The notes beneath the pieces were generated by a model. It had not been told where the DNA came from. It saw only the letters and a program-made list of their open reading frames with translations, and ran no database searches. Made by a program: the position numbers and the translations under genes. From contig OZ176056.1 in the NCBI GenBank assembly GCA_964247055.1, positions 5,766,001 to 5,830,000 of the forward strand: DNA of 64,000 nucleotides, in the 5' to 3' direction. The stretch is from Paragordius varius. Lineage: Eukaryota > Animalia > Nematomorpha. Below, in pieces: positions 1 to 64,000 of this stretch (position 1 is the first letter of the stretch; every line of letters begins with the position of its first letter).

Positions 1-1377
1 ACAAAATAATAAAGAGATGTCAAACTTTTTTGCACATTTGACATTAAATAAACCACACCTTAAAATTTAAAGGGCTTAAAATATATTAATAAAATACTTT
101 TTATATTTGTTTGGCTACGCATTCCAATTTGCAGCTTCCGTGTATTCGCATCATAATATTTTTATAAACTTAAAAAAGGCTTTTTCAAATTTTGGAAATT
201 TTTGTTAAAGTTTTAAGGTTTTATTCTTTATGTTACTTAACTAGGTTGGCTATGGTGAATTTATAGCGTTTTAGACTTTTAACTAAAAAAGGTTATGCCC
301 ATTATACTGATAAAGCTGTTTTTTTAGATTTCTCGGCGCTTCTTTCATAATTTAATTCCGAAGGCCATCACAATAAAATTGAGGCCCAAGCACTTTTAGG
401 GATCAGAAAACTGACACACATTTTGATATGTAAAATCTTGTGTAATTCACAATTATGATTCAATAAAAAATAAAATCTTTCTAAATCCAAATTTGCCTGC
501 TATTAAAGGCTATAGTATAAAAGGGAGGATGGATGCCTTTAAGATATTAAATATTTATAAAGGAATAACCATTATGAAAATAGTTTTTTTATAGTGATAT
601 AATCTATATAGATAGTTACCCTAACAAAAACTACTTAAATAGTAATAATTCTAACTTCTAAAAAATGAATTTGCAGGCTAGATTTTCGATTTGAAAAATC
701 GGGGGTGCGGCATTTAAAAGGCAACACGTAGGCACACATATATTATTTTTCAAACAAATTATTGTTAATCCCGCTGTCAAAATCAGATTTAAAATGTTAT
801 TTTTTCTTTGAGTGCCGATCCAAGTGATAAATTTGATATAGAATAAGGAAATATTAAATTAATTGACCTTATATTTAAAAATATAAAATTCGAAAATTTC
901 TGGATCACAAAATTTTAATTGATTAGAGGCACGTTAACATGTTTAATGTATATACCTGCTCATTATTATTGAGATAATAACCAAACATATTTGATCCCGA
1001 AGTTTTTTTAAGAATGATTTGACACCTGCCGGTATACATGGGGTACGTGATGTTAACTATAAACTTACATATATAATATATTGATTATTTACATAAATTT
1101 AAAAATTTATTTTGATATGTTGCTAGAATTACCAATTATGTTAATTTTGGTTCCCGTTCTGCAATAATATCCCATATAATTATGTTGTAATTAATAAATG
1201 TACGAGAATTATCATGGACCTTTTGATATAAGTCTACGAATAATAAAACTCTGACCTGAATTTTTATTAGTAAAAGCAAATGTTTCATACCACAAAATGA
1301 CTAAAAATATCTTTAACTACATAAATAAGCCAAACCTCATAAGGTTTGAAATAAGATAATATTGATACATTGATTTT

Positions 1378-3206
1378 CTATATATTTTATAAAAACGGAA
1401 AGTGGTGGCTTTGTGATCTGTTTCCGGAAAACCGGACTCATTCGAATCCAAATGTCGAAAAAGTATATTCATTAATGAATGCCCCGACAATAGCTTAGCC
1501 CTTTTCTTTAATCAGGCCTTTTGTTTGGGCTCATCCCGTGTAAAAACAGGTTTTTATAAAAATCGTGTATTTGAAACACCCGAAAACGTGTTGGAGCATT
1601 CGATTTCAAATATGATTTTTTTACTTATTTTCGAATGCGCCGAACATAGTCGGCTCGCTTTTCTAATTTAGGCACTCATTTTACCCCCCCCCCCCCCCCC
1701 CCCCCCGTAATATGCCACTAATAATTTTTTAAATCTATTTTTCGCCCAAAGTATGAGACCGTAAAAATTAAATAAGAACAGGTATTTCCTGTTAAAAGGC
1801 ATAAATTTTAGAATTTTGTTGAAGATAACTGTTGTGTAAGAAGATACCCGCTAAAAACTGACCCGTCATATGGCAATAGAGTACCTTTGGGCCTAATCTA
1901 TCAGGCCATAAGCTCAATAGCTGCTTAGAATATTACCCGTACCAGGGCAAAATTTTAGGTCGTGTGGTTTTAAAATAGATCTCAATTAGGCCCTTCACGC
2001 CCTGATAAATGCGCCAGTATAAAATGATTATTTTTGAGGCAATTTTTTAAAAACTAATTATATGGAATCAATCATGATTCCAGGTACTCTAAAAATGCAA
2101 AAACTTTAAGCGCTTTTTTGAATCAGTCTCTGTATAGGGAGCTACCACTTGAGTTGTTTAGGAGTTCATTATCAGAAATCCGGCCATATAAGTTTTATAA
2201 GGGCCTATAAATATTATCCGTAAAATGACAAAATTCTAAGTGGAGGGAAATTTTAAAATTGGCGGTTAAATAGGCTCTGAGTCGAGGGCGACCCGCGTAA
2301 AAAAGCGTCACTATATCGATACAGATGCCCTTTAAAGCCAAATTTCAGAATACTTATGAAAGGTGAGTTCATTAAGGGCCTAAAATATTTATTACTCCTT
2401 AAAAAACAAATATTTTAGTATACAGGGTTATTACTATAAGTCAAGAAAAGTTGTACGCCCTAAAAAATTCGCCGCCATAGACCATTTTTTTAGTTTTGAA
2501 GAAATGTGTCCATGAATAGGAACATATGGATATTTATATGCCCGATTTTTTATTCCTGCCTCTGGGTAAGAAGCTACACGCCAAAAACTGTGACACTATA
2601 TACCAATTGTTGGAACTAATTCAAAGAGATCTTATGCCATATGAACTCATTTAAATTTTGAAATATTAACCGTAATTAGGCAAAAATTAAGGTCAGGCTT
2701 TTCGTTATTTTAGGGCCTTTATATCCTAAAAATACGCCATTATATAATTATTTAGTGTTGAGGTTTTGAATAACCCAGACGATGGTATCACAGATGATTC
2801 CAAAATTTTGGACTGTAAAGGCAAAAAATTCTTTAGCGCATTTTCCATATAGGTCTGTGGGTAGGGGTCTACCGGTTTAAAACTGAGATGCCATACCAAA
2901 ATGCGTGGCTTTGGAGCTAGTTTTCAAAAAACTTAATAAGAACGAGTTCAATAAAGACTTTAAATATTAACAATTAATAAAATTATAGTATAGCGGTTTT
3001 TTCGTTAGCCGTCTATTTGAGGCCCTTTCACCAGTAAACAATATATTAGAACGCACCGTTTTAAACCTATGAGATCATAGCTATTAAATAATGTTTCGAA
3101 ATAATCCACATATATGGATCATTTTATTGATCCGTTTTTTCAAATAGCACCCCCACCTTTCCATAAGTCCGAGAGACTTCCTCGGCGCAGCAGCAATTTA
3201 CGCTAG
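1378..3206 (+). mobile_element. Dispersed repeat copy 1, Helitron-like non-autonomous element with internal ~150-bp tandem monomers
   Basis: Collinear with the reverse complement of 26454-28710 and with 34020-36830. Motif ccgc-aaaaa-tgcg-cac-atat recurs at 1847, 1996, ~2143, 2292, 2455, 2577, 2721 and 2871. The 3' hairpin CCGAG-agacttc-CTCGG (3169-3185) is followed by CTAG (3203-3206) and then T. Confidence 0.65.
1685..1706 (+). repeat. poly-C tract inside repeat copy 1
   Basis: About 22 consecutive C; the paralogous position in copy 3 (~34262) is a mixed C-rich tract. Confidence 0.9.
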
Positions 3207-3555
3207 TAATTTTGTAAATTCGCCGTTTTTGTTATAATAATTTTTGTTTCAAAATGTTTAAATATAATCGTGTAAAAAAATGGTTCATGATTTATCAGGT
3301 CACCCAAAGTTTTAATTAATTGTCCTTTTAAAATTGTTTATTTAAAAAAAAGTTGAAAATATAATTTGAATTCAAATATGCAAAAAATATGTTTGATTTT
3401 TGTGGATCATTATGTTTAAAAATACCTTCGTTTGCAAAGATTTTTTTATTTAATTAAAACCTATATAAAGCACATATAATTATTAATTTCTGAAATTGAA
3501 TCTAAGGCCAGATGGTATTAATTGGAACCAGGGCGGTTTAAAGTGAACATAATTA

Positions 3556-5541
3556 CAGTCATGTAGACTTTATATTGTTAAAGATTTACTTTTTTTCGTT
3601 AATTGGGTATTTATATTTGGTAAAGAATATAAAAACAAGAGCAATATGGTATTACCATATCATATTCTTTAAAAAAGTAAAAAATAAAGGGGAAGGGCGT
3701 CGGAAATCTTTGGTAAAAATGAAAATACACTAACTACTAACCCTTCATTTAAATTATGGATATTTTGTAATGTTAAATTTTGAGAATATTATAGCAATTT
3801 ATGTTAACATTTGAAATATTGTTGTTACGTATTTAGATGCGGAATTTTGTGGGTTTTTATCTTTAATAATTTAATAAATAGTAAAATGGGTATTTTATTA
3901 TTTATGATTAATAATTAAATTCAATAATTACTATTTTTTAACATGGTAAATACCTGTATTAATCGCTATTGGTATTATTTTATATAGTTGTTATTAGTAA
4001 TTAAAATACAGGTTATATATTTGTTAAAATTTAAGTAGATTTTGGATTGTTTTGTTTTTATGTTATTCATTGTCAATTTTTATGTATTGACATTTTCAGG
4101 TAAAAATTGCGGTTTTTCAATTTAGTCAAATTTAATTTTTTTGTTTTTTTTTAACATTGTTAATTGTGATTAATTACATATTGTGTTAATAATTAGAGGT
4201 GAAAATTGTGTTTAATAAATTTAGTTAAATTGAATTTTTTTGTTTAGGATTATTGTTAATTGTAATTAATTACTACATTGGAAATTAAAAAAAAACAGGT
4301 AAAAATGGCGGTTTCAAAATTTTTTTTGTTGTTAATTGTAATTAATTACATATTGTGGACATTTTAATAATTACAGGTAAAAATTGCAGTTTTTAATAAA
4401 TATAAAAATTGAGTTTTTGTATTTTAGGATTTGCATTATTTGGTCATTTTAATAAATACAGGTAAAAATTGCGGTTTTTAATAAATTTTAAATTTTTTTT
4501 ATTTTGTATCATTGTTAATTGTATTTAATTACTCCATATTTTGGACATTTTTAATAAATACAGGTGAAAATGGCAGTTTTTCAAATTTAACATTTTTTGT
4601 ATCATTGTTATTTGTTATTAATTAATAAATATTTTGGACATCTAAATAACAGGTAAAAATTGCGGTTTTTAATAAATCTGTAAAATTTTTAACGTTTTGT
4701 ACAACCTCGCTAATTTATTATGTACTATATATTTTTGATACATTGATATATACAGGTAAAAATTACTATCATTTGAATAAATTAAACCGCAATTTTCACA
4801 TGTATGTCGAAAATATTTGGTAATTAATAACAAATAACAAAGATAAAAAAAAATTAAATTTGAAATTTGTTAAAAACCGCCATTTTTACCTGTATTTTTT
4901 AAAATTTACAAATATGTAGTAATTAATTACAATTAACAAAAATAAAAAACAAAAAAATTAAATTTGACTAAATTTAAAAACCGCAATTTTTACCTGATTA
5001 AAATGTCAACACATAAAAATTGACAATGAATAACATATAAACAAAACAATCCAAATTCTACTTCAATTTACAAATATATAACCTTTATTTTAATTACTAA
5101 TAACAACTATATAAAATAATACCAATAGCGATTAATACAGGTATTTATCATGTTGAAAAATAGTAATTATTGAATTTAATAATTAATCATAAATAATAAA
5201 ATACCCATTTTACTATTTATTAAATTATTAAAGATAAAAACCCACAAAATTCCGCATCTAAATACGTAACAACAATATTTCAAATGTTAACATAAATTGC
5301 TATAATATTCTCAAAATTTAACATTACAATATATCCATCAAATTTGAGTGACGGGTTAGTAGTTAGTGTATTTTCATTTTTTTACCAAAGATTTCCGACG
5401 CCCTTCCCCTTCATTTTTTACTTCTTTAAAGAATATGATATGGTAATACCATATTGCTCTTGTTTTTATATTCTTTACCAATATTAATACCCAATTAACG
5501 AAAAAAAGTAAATCTTTAACAATATAAAGTCTACATGACTG
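3556..5541. mobile_element. Foldback-like element with long TIRs and ~90-95-bp internal tandem subunits
   Basis: Left end TA|CAGTCATGTAGACTTTATATTG; right end CAATATAAAGTCTACATGACTG|TG. The arms match as reverse complements over more than 600 bp. The caggtaaaaattgcggtttt unit occurs about 8 times forward (4098-4780) and 3 times reversed (4785-4995). Confidence 0.9.
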
Positions 5542-6128
5542 TGAGTTTGTGGAAAAAATTTTATATTAACTTATACTATCAAAATCGGTTTTCGTTTTTT
5601 TGTTAATTTTGTAAACACTTTCATCACTTATCAAAATCCTACTAAAGTCCAATATCCACCTGTTTAAATAAGTAATGCCATATTATTTGATATCTTTAAT
5701 AAATTTAACTAGATATTAATATCCATTAGCTTTTACAAATAACTGGAAAAGTATAAATCTTTTGTGCATAAATTATTTAAAGGATTTTTATCTTAACCTA
5801 AAATTTTGCTGTTTTGCACTGAGAGGCTAGAGGGAGCACCTTGCATAGTTGAAGGGGCGCAGGATTTTATTTTTTTATTTTTAAAAAAGGTGTGTAAAAG
5901 TTATTATTTTAGATATTACATAAAAAAACACATTTATAAGTGCTCAAGACCACGGTTTAAATTTGATTATTAATGACTATGGTCGCATAGATCTGGAGGA
6001 AAAGAGCGCCATTACGGGGCAACAGGGGACGGAAATGCAAGCTACGCCTCTCGTTAAGCTACTTTTACTACCATGTTTTTTAGCATTTGTATTTTTATTA
6101 ATTTGTGCCTTAATTATTGTACTGTATT

Positions 6129-6131
<3 letters not shown>

Positions 6132-6164
<33 letters not shown>
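6132..6164. repeat. (AT)n microsatellite
   Basis: Direct reading. Similar tracts at 7686-7703, 20711-20746, 25066-25085, 32177-32206, 57875-57896 and 61231-61249. Confidence 0.95.
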
Positions 6165-6169
<5 letters not shown>

Positions 6170-6462
6170 TATCATCTCTATAACATAGAATAACTCTATT
6201 ATTATATTGTGTTTTTTATAAAACATTAATAATTTGTTATAGTTACGAAAGTATTTATATCCAAGATAAATGATTCTAGAGGGGCAAAAAAATGTCCCGC
6301 TTCCTCCAAATAACTAGGTACAAAGGTATAAACATGGCCTATGTCGGAGGTAATTAATTTGATTTCCGAAGGCAGGATCCACCAAAGAGTAAATAGATTA
6401 TGTATATGTGGATGAAGCTTATATTGAATCATTTGCCATCTAAATTTCATGTAATAATTTTA

Positions 6463-6695
6463 CAGTAAAAAAATTGAAATTATACAGATACCAAACGTAA
6501 AAACATAAAGACAAATGATATTTTGAAACACAAAACCATACTTTTTCGCAACCTTATTTATGATTGATTGTGTTATACTTTACAATTTAAACTGAATTAT
6601 ACTACGAAATTTTTAAAAGGTAATGGGGTCTTTTGAAAAGTATATTTATCTTTATGTTTTTACCCTTTGTCTTTGTATAATTTCATTTTCATTGT
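6463..6695. mobile_element. Small Tc1/mariner-like MITE (diverged)
   Basis: TA|CAGTAAAA start. Arms aattatacagataccaaacgtaaaaacataaagac and its diverged reverse complement. Homologous to 23458-23752. Confidence 0.6.
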
Positions 6696-8861
6696 TAAGA
6701 TCACAATGAATAAACACATATGTATATTATAAAAAATATATAGACAAACTTGATGTGAGTTCTTCGGTTTATCAAATTATATATACCGGTTTGATTAACA
6801 ATGTCACAAATTTTATCCGTATTCATGTATATATCTAAAATCATGTTTAAGAGATTTAACCTTTGTTCCAAGCCATAGTTTTTGCGGGATATGTTCCACC
6901 CATATAATGACTATAGTTTGCTAAAATTAATATTTTTAGTAAAAAAAATTATACAATATTATAAAATAAGCCAAAGATGTGAGAAATTTTCAAATATAAG
7001 ACTTTAGTTTAAAAATGTTAAGTAATTTTAATGTGAGAGGGTAGGTAATTTGATTAATTAAAGTATCTGAAGATATATAAATACTGGATAATTTACTATT
7101 ATATTTATTTTAAAATGTATAAGGATATTGGTTCTGGTTTAATAACACATTCGGAAAAATGGAAAAAGAATTTTGGTTGCAATCTTTTTTTAAGTATAAC
7201 CGTTCTTATTAACCCGTTAGAAATTATACTTCTTATATAAAAATTAAAACCATATAGAAAATTCCACTGCAAGAATTAATAATACCATTTGCAATTTAAA
7301 TTCCCCCTTAAACAATTCAATCACCTAACAATATAAATTCAACCTAAAATATATTATGTTTTTTTTAAGATTGAAAATTACCTATATTTTTTATATTTTT
7401 AAAAAATGTTGTTTGAAATTAATATCATATTGAAAATGAACTATGCCATAAGATATATTTTTTATTATCATGAGTTACATTAGCCCAAAAGCAGATAATT
7501 TATTTTTAAAATGAATGCGATTTGTCCGTGAGTGAATTTAAATTGTTCAAGGGTAATTTAAACTGTTATAGTAATAATACAATAGTTTATAATGTTTACC
7601 ATTAAGAATAATGCTGTTAATCTTTAATTTTACTGACTCAACAATAAAGTAATTATGTCCCTGATTAAATTGAATAATGAGTTTTATATATATATATATA
7701 TATATGATTGATAAACAAACTTTACCTATTATATCACATAAACCGATTATTTTATCAAAAAAAAATTTATTCAATTATCTTAGAAGACAAAGTATTCGCT
7801 AGATTAATTTGCAAAATAAAATTATTATATATGAACTTTGATGACATTCGTCAAAGACATAGTAGGCCTTCGATTCCCGTTCGCCTGAAAGCGGATAAAC
7901 AGATAAATTTGATTGTTGAAACACGAAATGTGTTAAATGAGTTATGTCTGGGTGTGGCCAAAAGTCAGTCCGTACATAAAATGTTTCAGAATCTATTTCT
8001 TTGCTGTATACCTCGTACATTTCAAACCGTTCATTTGGATATTGAACAAATCTTAACTAATGAACACAATCATTTATTAATAATAATATTTGCTACAAAA
8101 TTGTAAAAATAAATGTGTTTAAAAATTCAAAAAGTTCTTTATTCAAAGGCTATTTTTTTATAATACAAACATATTACCAATTATAACCGAAAAAATTTTT
8201 TATGATTCTACCTTTTTGTATTATAAAATTTTTTATAGATTTTAAACGAAGGATCTTGCTCATTGGATGAATATAGCACAATGAAAAATAATTTATTTAA
8301 TAATTTTGGGTGACTTTTAAGTCATTTCATTTGGATTGATGACCTCATATATTATATATATCGTAAAAATAGTTTTTGACAAATTAATTCCAGTTGTCAA
8401 ATCAAAAAATAATTTCTTTTTCGATTTCTGCTTTGTTGTTTTTGAATATTCCTTATTAAATATATGGTATAACAATGCAAACATTTATCCTTAATTTTGC
8501 GTGAATTTTCAAAATATAATGGTTTTTATATGAATTATTTTTAAGGAACAAGGCAAACATTTTGTCAAAATAAGTCCAATCTTTTTTGAACTATTTCAAA
8601 CCCCAAATATTATATATTATATATTGTAATAAATGTTAATCAAAATTATAACTTTACGTAACCGTCCACCATGTATTGCATGATGTTTATAAAAATCAAT
8701 CATATTTAAACACGTATTGGGTAAGGGTAATGGGCCAAATAGTTCAGTTAATGCATTATGGCCATTTCGCCCACACACACGAATCAATCTTTCTACCGGC
8801 TCCTTGATATCGACTATAACCTATACATGTATTTTAGTAAAAAATATATCTATGTTTGAAA

Positions 8862-9123
8862 CAAGGGTGTATCCAACAACCAGCCTTTTGAGAAAGTATA
8901 TATACAGCCTCCGAAAAATGTGGACATTCTTAATTTGCAAAAACTTGGTATGTTTCTTAAGCAAATTTTATAATAAAGCCTACCCAATTGACAACGAAAT
9001 AGAAAAAAAATGCTATATTGTGTTTACATATTATCGTGTAATGTTAGAAATTTAATAAAATATTGTTAATCTTTAGGCCTACTTCAAATGTGGCCCGCGA
9101 AGTCCGTTGTGTTTACACTCTCA
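8862..9123. mobile_element. hAT (Charlie-type) MITE relic
   Basis: Left CAAGGGTGTATCCAAC; right GTGGCCCGCGAAG...GTTTACACTCTC, resembling hAT MITE ends. Confidence 0.5.
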
Positions 9124-9767
9124 TTTAATATAAAAAATGATAAAATTGTATATTTTTACTTTGGCATTGCATCTTTGAGCATTTGTTTGATAAATGAGTC
9201 GATATCTTTCATGGATTATATATTGATAATATTGAGTCTCATTTGTATGTAAAGTTGGTGCAATGTCGAGTTTTTTTAGTTCCATATTCCACCATATACT
9301 CTGATTATCCCTTACTATGGCGAAACTAATGGGTCTTTGACTTTTTTACAGATAGATAATATTAAATTATAGAATATATATATTAAAAACTTGATTTTTA
9401 TAAAAATATTTTTGTTAATTTTAAACTTTTGATAGAAAACTTATGAGATATACTTTGCTGGAATATGAATCCAATCAGCTCTAGTTCTGTTCATACAACA
9501 TTCTATTTGATAAAATTTTAATTACGGATATTGCTTTTTGGTTTTTCAACAATAATTTTACCTTATTTTTTAAAATATGTGATGACAGAGCGGCATAAAC
9601 TTATTATTATATTTAAAACCTTATCTTTAACAATCCATATGTTTGGCTGCTCAGTTGATTCTGTTTGCATTAAATAAAAGCATTCCATAATATCGCCATT
9701 GTTTAAAATTCAAAAGAAAATTAAATTTTTAGCATCGCAAAAATTTTGATAGGAATTGGTTATATTA

Positions 9768-10727
9768 CAGGGCTTGGAACCGGAACCCGGTTCCTGGGAT
9801 TTTAATAAGAACCGGTACCATTAGGATGGAACCGACGCGGACCCGGTTCCAATTCTCCAGGAACTAAGCCGGTACCGATTTTAAAATTTAGGGAACCACC
9901 CCGGTTCTATCTATAAAGCCAGTTTCGGTTCCACCCCTTAAATGCTGGTTCCCATATGATTTTATTATAAAAATTGTATTATTATTTGAATTTGATTGTA
10001 ACACTACAAAACATTGCAACATACTTCAAACCTAAAATTAAGCATCTAATATTAGCGATACTCTTTGAATTATGGACGATTCGGGTCTTTTAAACTAAGT
10101 CATAACTGAAGTTTATTTATAATTCATATTATTTATAGGTCTCCGTTGAAACGAAATTTTCACCCTTAATTTTCCATTTTCAGCTTGAGAAGCAGAGCGA
10201 ATTGATTGGTGCAATATTTTTTTTTATTTAAATAAAGTTTTTTAGATGCCACACTTAATTTAACTCTCATTTTATGCCTTATACTTATACATTTTCCTAT
10301 TATTTTAATAATTTGTTCCAATTATGCTACACTATATTTCTATCAGTAAACATCTGGCAATTCATTATAAAAAAATCACAAATTTTTAGCGGAAAACGCC
10401 ATCTTTATAGGAAATATATAACATATTATGATTTTGATTTAATTTTGGTTGTTTTATTATAATAATAATTTTGTAAATCATTTAAATAAAAGTCAGGAAC
10501 CGAAAATGGAACCGGTTCTAAATGTAAGAAACCGGTTCCAGAACCTCTATATTTTTAAGAAACCAAGGCGGTTCCGGCTCCATTTAGTTATACTTCCACC
10601 CCGGTTCCGGTTCCAAAATTTCAAGAACCATCCGGATTATTCCTAAGAACCAACGCGGTTCTGGTACCACTTGTTCAGGAACCGACACGGTCCCTGTTCA
10701 ATTTTTTTGAATCGATTCCAAGCCCTA
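9768..10727. mobile_element. hAT-type MITE, 960 bp
   Basis: TIR CAGGGCTTGGAA / TTCCAAGCCCTA. 8-bp TSD TTATATTA / TTATCTTA (7/8). Dense GAACC(GG)/CCGGTTC subterminal motifs at both ends. Confidence 0.9.
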
Positions 10728-11351
10728 TTATCTTAATTGTATTTTGTTTGGATCAAAAAGTTTTATCCATAATAATAAACACAATTATTTAGTCAATAGT
10801 TACTTTTCAAACGCAGCTTTGTTCCTTCCGTTTTAATGAAAAATGTTGCGTTTGGTTAAAAAAATGTTTCTTTTGACTGAAAAATACTATAAATATTTTA
10901 ACATTGATAAGACTAATAATTTTTAAGATAATGGAAAAAAACTAAAGTGCGTTTCTAAGCTCATTCAAAACTCTATATAGAAAAAAGGTTTTTAACATTG
11001 AGTTTTTAATCATTAAGTTAATACTTCATATTTTTTCATAAAGGGCCACTGACAAAGCTTTAATGAAAAAATTGAGAGGTGTGGACTTTATTATAGAAGT
11101 AGTTAGCAAAATTCTAATAGGTATTTTTTATCTAAATTTCAGAGTCAAAAGTTTACAAATACCTTTTAAAAGGCATACCCTTATAAAAATATAGGGCGAA
11201 TGTATGAAATATATTTTTTCTCAAATTTTTGGCTAAAACGAAGCGTAATTTTTAATTTTTTTCACAAATCTTAATATCAAATTCTTCTAATGCAATATAT
11301 TTACTTAATAATATAAAGCTTGCGCTATCATAATAATATTTATCTTTTAAA

Positions 11352-11590
11352 TTACCATTTTTCAACCAAACGCCACACCTTTTTAAGCAAAAGCACTTGT
11401 TATTAAGCAAACACGACATTTTTGCTCCGTATGGTTGGAAAATACTGCGTCCACTTGAAAAAATATTGCGTTTGAAAAATGTTTCTCTTCAAAAAGTTGT
11501 GTTTGTCTGAAAAAATGTTCTGCCTTTGGATAAAAAAATGTTGCTTTTAGTTTAAATAATGATGCTTATGACTAAAAAACAGTTTATAAT
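11352..11590. repeat. Short MITE-like repeat with TA|CCATTT-like end and ~21-bp periodic subunits
   Basis: Starts taccatttttcaaccaaacg; aaaaatgtt motif spaced ~20-21 bp. Related pieces at 10790-10890 and 33190-33315. Confidence 0.5.
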
Positions 11591-12414
11591 TGGAAATCCT
11601 AATATTATGTTAGGTTGTGGTATTTAACAAAAATTACATGGTTTTAATATATTTTGTGTTAAATGTTACAAAATGATTTTATATATAAATAAGCAAATAC
11701 ATAAATAATTCCTCATATATTACAAAAATTCAATATTGTTTCAGATTTTTTGAAATATTATTGTGAATAACAAAAATCTATATATACCAATTCCTACGAA
11801 ACAGATAACATACACTGTTAAAATTGTCCATACAGTAAATGGATGTTTTAGAATGCAAATCCAATACATGGTTATTTTCGAATATATTATTTTTTAAGAA
11901 ACGATTTTAAATAGCCTTGTCAATTAGTATAGGTATAACTTAAAATCGCTATAGTATACAAATATATGTAAGGTCAGAAAAAACTAATATGCTTTAATTG
12001 TAATTTAAAATGAATTTTAAAATACCAGACTTATTGAACAAATACAACTTTTGAATATTTTTCAAAGTTTGGTCAAAATATACTCGTATTATATATAACA
12101 TTTATAGTTTTATTATATTTATAAAAGAAATTTTATTATTTCTTTATAAAGCGATTCCAAAATCATATAATATAATTGAATTTACTCAACATGATATAGT
12201 AATGCTTTTGCGGATCTAATTTCTAGGACTTATCCATAGTCTTTTTACATTAAAAAGAAATCTAACCATAAGAAATTTTAAAACTTTTACAATATTTTAG
12301 AATGTTACTTTCTGAATCTGTTTTTAATTTTAATAGGGGTTTCAAATCTAACAGTGTGCGTCCAAAATAGGGATTAAAAAATAAATTTTAATGAACCATA
12401 TATCATGTGATTGC

Positions 12415-14380
12415 CTCAGGATAATCAATAACTAAACGATACATGCGGTTAAAATACTAAAAAATGTTATAGTAATGTTTCTGTTATTAACCAAAATCAA
12501 AAAAACGCATTTTTATGTATTAGGTCAAATAATATAATAATTTAAAATGCGTCATCTAAATTTTATTTGATCAAATATAGCATAAATTCTAGAAAAATAT
12601 TATTTTACACTTTTTCGGTAGATCCCATAAAGATTTACAAGAATATAAGAAAAAAATCGCACTTAAGCGTCAATTTTGAATCATAAAATTTAATAATATG
12701 CGGTAAAAGATTTAAATTTTTATAAAAACGTTCATGTATATACAGTAAATGTTAATTTTTAATATCATGAATTTTTTTTTTAATCCATGTGGCATTTTTT
12801 TTATCCTTTTAAAAGTTGTTTTACATGCATATAAAAAATAACACTTACATATATATTTAAATGTACTTACATGTCCCTTTTCGGTACACATATATGAGAG
12901 ATATTTAACATTGCAATATGTTCCTCTTCTCGCTACATTTCTTATTTGAGAAATGGTAACATTGCATATGTGTTTTGCCTACTTTGATAAATATTTAGGT
13001 TTGATATAACATTTTTTATAAAATTAGGTATTAATCAGTATGTTATGTGTTGTGCATACTTTGATTTTTAATTTATAAGTTTATATATATTTTTTTATAT
13101 AAAATATTAAGTTTTTATTATTTTGTCAAAAAGATAACCCAGACTCCAGAGCTCGAAAAAAGTCAGGAAAGATGCCATTTCAATGTGGAAGAATTGATTG
13201 AAAACTTAACTCAAATTCTTGAAAATATTCAGCACATTCATTTTCTTAAGTATTATGAGCACACCAAAAAAATTGTCAAAAATATTTGTTTAAATAAATT
13301 ACCACTTGTAAAATAATTAATTTTAAATGGTATTATTTTACCATTTTTCGTGACATTTCTCAGTTTAACTAATTTTAGGTGATATAGTGTTTTCAAAAAA
13401 AGTCAGCAAAATCAAATCAATATTTAAATTTGTATAATACAAGTTTTATTACGCACATAAGCGATTTATATGTTAATTTCAAATATATTTTTTTATAGTC
13501 TTTTCTGATATATTTTTTAATTAATTATTATAAACTTAATTTTATATAAAAAAAATTATATATAAAACCTAAAAAATTATTTAATGAAGTAGGCACAACA
13601 CATATGCAATGTTACCATTTCTATAATGAGATATGTAGCGAAAAGGGAAACATATTGCAATGTTAATATATATCTCATATATGTGTACCGAAAAGGGACA
13701 TGTAAGTACATTTAAATATATATGTAAGTGTTATTTTTTATATGCTTGTAAAACAACTTTTAAAAGGATAAAAAAATGCCACATGGATTAAAAAAAAAAT
13801 TCTTGATATTAAAAATTAACATTTACTGTATAAGTTACCCAATATATCGCCTTATAAACAAATCTACAGACTTTGGGTATAAAAATTTCCTAAATCAAAG
13901 TCTACGAAGATCATTTTTTTGGCATTGTTGTATGGAAATGTTTTTATATTATATATATTTGAATGGTTAAAATTATAAGCAATTTCCGCTTGCGTGCAAA
14001 TTAAGAAAAAAAATATTTTTTTATGAAACCTAAATTTTTTAATGTGATATTTTAATAAACATTATATAAGTTAGTATAGGATTGTTTCAATAAAATTAAA
14101 TAATTTACTGAATGTTTACAAATTTTTGTGATTCAAATTTGAGTGCGATTTTTTAGCTTATTTTCTTGCAAATCTTTCTGGACTCGGATAAAGTGTAAAA
14201 ATTCTTATAATATTTCTATGTTTGATTATATATAAAATTTAGTTTACGAATTTTCATTTGTAATTATTTTATTTGACCTGATATGCTATAAAAATGCTTG
14301 GCTTTGGCTAATTACAAAAAAATTAATATAATTTTCTAGTATTTTAACTGCATATATCATTTTAATATTCATTATTATGA
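12415..14380. mobile_element. Older diverged inverted-repeat element hosting element E1
   Basis: Arms 12415-12715 and 14115-14380 are diverged reverse complements, e.g. agatttacaagaatataagaaaaaaatcgcact versus agtgcgattttttagcttattttcttgcaaatct. Confidence 0.65.
12743..13828 (+). mobile_element. Tc1/IS630-like non-autonomous element E1 (1086 bp, ~240-bp TIRs)
   Basis: TA|CAGTAAATGTTAATTTT ... AAAATTAACATTTACTG|TA, with long TIRs. Internal frame 13134-13316 resembles a DDE_3 transposase C-terminus. Confidence 0.92.
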
Positions 14381-15206
14381 AGCTTTAAGCTATCGACTGA
14401 TGCAAATAACTATTGAATTATAATTATTATAAAAAATTTTATTCTTAAAGTTAGGCAGGTATTAGAGCCTTAAGGTCGGAATTTAGATTTATTTTAATGT
14501 TAAAAGTTTTATATAATTCATTACCAATTGAAACTAACTGCTATTAGAGGAATTTTTATGTTTTAAACGTAGCGACCATAAGGTTATATGAAATAAAGAA
14601 GAGTTATCCGATCATTCTATATAAAACCTTTAAAATTGATCCACCTTAGAAGTGAGACAGATATGAAAATAAAATGCAAATAAACTTATTATTATTATAA
14701 TATTTTGCTTTATAAACATTTATCCATAATTGACATTTATTGATTTATTTTGGGCCTTAAACTATAATTTAATGTTGATCTCGTGTGCTTTGACTTTGCC
14801 AGAGGTTTGTCAGTAGCCCATTGGGTCAGCTGTAATCTTAATAACATGTTCATTAATTTATGAGAAGGACACCTCCTATGATACGTTTTGCATTTTTATT
14901 CTATTTTTGTCAAAAATTTTTGGTTACGAATTTACTCTTGCATCAATTAATTTATTACTTTTGTATAACTTTCATTAAAAATCGATTTTATGCTTAATTT
15001 CACTATCTAATTTGTTTTCGTTGCCAGTACAACATTATATCGTAATCTTATTTTGATGACTAATTTTATAAATCGGTATCTTGCTTAACATTTCTCGTTT
15101 TTAGATATATATACTCATAGTATTGCTATCTATATATCATTAATTGATAGCGCCTTATGTCGATTATTTACACATTGAGCTTGTCATATATATATGTATA
15201 TATATA

Positions 15207-16292
15207 CAGTAAATGTTAATTTTTAATATCAAGAATTTTTTTTTTAATCCATGTGGCATTTTTTTATCCTTTTAAAAGTTGTTTTACAAGCATATAAAAA
15301 ATAACACTTACATATATATTTAAATGTACTTGCATGTCCCTTTTCGGTACACATATATGAGATATATATTAACATTGCAATATGTTTCCCTTTTCGCTAC
15401 ATATCTCATTATAGAAATGGTAACATTGCATATGTGTTGTGCCTACTTCATTAAATAATTTTTTAGGTTTTATATATAATTTTTTTTATAAAAAATTAAG
15501 TTTATAATAATTAATTAAAAAATATATCAGAAAAGACTATAAAAAAATATATTTGAAATTAACATATAAATCGCTTATGTGCGTAATAAAACTTGTATTA
15601 TACAAATTTAAATATTGATTTGATTTTGCTGACTTTTTTTGAAAACACTATATCACCTAAAATTAGTTAAACTGAGAAATGTCACGAAAAATGGTAAAAT
15701 AATACCATTTAAAATTAATTATTTTACAAGTGGTAATTTATTTAAACAAATATTTTTGACAATTTTTTTGGTGTGCTCATAATACTTAAGAAAATGAATG
15801 TGCTGAATATTTTCAAGAATTTGAGTTAAGTTTTCAATCAATTCTTCCACATTGAAATGGCATCTTTCCTGACTTTTTTCGAGCTCTGGAGTCTGGGTTA
15901 TCTTTTTGACAAAATAATAAAAACTTAATATTTTATATAAAAAAATATATATAAACTTATAAATTAAAAATCAAAGTATGCACAACACATAACATACTGA
16001 TTAATACCTAATTTTATAAAAAATGTTATATCAAACCTAAATATTTATCAAAGTAGGCAAAACACATATGCAATGTTACCATTTCTCAAATAAGAAATGT
16101 AGCGAGAAGAGGAACATATTGCAATGTTAAATATCTCTCATATATGTGTACCGAAAAGGGACATGTAAGTACATTTAAATATATATGTAAGTGTTATTTT
16201 TTATATGCATGTAAAACAACTTTTAAAAGGATAAAAAAAATGCCACATGGATTAAAAAAAAAATTCATGATATTAAAAATTAACATTTACTG
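15207..16292 (-). mobile_element. Element E2, inverted apparently identical copy of E1 (1086 bp)
   Basis: Same length. Shares arm-specific variants (atcatgaa/atcaagaa, acatgcat/acaagcat) and homopolymer lengths with E1. TA flanks. Confidence 0.92.
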
Positions 16293-16329
16293 TATTTAGT
16301 ATTATACGTTCCATTGAATATGTTTGTTA

Positions 16330-16470
16330 GAAGCCCTGAAGAATGATTGACGTCCCGCTGCCCTGAGGCGTGTAAAAGCGTAGGAAGGCGGTAAGGGTCG
16401 TCCTGTGCGGACAGTGACGGTAGAGAGCAAGGCTGTCACACCCTTTTCTGGGGATTGAAAATTCTGCAAG
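16330..16470 (+). other. GC-rich island with a predicted three-way junction (candidate structured RNA or TE relic)
   Basis: AAGGGT(16393)/ACCCTT(16440) encloses GTCC-tgtgc-GGAC and GTGACGG-12 nt-CTGTCAC (one G-U pair). No known RNA family recognised. Confidence 0.35.
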
Positions 16471-17221
16471 CGATATTGAATCATGGAATATTATTTTGAA
16501 AAATATCAAAGTTATACATTATAATTACTTGAACATTGGATTTTTGTGGTTACATTATAAATTAAAATCTATATTTTTATATTCATTATGTTGTGAATTG
16601 GTTATTTTATTTTTTATGTTGGGAAATAGTATATATTAATTTTTTTGTATTAATTTGTGATATGGCTTAGATCCATTTTGTTTGCTTTTTTAATTACTAA
16701 TACAAGCATTAAAGATTTTTATTTTAATTTTAGACTCTTATAATATAATGATTCTTAGATTGGCAGCATTTGTTATTTTACTTAATCTGCAGCTAAATTG
16801 CATAACATCTACTAAGTTTTTAGAATCTTAAACCAAATCTTGTCGATGAGTTTAATTTGTGACTTCTGTTCACTTAGTCTCTGATACAAATCTCCTTTTT
16901 TAACTTTGTTTAAGCTTTACTTACATATTTAGGTTTTTAGCAATAATGTAATAATTAATATTTAAAATTAGCAAAAATATTTACTTGAGATTGGTTCCAG
17001 AATAATTATTATTTTACTATTTTTTTGTATTAAAAGATTGTAGAAAAAATTCCTTTATCTCATGTTATTACTTATATATGGAATTAAAAAAACCATTTTT
17101 TGAAATAAACGTATAATAGCCGCTTAAAATATGACAAATTATGATATAATTCAAATGTTATTACCTTTTATTGACACATACAGTATGGATCACATGGATT
17201 CAAAAATATTCATACATCATT

Positions 17222-17326
17222 TCAAGAAATTTGAAAACAGAACCACAATTATTGCTAATATATCAGTATATAGCTGTTGTTAGGAACAAGGGTTACCCTA
17301 CATTTTTCATATCTTTAGCATGCAAT
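17222..17326 (+). mobile_element. Helitron Rep N-terminal (motif 1 region) relic
   Basis: Peptide PQLLLIYQYIAVVRNKGYPTFFISLACN resembles the Helitron consensus YQDAMAIVR.YG.P(D/T)(L/F)FITFTCN. Motifs 2 and 3 and the helicase were not found. Confidence 0.45.
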
Positions 17327-19649
17327 AAATACTATATCAGTGGTGTATATTTGGATTTAAAGAATGGAATTTATGTTACACATCATATGATCACATCATA
17401 CTCTGCGTAACAATGGTATTTTTTACAAAATCCAAATTAAATGCCACATCAGAGTTAATGTACTTCCATATAATTTGTTTTGAAATAAGTTAATAAAAAC
17501 AATCAATTTATGTGTAAAAGAAAATAAATTTTATTAAAAGACAGGATATTATAATGTTTGTAAAGAAAAGACGACCCCTATCATCTAACATTTTCGGTTA
17601 GGCTTATTTATAATATCTGAGGTTATTTGTAAGAATGAACTACTATAATAGAAATAAGAAATACAAATTTAATAATATTCTGCGCCTTTTAACGAAAACA
17701 AATGCGCTAATTGAAATCATTTTAAAAATAATGAATGGAATAGTTAATCAAGGTTTGGCCCATTCAGATGATCTCCCCAAAAATATATTATACATATCAA
17801 CAAGAAGATAACAAAAAACCGCCTTAATACATCCTATTTTAATAATATCTTGCTACTGTGTCATGGACAGATTTTGCTTAACCTCATGTTAAATTTTTAC
17901 AAAAAGTGAAAGATATCAACATATTTTATTAAGTTATACCCTAATTCTCTAAATTTTACGCAAAAGAAACCTATAGTCAATTACGTGGTCATGACTATGA
18001 ATAACATATTTTTTAAATAAAGCAGCTGGTTACATACAATAATTGGATGATTATGCTTGTTTTTGATGTTTTAGAATGGAAAATATTTATAAACATACTT
18101 GATTTTTGCCTTTAGCGAGCCTATCGTTTCGGGTGTTAATTTCATTACATTATGTGGTTCAATATGGTTTTTATATGGAACATAATTGACTTTGTATAGC
18201 ATACGAGATAAAATATTTATATATATTAAGCGAGTATTAAATGATATCCTCTAATAAAGGATTTTAACATAATTTATATGTGATAAGATGGATTGAATCT
18301 GATTTGATGGCAATTTACATATTAATTCTGGTTCAACCCTATTTTAACATGGCAATTTTTAACCCATATAAGTAGATATCAAATATATAAACGCACATCA
18401 TACTGTGAATCATCGTTCTTTTTTGTTTAGCTTAACGTGATTAGGTGTAGATTGTCATTTACATAAATTATACTGTCTTGTTACGTGATTATATTGTAAG
18501 ATCTCATTCATTCTATTTTGTTTGACTTAATATATATGCCATCATTAATAGTTAGATAAGTCGCTCGAAAATCTATCTTTTATTAAACTTTACAAGATAA
18601 TTAAAACATTTTTTGCAATAAATAAAAAAACAAATATTCTGTATAACCCACCATTATAGTCTATTCTGATCTTTAATCTTGTCTTATACCCTTACACTTC
18701 ATTTTCTTTTTTTAAAGGTAAGCATATTAGAATTCATATCTTATTAAATATTTTTACTTTATAATTTAAATTTTAGTTTATATTTTAATTTTATTACTTT
18801 GACAAAGATTACTTGTAGTAATCGAAATATTATAATAAATTTATATATTTCTTGCTGAATTATTGCATATATAATAATATCAATTTTTTATTTGCGGTTT
18901 GTCAATGGATCTAAATCTCTTTGCATGGGAGATTGCCAAGTTTTAAACGGTCAGCTTTGTTTTTTATGCCTAGTGAGTATAATTGGATTAGCTTTTAGCT
19001 TTAGGCTCAGATGGGAAGGCCCAACTTAAACGATATTCTCGGCATTAAGTGGTTTAAGGGCAAAATGGACCAAAAATTATAGATGTTTGGATTATTTGTA
19101 AAAAAAAGTGCATTCAAAATTTTCTCAACACCCTTTTGCAGTCAATGGGTTTATTGATTTTAAAAATAAAATAGAGAGGATAGACATTGTATTTTTTACT
19201 TGTTTGTTTTATTTGGGGAAAAAAAGTAGCATACGTGTAATGAATTACACACTTATCTGTATATAATGTCACTGCTTAAATATCCATAAAAACTTATAAC
19301 CGAACGAATGAATAAGAAAGTTTTACTAAGCATTTATAAACCGTAATCTACTATAAACCACCAAGATATTTATTATATAATGATTTGTATCTATAACTCG
19401 ATTTACATCGAATAATTCTATCATAAACCCTTTGACAAAAATGTAAATTTATACATAATATGTTGTTGTTAGCAAATAATATTATGTGATTTCGTAATCA
19501 ATTACAGGTTTTTTTACGACTAGATTAGATAAATGATATAAATTAGATTTTTTCCAATTTAACAATAGCTATACCATAACTTTAAATATTTCTGGAAATG
19601 ATATTTTATTAATTTGATTATAAGTGATATGCAGTCTTGTCTCTATATA

Positions 19650-19896
19650 TAAGGTGGCCAACACGCGGGTCTCATGGGCAAAATATTTACTAAATCTAAT
19701 AAATTGATTTTCTTAAACAAATTTTTTGAATAAATCATACCGTATTTTGGAATAAGCTAGCGAAAATCGTTAAAATAAATAGTAGATTAGTTTTTACAAT
19801 CTTATGTTTGAAATGCAATAAAATATTTTTCATTTCCCATATTAATGCGGTTTAGATTGCAAAATGCGGACCGAGCCATTTGTGTTGAGAACCCTG
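19650..19896. mobile_element. hAT (Charlie-type) MITE relic
   Basis: Left AAGGTGGCCAACACGCGGG; right GCGGACCGAGCC...GTTGAGAACCCTG. Confidence 0.6.
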
Positions 19897-20707
19897 ATTT
19901 TATAGTACAAATTAAATCTAGAAATCCTGTATTAAATTGTAATTGAGACCATAATTATAATACTGATATTGAAGAAAAATATATAATTTGTCATTTTATG
20001 ATATATATTTTTCTCATACTTTTATCCCTTTATATAATAAATAACCCTAATAAATGTCATTAAAATTAATTAGTTTTAAATTTTAACCCCTAAATTTTTA
20101 TTGTTAAATTAAAATTATGTTAAGTTAAAAAAATTTAGATTGTTAACATCATTATGAAAAATCTACTGGAATTTGTATCGAATATTACGGTAAGCATACT
20201 CAAATATAAAATGGTTTTTAAATTTGTAATTGTAGCGTCCTTGGACACTATTATATTAATAAACCATTTACACATCGAATCACACCTCTAACAATTATGA
20301 TTTTTTAGATAAAATAAATTTTTATATTTTTTAAAATTTTGTTAAAATAAAAATAATAGGAAAATAAACTATGCGATAAAGATACATATTAATGATTGAA
20401 AATACATAATGTGGGTGAATTTGTAAATGGTATATTTCAGAAAATTTAATTTTTTATGTATATTAATAAATTCCTTTTTTAAAACAAATTTAAGAAAAAA
20501 CATCATTTTTTTATTATTCTTAGAGCAAACCAATTGATAAATGTCGGGGTGTGTATGAAATAATAATCGCTTTTCCAAACCATGAAAAGTTTTGGAAATT
20601 GTACATTGGCGCAGAAATGAAAGCCAAAAATTACGAAAATGTTGAAAAGGTCAGCAAAATGGGCCAAAAGTTGATTGAACAAGGGGGATAAATCCTTTTT
20701 TAACAAA

Positions 20708-20750
<43 letters not shown>

Positions 20751-21315
20751 ATTTTTTGGCATTAACAGTTATTTGCACCTTACACATTCTTACCTTCATT
20801 AATATTTATATTGCAATACCTAATTCCCTATTATTTTTTAAACTATATCACTAAAATAATTAAAGTAACACGGTTTAACTATATATATAAATTTAATATA
20901 AAAATTTTTGCCATCCTTTAAAGGAAACATCGGCAGGCAAAATCTTGCTTGACAAAGCTTCTGACTTGCATACAAGGGCAACTAGTACATTTTTTCAATC
21001 TTCACTCTTGTTACACTTCGTTCAAGCCGATTTCGAAGAGGTATCCTTGAAAGAATTATATATTAAATTTTTGGACATTTATTTTAATTATCAGAATAAA
21101 ATTAGATGAGGGGAAATTGGACAAAAGTCGAAATTATATTTGAAAAATTGATTGATCTCAAAACAAAACTCGAACCCGATGATGTGACCTTGGTAAACTT
21201 TGATTAACTATTTTTTAATCATTTTACTGTGTTAACCAAATTTTTACAGCATCCATTTATAATTATCGTTTTTATGGAATTATATCAACTCAAAATATTT
21301 TTATTACATTTTAAG

Positions 21316-21459
21316 GTTTACATGCAATACATGAGATTTAACCGAAGACACAATGGCATAAAGGGTGCCCGGTTAGTTTTTAAAAAAGCCAGAGAAGATA
21401 CTCGAACTAAATATCACGTATTTACAGAATCGGCTCATATGGAATATTATTGCAATAAA
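21316..21459 (+). CDS. CSTF3: CSTF3 HAT-repeat exon (best conserved)
   Basis: AG|GTT...AAA|GT boundaries, 48 codons, matches [48 protein letters not shown]. Confidence 0.9.
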
Positions 21460-23457
21460 GTATAAAATGGCTTATTAATTTTCATAGAAGATGCTAGTGT
21501 TTCCTTAGTCCCATAAATTTTTATACTATTTTATTGTGCTTAGGACAAAAACATTGCAAAATATTTGAACTGAGTCTTAAACGTTTTGCCACAGAAATCG
21601 ATTATCTCATAGATTACATTGATTTTTCTTTATCATTAAATGGTATATACTTATTATTAACAATATAATGTTTTTACTTTTATATTTATATGGCTTTCAC
21701 TCATAATAATTTTTTTCATAAGCAGATTTTTTAATTCTCTTAAACGATTAGCTAATCTTGCAATATTCCGATTTTTGTGATAACCTTAAATTAGGATATC
21801 TCAAAATTTGTTTTTCCCACAAATTGATTTAAACAAGGGTATTTTCAATCTTATAATATTAATCGTACAAAAGCTTATTTTTTTATAACATCTGTAAAAT
21901 ATCACTGATATATATATATATTTAACTTTGCATATATTATTATATATAATTTGCTTTATTTTAGATGACAATAACCGCGTTTTGTTTGAAAGGCTAATTA
22001 GTTTAACGCATAATCAAATATCTACACAACATGCTGAGTAATTTTTCGTTGATATCTTAATGTTTAAACATAAATTACAAATGACTATTTTTTTTATAAT
22101 TTTTAATCAATATAGAGTATTATGGAATCTGTTTTTACAATTTAAGCAAGTTGGTGACCTACATAATACAGGGTATGAAAATGGAAACGTTTGTAAAAGC
22201 TGTATAATTGATATAAACACTATTCTTTATTAGTTTTTTTTTCGGTTTAACATAAAATCATATCACAAAAAAATTATTTTTAGAATGCCGAAGATCCTGA
22301 AGCCTATATTTGTGGACAAGTGATTGAAAAGTTTAGTGTTCGAGAGTTATTGCCTTGCAGTACGTTGGATTGCAAACTTATGCACTACATTCCTTCCATC
22401 TTGTTATATTCTACGTATACGGCCTCGGCTAATTTGCGAAATATAAATTTTGCAAATTAATTAAATGACACTGGTCACCTGCTATCGGATAATGGTATAT
22501 ACGCCATAATGTTAAATATCACATAATATTTGATATTAAATAATCATTTAGTTAGTGCGTATTTGGATCATTATTTGTAATGGAATATATACCGACGGTT
22601 AATGTTGGACCTCATGATGTGTTTTTTTTTCTTACAAAATAATTCGGTTCTTGTTTTTCTAAAGTAATTTATTACAAACAAAAGGACACCCTGATGGATT
22701 ATAAGAACAGCTAAATATTTTTATTTATTAATGGCAAAATATTTTATGTTTGAATAAAACGATATTAAATTTTTTTTGGATGGTCAGAAGAAGCATATTT
22801 TAATTAATTTTCACTATTTGGAAGCTTTTTTGTTTTTATTTGTTCGTTAATAATTTATATTTGTGTGATTTTACGTAGATTCCAAAATAAATCCCATATC
22901 ATCCATAAACATAATGATGCTTGACACGAGCCAAATGATACCTTTTAAACCGTTCAAGCATACTGGTAAAAATAATTATGGCTTTCAAATATGGCCATAT
23001 AATTAATTTGTTTAACACTATTTAAGTTTTATTCTTGGTGTTTACAACACAAATGTCTTCGCACGCCGCATTGTTAATTCAAAAGAACCGGTTGGCCCTA
23101 TTTGGAAAATATACAAGCATGAAAATTTTATTAGTTTAAGCATGATATTTGTAAAAGAATATGTGAAGACAATTAAACAAATCCAAAATTTCAGGTTAGT
23201 TCGTTGCCAAAATTTGGAAAGACTTACAAAGAAAAGTTATTGAAGTTATCATCAATATTTTTGCAAATTATGGAATTTTAAAGAATAATACATTTTATTT
23301 TAGCTTAACATAAAACAAAAATTTTTAGTGTATGGAGATCGTATGTTACCCATCCCAGGGGGACTTTTTGCTTATCCACCAGCAATAGAAGTTATGTTAA
23401 CAATGTTACCACAATCCAATTCATTCAATGTATTAGGGAACGAATTTGGGGGTATTA

Positions 23458-23752
23458 CAGTAAAAACTGTAGTTATACGAACAAAACGTAAAAAATAAAG
23501 ACATATATTTTTTTGCCAAAGACACCATACTTTTTAAAACTTTAATGTTCCCTGTATAAATTATTTATTTTTAATCGTAAAATATATAATTGATTTCGTT
23601 ACCAATTTACATCTATATCTTTTACTGTATAGTTTGAAACATTGATTCATCTTTGAAAAAAAAAAACAAAATTAAAAAGTTATGTTTCTCTTTTTAAAAA
23701 AAAAATTGTTTTTATATTTTTATATTTTGTTCGGTGATTTCATTTTATACTG
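23458..23752. mobile_element. Small Tc1/mariner-like MITE in a CSTF3 intron
   Basis: TA|CAGT ... ACTG|TA; homologous to 6463-6695. Confidence 0.65.
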
Positions 23753-26453
23753 TAAACTTATCCAAATAATAGGGAAAATACTAATTAAGTTAGATAGAGG
23801 AAACCATCCTTATGATGAATGAGCTTTTTAATATTAACAGCGCCTATAAATTATTTAGTACTCAGTTATTCAGATTTTCAAGACCTAGTTTTTAGGTTAT
23901 ATGGTTCAAAATTGGAATACCTAGTTCTTAAACTTACAATTTGTGGGTATTTTGCTATCGCCATAATGAGTCAAAAATAATGAAAAAAAATATTTTTTTT
24001 AATTTTTCACAAATATATGTAAGATAGAAGATTCACTGTATATATGCGGTTCTTAAATATTAAATTATTTTAATCAAACTTCTTCTATCCCATATATTTA
24101 TTTAATATTTTTATGCTCGGACAGGGACCATATGTATCGGTGGACAATTTAATGGGAACACTCTTTACTATGGATTTGGGAAAGGGTAATTTTTGATAAT
24201 CTTCTTTAAAATTTAAATATAGCTGTGGGATCCGGCGGATAAATATCACGATAAATATATTTATATTCTAATAGATATAATGATAAGTTTTGATTTTCCG
24301 AATGTATTAAGAATGGAATTTGCTCCATGTCGAGAATCGCAAATTTTATAAATAAATATTGTTTCTCAAAGCAAAGCAATGTTGATAAAAAAAATTTCGT
24401 AAGGGCGAAAGTCGCAAATTTTTGTCCGTCTAAAATGGGCTAACTGGAAAATGCCAAAGGCCTCTTTATAGTAATATAACATAAAAATATCTTTGAACAA
24501 CATACTTTGTTTTTTTCACTTTTATCAATTTTTTCAAAGGTTATTTTATGGAATTTTGAAGCTTAGTGGAACGCGTATAAATATATATAATTCGTTGATG
24601 CCGGAGACATTAACATTTCAGAAATTTGATGGTCTTCAAATTTAAGACATAATGTATTTTTTAAAAAAATCTGACAAAGATTATTTTAATTTAAAATTTT
24701 GTGGTGAGAGAATTGTGTAGTGTCATTATATAGAAAAAATGTTTTGTACAATTTCCGGTATTCTTCCAAACACCACCCAACTTGAATTTTTGATAAAGTA
24801 TGCATTTTTTTGAAAATTTTAAATATTGGAATCAAGCATATATTATATTATCGGCAATCTCCTTATTTTTGCCTTTATTTTAACAAAACTAGTTGGAGGG
24901 GGCCAGAAATTTTATAATTTTGAGCTCTTATTCAAAACATTGTGTTTGAATATACTGTTTAATATATATCATAATAATATTAAATAGGTTAGTTTCACCA
25001 AAAAATTTATTTAGTGATTGGCACAAATGCGTTTTATTAAATGGACCAATCAATGCAAAAGTTTATATATATATATATATATATATTACTTAAATGATTC
25101 GTAACGTCCAAAAACTAAAAGCACATTCATTAGTCAATCACAAAACGTGTACTCACCATTTTTTTTGTAATTGTATATATTATCTATTTATTATTCTTGG
25201 TTTACAGTTAATTCCTCAAACATCTAACACCTTGCTGATCCCATGTTTGATCCTAAATCAATGGTTCCTACCAAAGGAAGTAAGATATGAATTTAGCTTT
25301 AAAGAAATGTTTTTCGGCTTATTACATTTTTGAAACTATATAATGTAAACGTTAATCCACAATAGATGTATGTTCAATTTTGATTTTGGAAATTATTTCT
25401 CTTTATTGTTGTATAATTTCTCTAAGTTTTAATATCCTTGATATTATAAATTTTTTGGAATAATAATTTTACATATACACGTTTTTTATGGTTGTATTTT
25501 AGATAATCCGAGCGAAATGGATGACAATTTATACGGTTTTGGGTCGGAACACATAAGTAATGATATTTATCGTTTACGACAACAGCAAAAGAGGATCAAA
25601 TAATTTTATAGTTGTTTTTTTTTTCATTTTTTATATCATGCGGAAATTAAATAAATTGTATAAATAATGTTAAATAATTATATTATAACAAAAATATATG
25701 TGTTTTTTAGCCAATTTTCCTAAAAACCATAGGTCAATTTAAGGATGATGCCTATTCATGTATTACGCAGAGTAGCCCTACGAAATAAGGGGTTAATAAC
25801 AAAAAATACTTATCCATTTATAGTTGGTCGCAACCATTGAAAAATCTATACGAAGCGTAAAAAATTGGTAATATTATTAGAGTATGATTGAAAAGAGGTA
25901 AAAATATAATACTTGAATTGATCATGATCTATTTTTAATCTTATCTTTGGGAAAAAAATTTGGATACGTATACCAATATATTAATGTAAGGGGCATGGAT
26001 AACTAGCATATGTTTGCACAGGGCATTCCATCTTCACTTTTTTTGACTTTTTTTATCAACATTAATTAAATAAAACGATTTCAGGTTGGAGTCATTAGGT
26101 AGTTTTAGTAAATATAAAAAAGGGGAAAATGCACTATAAGACTTTTACTTAAACATAAACTATATTTAAAATTTTGAAACTCTCTACTTATGAGGGTCAA
26201 AGGAGTGATATATTTTATAATCGATTTAATTTAAAGATCTGAAAGAACACTATAAATGGTGAAATCAATTGGTATATTGGTTCTTTATTTTGAAATCTTT
26301 GGCTGATATCATATGTGTTTGCATTTTTTAATGCAACTCAAAACATAGAATCGTTAAAAAAACTATTCATATTATTGCCAGATTATTGGTAAAGTGCAGG
26401 AGGAACCTATTTTAATTGACACAAAAATATCGAAATTTCCATTTTTATAAAAA

Positions 26454-28710
26454 ATAGCGTAAATCTCTGGCTGCTGCGCACTCCGAGGAAGGACTTCTCG
26501 GGGACGGCAAATTTTTTGTCCTCATACTCGTATGCTCCATTTATTTTGGAGAGAAATAGCCTCAAAATGATATTGTTGAGCGGTTTAAGGGTATAAAGGC
26601 CCCAAACAAACCAAATTTAAACAATGTTAACAAAAAAAATATTTATTCAAGGATCTTAGTCATAAGCAATCATTGGGTGAAACTGCAAACTAAGCTTTAT
26701 TTTTGACATCAGACATATAAATAAAAAAGACATGTATATTGTACTTATGGATTAAAGAGATTTTACTTACACTCATTTGTAAATTTTATATATATATATA
26801 TATATTAATGCATGACCAGTGATGCAGTTGATCACTGTAAGAATGTTTTGTCCTCATGGAGTAAATGTATATGGCTTACACATATCGGATTGGAGCCTGC
26901 GAAGCCTTGATTTGAATAAAGGGCTCAACAAATTGTGATCCATATATGAGGATTAATTCTAAACATTATTTAATAGTTATGATCTCATAGGATTTTTAAA
27001 ACGGTGCTTCATTTTCAAAACTGTGCATTCATTCTAATATATTGTTTACTGCTGTAAAGGCCCCAGAAAAAACCGAAATATTATAATTATTACCTTTTTA
27101 TGGGTATTATTTAAAGCCTTTATTGAACTCGCATTGGCTTCTTTAGTTTTTTGAAACCAAAACCAAGCAATATTATTGGGCGTCTCAGTTTTAAGCCCTT
27201 AGACCCCTACCCATAGACCTATGTGGAAAAAGCCCTGAGTTAAATTTTTTGTCTTTATAGGGCAAATATTTGGAAACATCATTGATACCATCGTTTCATG
27301 GGTTATCCGAAAATATAATTCAAAACTAATTAATCGTCATATGATGGCATATTAATAGGTATAGCTCCAAAACAACTCGAATTCTATATAGTGGCGCAGT
27401 CTTTGGACCCAGAGCCAGGAATAAAAAAGGAGTTGGGCAAAATTTTTGCCTATATGGGGAATATCTGGAATTATTATAATTTACATATGTTCCAATAAGG
27501 TCCTGGAAATATTGCTTGAAAACTAAAAATTTGTTCTATGGCGTCGCATTTTTCAGGGCTTAAAACGTAACTTATTAAAATACTCCCTATACTAAAATAT
27601 TGTTTCTTAAGGAATAATAAATATTTAGCTTACTGAACTCACATAGTCTCATAGGTCTAAAATTTGGCTGTAAAGGGATGGTGTATCGATATGGGGAGAC
27701 GCAGTTTTACGCGGCCCTTTAACCAGATGCGAAACAAAAAAATTCGATTGAATTTTTTGCCCTAATTCAAGTAATACCTGCAATCCATATGGACTCGTGA
27801 GATTTTCGAAATTGCCTCAAAACCAAAAAGTCATTTTAAGGTAGAGCATTTTTCAAGGCAAGGTCCTAGCCTTTTTATGGGTTATATTTCAGGCCTTATT
27901 AAACTGACCTGATAAGTTTTCTGAAAATTAATTCCTAAACACCAAAATTTTGATATGGTGGCGTATTCGACGGGTTCTCTACTTAGGGGCTGATAAAAAA
28001 AGCGTTTGGTTAAAGTTTTTGCCTTTTTACGGAATACCTGTAGTCATGTTGATATTATATACTCTCATTTTTGGAAAAATTCTTTAAAACTAAAAAAACA
28101 TTTTATGGTTGCGTCTTTTTCGGGTCGTGAAGGGCCTAATTAACAGCTAACTTTAAAAAACCGCACGACCTAAATTGCCTTTTTACGGATAATATCTTAA
28201 GCACTTCTCAAAGCACTCTATAACGATATAACGGATTAGTTTTTAGCAGGTAGTTTGCCCCCGATATATAAAACGTACTTTTGCCCTACAGGGAATACCT
28301 GGAATCCTTTTACTGTCTCATACCTTAGGCTAAAATAAATTATTTTTGTGGACTTTTTGAAAAAAAACTTTGCGGAGGAACCGGTTAAAAAGAGGGCCTA
28401 AACTAAAAAAGCGAGCCGACTATCGGAGCAATAAAAAAAATAAAAAAAATCATATTTGATATCGAATGGTCCAACACGTTTTCCGGAAAATTGTCTCAAA
28501 GACCCGATTTTTGTGGACAACTGTTTACAAAAAAGCCGTTTTTTACACGGGGTGATCCCGAAAGGCCTAATTAAAAAAAGGGCGAAGTTATTGTCGAGTC
28601 AGTCATTAATGATTATATTTTTTTGACATTTGGATTTGAATGGATCTACCGCTTTTCTGGACACAGATCACAAAGCCAGAATTATCCATTTTTTTGAAAA
28701 TATAAATTAC
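26454..28710 (-). mobile_element. Dispersed repeat copy 2 (Helitron-like, ~150-bp monomers)
   Basis: Reverse complement is collinear with 1378-3206, including the ggctttgtgatctg 5' region and the CCGAG/CTCGG hairpin (26483-26501). Confidence 0.7.
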
Positions 28711-29409
28711 TTTATTAATTAATGCTATTTAAATCAATGTGCAAAAATGTGACTGAATCATTTAGCAGATAGAAAAACCCATAATATCAAAAACGCAAAA
28801 TGCTAAAATATTTATGGTATATTCAAAAAGTACATTTCTTAACTCAAATTATTCCATTTATTTTGTGATTGCTTGATATATAACCCATAAAATTTATCTA
28901 ATTATTTATATAAAATGTTTATTTGAAATTTCTTCCCTGGAAATTATCATTCCAGAAAATTCTGGTTTATTAAATGATTTGGTATATTTGCATGTTTGAG
29001 AACCACTTCTATCAACCAAATTGATTTTTGAGAATATCTACACAAAATAAAATTCATAAAATTATATAGTAACATAAAACCCTTCTTCCTTAAATTAGCT
29101 TATGCTGATCATTATTTACTATTTCAAACTAAAAAAATTATTTTTAATTATAATCGCATTAAGTTAGAATCTTCCTTTTGAGTATTATAACGTTCATAAG
29201 TAGACGAAATAATAAAAAAAATTATTAATCACTTTTTAAAATTAATTTAATATTAGTTATAATACCCAAAAAATGAGTATTAATTTCAAACTAAAAAAAT
29301 AATTTCTCCTCCCAATAAATGGCGGCGGATTTAAAAAATATAAGATATAAAAACCATCGCGGAATTGTGGACTTTATAATATCCTTTTCTAGTTTTGTGA
29401 ATCGCAGAT

Positions 29410-30262
29410 AACTTCACAATATCGTTTTCGATTCCGACAAGAAAGGCTTCATTGAATCATCAATTCTATATGATAGGATAGACACAAGTATAAATTGGTA
29501 CGAGTGTCAAGTAAGTCTTATTTGGTACTTTAAAATTTTTATTTAAAGATGATTTAGATTTTGCTTTGGCAGGGAGAGCTGTTAACATAATAGTTAACCC
29601 TATTACATTTGACATTAAAAGCTTGTATTTCATGCAATTTTCTAAGAAAAACAAATGTCCCAAATCTTTTAGTAATAATTCACAAGTATTAACCAAAACA
29701 TAATAAAAATATTAACTAAAATGTAAATATATATAAACCAAACATAACTATATTGAAATGAATTTTATAAGTGTCAAAATAATGTTTCACCGAAATTCAG
29801 AGGATATATTATTAGAGGTCGAAAAAGATCTCGATGAAAGACCAGTATAAAAATTCCGATAAAAAATATAATAAATATCACTCCAAATATTTAATTTTCG
29901 TTTGAAATAATGTCTTAGGTCTATTCATGTCAATACTCTGCAACTTTGGCAAAATGGATACACCCGAATGGATTTTTATGATATTTTATAATAAAAAGCG
30001 AAATCATAGGCCAATCAGTCATTTAAATCCTTAAGCCATGTCCATAAAAACACGGTTTTGGATGTTGTAAATTTTATAAAGAGTTAGGAATAATTACTGT
30101 TAGGAGCGAAGTTAAGGCCATCCGCACAATTATAGTTAATTCCATTATGTAGTTTGTCATAAATGATCAAATAAGGTTGTTCGAACATTAAAATGCGTTT
30201 AGATGTCATATTAATTAAATCTATTGGGCAATTTCAGTGTTTAAGCACTTCAAATAGGTTTG
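29410..30262 (+). pseudogene. Candidate unidentified multi-exon gene relic
   Basis: Short open segments bounded by AG/GT: NIVFDSDKKGFIESSILYDRIDTSINWYECQ|GTAAGT, DFALAGRAVNIIVNPITFD, EDILLEVEKDLDERP, SIHVNTLQLWQNGY and IKMRLDVILIKSIGQFQCLST. No homology recognised. Confidence 0.3.
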
Positions 30263-32174
30263 TGAGTGCAAACATAAATATTTTTAAATAAGAGGATTAG
30301 AAATCGGCTATTTTACTGATATATGTTTAAAGGAACCCTTAATTTTGATAACGAAGGGTGTTAACCTGTTTGTGGGGATTTAGTTTGGAATCTTTAATAA
30401 GAAAGGTTTGAGAGTTTTAAAATCTCGGGTTTATAATTTGACGATGGTTAATACATTTTTCAATGATTTCAATCCATTATTTTTGAAAGCGGATCAACTG
30501 AGTCTTAAAATAAGTTTTATTAGGAAGAATGAAGATTAGCAAATAAAATTTATGTTATCCCTAACACTGAAATAAGTTTAAAATGTATTCTAGGTGAGTT
30601 TTAGAAAAAAAGAAGCCAAAAAATCTAACGAATCTATCATAATTTGTTCAAAGGATATATGTCTTAGAAAGAAGGCTTTTTTGAATTAATACAATATATA
30701 ACCAATTATCAAGAATATATTACTAACAGCTTTTGAGTTACAAGGTAAGTAGTTTAAAAAATAATGTAAAGAAACATGAATGAATGCTAACAGAATTTAT
30801 AAGGAGTAAAGGAGAAGAAAAATGTCTATAAAAGTGGATAACTTCTAAAAGCATTGAAGATAAAATAAATTATCACAGGGTAGTTCATATGGTCTAAAAA
30901 AGTGGTATATCCATTAAAAAGAGAAAATGCTTTGCCTAATGATGCATAAAGAAGGTGATGGATAAGGTGTATAAAATAGGTAGGATAGGACAAGTTAGAA
31001 TGTGTGATCACACGTGTAAACGGCAAAATGGGAAGATTACAAAACATATCGTATAAGACCTTAAAATTTTTATCCCAGAGGTTTGTAAATGCGCTCGATT
31101 TCGAAATTTATTTTGGTTATAACTTAGTTATTAAACACTAAATTTTTCTACACTCGAGTTTTTTGCATTTTCTTATGTTTTCTGATATTCCGTAAATCTA
31201 AATAAAAATTACTCCTCAGAATTTGGTAAACATTATTTGATTATGCGCCCTATTTATCAAATTTTACTAAAAGGTACTTTTCTTTGATAATACACAACAA
31301 ATGCCCATTTGTAATATATCATTCGAAAGAATAATGAAAACTCTGTAAAATGCATACTAATATGTTTTACATAGATAGTCAATATTGGACATATGAAGCG
31401 ACAAACGCGCGAGCGAAGTTTGTACTAATATTTATAAACTAATGGATGAAAAAAGCTCAAACTATTTCTAGATGGCAATGTATGTCCAAAATAGATAAAA
31501 CCGGAATTTGTGATAAAATATTATTGTGTCATATAAATCACCTATTTTTTAGTTTTTTGTTTTTTAAAAGTTACCATCTCATCAATATTAAATATTTTCT
31601 TAACAAGGCTCATAATTTCAAAATTATAAAGAGTAAAATCAAAGTTTAAAGTATTTTCGATCTTTTATAGTCATTATATAATAAATATTTAGTTGTAACT
31701 ATACATTTTGTAGTTAAATAATTTGGGTAATTATAATTTCTATTTAAAAAGCAAACCTAAACTTTTTTTAAGATTTATATAGTTTGTCTATGAAAATTCA
31801 TGGCCTTTTCAGATGCCGAAAATTTTGACCATATAAACCCAAATATCTTTTAAATCAGATTAATTTAAATGGCCAACTACCATTTTTTTCGCGCTCTAGG
31901 ATAATACATGGCTTTATATCTAAAACTTTAAATTATAAATTTCAAGTTTACACTTAAATCGGGGCCAAAAATTATCATATAACAATTTTTTTTTCAGATT
32001 TACTATTTATGTAATTTAATGAAAATATTTTATAGGTTACATTTTAATAAAGTCCTATTGTCTAATGTTATCAATTTTTCTCATGTATTATATAATATAT
32101 CTTATATATTTATTTTTGTGATTTCTAGAGTCTACAATCGGGAGAGCTCCAAAACAGGAGGGAAACGAACGATG

Positions 32175-32209
<35 letters not shown>

Positions 32210-34019
32210 TTTTTACTGGTAAAATGTAGTGTGGCAGCTTTTTAAAGTGTTTATACGTTTTTATAATATAAATTATTTGCCTGTTGCATCAGAGATTTCA
32301 AAAAATGATAAAAAATGGCGGCATCAAAGTGTGAAATAAAGAATTTTTACAATTTTACATTTTTAAAAAATATTTTTTCTATAATGCGCCTAAAAAACTA
32401 AAAAAAAGCATATTTTTAAATTTGGCTAATACCTTAAATACTTTTGAAATGACTCTGGGATATAAAACTACCCCAAAATATAATGGTTTTATTAGAAAAC
32501 AGTAAAATTTAATCACTATATTTCATACTTGCAATTTGGCAGCGATTCGACATATATTTTCACTTTTTCCAGTTGTATCTAAAAAATATGCCATATAAAT
32601 ATATCAACAAATATATTAATAATGTTTTACCTTGGGAACATTGATTGCTGAATGCTTTTGTTCAACAAAAACTAAAAAGTTTAAAATATTACATAATTAT
32701 AGTAAAAGTGCCAAGGAATCAACTCTTTATATCTAATAAAAACTAACATGCTTTGATTATTTTATTTTAAAAAATTTATATACAACTAAATATATACAAC
32801 AAAATTCAAAAACATAATATCAAAACAATATTTTGAGTTTAATTATATTAAAACATATGTGCTTGGATGCGATTCAATTGTAGATATTTTCGAAAATATT
32901 AATATAACTTTCTTCCAACCATAACATAAAAAATGAGTGATCTTTTAGAAAATTTTTTATTTTTTGGCACAATATTTTATAAAAAAATTAATCATTAAAA
33001 AAAGTAATAAAATTGGGGCAGTAAAATTATACTAAGTCAAGAAAAGTATATGAAATCAAAAGAAATCATTTCTATATTCAATATTTTACATAGGCATAAA
33101 TATTATTATTTAATTCCGCATTAAATTATCTTTGAAAATGTCAAATGCTGTCGATATATATAAACATTCCATTATAACATTATTTAGTTAAAGCAACACT
33201 CTTCAAAGCAAACGCAACATTTTTTTCATCCACACGCAAATTTTTTTATTTTACTTGAAAAATGTGGCGTTTGCTTGAAAAATGTTGACTTTGACTGAAA
33301 ATTGGTATACCATTTGCGATAGTTTTTTATCGGAGGGATTTCACATATAGTAGTACAATATATTGGGTCAATAAAAAGTTTTCAATGGCTTTTGGGGTAA
33401 GAAACTTTAAAAATAAATTATTGTCAAAAATCATATCACAAACTTTTATTTTTATGTAGTCATGCGAACTTAATTTATTGAATCATAATAAAAATATCTA
33501 GATCAAATATCTAGCTAAATGTATGATGACGATATTCCTATTGAGCATATAGTTATTTTCTTATTTAAAATTTCCTTAACACATCAAAAGTATTAATGGT
33601 AATATGAAGTTAGAAATGATAAATGGCTTTTAGGATAGAAAAAAGCATAAATTATAGATAATAATAATTAATACCTTTGATAGTTTCAACTAAATATAAA
33701 AGTAAATTTTATAAAAAATTTTGTATAGTACATTCGCAAATGTGTATTTAAATATATTACCAAATTTTTGAGAAGTTTCTTTTTCAAACATTTCAAAATA
33801 TTTTTGAAATAGATTAAGAATTCGATTTTGTTTAATTTATACAAATCTCTGCCGGTTATTCAATTAATATTTTTTTATTCGACTCTAACTTCCAGAAAAA
33901 AATTTTAGTATTTAATTTTAATTGTTTTAAACTTTAGGGAAAGTATTTTACCAAGTTTTCATTGAAACAAATGTGCAATCTATATATTTATAAAAATGTA
34001 AAATGCTAGTTTTTCAAAT

Positions 34020-36830
34020 ATAAATGTCGAAAAATTATAATTATTTAATGGCTGCCCCGACAATAGCTTCCCCCTTTTTTGAATTAGGATTCCAGTTCGG
34101 GCCCACTCCTTGTAAAAAACGGTTTTTTATTCAAAATATAAGTCCACAAAATTTTTGTTTTTGAGACAATTTTCCGGAAAACGTGTTAGCCCATTCGATT
34201 TTAATATTTATTTTTTTTGGATTGGGCTAAACATAATCGGCTCCCTTTTTATTTAGGCTCTTTCCCGCTCTCCCCGTAAAATGCCGCCTAAGATATGGAC
34301 CTTAAATGAGAATTCCAGGTATTCCCAGTTGAAAGGCAAATAGTCTTGCGTCTTTTTTATTTGGCTGGGCAAAGAGATACCGCTAAATCTGCCCCGTCAT
34401 ATCAAAATACCGTGCCCTTGGGGCTAAATTTCAGAAAACCTATCAGGTAATTTGAGTTACATAGGGGCTTAAAATACTACCCGTAACAACTCAAAAATTA
34501 AGTCGTGCGGTTTTTTTAATTAGCATTAGCTGTTAATTAGAGCCTCACGCCCTGAAAAATGCTCCACCATAAAATAATATCTTAGTTTTGAGGTTATTTT
34601 TCCAAATTTAATGAGAGCATATGTAATCAATCATGATGCCAGGTATTCTCAAAAAGGCATAAAATCGAGCGCTTTTTTGTATCAGCCTCTAGGTAGGGAG
34701 TTATCCGTAAAAAACTGCCACCATATCGAAAATGCGTTGAGGGGTTAATTTTCAAACTTATCAAACCACATAAGTTTAATAAGGGGCTAAAATATTACAT
34801 AAAATTGCAATATTTTTAGTCGAGCGGTTATATTGCCGTTAATTTGGCCCTTTATGCCCTATAAAATGGGCTATCATTGTATTATTTAGTTTTAAAGCCG
34901 CTCTTCAAAAAACTATTAAGAACAAATGGAATAAAGGATAATTCCAGGTTTTCCCCTATAAAGACAAAGTCTTTTTTATATGGGCTTGTAGAGGGCTACC
35001 CGCCAACACCTGCACCACCATATCGATACAACGTGACTTTGGAGACAAATATTAGAAAACTTATCAGGCCATAAAGTTCAATAAGGGCTTGAAATACTAC
35101 TTGTAAAAAGGCAGAAATTTAAGTAGAGCGGTTTTATTAAATTACCCCTAAATACTTGCCCTGAAAAATGCGCCACCATAAAATGACTTTTTGATTTTGA
35201 AATTTAAAAAATCTTACGAGAGCATGAATGAATCATGATTTAGGTTTTACCCGAATGAAAAATTTTAATCGAACGTTTTTTTGTTTTGCCTCTGGTTACC
35301 TCGTAAAACTGCGTCACCATATCGATACAGCATGCCTTTGAAGACAAATGTCAGAAAACCTAGGAATTTAATAGGAACATATGGGATCCATGATAAATCC
35401 TAATTTTCCCATATAAAGGCAAAATAATGTCTTATTTTTTTATACATGTCCGGGTTAGACTGGCCGAAAACTGTCCCACTATATAGAATTTGCGTTTTGG
35501 AGCTGATTTTCAAAAAATTTATTAAGCCATATGAACGCATTTAAAACTTGATTATCTGTAACTAGTAAAATTAGTTTGGCCCAATTATTGGGATTCTATG
35601 GATACAATATGTCTCTATCATTTGTTGCGTTCCGAGGTATGTTCAGGAATTAAAAGTCTTGTTCTATGATTTGAGTCCAAGTTGTTTTATGCCTTTCTTT
35701 ACGGTTGGGGGCAGAAATCTGTAAATCAAGAACTTCCTTTGCGAATGATATACTGGATCTGTCTATGTGTCCAAAATACCGAGGTCTATTTGTTCTGATA
35801 AAAGCTGTTATTGGTTCTAGTTCAATGGTAGGATTTATAACCATATATTTTAGCAGTTTGTCTTCCGTTCTTTTCAATCTCGTCCAGGTATGGCTGGCGT
35901 AGGTAAGGATAGAGCGGACACCCATTTTATACATTTTGAATTTATATTTTACGGTTATGTCTTTATGTCTCAATACATATTTGAGTTGGTTAAATTTTGC
36001 CCAGCCGAGTTTGATTCTATATAATATGGTTGTTTGAGGGTCCCCATTATAATTACTGATATTGCCTAAATAGGTGAAATCGTTGACGATTTCGAACCTA
36101 CAATCTTCGATATTAAACTCCCTAGATTTAGGGATATTTGGTTTCCCTGATATACAGTTTTGGCATTTAAATTTTTTTTTGTCCATTTATTTTACTTTCA
36201 AGTTGGAGCATTTTTTATGGACCCACATTTTACACGATGTACATAGAGATAAATTTGTTTTAACCTCGTAACAAATGGAGAGAGGGTATTTTATGGTTCT
36301 TTTTTTATCTCCGTGATCATTACCTTCGTGTTTTCTATGTTTATATTTAGCCCATGTTTTTGGAAACAGTTATGCCATTTAAGGTATAAACTATTCAGTT
36401 CATGAGCTGTTTTTGCTGTTATAACTAAATCGTCGATGTACAGCATGTTCCATGGTGGGACAGCTGCAAAGTCCCTGCTTATGTAATCTATTATAATTAT
36501 AAACAGTAGTGGGCTTAGAGAGCCCTGATGGAGGCCTATATTTATAATAAAATAATTTGAGTTTCCGACTGGTGTTTTAACGCAGCTTTGTGCATGTTCA
36601 TACAGGAACATTATTAATTTCTAGGTAAAGGTCAGGCTTATTTTTATTGGCCGTTAATTTGGAACCTTTATGCCCTAAAAATGGGCCATCTTATACGTTT
36701 TTAGGCAAATAATTTAACTCAGCGCTTTTTCCAAGGTCTATGGGGGAGGTTTAAAATTTTGACGCCATACGAAAATGGCTTGGTTTTGGAGCTAATTTAA
36801 AATAAACCTAAGAAGCCATACGAGTTCAAT
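34020..36830 (+). mobile_element. Dispersed repeat copy 3 (Helitron-like, ~150-bp monomers), interrupted by a LINE fragment
   Basis: Collinear with 1449-2950. Monomer motifs at 34379, 34546, 34704, 34853, 34999, 35155, 35300 and 35460; resumes at 36627 (ggtcaggctt). Confidence 0.75.
35578..36618 (-). mobile_element. RTE-clade non-LTR retrotransposon, 5'-truncated RT fragment with frameshift
   Basis: GLHQGSLSPLLF, PWNMLYIDDLVI, GLNINIENTKVM, then FTYLG, RIKLGWAKF and VRSILTYASHTW in the second frame. Confidence 0.92.
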
Positions 36831-37885
36831 CATTCGGGGGAATTTTATTGATTTCATTCTTTCCTTAAAAGGCACAAATTACTATCTATATCCCTATCCC
36901 AACTGTGTCAACACAATTTCAAGATAAAACTTCTAACCAGGGATTTCATAAAACGAAAATCTTAAAATAAATCCAATGATAGATGAATATTAACTTTAAT
37001 AAAGAAAAGTTTGAATAAGGTCAATCGAACCAGTATTTGAGCATATGCAAAAACCAGTAAAAGAATAATTAAAGACAGTTTTTTATTAATTATAAATAAT
37101 TATCGGTGATACTACGACACAACGAAGCGTGACAGAGCCACCAGCTAGTAAGTATATAGTAATATTTGGAAACCAAACTTATAAATATTTTGTTGTATGA
37201 TAAAAATAAATTTTATTTCAAATCAAACCTTTTATTGGCACGCAGTGATGTTCGCCTGTATCACATTTATTTTCTGGTATCACATTACTATTAAAAATGG
37301 GTTCTGGAGTTGGCTCTAACATTTATATTTTATTTAGTAATAGTTAAAGTGTAAATAAACCTTGCTAGTTCAAATGGCAATAATTAATGAAAATGGATAA
37401 TTATGCGCGTGTTCAGAAAGTCAAAAAAATAATTACCAGGATTTTCCTCGATTTGCGTATAGACTGGGAGACTTTTCTTATTAGTAGTTCTATTATATGT
37501 TTTAGCCATAAAAATGCATGGACACTTTGCTGTATTTATTTTATGTTGGCAATTTTGATCATTCATTTTTCCTGAATATATAATATCCCATTCGGCCTCA
37601 TTTCAGTGTACAAATGAATATCAAGTTGATTCATACATGTCCATGATAAAATTACTGTGGTGTTTTCAAACGTTGCTCTAAAACCTTCTAGGTAAATTTA
37701 TAAATAATTTTTAGCTTTAGAGTTTAATAAGTAGTTTTATTCCCATGGCAAAACTTTATATGGTATAACTGATTTTTTCCATATATTTCTTATCTCATTA
37801 TTACGCACTGTCTAAATATAAATCGACTCTTACGGCAATTTTTTCAAACCGATTGTTGAACTTAAACATGTTTAATTTTGTCAAA

Positions 37886-38395
37886 TTGCGATTCAAATTG
37901 GGGTAGTTACCCCAGGCCTGTTTAAATTAAATAATTCAAAAAATATGGAATGGATTGAAACCGTGCAAAAATTTGCACTTTTATAACATTATGAATCAAA
38001 ATATATAAAAATTTTTATTCGAAAATACTTGATATTAATTATAACATGAGATGTGTGCACAAGCTATATTTAAAATTAAAGCAAAATAAACCCCTTTTTC
38101 TGTTTCTATCAATGTTAGATGTAATATAAATAAAAAATTAGCTTTTATTTTTGCTTTATCAAATAAACACGATATTTTGCAAAAATGTTGTAAAATAAAA
38201 ATGGCGTCCAAGTAGTTTGATATAGAACTTTTTTTTCAAAACCAAATTTTATTTAGATATTTTGGCGTTTTTATATAAGTTTTATTAGGATAAAAGTATA
38301 AATTTAAATTTGGACCGTTTCTCTCAGTAGGTTTTAAAAAAATTTAATTTAAATATTGTCTGGGGTATTTAGATACCCCAATTTGAATCGAAGTG
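37886..38395 (+). mobile_element. piggyBac-like MITE copy (left end truncated)
   Basis: Right end CCCCAATTTGAATCGAAGTG|TTAA; collinear with 47791-48283. Confidence 0.8.
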
Positions 38396-38744
38396 TTAAT
38401 AAGTTACTAATGTGAGATTACTTTTTAAGCCTATTTTGATTATTTAATATTAATTTGAAAATACCATAATTATGAGTAAAGTGACCATACGTCCCGCTTT
38501 TTCACATTTTGTCCCGCCTCCCGCTACGTTTATAAGATGTCCCGCTTTTTCATGATTATATAAAAAAAAATTTTTTTCAATACAAATAATTTTTTTTAAT
38601 ACAAATAAATTTTTTTTATTTTATATTAAAATTTTTTATTTTTAAATTAAAAATATTTATTTTTTTCCAATTTATATCATATGGTTATACACTTTCCTTC
38701 CTGCTACTACTGTCATTAATATCAAAAAGCCTAGTTATACTAGA

Positions 38745-39092
38745 TCAAAAGACAAATTGATATTATAAATCGATACCTTACACGCTTTTTCCAGAAAATT
38801 AAGGTAATATAACATTTATTATACTAATATTTAGTTTTAATACTTGCCAACATTATAAAAAATTTAAATTAATACTACAAATCGGTAGCCTCAAAGACAA
38901 ATTGATACTACAAATCGATACCTTACAAGCTTTTTTTAGAAATTAAGGTAATATAACATTTATTATACTAATATTTAGTTTTAATACTTGCCAACATTAT
39001 AAAAAATTCAAATTAATACTACAAATCGATACCTTACACGCTTTTTCTAGAAATTAAGGTAATATAACATTTGTTACACTAATAGTAGTTTA
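38745..39092 (+). repeat. Tandem ~110-140-bp direct duplications in the hAT 5' region
   Basis: aaatcgataccttacacgc...aattaaggtaatataacatt occurs three times. Confidence 0.85.
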
Positions 39093-39097
39093 TAAAT

Positions 39098-40066
39098 ATG
39101 AACACAAAAAGAGGCTGTAAATTCAATGATGAATTAATGAAAGATTTTCCTTTCATTAAAAAAACGAAGAATGAATCGTCTGTTAAATATCTTATATGCG
39201 ATGGGGAATTCACCCTGGCACATGGCGGCAAACATGACATTACAAAGCATATTGATACACAGAAACATCAAAAATGTTCAATTATAACGGCATCATCTCA
39301 CAAGATGAGCGATTTTTTTCGAAAAACCGCTTTTGGAGAGGAAGAAAAGAATTTAGCACTTGCTGAGGGCCTGTTTTCCTTTCACGCATTAAACCATTGT
39401 TATTCATTTCTTTCAATGGATTGTACCTCACAGGTTATTCGCACGTTCTTCAATAAAAAATTTACATGTGCCCGTACAAAGGCTGAAGCCATTGTATGCA
39501 ATGTTTTTTCGCCACATGCATTTTCTGAAATACAAAAAGATTTGCTAAAAATTAATTTCTTTTCCCTATACTCTGATGCTTCAAATCACCATGAAACAAA
39601 ATTATTTCCTACTTTGATATTATATTTTGATTCAGAAACCGGAGTAAAAATTAAAATTTTAGATTTAATTTCCCTACCCGGTGAAAATTCTGATATAATA
39701 TTTACTTCAATAATGCATATTTTAGAAAAAAATAATTTAAAAAACAAAATTATCGCATATTGCGCTGACAACACCAATACGAACTTTGGTGGAAAAGCAA
39801 GGAGAGGAACAAAAAATATTTTTCATAAATTAACAGATAATCTTAATCAAAACATTATTGGCGTAGGGTGTGCAGCGCATATAATACACAACGCTATTCA
39901 AACAGCTGCAGATTTGTTACCCTTAGATGTGGAAAATATAGTTGTTAAAATATATTCCTATTTTTATATATACACGGTACGTGTTGAAAGGCTTAAACAA
40001 TTCTGTGAAAATGCAGAAGTTCAATATCAAAAAATGCTTGGATATTACAATATCCAAGCATTTTAA
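39098..40066 (+). CDS. hAT transposase, C-terminally truncated
   Basis: BED-like N-terminus (one Cys lost), first D in YSDASNH, second D in CADNTNTN, CAAH motif. The catalytic E and dimerisation domain are absent. Confidence 0.88.
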   Translation: MNTKRGCKFNDELMKDFPFIKKTKNESSVKYLICDGEFTLAHGGKHDITKHIDTQKHQKCSIITASSHKMSDFFRKTAFGEEEKNLALAEGLFSFHALNHCYSFLSMDCTSQVIRTFFNKKFTCARTKAEAIVCNVFSPHAFSEIQKDLLKINFFSLYSDASNHHETKLFPTLILYFDSETGVKIKILDLISLPGENSDIIFTSIMHILEKNNLKNKIIAYCADNTNTNFGGKARRGTKNIFHKLTDNLNQNIIGVGCAAHIIHNAIQTAADLLPLDVENIVVKIYSYFYIYTVRVERLKQFCENAEVQYQKMLGYYNIQAF

Positions 40067-41955
40067 CATCTATATTTTCAACATCCAGGGGTAACAAATT
40101 AGTAGCTGTTTGAAAAGTGTTGTGTATCTGCCAATAATGTTTTGATTAAGATTATTCGCTAAATTGTTAAAAATATTTTTTGTGCCGCTTCTTGCATGAC
40201 CCAGCGCACTTTGTGATGATTTCGTCTTTATTATTTTTTTCTAGAATATTATGTAAATTTATTGAATAAGGTACAAACAACCTGTGAGGTACAAATTTTT
40301 TTATATTTATAATCTATTTGTGTTAAAAATAAATAAATATTAAAATAAATTTTTTGTATAAAAATTTTTGGTTGTACCCCCCAATGACCCCCCCCCCCCC
40401 TCAAATTTGTTCCGCTTTTTCCTTCAAAAAATCTGGTCACCTTAGATAAGAGGGAAAAAGCTATTTTTTTCTCCTTAAAATTTTTTAATGGGTTATAATT
40501 CGTTGCGTTTGTTTTAATTGGTTTATATTTAATTAATCTAACAGTATCGGGTTAGTAATTAGCCAAAAAAATTTTATACGAACGCTAATTGGAAAATTGA
40601 TTTCTAAATTTTTCAAAATAGAATATGGGGTATTATAATTAATGGTAGAATTCGAAGAAAAATATGTCTTTATGCATTATCATCAGGTTAATAAAGAGGA
40701 AAAATAATTTTTAGGGGATTTATAAAAAAATAACCCTATATCGTAAAATTTTTAGTTAAAGTTAAACTAATAACGTAAACCTATTTTATAAAATCTGATA
40801 ACAATTTGTTTTATTTAAATACAAGGTTAAATTATCATTTTGTATTTTAGGAAATATATAGGTCTTGTTTTTACGTTCGTCCGTGAATTTAAATTTGTAC
40901 TCTTAATAAGCATACAATGTATCAAAGGTTATATATGACAGATTAAGGACTTATATATCATATCTAATTTTATATTTAATCATCATAAGCTACCCACTAT
41001 AATATTTTATGAACAAACAAAATATCTCCCTTGTAAGGCAAGTATTCATTTCCAAAAATCTAGAGTCTAAATACCTTTTAAATAAACACGAGATAATATG
41101 TTAAACTATATATTTTTTATTACTTTATCGAAATTAATATTTTGTTAACCTATTGACATAAAAAACTTACTTGGAATTTGTATGGAACACGTAATTTCTT
41201 TAGTGCCATCTTGGTTTCGAGCAGATATGGAAAAGTTTATTATATCATTGTCATCCTGTTATTTTGTATTGAAAAACATTATCTACAAAGTGTGTTTGGG
41301 AATTTTCTTAATAGTGTATGTTGTATTAGGTTGTTTCGTAAACGTGAAAATAATTTCTCCATTCGCAATATTTTCCTTCAATCGGATATCTGGAAGTCCT
41401 AATAAGATGATATTTATTAGTTGGCAAAATAATTTAAATTTTAAAATTCGGTGTGTGATTATAAATATAATATATATATTTTTATATACACTGTAGGCAA
41501 AAAAGAGGATTATTTTTTTTAACAAATTTTTTTCACGAGACAACTTATAACGAGTAATTCATTTGCCGACCTATTTTTGAATTATTTGGTGAAAATCAAA
41601 ATTGAGCAAAATTGAAAATAAGGATAATTAAGGATAATTTAAATAATAAGAAGTTGGGATAATATGGTTGATCATCATTTTAGGAGATATTTTCTATATT
41701 TAAATATATAATCTAGGGTTTTTATGAAATCTCAAATAAATATGACGTTATTCCACACAAACAGCAAAAAATTTAATAATATATTATATAATTTTATTTA
41801 ATTGTTTATAGCTAAACTCACTATTAAAATCTTAACATTCATATTGTATTCGGCAAAAAATTTCACAAAATAAAACTAAAAAATATTGTTTTTATTTTTT
41901 ATTTTTTTGTCATCTGGTTTATATAAAAATTTATATTGTTTTATTTTAAAATCTC

Positions 41956-42142
41956 ACATGAGTGGGAATAAGTATATAAAATCAAAATAGCATTAAAAAA
42001 TAGTGAAATATCAACCAACAATCCTTAATCCCTTTAACAAGTATGTTTTAAGACAAATTAATATTTTTATTGGGATTTGTACGGATTGTTTGTTTATATT
42101 CCACTACTATTTGCAAAAATATACTTTAGCCCACTCATGTGG
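41956..42142. mobile_element. Small ~185-bp hairpin MITE
   Basis: CACATGAGTGGG / CCCACTCATGTG ends with further arm similarity. Confidence 0.6.
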
Positions 42143-42261
42143 GATTCTAAAAAAGGATAAATTTTTTATACAATTATAAACCAGATGACAAAAAAATGGA
42201 AAAATAAAAAACGATATTATTTAATTTTATGTATTTTGATATAAATATTTTTTTACTGATT

Positions 42262-43975
42262 AAAGATGATGAAGATGACGCGGCCACCAAGCAGGTACGA
42301 TTTTTGGCTCTAAAATCGCTGGATGTAAATAAGAAAGTGGTCGAAGAGGCAACGATCACTGACCAACGGTTATCAAAAGTTAAAAATGCTCTCAGGACAA
42401 ACAGTTGGATCGACGAAGATCTGAAACCTTTTTTAAAACATAAAAACGACTTGGAGTGTTGTTATAATCTGTTATACCTGAATTTATCGCTTAGTGATAC
42501 CACAAGCGATGCAGGAAACGATATTGAAACTTCTGCATACGGGACACAGCGGGCTAAAAACAATGAAAGCCCAAGCCCGGTGTTCGGTATTTTGGCCCGA
42601 ATTAGACACCGATCTAGAGAATTATGTGGAAAGGTGCGAGGCTTGCCAAACCTATCGACCTAACGCACCTGAAAATCTTCCCTATCGATGGAATTTTAAC
42701 ACTTTGACATGGGAAAGGTTACATATAGATGTTGCTGGACCGGTGGACGGATATTATTGGTTAGTGACTATCGATAGCGCCTCACGGTGGGTAGAGATAG
42801 ATCTTCTTAAATCAATAACGAAAAGCGTTTTAAATTGCCTGGAAAAACACATCGCACGATTCGGTTTTCCCCGCCAAATTGTGACCGATAACGCCACGTA
42901 TTTTACTTCAAGAGAATTTACGACTCTCCTAAATCATATGAATATAAAGCACATCTGTGCAGCCTTCTTTCACCCCAAAACAAACGGTTTAGTAGGGAGA
43001 GTAATAAAGACATTATAAACGAAATACGCCGCTACTAAGACCCAACAAATGCATGCATATGAAGCTATCAACACGGTCCTTTATTCGTATCGAACTAGCA
43101 TGCATTCTTCGCTAAAAGAAACGCCTTCCGCCATATTCCTAAAACGGCGTGTACACAATCCTATCTCTTGGGTAAAAACAACCCCTGTCGAATTTATAGA
43201 GCACGAAAATGACCGAGACGCGAATTCCAACAATACGATCCTGTCTATATTAAAAATGAAATGGCCGTAGGCTAACGGCCAGGTCACATTCTGGAGAGAA
43301 GGGGGTTACTCTCGTATGAAGTGCAAGATGAGGAAGGGATTCGAAAACGTAAACATGCAGATCAGTTACGACGTAGGTCAGGAGGGAATTCATACGAAAC
43401 TAATCCCTTAATAGAGCATTATCCCAGCGTCGAAAGTGTCCCGGGTCATGTCGAGGTAGCCCACTCCGAACAAACCTTCCATCCCACCTCGGAATCTCAA
43501 ATAGCCCATGCCCCAACGCCTGCTACCTCATGGCAAGACGTAGCCCCAGAATCGCTGACGCCTGTAGAGGCTACACCCGACAAGGTAAAGGAGGTTTTTG
43601 ACCTACCCGAGCGTAATCCGCTAAGAAGACGGCAGCCTTCCGATCGTTTAAACTTACAGGTATAATGTACGAACACGACAGCCCCCGTGGTTAACTTAGG
43701 GGGAGAGTAATGTAAGGTTATAATATTCTATTTTAATAACACACTCAATACATGTTGCATCAGTTATTTTGTATTTGAATATTATATATATATTTCGTGT
43801 TAAAGCTTATCTGTTGTTAGGAATAACCATTGTGTACTACGCAAATAAGGCATGCACACATAAAAAGAACTTGTGATATAATAGCAACTCACTTTTTTAT
43901 TTTTGGTTTTTCTTTTTATCGCTCAACTCTATTTTATTATACCATACTGCTATACGTGAATAAATCAACCTTACA
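42262..43975 (+). mobile_element. Ty3/Gypsy retrotransposon 3' fragment: integrase, PPT and 3' LTR
   Basis: HHCC (HTGHSG..CEAC), WERLHID, IVTDN, and NGLVGR (catalytic E changed to G); frameshifts and a stop. PPT TTAGGGGGAGAG, then LTR 43711-43975 TGTAA...TTACA. Confidence 0.92.
43711..43975 (+). repeat. 3' LTR (265 bp)
   Basis: Immediately follows the PPT; TGTAA/TTACA terminal inverted pentamers. No 5' LTR partner was found in the window. Confidence 0.75.
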
Positions 43976-45393
43976 ATATAAAAAAATATTATATTGAGTT
44001 TAGCTAGTAAATAATATAAAAATCAAAAATAGTTTCATAGAAATATTTTTAAGTGTGTTAGAAAAACGCCATTGAACTGATTTATGAAAACCCTATTTAT
44101 ATGATTTCAGGCTATTTATATTTAGAAAATATCTCCTAAAATGGTAATCAACCATAAATAACTTTTATCATAATTTTTTAATTATCCTTAATTATCCATA
44201 ATTTTTACCTTTTGCCCGATTTTGATTTTTTTAATATTTCAAATAGGTGGTAAAATAAAAAATTTTACGGCAAATAAATTCACTGGTCATAATCTGGTGG
44301 AAAAAATATTTTGTAATGAACCAGTGTATATAAAAATTGATGATATTTACTATTTGATTGAGGAATAAAAACAGATATCAACCAATTTTTAATACCGATT
44401 ATTTTTTCTGACGGCCATATATATATTTTATAAGGACAAAAGCAACAAATATGTAAAAATCACTCCCTATTAAGAATTAAAGTTAATATTCGGCTCTATA
44501 AAAATGGAAATTGTTTACTCTGAAGTAGCTGAAATATAATTGCATATATATAAAAATGGAAATATTTAAAGGTTATTTTAAAAATATCTTATATGCTTCT
44601 TTTTAACATTAATAGAATATAAAAATCAACGAACATATTTTAAATTATTATATTTTGAATTCCATTGAACAAAATTTTATTATCTATCAGAATCAAAATT
44701 AGATCATTAAATACTTGATATAACATGAAATATTTAAAACAATATATATTTTTATATTTTATTAATAATAAACTCATTTTTTCAGATAGATATTAGCAGA
44801 CTCTTCCAGACGATATCCCATATAATTATTTCTTGTATTACCTTTCAAATAAACATAAGATGAGGTTAAGGCGTTGTCGCAATGAAAAGTGTATAGCCCC
44901 TGATGGCTTTTACCAACTTTTGATACTATTAAAGTGCGTGAATTTGTTTTTGATAAAGTAGTGCCATTAAAATTTTTACCATTATGCTCCCAAAACTCAG
45001 TTTCACAATTATGATTCAACTTGATATAAAGTGCTAACTTCTTATTGTTTGAGATGGTTGTATTCTTTAAACCCTTTTAAAAAGCTATGAAATTAATATA
45101 TATATAATATAATATATATATACTTAGTATGCACATTAATGTTGATAACCTTATTGTTGGTCAATTAGCCAGAAGTTTATGATATAAAGCAAATTTTGTC
45201 CATAATTTAATCAATTTTAATGTTATATCATGGTGAAAAATTGTATTTCAACCATTTGTTGTTTTTTTATTCAAACGCGTTACTTTATTACCAATCGCGA
45301 AAATAATGTAAATTGACCAACATTAATGTGTACACTATGTTAAAATTATTTGAATTTACGCGTTTTCCTAATATTAATGAATTATATTTTATT

Positions 45394-48300
45394 TCAGATA
45401 TAAGGCTTTAGGGTTAACACAAAAGTTAGATAGTGAATATAGTACAAGTAACATGCCCAATTATATTATAACTTAGGTTTTGGTATGTGGTGCGTCCTGC
45501 TAAAATTTCAGTTGAATACCGTTTGTAAAAATCATAAATTTCAAATGATATTTAAAATTAAATTTTTTCAAAACATAAATTGACAAGATGATAAGTCACA
45601 AAGTGGCTGGAATGTCATTAATACTATATCGCGCAAAAATGGTTGAAGCGAGTCTTAAATATCAATAAAATTATGGCAAACTTTTAAGCAAACGAAATTG
45701 GATTTTTATAATGCCACTAACACATTCTTTTACACTCTAGTTTAATTTTGTTGAAAATAAGCTAATGCCATATGAGCGAATCTTAAATAAAAACGGAGTA
45801 CGCTAGATATCTAATATCCAATCTTTTTTTTAATATTTAGATTTAAAATTTGAAAACCAAAAGAGATTCCGAATATATTATTATTTGTGTATGGGCATTT
45901 CGAACATATTACCATCTGGTTAAAAAAATAAATAGATGTATGACTTTTTCATAGTTATTTGAAATACGTCTTAACTCGAAATAATTGTCTTGATCCGTGC
46001 AAAAGTTTACTGACCATATATTTACAATTTTATTTTAAAAATTCTTTCCAAAATTATTTTGGTTCTCATTTTAAGAGTCTAATATGAAAACTTTTTTATG
46101 TTTTTCGGATAGCCCGTTTCTTAGATAAAATGCGGATAGAATATAACAAAAGCATGCTAAACGAATCCGATATAATTTTTCCTGACAAATCAAAAAACAT
46201 GATAAAAAATAAGGGTTTGGTTAAAAAAATTATATTCGATGGATACAGTTAAAAATGGTTTCTCTTTAACAAACCATCTAGCGTTTTCGTTGTTTTTTAT
46301 GGATCCTCCGTTATAAAAAACTGTTAGATTCTTTCCAATAAAATATGAAAATTTAATGCTATCGGTAAAATATTTCCTTTAGACATAATCAAAATATTTG
46401 TTAGAATCTTAATTACCTGAATAATTGATTGTAATGTTTGCCATGGCACTTGATCTCTTTCGATCGAATGCTTGAATACAAATTATTGTTGGTTGGTTAT
46501 CGGCAAAACTTCCTTCCAAGTCATAGTACTTGGTGTTTACTGTGCACCAAAAGTTTTTATATTTTGATGCCCACATTACATTTACGCTTGAATTAGAAAG
46601 GTGCTTGTATTTGAGATTAAAAGGCGTTTTGGTTCCTAAAATTACATAAACAAATTTATCATCACAGAGGACATTTAGTGTATTAATTATTTATTTAATT
46701 TAATTTGGCGAACAAGAGCCGAAAGTTAAACTCGTTAATGCTCTCTGCCAATTGGCCAACACAAATATATGTATAATGTAATTAAAATATAGAAAGTAAA
46801 TACGTGCTGGTATGGTAAATTCTGCTATCCCTCTTTCGTTAGATGCCACGAATATCAATTCATCTTCACTCATGGATGAGTTAATTATATAACCTGATTT
46901 GATATTTTCAGCCACTTTCCTCCCATCCCTAGCCCGTAAATAATAGTTAATATTAGGATTAGAATCCCAGACTAGTTTTAATCCCTTTTTATCTTCGGTA
47001 TATTTGATTGTGGCTTTTGGCATTACTAGAAACCGGTTGCTTATATTCATTAAAGAACAGATGGTAAAGGTACAAATTAATATAATATAAAATATCGTTA
47101 GATATTAATAAGAGAACAAATTTCATCGTTATCGGATAAACTTGTTTTAGGTTTAATGCAAAAATTTATAACTCCTTTATCTGTATCCTTTAATTTATGT
47201 TTAATCTTAGCTGAATCTCCCACATCTTTTTTAACAATATTACCATTGTGATGAATAAATAATTCATAAGATAGATCAGGTATGATAGCAGGTCCAAATG
47301 GTACTGTTATAATATTATTATCAAATGGTTGGATGTAATCTATCAAAATTAGTAAAATTGAAATGATGGGTTTTATTTAATATTTCTTATATTAAATAAG
47401 ATTTTATAGATCTGTGTGAAGTAACTGTCCGACTGCTTGCATTTTAAAATGTTTTGAATAGTTTTATAATTTTTATATAAAAAAATTGGTAAAATTTTTT
47501 TAATTTTAATATGAGTTAATAAATATGTACGAATTTTATATTAAAACATATCGAAATTTTACACTGGTAATGTATTTTATGATATTTTTAAATAAACCGT
47601 ATCAGATTAATAATATTCAATAGCGTTGTTTATACATAGGACCTCTGAAAGTTATTTCAACATAGATAATTTGTATACTCGGAACATTTATAATGTATCT
47701 GACAAAATTATAATTTTTAAATTATGCTGAAAATATTATTCATAATAATAATTTTATTATCATCAAAAAATATATGGTATCTTTGGTTAACACTTGGATA
47801 CAATATATTCATTTCCGTCCTTCGATTCAAATTGGGGTGGTATACCCCAGGCCTGTTTAAAACTAAATTCTATAAAAAATATGGAAGGAATCGAAACCAT
47901 GGCAAAATTATGCACTTATAACATTAATGAACCGAAGTATAAAAAAAAATTTATTCAAATACTTGATATGACTTATTTTAAGCTAAAATCGAAAGAAACC
48001 GCTTTGCTATTTCCTTCATTAGATGTATAAAAAATTAGCCTTTTGCCCTTAAAATTAAATGAAGTGATTTTTTGCAAAAATTTTGTAAAATAAAAATGGC
48101 GTCAAAGTAGTTTGGCATAAAAATGTTTTTTTTCAAAACATTATTTAGATATTTTGGCATATTAATATAATTTTTATTAGGATAGAAGCATAAACTTAAA
48201 TTAGGACCGTTTCCATCAAATTTTTTAAAAAATACTAACTTAAATTTTGTCTGGGTTTAGATACCCCAATTTGAATCGAAGTGTTAATTATCTCTATTAG

Positions 48301-49162
48301 GCCATTTATTGGTATTTATTTTCGGAATCTATATAAATTAAGAAATATTTTTGTTTCTTTTGAACGTGTTACTCATTCTAGATTTAAGATGGGTATTAAT
48401 TATTTTATGTGCAAATTCGCAGATCTTAACGACAATATATCTTATTAGTTAGCCCTCTAGCCCTCTAACAACAATAACTTTTAGACTTTTAAAAAAAATG
48501 GTAACCCAATATAATTATTGTAAAATTTGTCGCAAAAGGTTTTACCATAACTCTTGATCTTCGTAAAACCAGATCAGTAGAAGTGTCTTTAACACCTTTC
48601 CGCACCGCCCGGGTTGGAAGAGCATCTTTGTGAGTATAGATCGACTTAGTATTTTTGATCCCTCTTTCCTAAAATAACTATTTGTTTCTATTAAATTCTA
48701 AAAATGAGTCAAAGATATAATTACCGCTAAAATTAATATTTTTTTGACATTTCACATATAACAATATAAATACATAAATAACTAGTTTGGCCACTAAATT
48801 ATTATCAAATAAATAATACAAAAAACATCCTGTTTTTTTGAAAATTAAAAAACATAATCTCAGTTAAATTTTATAAAAAAGAGTCATATAATATTTAAAA
48901 TTTCAAAAATAATATAAACAACTAACCGATTATATTGACATGAGCAGATGTAGTTTCATCATCTATTGTAAAAATGTAATTTAATCACTTTGTGCAACAT
49001 TCAACTTTTCATATATAGAGGTCCCATTCTTACTTTTCCCACCTATAATTTGACCATCTTTACGCCAATTCATTTTCCCTCCAATGTTGTAACTAACTTT
49101 TAACGTTAAAGTTTTGCCCACTTGGAGCGTAACATTTGTCAGTGGTTTTCTTTTTAGGGTGT
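45394..49162 (-). pseudogene. Ig + 3x FN3-like surface protein, upstream module, possible TM exon (disabled)
   Basis: Exons: 48927-49162 Ig I-set (VTLQVGKTLTL..NWRKDG; frameshift), 48546-48668 uncertain, ~47100-47339, 46804-47025 (LVWD..FVASNERG), 46417-46635 (SVNVMW..CIQAFD), and 45394-45499 hydrophobic segment with a frameshift. Most boundaries are phase 1-1. Confidence 0.7.
47791..48283 (+). mobile_element. piggyBac-like MITE (493 bp) with TTAA TSD
   Basis: TTAA|CACTTGGATAC...TTCGATTCAAATTGGGG at the left end; CCCCAATTTGAATCGAAGTG|TTAA at the right end. Confidence 0.88.
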
Positions 49163-49552
49163 CTATATAATGGTGAAAATTTTTTATGTATTTAGTCCAA
49201 AAAATAGAGTAATTGATTTATTGACAATTATAAAAATCTAAATTTAGTATAACAGATTTCGGGATTATTAAATCGCAAGCCAGACATTATGAATTAAAAT
49301 TATAAACAAATTTATTATCAAATCAGATATTTATTATATAATAATGTGAAAGTTCATAAAGAGGAGGGCTGATTTTCCGTATTAAAATACATTCAAAATA
49401 AAATTTATTCCTCTTAAATTAAATTATATGGCGGCAAAAGGCTAATGATAGTTTTACATTACTTTTAAAATTATTCGTTTACACAAAAGGTCATATAATG
49501 CCGGTCTTTACTTTAGCTCGATATTTTAGATATTAAAGTATACATTTTAATG

Positions 49553-49681
49553 GTTGTTCATTCCACATTGTAGTTGGACAATTTGCTACACAATAGAGTA
49601 TGGAAGACAAGAATAAACAATTATTTCCTTCTTTTTTTTCATCACTGTGTTGCAAATTGCCCAACTAGAGTGTGAACAACG
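49553..49681. repeat. Short diverged inverted repeat (~130 bp)
   Basis: gttgttcattccacattgtagttggacaatttgc versus gcaaattgcccaactagagtgtgaacaac. Confidence 0.55.
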
Positions 49682-49762
49682 ATTATAATACAGTATTAAG
49701 AATCGTCGAAATCTTCGAATAATTAAAAATGGAGTTAAATTATACGCTATATATATGTTTAA

Positions 49763-50316
49763 CACTTCGATTCAAATTGCGGTATCTAAATACCCCAGAC
49801 TAAATTTAAATTAATATTTTTAAAAAGCTACTGAAGGAAACGGTCCCAAATGTTTCTATCCTGATAAATATTATATAAATATGCCAAAATATCTTGATAA
49901 AATTTTGTTTTGAAAAAAAGCTTCATCTCAAACTACTAACGCCATTTTTATTATACAAATTTTTTGCAAAATATCGTCTTTATTTAATTTTAAGTGTAAA
50001 ACTAAAGCTAATTTTTTATATAAATTACATCTAACATTGATAGAAATAGAAAAAGCGGTTTAGTTTGTATAATTTTTCAATTTTACAATTTGACACATGT
50101 TACGTTGACGAAATTTTTACCTTTCGGTTTTAGCTTTAAATAAGGAATATTAAGTATTTTCGAATATATTTCGGTTTATTAATGTTAGAGTGTAAAATTT
50201 TGCCATGGTTTCGATTCCTTCTATATTTTTAAAGAATTTAATTTTAAACAGGCCTGGGGTATCGAACTACCCCAATTAGAATCGAAGGACTAAAATGAGT
50301 GTGTTGTATCCAGATT
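49763..50316 (-). mobile_element. piggyBac-like MITE copy, inverted relative to 47791-48283
   Basis: TTAA|CACTTCGATTCAAATTGCGG start; TTAA at 50317-50320; internal sequence is the reverse complement of the other copies. Confidence 0.85.
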
Positions 50317-51624
50317 TTAAATATATAGTTAATTTATTTAGTAAATATCTTATTTTTCTATAACTTTTTTCAAGATTAATTAGAAAAAATTAAAAACAAG
50401 TAAAAAAAACAAAATAGTGGAAATGGTGTGAGGGTATTAATAACTAGTAAAAACCAGTAAACATTACTGGAATGAAAGCTAAGTAAACAGGGTTTCTTTT
50501 TTGATTCACTTCACCCATAGTTGTAAAAAGACTTATAATGGATGGATTGATCATAATACAATCGTTTATTGTAAAATATTTTTATAAGAATGTACAGAAA
50601 TAGCCTAAAATTATTTATTTATCTATTTTTTTAATCATTAAAACGCGTTTTTGCCATTTATTTAACTATATTTTAAAATGCGTCATTCTTTACATATTTA
50701 TTTAAGTATCTTCTTATAATTATTACAATGAAATATGGTTTATACAGTATAAATCGTTGAAAAAGCTTAAATAACTTTACTTTTTTACAAAATATTATTC
50801 CACGCTGATATGATTTAAATATCGCAACCACCAGAAAAATATAAATTTAAATAATTATTTTAATATAACTTAATTAGATATAGTATACCATTTCCCAGTC
50901 TAAATAGTTTTCCCAGTCAATCGAAACATTTTCCCAGTCAATCGAAACGTTTTCCCAGTCAATCGAAACGTTTTCCCAGTCAATCGAAACGCTTTCCTAG
51001 TTAATCGAAACGTTTTCCCAGTCAATCAAAACATTTTCCCAGTCAATCGAAACATTTTCCCATCAATAAAAACGTTTTCCCAGTCAATAATAACGGTTTT
51101 AATTTTGATGATTAATATCAAAACAAGATATAAATACAACTTTTGATCATTATCAGCGTAATATTAGGACATTATTTTTTATCAAAACACAATTATTGAA
51201 TGACAAATTTTTCAAATATATTTTTGTTGACAATCATTAATGTATTCTTTAGAAGTTTTATTTTTTGTAATTCGAGATATTTTTAAGAGAATGTTTTTTA
51301 TTTTATCGATGGTTCGCATGAATATTTGCGGAACTTAAAAAATCTATAGTTACGGAAGAAATAATAAAATTTATAAAAATATACAGTTTTCATCTTAATG
51401 GTCATTTAACACTTCTTGGGTCTTAAACATAAATTTAACTCTATTTTTTATATTTATCATTTGGTTCATCGAAGGCCTAAGGCGGCCTTCCGAATCTTTG
51501 TGCGGTCCGCGAAAAATTTTGAAATCCAATGCAAAAATATGCCTTCAATTAGTAAAATTCATATTTCTTACGCTATTATTTTGATTGAGTCTATAAAATT
51601 GGCAACGAATTAAAAAAAAATATA

Positions 51625-52179
51625 CCATTTGCACTTCAAGAGTGTCCTTCAACACATCAAGTTGGTCCTTGAACGCTTCAAGTTGTCCTTGAACACTTTA
51701 AGTTGGTCCTTAAAATTTATAAATTTGATTTAACCATAATTTTTGCATTTATTTTTTTATTTTATTATTTATTAACCTAATTTTCTTTATGTGTTATATA
51801 TTTATTCATATAAAAATAAAATTTTTTATTAAAAAACTACTTTTTATTTCAAACTATTTTTTTTCAATTGAACAGAATTGTCTTTTAAATGTTTTTGAAT
51901 AAAAATTTTAATTAATAACCCAGAAAACATATATATTTTTTCAATTCGTGTTAAAATCTTAAAAATCCAAAATTATTTTAAGAAATTAATAAAGATATAC
52001 GGTTTTTCAAAGCTTAAAAGATGAAATCGATTCAAAATTTATGTTATATAATAGAAAATAGGTTCAAAACAGTAAAATATATGAATTATTTACGATATGA
52101 TTGATAAAAGTTAAAAACAAAACAAAAAAGTCAAAGGACCAACTTGAAGTGTTCAAGGACACTCTTGAAGTGCAAATGG
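51625..52179. mobile_element. MITE with CCATTTGCAC termini and 21-bp subrepeats, nested in array unit 1
   Basis: TATA|CCATTTGCACTTCAAGAGTGTCC ... GGACACTCTTGAAGTGCAAATGG|TGTA. The empty site aattaaaaaa-tata-ttgtgtttg is present in unit 3 (~55045-55070, reverse). Confidence 0.88.
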
Positions 52180-53997
52180 TGTATTGTGTTTGTACTTTAG
52201 AATCATGTCTAAGATCGAATAAATTATTTATGAATGTCGGTATATAATAGGAATCAGCAACGCCGTGCTTTTTGAGTTAAAATGCGGCCCGCAAAGCCAT
52301 TGTGTTAGAATATCCTTTTCTATCAAATATTTTTAATGAATAACATATTAAAACCATATTTAGATTTTTTCCGACAGTATTTTATATACAATTTGACATG
52401 TTTATAATCCAATTTGCGTTAAATAACCAATTTGAGATGAAAGTGGTATATTTTTATAAATTTTATTATCCGTAACTATAGACTTTATAAGTTAGCCTCG
52501 AATATTAATGCGAACCATTGATAAAATAAAAAAAATATTAAATATATTCTTAATTATACTTAAAAACCATAAACTATTTTTCCAGTTAATAAAATATAGC
52601 TCCTAAAGAATTTAATTATTAATGATTGTGTATTGGAATATATAGAAAATATTTTCATTCAATCATTGTTAAAAAATAATATGCTAATATTACGTTGATA
52701 ATGGTTAAAAGTTATTTTTATATCATGTTTCGATATTTTTTATCAAAATTAAAACCGTTTTTATTGACTGGAAAAACGTTTTTATTGATTGGGAATATGT
52801 TTTTATTGATTGGGAAAATGTTTTTATTGACTGAGAAAATGTTTCGATTGACTGCGAAAATGTTTCGATTGACTGAGAAAACGTTTCGATCGATTGGGAA
52901 AATGTTTCGATTGACTGAGAAAACGTTTTCCCAGTCAATCGAAACGTTTTCCCAGATCGCATTTTCCAGTCAATAAAAACATTTTCCCAATCAATAAAAA
53001 CGTTTTCCCAGGCAATAAAAACGGTTTTATTTTTGATGATAAATATCAAAACAATATAAAAACACCTTTTAACCATTATTAGCGTAATATATGGAGATAA
53101 TTTTTAATTAAAAACACAATTATTGAATGACAATTTTTCCAAGTATATACCAGTGCACAATCATAAATGATTTGTTCTTTAAATGTTAAATTTTTGGAAT
53201 TTGAGTTTAGATAATATTTTTTATTTTATCGATGGTTCGCATTAATATTTGCGGTCAACCAAAAAAATATATAGTTACGGAGGAATTATTAAAATTTACA
53301 AAAATATACCATTTTTATCACAAAGGTCATTTAACACTTTATATTGGATCTTAAACATAAATTTTACGCTAATTTTATAATATTTAACATTTAATTCAGC
53401 GGGGGCCTATGGCGGCCTTTCGAGTATCTTTGTGCGGGCCGCAAAAAATTTGGAAAACCATATGCAAAAATATGCCCACAATATCTTAATAATCATATTT
53501 CTTACACAATTATTATGAATGAATCTATTAAATTGGTAATGAATTAAAAAAAAATTGATATATTGTTTTTGATTTTACAGTCTTATTAATCGAAAAATTA
53601 TGTGAATACCCGTATATATTTCGAATGGGGAACCGTGTGGCTTTTGAGTTAAAAATGCGGCCTGCGAAGGCATTTAGTTGGACACCCTTGTTTTAGTCAA
53701 ATATCCTTTTTATTAAATATTGATATTTTTTCCGACAGTATTTTTATCGACAAACCGGACATATTTAAAAATTGTGAAGCGTCCGCAAATATTAATGCGA
53801 ACCATCGATAAAATAAAAAATATTATCTAAACTCAAATTCCAAATTAATAATGATTGTGCACTAAAATATATATACTTGAAAAAAATGTCATTCAATAAT
53901 TGTGTTTTTAATTAAAAATTAATCCATATATTACGCTAATAATGGTTAAAAGTTGTTTTTTTATTCCTGTTTTGATATTTATCATCAAAAATAAAAC

Positions 53998-54269
53998 CGT
54001 TTTTATTGACTGGGAAAACGTTTTTGATTGGGAAAATGTTTTTATTGACTGGGAAAATGTTTCGATTGACTGGGAAAACGTTTCGATTGACTGGGAAAAT
54101 GTTTTTATTGACTGGGAAAATGTTTCGATTGACTGGGAAAACGTTTCGATTGACTGGGAAAACGTTTCGATTGACTGGGAAAACGTTTCGATTGACTGGG
54201 AAAACGTTTCGATTGACTGGGAAAATATTTCGATTGACTGGGAAAATGTTTATTTAGACTGGGAAATGG
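53998..54269 (-). repeat. 21-bp tandem array (~12 units)
   Basis: (GACTGGGAAAACGTTTCGATT)n; further arrays at 50907-51090, 52755-53010, 54315-54460, 55580-55640 and 56645-56747. Confidence 0.95.
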
Positions 54270-57200
54270 TATACCATTTCCCAGTCTAAATGCTTAGGTA
54301 GGTTTTTTCACATACCATTTCCCAATCAAAATAAACGTTTTCCCAGTCAATAGAAACATTTTCCTAGTCAATCGAAACGTTTTCCCAGTCAATCGAAACA
54401 TTTTCCCAATCAATAAAAACATTTTCCCAATCAATAAAAACGTTTTCCCAGTCAATAAAAACGGTTATATTTTTGATGATAAGTATCAAAACAAGATAAT
54501 AAAAATAACTTTTAACCATTATCAGCGCAATATTAGGATATTATTTTTTATAAAATCACAATTATTTAATGACAATATTTCCTATATATTCCAATACACA
54601 CTCATTAATAATTTATTCTTTAAAAGCTATATTTTATTAACTGGAAGAATATTTTATGGTTTGTAAGTATTTTTAAGAAAATATTTAATAATTTTTTTAT
54701 TTTATCGATGGATCGCATTAATATTCAGGCTAACTTTTAAAGTCTATAGTTACGGATAATAAAATTTATAAAAATATACCATTTTTATCTTAAATTGGTC
54801 AGTTAACACTTCAAATTAGATCATAAACATGTCGAATTGTCTAAAAAATACTGTCGGAAAAAACTTTGAACAAAACATGGTTTTAAATATGTTTTTCATT
54901 TAAAAATATTTTATAAAAAAGGATATTCTAACACAATGGCTTTGCGGGCCGCATTTTTAACTCAAAAAGCACTGCGTTCCGAATTCGTAATATAAGGACA
55001 TTCATAAATAATTTATTCGATCTTAACCATAAGACTGTCAAGTACAAACACAATATATTTTTTAATTCGTTGTCAATTTTATAGACTCATTCAGAATAAT
55101 AGCGTAAGAAATATGAATTTTATTAAGATCTTGTGGGCATGGATTTCCAAATTTTTTGCGGGCCGCACAAAGATCGATGAACCAAATGAAATATAAAAAA
55201 TAGGGTAAAATTTATGTTTAAAACCCAATATGAAGTGTTAAATGACCAATTTCAGATAAAAATGTATATTTTTATAAATTTTATTATCCGTAACTATAGA
55301 CTTTAAAAGTTAGCCTCGAATATTAATGCTATCCATCGATAAAATAAAATTTTTTTAAATATTTTCTTAAAAATACTTACAAACCATAAAATATTCTTCC
55401 ATTTAATAAAATATAGCTTTTAAAGAATAAATTATTAATGATTGTGTATTGGAATATATAGGAAATATTGTCATTAAATAATTGTGATTTTATAAAAAAT
55501 AATATCCTAATATTGCGCTGATAATGGTTAAAAGTTATTTTTCTTATCTTGTTTTGATACTTATCATCAAAAATAAAACCGTTTTTATTGACTGGGAAAA
55601 CGTTTTTATTGATTGGGAAAGATTGGGAAAATGTTTTTATTTTTGATGATTAATATATTAAAACAAGAATATAAAAACAACTTTTAATAATTATCAGCGT
55701 AATATATGGATATTATTTTTAAAAAAACACAATTATTGAATGACAATTTTTTCCAAGTATATTCCAGTGCACAATCATTAATGACTTATTCTTTAAAAGT
55801 TATATTTATGAAAAGATATTTTTAATATAATATTTTTTATTTTATCGATGGTTCCCATTAATCTTTGCGGAACGCTTCACAATATTTTTTAAATATGTCA
55901 AGTTTGCCGTAAAAATACTGTCGGAAAAAATATATAAACGAAAATTTTTTTTGATAAAAATGTTTTTGATTTAAAAATATTTAATAAAAAGGAAAATGCC
56001 TTTGCGGACCGCATTTTTAACTCAACAAGCACGGCGTTCCGCATTCGAAATATATACGGGCATTCACATTATTCGATTAATTAGACTGTAAAATACAAAA
56101 TACGTTTTTTTAAATCGTTACCAATTTAATAGACTCATTCATAATAATTGCGTAAGAAATATGAGTATTACTAAGATTTTGTGGGCATATTTTTGCATAT
56201 GGATTTCTAAATTTTTTGCGGGCCGCACAAAGATACTCGGAATGCCACCTTAGGCCCCCGATAAACCAAATAATAATTAGTATAAAATTAGGGTGAAATT
56301 TATGTTTGAGATCTATGAAGTGTTAAATGACCTTTGAGATAAAAATGGTATTTTTTATAAATTTTATTATTTCCTCCGTAACTATAGATTTTTTAAGTTA
56401 GCCGCATATATTAATGCGAACCATCGATAAAATAAAAAATATTATATTAAAAACATCTCGAATTCCAAAAGTATAACTTCAAAAGAATAAGTCATTAATG
56501 ATTGCGCACTGGAATATACTTGAAAGAATTGGTATTCAATAATTGTGTCTTTATAAATAATAATATCCATATATTACGCTGATAATAATGGTTAAAAGTT
56601 GTTTTTATATTCTTGTTTTAATATTTATCATCAAAAATGAAACCGTTTTTATTGACTGCTAAAACGTTTCTATTGAATGGAATGTTTCGATTGACTGAGA
56701 AAACGTTTCGATTGACTGGGAAAACGTTTATTTAGATTGGGAAATGGTATGTGAAAAAACCTACCTAAGCGGGCATTTTTAATATTTAAAAAATATTAGG
56801 TTTGAGCTAATTGAAGCAGTTTTATGGATATTTGTTTCAAAAAACTAAGTTAAATTATTGAATTTCCAAGTTAAGCCATAAGTTAGTAAAATAAATTAAT
56901 CACTATTTCAAAAATGCCGCCTCATAGTTTTTTATAAGAATATGGCAATTAATTAAGTAGTCTTGGAATTTATATTTCATGAAAAATTTATCCCCGAATC
57001 TATCATTTGCTCATCTTATAAAAAAGTTGAATTTTTTTTTTAAAATATTTGGATGACGCTCAAATCTTTGAAAACTAAATTATATATTGTCCTTATTAAC
57101 TTTTCAACTGAATACTGCATATTATGGTTTATTAATTTGTTAATATATCATTTACGCTTTAAGAGTTGCCTTTAACACCTCAAGTCGGTCCTTAACACTT

Positions 57201-57313
57201 CAAGTTGGTTCTAGAACACTTCAAGTCGGTCATTTAACAGTTTAAGTTTTACCTTCAACTTTTTTAAATATCTTCTTAACTTTTATCAATCACACCGTGT
57301 ACGATAAATATAT

Positions 57314-57854
57314 GCCCTTTGCACCTCAACAGTGTCCTTGAACAGCTCGAGTTAGTCCTTAAAAATTTCAAGTTAAACCTTGAGCACTTCAAGTTTCTCC
57401 TTGAACACTTCAAGTTGGTCCTATAAATTTTAAATTAGGATTTTACCAAAATTTTTATATGTATTTTTTTTTATTATTTTTTAACCTAATTTTTCTTATT
57501 TATTATATATTTATTCCTTTTAACATAAAATATTTCATTAAAAAACCACTTTTTTTGATTTAAACTAAATTTTTCCAATTGAACAAAATTATTAATTTAT
57601 AAATGTTTTAAATGAAAACTTGTAATTGATAACCCACCTCTATAATTTTTAATTACATGTTTTAAATCATAATAAAATGTTATATATATTTTAATATAAA
57701 GATAGATTGTTTCTGAATGATTAAAAGTTGATAGAATTAAATTAATACAAGAGTCGATTGATAGAAATTAAATACAAAACAAAGTTAAAGGACCAACTTA
57801 AAGTGTTCAAGGACCATCTTGCAGCGTTCAAGGACACTCATGAAGCTGAAATAG
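57314..57854. mobile_element. Second, diverged copy of the 51625-52179 MITE
   Basis: ttgaacacttcaagttggtcc repeats and their reverse complements; collinear AT-rich core. An extra partial repeat block lies at 57165-57260. Confidence 0.8.
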
Positions 57855-58009
57855 TATGTATCAAATATTATATGTATATATATATATATATATATATTTA
57901 ATTTTAAAAACAAAACAATCTTTGTTATATCATCCCAGCATAAAAAGTCCATTATTTAAAAATTATTTAAGATATTTGCTTTTGAAACCTGATGTATTTT
58001 GCCTTTTAG

Positions 58010-59100
58010 GCGCATTTTTTAATAAAACGTAGACATCGTTATAAGAGTGTAATGTGTTGGTTTATTTTGTGAAAAAAGTCGCAGTTAGGAGTTTTATAAT
58101 CAATATTGGCTGAATGATAAACGACAATCGAAGATAAAATAAGGAGTTATTTATAATAAAGCAGTTATTTTAGATAATTTTACTTTAGTACTGTCTTAAA
58201 ACTTTTTAAAACACACAACTGATTTTAGATCCGTTGAATAATACTAGGAAAAATTAAAAACACATTGGGATATTTTGAGAGAATGAAAGACCATAGTAAT
58301 CAATGCATACTACCCATAGAATGAATATTTGATTTGTAATATAAGGTATACTTTGAGGTTATAAAGTTTATGGGCTAGGTTCAGGGATTGGAATTGTCAA
58401 AAAATAGGTGAGTATAGGTGAGTGTCATAAGTAGTTTGCTACGATAGCTGGCGCCAAAAGATTTAAGAAAGCCTGACACAATTTAAAAACGAATCTGAAA
58501 TCGCAAAGCTTTCTGTTCATCGTTCCTGCCTCATATTATCAGGTGTAGAAGCTTAACAGTCCAAATTTTAGTTTCAATTAAATTTTTTTTACCGGGTATA
58601 TCAAAAAAACCTTGAACCTTTGTTAACATTTTTAGTAATTGTGGTTTCGACTTTTCCGAAGATCACTACTATTGACTTTTAATGCAATCAGTACCAGTTT
58701 TTGGTTAATCATTAACATTTGCATGTTACACCTATTCTCGAATAAAGAGTCACCTTCACTAAAATAAATAAAAGCCAAAAAGCATTCGAAAAGATACATT
58801 TTGATTGCGCTAATTGCCAAACCAGCTTTTTACCTTCATAAAGCAGATAGCATTTTTTCAAAAGTATCAAAAGTGGTAAAATATTTTATAATAATATAAT
58901 TTTGGGTTTTACACAAAATAAAAGTTTTGCAACAAAAAGTGATAATTTGAATTTTATTTAAATTGAGAATATTTATTTTAAAATATTCATTAATAACCAT
59001 TCGTGATGGTTATTTATTGATTACATTATGATAATTTAGCAAAGAATTTTTTCAAATTATGTGACGCAACTACAAAAAGACACTATATCTTATGTGTTAT
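58010..59100 (+). pseudogene. Receptor tyrosine kinase-like catalytic domain relic
   Basis: Basic segment LIKRRHRYK; LGSGIGIVKK (Gly-loop-like); TIAGAKRFKK (VAVK-like); QFKNESEIAKLSVHRSCLILSG (alphaC-like); IALIAKPAFYLH (alphaE-like). Several stops and frameshifts; HRD and DFG not recognisable. Confidence 0.5.
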
Positions 59101-60504
59101 ATAGGATTTATACGTTTGATTGTTAATATAAGGATAATTATTAATCATTTTAACAATCATATTTAATTGCTATCAAATTAACTAATTGGATAATGATTTT
59201 TTGTATTATATTCCACTCTATTTGAGTGTGATCATAGCCTGACTTTAATTATATATACCTACAAATTTCTTATTAGGGATTTTTGATATTGACAATATAT
59301 TCGAACCCAAAATTTTCAATTAACACACTTTAAAAAATAATAAAATTAATACCACTACGTGGCACAAGATCAAAAAACGTATAGATTCTGTTTTATACTG
59401 GTGAACAATTTCTTATCAAGATTAATGTTATTGTATGATCAGGATTGGTAAGACTGTGCTTTAATTTTATAATCTGCCTAAAAAATTTGTTTGATCTGCC
59501 AAAGAAAACAACAGAAAATCGCGACTTCGGTAAAATGATTTATATCTATAGTCAATTACTTTTGTGAATGCCATACTTTATTATCTAACATGCAAAACAA
59601 TACAAATTTAAATCACACAGACAAAACGTATAATTTAAAAGCATATTTTTTTATGTAGACAACCATTTTTCCCAATTATTTAATCCCAATTAATATAGAT
59701 TAAGTTTAACATTTTTACTTGTCTTTTAGAAAATAAAACTTCCTTGTATATTTTTATTCTAACTGTACAATTATCATTATAGTGGAAATATTGTGAGCCT
59801 TCAGGGTCTCATACAACCTTTCTTTCTTCTTTCCAGAAAAATTTAACTTTTGACATAAAAATGAAACGTGATAAGAATGATCCCCTGTTTTTAAGAAGCA
59901 CAAATGGCATCAAGTCCACACAGTAAAACCAATATTAATACGCTAGAAGGAATTATATAAAAATATATATCTTGTAAAGCAGTTTTTTACTCGTACATTC
60001 TTTTAAATTGGATATGATTTCATTGTATTAAAAAACACGATACCCCACCCTTAAACAAATATTTAATAGCAAGTTTCAATATGGATTCTGGATAATATTC
60101 TCTTAGAGCTTTAAACGCTCTTTATAATTTACATTATACATAAATAGGTAAATTAAAATCAGTTAAAAAGCATTTAATTACGTTGTTCTATACAAATGCA
60201 ATGTTTTCTAAAAGCACGATAAAAACAAAAAGAATACTAAAACAATAATTAATAGTAGTAAATGTTTATATCTACTGTCTGATTTTGGGTTAAACCAATA
60301 ACTTTTGTTATCGCTTATGCGGGCAGATTTCGCTAACGCGATTTCAATAACTGTCATTCGTGATACCATTATATGATTATATATTTTTGCTTGATTATCT
60401 TCTGTAAATTCTGACATATAATCATTAATAATAAATCAAAATTATTTATGTACAAATCTGATTATCATAACAGTTTAACACAGGGTTACTGACCAAAAAA
60501 GACC

Positions 60505-61055
60505 TTCCGCAAAAATATATTTCTTCAAGGGCCACTGCAAAGTTCAACATATATTTCATGCCTCAATAGCGGTTACTTATAAACTAAATTAGTACACCAA
60601 GGTTTTTGCCGGTTAACACAAACATTTTTTTGCAATAAAGTCTTCTACAAAATGGATATATATTTTAACATTGACTAATATTTTTTGATAAGTGGTTATT
60701 AAAACAGGCCAATCTAACATCAGTATCCTCTGTCATTGGTATATTTAGTTTTTTGATATGCCACCTCGATCCGATTTAAAATAATCAGGATAATTTACAT
60801 TGTATATTTTAATATTTATTAACTGAGATATGTAAGTTCAGATGTATATGATCAATACCGAAGCATTAATATCAATGAAAAATCTTAGATAAATTAAAAT
60901 TCTAATTGATCGAATAAATCGGAATTCTTAAAATACTGAAAAATTAATAAATATCGATCGCAACCAAATAAAAAAAATATTACAGGGTTATTACATATCC
61001 TTTTTATGGCCGCATGCGACACGTGGTCCTCTGTTAGTATGGCTGCCTTTAAGTT
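60505..61055. mobile_element. hAT (Charlie-type) MITE relic
   Basis: AAGGGCCAC near the left end; ATGGCCGCATGCGACACGTGGTCC...GTTAGTATGGCTG near the right end. Boundaries are approximate. Confidence 0.35.
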
Positions 61056-61289
61056 TATAAATGATAAAAAATTACTACATGGCCAATTTAAAACAAAAAT
61101 CCCACTAGGTGTTTTTTAAGCGTTAAAGCTTTTTTTAATATAACCATCACCATCTTGAGTTTTAATAAATGGATACCACAAGTATTCAATAACGGTAAAA
61201 GGATAAATTTGTTGTATTTATATTCTTTGTTATATATATATATATATATAATTATAAATGTATTCACATATATCTAGGTGAAGTGCTTA

Positions 61290-63425
61290 CTTTTTTACAA
61301 TTTATTCAAAGTATAATAATGATAGTAAAGTATGGTGGTGAGGTTTCTAACAATACTCAAACATAAGTTACAAGGTTAATCTAATAATATATTACGAATG
61401 TACCTAGCACCCTTTCTACCATCCCATTACTCTTAGGATGGTAGGGGGTAACTTAATATATTTCACCCCTAACCTACATAAGGTTGACGTGAAGTACCCA
61501 TTGATAAAATACGAAGCGTTATCACTAACGATTTTTCTTGCAAGCCAAACCTTGCAATGTTTCTTCTACTTTAAAGATTATATTCGCTGCGGTTACCTTT
61601 TTCAAAATTAACCCTTCTGCCCATTTCGAGGCACTGACTATTAACAACCAATAATAAGCGTCTACTGGTCCGGCTTTAATATGCAAACGCTCCCCAGCAA
61701 CATTATGATCCCACTGATACGTGGAATTCTGAGTAACATTCGGTCTACTATGTTGGTACGATTCGCATTGACTTCTGGCTGTTACCAGGTCATTTTCTAA
61801 TTCTGGTCAATAACACGTAAAGGCTTTCGCTTTCATGGTCTCTACGTTGTTATGACCGCTGGATAGGTATTCACCACCTCTTTTTGGAGAGGCTTCGGAA
61901 TTATAATCCGATCATTTAAATTTAATAAGCCATATTGATGTGCCAACTCGTCTTTAGGTTTACAAGCTTTTCTGATTCTGGACTCTAGTCATGGTTGTTT
62001 AACGCTTTAATTACTTACTGGATCTAATGCGGTTTCTTTTCGAATATCATCTCTGCTTAACCGCACGTTATGACAATTCAAAATCTCAGATATCTGGTAA
62101 CCACATAATCTTCATCGTAGGCAACGATCTCGTTAATCGGTTATCTCGGTAAATAATCAGCTCTATTTTGAGCCCCCTTTTGATGAATTATTTCAAAGTC
62201 GTATTCATTTATCATATTAATCCATCTTATTACTTTAGTATGAATTTTTTTTATATTTTGATCTGTACTAAGGGTAAATGGTCAGTAAATATTATGAATT
62301 TTCTACCATATACGATGAAACTTTCTTAAAGCAAAAAATATTGCTTTCGATTCCTTCTCAATAGTGGAATAATTCCTTTCGGCGTTGCAACACTTTTGTG
62401 AGGCATATGCGATCGGTATCCTTTCACTATTAACCTCATGACTTAAAATAACTCGAATCCTAAATCTGACGCATCAATTTCTATTATCAATTTCCTATTC
62501 GGGTTATATGGTGTTAAAAACACTTTTCGCTTAACAAATTCTTAGCTGCAAACCAGCTTTTCTCATGTTTATCGGTCCAAGATCATCTCGTATTTTTACT
62601 AGGTAACTCATTTAAGGGACCGATCATTTATTTTGGTATAAAACGTTCATGAAACGTCAAAAAACCTAAAAAACCACGTAATAACTTTTTATCTACCGGC
62701 CTTTTTAGTTTTTTAATTGCCTTGATTTTGCTTTTACATGGGTTTATACCCTTTTCGGTTCAAACCTTAAATAATTTACTGATTCTGCACCTATCATTAT
62801 TTTATCTTGTCTTAATTTGAACGGCTTTATCAAGACGACTTAATACGTTATTTAAATTGTTAAAGTGCTCATTTTCCGTCCTACCAGTCACTAGGAGGTC
62901 ATTAAAATACGCAAACTCCCGGTCTTTCAGCCAGCACCTGTTCCATCACCCGTTGAAAGATGATGGGTGCCGTGGCCAGTCCAAACGGCATGCGTTTGTA
63001 TCTAAAATAAGTTTATGTGTTGAGATAGTTAACAAATCTTGCCACTCCTCTGCCACTGGCATTTGGAGGTAAGCATTTTTTAAATCAATATGTGAGACCT
63101 TCGCTTATTTTCGACAACTCGTCAAACGTGGGGTTATATAAGAGTCTTCTTGCAACCACTTATTAATCGTTACCCGAAAATCACTGCATATGTTTAATTC
63201 GCCATTCGGTTTAAGTACATTAACCGTAGGCGTGGCCCATGTCACAGGTGTTATGTTAGGATCAACTGGTTCTAAAAGCCTAACTTTTCTAGCCTCGTCA
63301 GCTCTTTCTCCATCTTTTCTCTCAATGGAAAAGGCATCCGACATGATAATGCTTTCGGGATCGCATTCGCTGCAATGGAATTTTTACAGGGTCTTTATAA
63401 CACCCCTGCTTATTTTCGAATAAGT
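61290..63425 (-). mobile_element. Degenerate Ty3/Gypsy pol (RT, RNase H, integrase)
   Basis: WATPTVNVLKPNG, DFRVTIN, IDLKNAYLQ, YLND, IDASDLG, IAYASQK, NYSTIEKE, FTDHLPL, WERLH..AGP and HPKSNGMVER, across many frameshifts. Confidence 0.92.
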
Positions 63426-64000
63426 TTTTATAATTTTCGAAAATCTCATTTAATTTTAAATAATAATTTTAATTTAACCCTTTAACTCTCCAACTTTTTA
63501 CATTCATGTTTGTTATTCTATAATTTGTGATTTTAGGCTCTCAATCAAACAAATTTTTCGCATTAATTACAAAATTAAATAATTTAAAAAGCTATTAAAA
63601 AAATATTTTGATTTGTGCCCTGTTTTATCAAGGTAATTACACGATAATTGTTTTACCAAAAATTACCAAATTAAAAAACCACCTATATTTTTATTATTTA
63701 TATTTAAATATAATACGTTAAACAAAAAATGGCAAATCTTAAAAAGATAAACAATTTAACCGATAATTAAAAATAATGTAGTGGAAACGGTATATAATTA
63801 AATATTTATAAAAAAAACTACATGTTTGCCGTTCGTCTGTGTCACCCCACACAAGGACATCACAAATATAAAGGCATAAATATTGCATAAAACGTTAGGG
63901 TTGTCTAGAACCATTCAACATTAAATTATTATCAAAGGACATGATGGCTAAATTTATATAAAACATTAAAATTTCAGTCAAAAAATGCATTAATATTACG

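Follow-up and report, generated by a model that had tools for sequence, protein, structure and literature searches.

A probable pile-up of four independent foldback transposon copies at shared TATA sites, followed by joint erosion, in the nematomorph Paragordius varius

The 5.9-kb locus at positions 50888-56770 of the analyzed window, a 64,000-nucleotide stretch of contig OZ176056.1, probably arose as a pile-up: four copies of a non-coding foldback transposon, independent of one another, came to abut at shared TATA sites, and their joints were subsequently eroded. Transposon dimers are already known to form in this way, by 'double insertion', and the locus is an ordinary case that calls for no new principle. 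The cores of the four units (U1, U2, U3 and U4) are oriented -,-,+,+, which bears out an earlier sequence-only reading that had described two units of the same sense followed by two of the opposite sense. That reading also took the locus for a 5.9-kb higher-order palindrome made of four copies of one unit, polymerized from a single MITE family, and this part does not survive comparison of the units with each other, with their dispersed relatives and with two paralogous copies of the right half of the locus.

The family appears to be a foldback-type MITE, i.e. a non-coding, non-autonomous cut-and-paste DNA transposon, with dispersed copies in unrelated flanks. Its elements begin with CCATTTCCC and have inverted arms of ~600 bp (88% identity between the arms in the reference copy, L013:1412-2982); a terminus-like unit of 21 bp is repeated 3-13 times in their arrays. 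Conservation of the termini extends across ~20 copies. The 21-bp monomer, previously described as self-palindromic, is not a palindrome overall, but it contains an 8-bp palindromic core, AAACGTTT, which is found in every unit and does matter, being the overlap where U1 meets U2. The 50-57 kb region has no ORF reaching 120 aa, and the few shorter ORFs there sit in the arrays. Elsewhere in the window the ORFs comprise only a retroelement integrase fragment at 42.5-43.0 kb, which is unrelated to the four-unit locus. Genome-wide, the matches number at least 374 with a subfamily A query and at least 277 with a subfamily B query (lower bounds from lists that may over-represent clusters), and there are 450 intact TATA-plus-terminus sites as against none for a control pattern. 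The family unit is itself a nested composite, with an inner 523-bp MITE, bearing its own TATA flanks, lodged inside an outer foldback and amplified whole; recurrent elements of 2.44-2.52 kb, such as C1:10314537-10317041, carry the same termini as the family.

All of the ~20 solo copies read have TATA on both sides. The length of the target-site duplication can be gauged from a nested MITE in U1 (51625-52179), a 555-bp element of a sister family with its own 21-bp array and the ends CCATTTGCAC, which is flanked by TATA (51621-51624) and TGTA (52180-52183). Since the homologous position in the other three units holds a single 4-bp stretch (TATA in U2 and U3, CGTA in U4), the duplication would be of 4 bp, and the single TATA in abutted joints backs the same length. 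A Tc1/mariner-type (Stowaway-like) MITE with a 2-bp TA duplication would need TATATA empty sites and joints of the form GGTA-TA-TACC, whereas the joints, at the few sites available, read GG-TATA-CC. A Drosophila FB or MuDR-related foldback is likewise a poor match, given that the target duplication of FB is 9 bp as opposed to the 4 bp here. Our search of the literature for a superfamily matching a 4-bp TATA duplication gave nothing usable.

The first unit, U1 (50888-52924, core in minus sense), belongs to subfamily A and is preceded by a TATA at 50884-50887, the target-site copy at its left end. It retains its outer terminus and lacks the inner one, and its 21-bp array has ~9 units (8.7 copies by Tandem Repeats Finder). 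At the U1/U2 joint (52913-52936, GACTGAGAAAACGTTTTCCCAGTC) a right-type array flips into a left-type array with no terminus between them; the two overlap in the 8 bp of AAACGTTT at 52921-52928, and 29 of 31 positions are palindromic, so that the terminus-less strand flip formerly placed at 52920-52929 is upheld. Beyond it lies U2 (52925-54269, minus sense, subfamily B), which has 13 units in its right array and keeps the right terminus intact. The U2/U3 joint (54252-54291) is, as had been noticed, a perfect 40-bp palindrome, 20+20 around the TATA at 54270-54273; it consists of the U2 right terminus, this shared TATA and an 18-bp stub of a left terminus, and reads GG-TATA-CC at 54268-54275. As single-stranded DNA, the 546-nt stretch around the palindrome is calculated to fold at -179 kcal/mol (z = -27.8 versus shuffles). 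A 41-bp insert present only in the window copy follows (54292-54332, plus strand) and then U3 (54315-55632, plus sense, subfamily A), whose right array is cut to 2-3 units. The U3/U4 joint (~55621-55641) is a deletion within the arrays, in agreement with the original description, its two sides being joined at the microhomology GTTTT(T)ATT. Defined by alignment to a solo B element in one of the paralogs, the deletion took the rest of the U3 right array, both inner termini and the whole U4 left array. Finally, U4 (55633-56746, plus sense, subfamily B) occurs in all three copies of a segmental duplication, and to its right is a 21-bp host flank (56749-56769, plus strand) that occupies the same position in all three.

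Comparison of the unit bodies speaks directly to how the four came together. All pairs are 78-88% identical when aligned in the same core sense, as against 66-73% with one of them flipped, and they fall into two subfamilies: A, with U1 and U3 (88%), and B, with U2 and U4 (86%), the identity between subfamilies being 78-82%. The closest pairs are thus U1-U3 and U2-U4 rather than the symmetrical U2-U3 and U1-U4. The halves are not mirror images either: the order is A-B-|A+B+, while a mirror duplication would give A-B-|B+A+. Four cores oriented at random would by themselves give the -,-,+,+ pattern with a probability of 1 in 8, and, since each unit is nearly a hairpin, the joints here are all palindromic regardless of how the cores point. 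Genome-wide closest-copy queries, run for U3 and U4, place the nearest relatives elsewhere: U3 is 91-92% identical to more than 10 dispersed copies versus 88% to U1, and U4 is 86% identical to one dispersed copy and 81-84% to others, with 80% to U2 in the same search. Judged by these identities, the units are independent copies rather than local duplicates of one another.

This bears on the proposal that the palindromic core of the monomer allows arrays to recombine, or replication to switch strands, such that one element polymerizes in place to dimers and tetramers. Several features are what this process would leave behind, namely the U1/U2 flip exactly at the dyad and without termini, the occurrence of AAACGTTT in every unit, and a trimer elsewhere in the genome (L033) with outer termini only, together with coordinate lists that suggest more multi-unit loci. 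However, a strand switch would yield an inverted-core mirror of the same unit, whereas U1 and U2, only 78% alike (a difference of 22%), come from separate subfamilies and their cores point the same way. Moreover, no pair of neighbors is closer than the family-wide divergence in the genome, joints that retain both termini exist, and one paralog has a complete solo U4 that predates the dimer. For these four units polymerization is already contradicted, and we regard it as quite unlikely.

The order of events in the right half can be read from the segmental duplication, the left part of which spans 54292-64000 (plus strand) in the window. It is at least 33-37 kb long, a lower bound as homology is still running at 5857814 in the window copy (W), 5622999 in the second copy (P1) and 6051766 in the third (P3), and all three copies lie on one contig, with P1 at C7:5.588 Mb and P3 at C7:6.019 Mb. 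Over a 2.4-kb flank, W and P1 are 97.1% identical, W and P3 95.1%, and P1 and P3 95.0%; at 77 sites W and P1 agree against P3, compared with 31-36 sites for the other two patterns. P3 hence appears to be the outgroup copy, with W and P1 the younger ones. In P3 the B element U4 stands solo, its left end complete with a B-type terminus and ~7 units of the 21-bp array, behind the same 104-bp spacer and TATA. P1 has a U3-U4 dimer with the same U3/U4 joint as the window. Thus, in W and P1, U3 stands at the flanking TATA of U4, with the palindromic joint already deleted at the microhomology. U4 would accordingly be the oldest resident and U3 a later arrival, a polarity (gain of U3 rather than its loss in P3) that depends on clock-like rooting of the three paralogs.

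Accordingly, for the preferred pile-up, we posit the following series. U4 would first have been resident as a complete solo element of the B type; the A-type U3 would then have inserted directly against the flanking TATA of U4, with its right end facing the U4 left end, so that the two opposed arrays would form a palindrome with no spacer. The center of this palindrome would then have been lost, the ends meeting at the 9-bp microhomology. The other joints may represent stages of the same series: U2/U3 keeps both termini around one TATA, and U1/U2 would have lost both termini symmetrically at AAACGTTT, which reads the same on both arms, so that at a hairpin base it acts as a direct repeat. Since joints sharing a TATA are far commoner than expected by chance (see below), we infer that new copies are drawn to the ends of residents, perhaps via transposase bound to the arrays. 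Erosion might proceed via hairpin or cruciform processing, or via transposase cuts at facing termini, followed by end joining. The before-and-after comparison is that of the U3/U4 joint, with the history of U1/U2 drawn by analogy, and because TATA is invariant the target duplications cannot prove a separate insertion of each unit.

To the left of 54292 the window is without the 104-bp spacer and a further B element (X), both of which P1 and P3 share, and for this reason the adjacency of U2 and U3 may represent a rearrangement or duplication breakpoint rather than an insertion. U2 is not the window copy of X, the identity being 81-84% versus 97% for truly paralogous sequence. The region left of X in P1 has no homology to the left of U1 within 10-14 kb, and the spacer is absent from the window. 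An empty site for U1-U2 was not found on the left side, where the stretch 50320-50708 is repetitive in its own right and 50709-50885 is unique and has no paralog.

A further event is confined to the window copy. The 41-bp insert at the U3 left end is an inverted copy of 56729-56769, i.e. of the 21 bp of right flank and 20 bp of the U4 right terminus, and the copied tract continues in the array to ~54380. The insert, which U3 in P1 lacks, has AATCAAAAT and CCTAG, like the U4 right end in both sister copies, as well as AATAGAAAC, as in P1. These ancestral markers indicate that the insert was not copied from the right end as it now stands. The U3 left end was rebuilt from the U4 right end, with the tract running 21 bp into the host flank, and the extra outer inverted repeat that had been pointed out (54292-54312 versus 56749-56769; 21 bp plus TA), although indeed present, is a break-repair footprint templated on the U4 right end and its flank. 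It is not a terminus of the family: identical sequence is confined to the flanks of the three paralogs and the window insert, and looser matches are fewer than the control count. The repair event, of 41-80 bp, lengthened the inverted repeat of the composite with 21 bp of former host flank, and it broke a near-perfect palindrome that formerly had ~150 bp per arm at ~93% identity.

The same markers weigh against an assembly artefact, such as repeats misjoined via the 21-bp arrays or the inclusion of a chimeric fold-back read. The joints are known from the assembly alone, and arrays and palindromes are difficult to assemble. However, fold-back chimeras have identical arms, whereas the arms here are of different subfamilies; P1 has the U3/U4 joint too, 93-97% identical and with independently acquired substitutions; and the insert bears ancestral markers in place of the present right end. 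We consider such an artefact highly improbable.

A genome-wide survey of joints shows that the locus is not alone. Terminus-TATA-terminus joints with one shared TATA occur at three loci, the U2/U3 joint and two more, as against none for the control pattern and 0.02-0.3 such pairs expected by chance; a GG-TATATA-CC joint is found at C1:11124718/33. Multi-unit composites with only outer termini are, as earlier suggested, real and recurrent: besides the present tetramer, the L033 trimer (C6:7436.6-7441.1 kb) is of this kind. Its second joint keeps both termini except for ~15 central bases, and its first has a 31-bp piece of another repeat, so that not every joint fits the simple series. Coordinate lists suggest further family clusters, with other abutted or multi-unit loci at C1:7340878, C7:4855295, C2:14095161, C2:8755-8760 kb, C8:3063-3068 kb, C6:2284-2290 kb and C4:11076-11079 kb. 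By contrast, with up to one mismatch allowed, the genome has no second U1/U2 joint, and the U3/U4 joint sequence occurs nowhere beyond the window and P1. These results count against the idea that U1-U2 and U3-U4 were formed elsewhere or earlier and moved in as composite transposons by their outer termini, making the tetramer the product of two insertions. The outer termini are intact in each dimer, TATA lies on both sides of the U1-U2 composite, and the family unit provides an example of a nested composite amplified whole; nevertheless, the outgroup paralog indicates that U3-U4 was built in place, and, as neither dimer joint occurs outside the locus and its segmental-duplication copy, there is no sign that composites move as units. 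We view this alternative as rather improbable.

The pile-up finds close parallels in Drosophila, where tandem dimers of the P element, hobo and Bari1 arise by double insertion at one site through insertion preference, where each joint holds a single target duplication and may be spanned by a small deletion, where the palindrome at the junction is proposed to form deletion-prone hairpins, and where older arrays have incomplete inverted repeats (McGurk and Barbash, 2018; PMC5932611). Shared with these are the single target-site duplication between two termini and the deletions spanning joints. The present case differs in involving non-coding foldback MITEs of two subfamilies with an invariant 4-bp TATA, in that all joints are palindromic, and in that segmental-duplication paralogs supply the before and after states (compare PMC5932611). 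In anatomy the family resembles the FB elements and Tetris of D. virilis, a foldback element whose 220-bp repeats can seed satellite arrays, in being non-autonomous, with long inverted arms that are partly tandem repeats and many rearranged forms, and differs in the 21-bp length of its repeat unit (PMC4079207). The erosion recalls center-break palindrome revision, in which inverted repeats that lack a spacer are broken centrally and become stable once the center carries a deletion or an insertion (Cunningham et al., 2003, cited in PMC3300023). The U1/U2 joint and the second L033 joint would correspond to the central deletions, and the U2/U3 joint, with its off-center 41-bp insert, to the insertions; that mechanism was described for transgenes in mammalian somatic cells, whereas here it is deduced from germ-line sequence only (PMC3300023). 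The breaks could just as well come from transposase cutting at the facing termini.

More tentatively, a homing transposase might turn residents into self-assembling islands: bound to the terminus-like 21-bp arrays, it would direct incoming copies to the TATA beside the end of a resident, and eroded composites could become new mobile families, for which the family unit, an inner MITE within an outer foldback, would be an existing precedent. The breakpoint of the at least 37-kb duplication at the U3 left end might then be a by-product of cuts at facing termini. We offer this extension as a possibility about which considerable doubt is in order.

The locus offers a well-resolved example of a known process, and also a caution that core orientation in hairpin-like elements is no proof of palindromic duplication. 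In it can be traced internally dated steps from cut-and-paste elements to terminus-less multi-unit blocks, with insertion beside a resident giving a spacer-less palindrome at the joint, whose center is then lost or disrupted. The before and after states from three paralogs are rare for such joints, and the U3 left end, rebuilt off the U4 right end, provides a small, clean example of an inverted repeat growing by repair from the other end of the element.

The window (C7:5766001-5830000; GC about 25%, with long ORFs nearly lacking) belongs to an assembly of 110.6 Mb in 44 contigs. Its four foldback-MITE units lie behind a TATA at 50884-87. The first, U1 (50888-52924), runs through a strand flip at the joint J1 (52913-52936) into U2 (52925-54269), which meets the perfect 40-bp palindrome of J2 (54252-54291); beyond this lie a 41-bp insert (54292-54332), U3 (from 54315), the joint J3 (~55621-55641), U4 (to 56746) and a flank repeat (56749-56769). 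Every feature listed in the sequence-only reading is thus present in the window, and a 546-nt single-stranded fold around J2 reaches -179 kcal/mol (z = -27.8). The higher-order palindrome into which that reading had assembled them is another matter. Had a dimer been duplicated in inverted form, the order would be A-B-|B+A+ (A and B being subfamilies and the signs the core sense), and the highest identities would be those of U2-U3 and U1-U4. However, the unit bodies without their arrays are 88.3% identical between U1 and U3 and 86.2% between U2 and U4, as against 78-82% for the four A-B pairs, and the order is therefore A-B-|A+B+, which is no mirror duplication. For every pair of units, alignment in the same core sense beats the flipped alignment. 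Furthermore, U3 is 91-92% identical to more than ten dispersed copies, exceeding its identity to U1, while U4 finds its best dispersed match at 86%, most others at 81-84%, and U2 at 80% among the matches listed. The core pattern -,-,+,+ has a 1 in 8 probability by chance. The four units are independent.

A 1306-bp query derived from U3 recovered at least 374 genomic matches, a lower bound that may favour clusters, including about 20 full-length solo copies (84-94% identity, nine contigs). Solo copies measure 1.25-1.68 kb, run from CCATTTCCCAGTC to its complement and are bordered by TATA at either end; allowing one mismatch at most, TATA plus terminus occurs at 226+224 genomic sites, and a control pattern at none in the same search. 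In a reference copy of 1571 bp (L013:1412-2982), inverted arms of ~600 bp (88% identity) enclose a core of ~420 bp, and each arm proceeds from the terminus through several 21-bp units to ~360 bp of unique arm. The 21-bp unit (consensus TTTCCCAGTCAATCGAAACGT) contains the 8-bp palindrome AAACGTTT and agrees with the element terminus at 11 of 13 positions. The unit 'core' is itself an inner element of ~523 bp (reference positions 546-1076, L013:1957-2487; in U3, window 54775-55269). It is flanked on each side by TATA, its ends read CCATTTTTATC, and its ~55-bp inverted repeats carry a GGTCATTTAACACTTC motif resembling the array of a sister family. Given these separate ends and TATA flanks, the A/B family is an old nested composite, an inner element within an outer foldback, that has been amplified whole. 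At 51625-52179, U1 harbours a nested sister-family element lying between TATA and TGTA, whereas the other cores have a single 4-bp stretch at this position (TATA in U2 and U3, CGTA in U4); as a single TATA also separates the termini in abutted joints, the target duplication appears to be 4 bp. Other sister-family copies, with a CACTTCAAGTTGGTCCTTGAA 21-bp array, lie just to the right of U4 within a segmental duplication (57144-57515 and 57784-57835). The same TATA-plus-terminus pairs also occur 2.44-2.52 kb apart (C1:10314537-10317041, C1:11120399-11122839, C1:12885598-12888067, C2:4594777-4597228, C2:12611008-12613500 and C2:13583262-13585785); their interiors had no match in the A or B searches, and they may represent a longer family sharing the A/B termini. 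Separately, an ORF at 42494-43018 is a retroelement fragment that encodes an integrase zinc-binding domain (E 8e-15) and an rve core domain (E 1.5e-11).

The U3 and U4 events are dated by the segmental duplication, which spans 33-37 kb or more and exists as three direct copies on one contig, 232 and 198 kb apart and 95-97% alike: window 54292-64000 and beyond, P1 (C7:5588156-5622999) and P3 (C7:6018704-6051766). From 54137 the window is collinear with P1 from C7:5588156 (92-95% identity), P3 runs from C7:6018704 onward, and the homology of all three persists 37 kb further on. Across the 2.4-kb unique right flank, identities are 97.1% (window-P1), 95.1% (window-P3) and 95.0% (P1-P3), and sites at which P3 alone differs number 77, the other two patterns accounting for 31 and 36; under a rough clock this makes the window and P1 the last to separate. 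In P3, a 104-bp unique spacer and TATA lead into a complete solo B element, whose left terminus is B-type (…AGTCAAAAT) and is followed first by ~7 units of left 21-bp array and next by the arm of U4. In P1, the same spacer and TATA lead instead into U3, whose terminus is A-type (…AGTCTAAAT), and on to the U3/U4 joint as in the window. Given this tree, U3 arrived at the TATA flanking U4 between the first and second duplications. Loss of U3 from P3 by recombination between two left ends is unlikely, as the P3 terminus is B-type through its final bases. J3 afterwards lost the rest of the right array of U3, both inner termini and the entire left array of U4; its ends join at GTTTT(T)ATT. The duplication also carries a ~6.5-kb repeat with long internal inverted matches (L044:2100-8700, i.e. 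C7:5615100-5621700; counterparts at C7:5849944-5856050 and C7:6043867-6049978), with ~20 genomic copies at 80-83%; it may be a large palindromic transposon.

The 41-bp insert at J2 is templated from the right end of U4 and its flank: 54292-54332 corresponds in reverse complement to 56729-56769, which comprises the U4 right terminus and 21 bp of host flank, and the copied tract extends into the array. The insert has AATCAAAAT and CCTAG, both retained at the U4 right end in P1 and P3, and AATAGAAAC, the P1 reading, where P3 has AATCGAAAC; the window's own U4 right end has since been altered at these positions. The extra outer inverted repeat noted earlier is accordingly real in the window, but has no counterpart in P1, where the left end of U3 is plain. 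A break in the left arm of U3 might have been followed by repair primed on the inverted U4 arm, synthesis overrunning the U4 terminus into the flank, and joining of the new tract to an 18-bp stub. Once the disrupting insert is taken out, the J2 palindrome has arms of ~150 bp at ~93% identity. To the left of 54292, U1-U2 and unrelated flank occupy the window, where P1 and P3 have the spacer and another B element, X; thus 54291/54292 is either the duplication boundary or a later breakpoint. U2 was rejected as X (81-84% identity). In the window, the left edge of the duplication lies 18 bp into a transposon end. The 18-bp stub may be U3's own terminus, and U2 may have come to adjoin the stub either by insertion or by rearrangement.

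Composites recur elsewhere in the genome. A trimer (A+, B-, B-; L033, C6:7436.6-7441.1 kb) has outer termini only; its second joint keeps both termini but for ~15 central bases, and its first holds 31 bp of another repeat. This sequence (GAATGCGGAATTGACAG…TTTTTCAC, L033:5190-5220) has six other sites, two of them back to back and inverted on C44 (C44:11599-11660), and is therefore probably the terminus of another transposon. Copies are also nested (three deep in L032, for example) or are neighbours ~100-170 bp apart (X/U4 in P1 and P3, L048, C2:13390058/228). Terminus-TATA-terminus joints occur at three loci genome-wide and a GG-TATATA-CC joint at one (C1:11124718/33); with ~2.07 million genomic TATA sites, chance predicts 0.02-0.3 TATA-sharing pairs for 225-800 elements, and abutted joints are in excess of this. 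A genome search found the U1/U2 and U3/U4 joint sequences nowhere else except P1, and hence gives no sign of composites transposing as units. Two B-unit runs (C2:8755468-8760489 and C2:8851171-8854078), known, like all composite loci beyond those read, by coordinates alone, have right termini spaced 1454 and 1484 bp with no left terminus between, and may be tandem, satellite-like unit repeats.

We posit that new copies are drawn toward resident ends, and that breaks at the joints could be due either to the processing of hairpins or cruciforms or to cleavage at facing termini by transposase. Microhomologies are present at J1 and J3. Because the J1 overlap, AAACGTTT, reads identically on either strand, it supplies a direct repeat on both arms, as required for slippage or end joining across a hairpin base; to that extent the earlier emphasis on the palindromic core of the monomer holds. 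Double insertion is a known origin of transposon dimers, the joint keeping one target duplication; small deletions span such joints, and the junction palindrome is proposed to be deletion-prone (McGurk & Barbash, PMC5932611); the arm repeats of Tetris, a foldback element, seeded satellites (PMC4079207), and centre-break revision of palindromes is cited in PMC3300023. The locus in the window is a well-resolved example of this kind.
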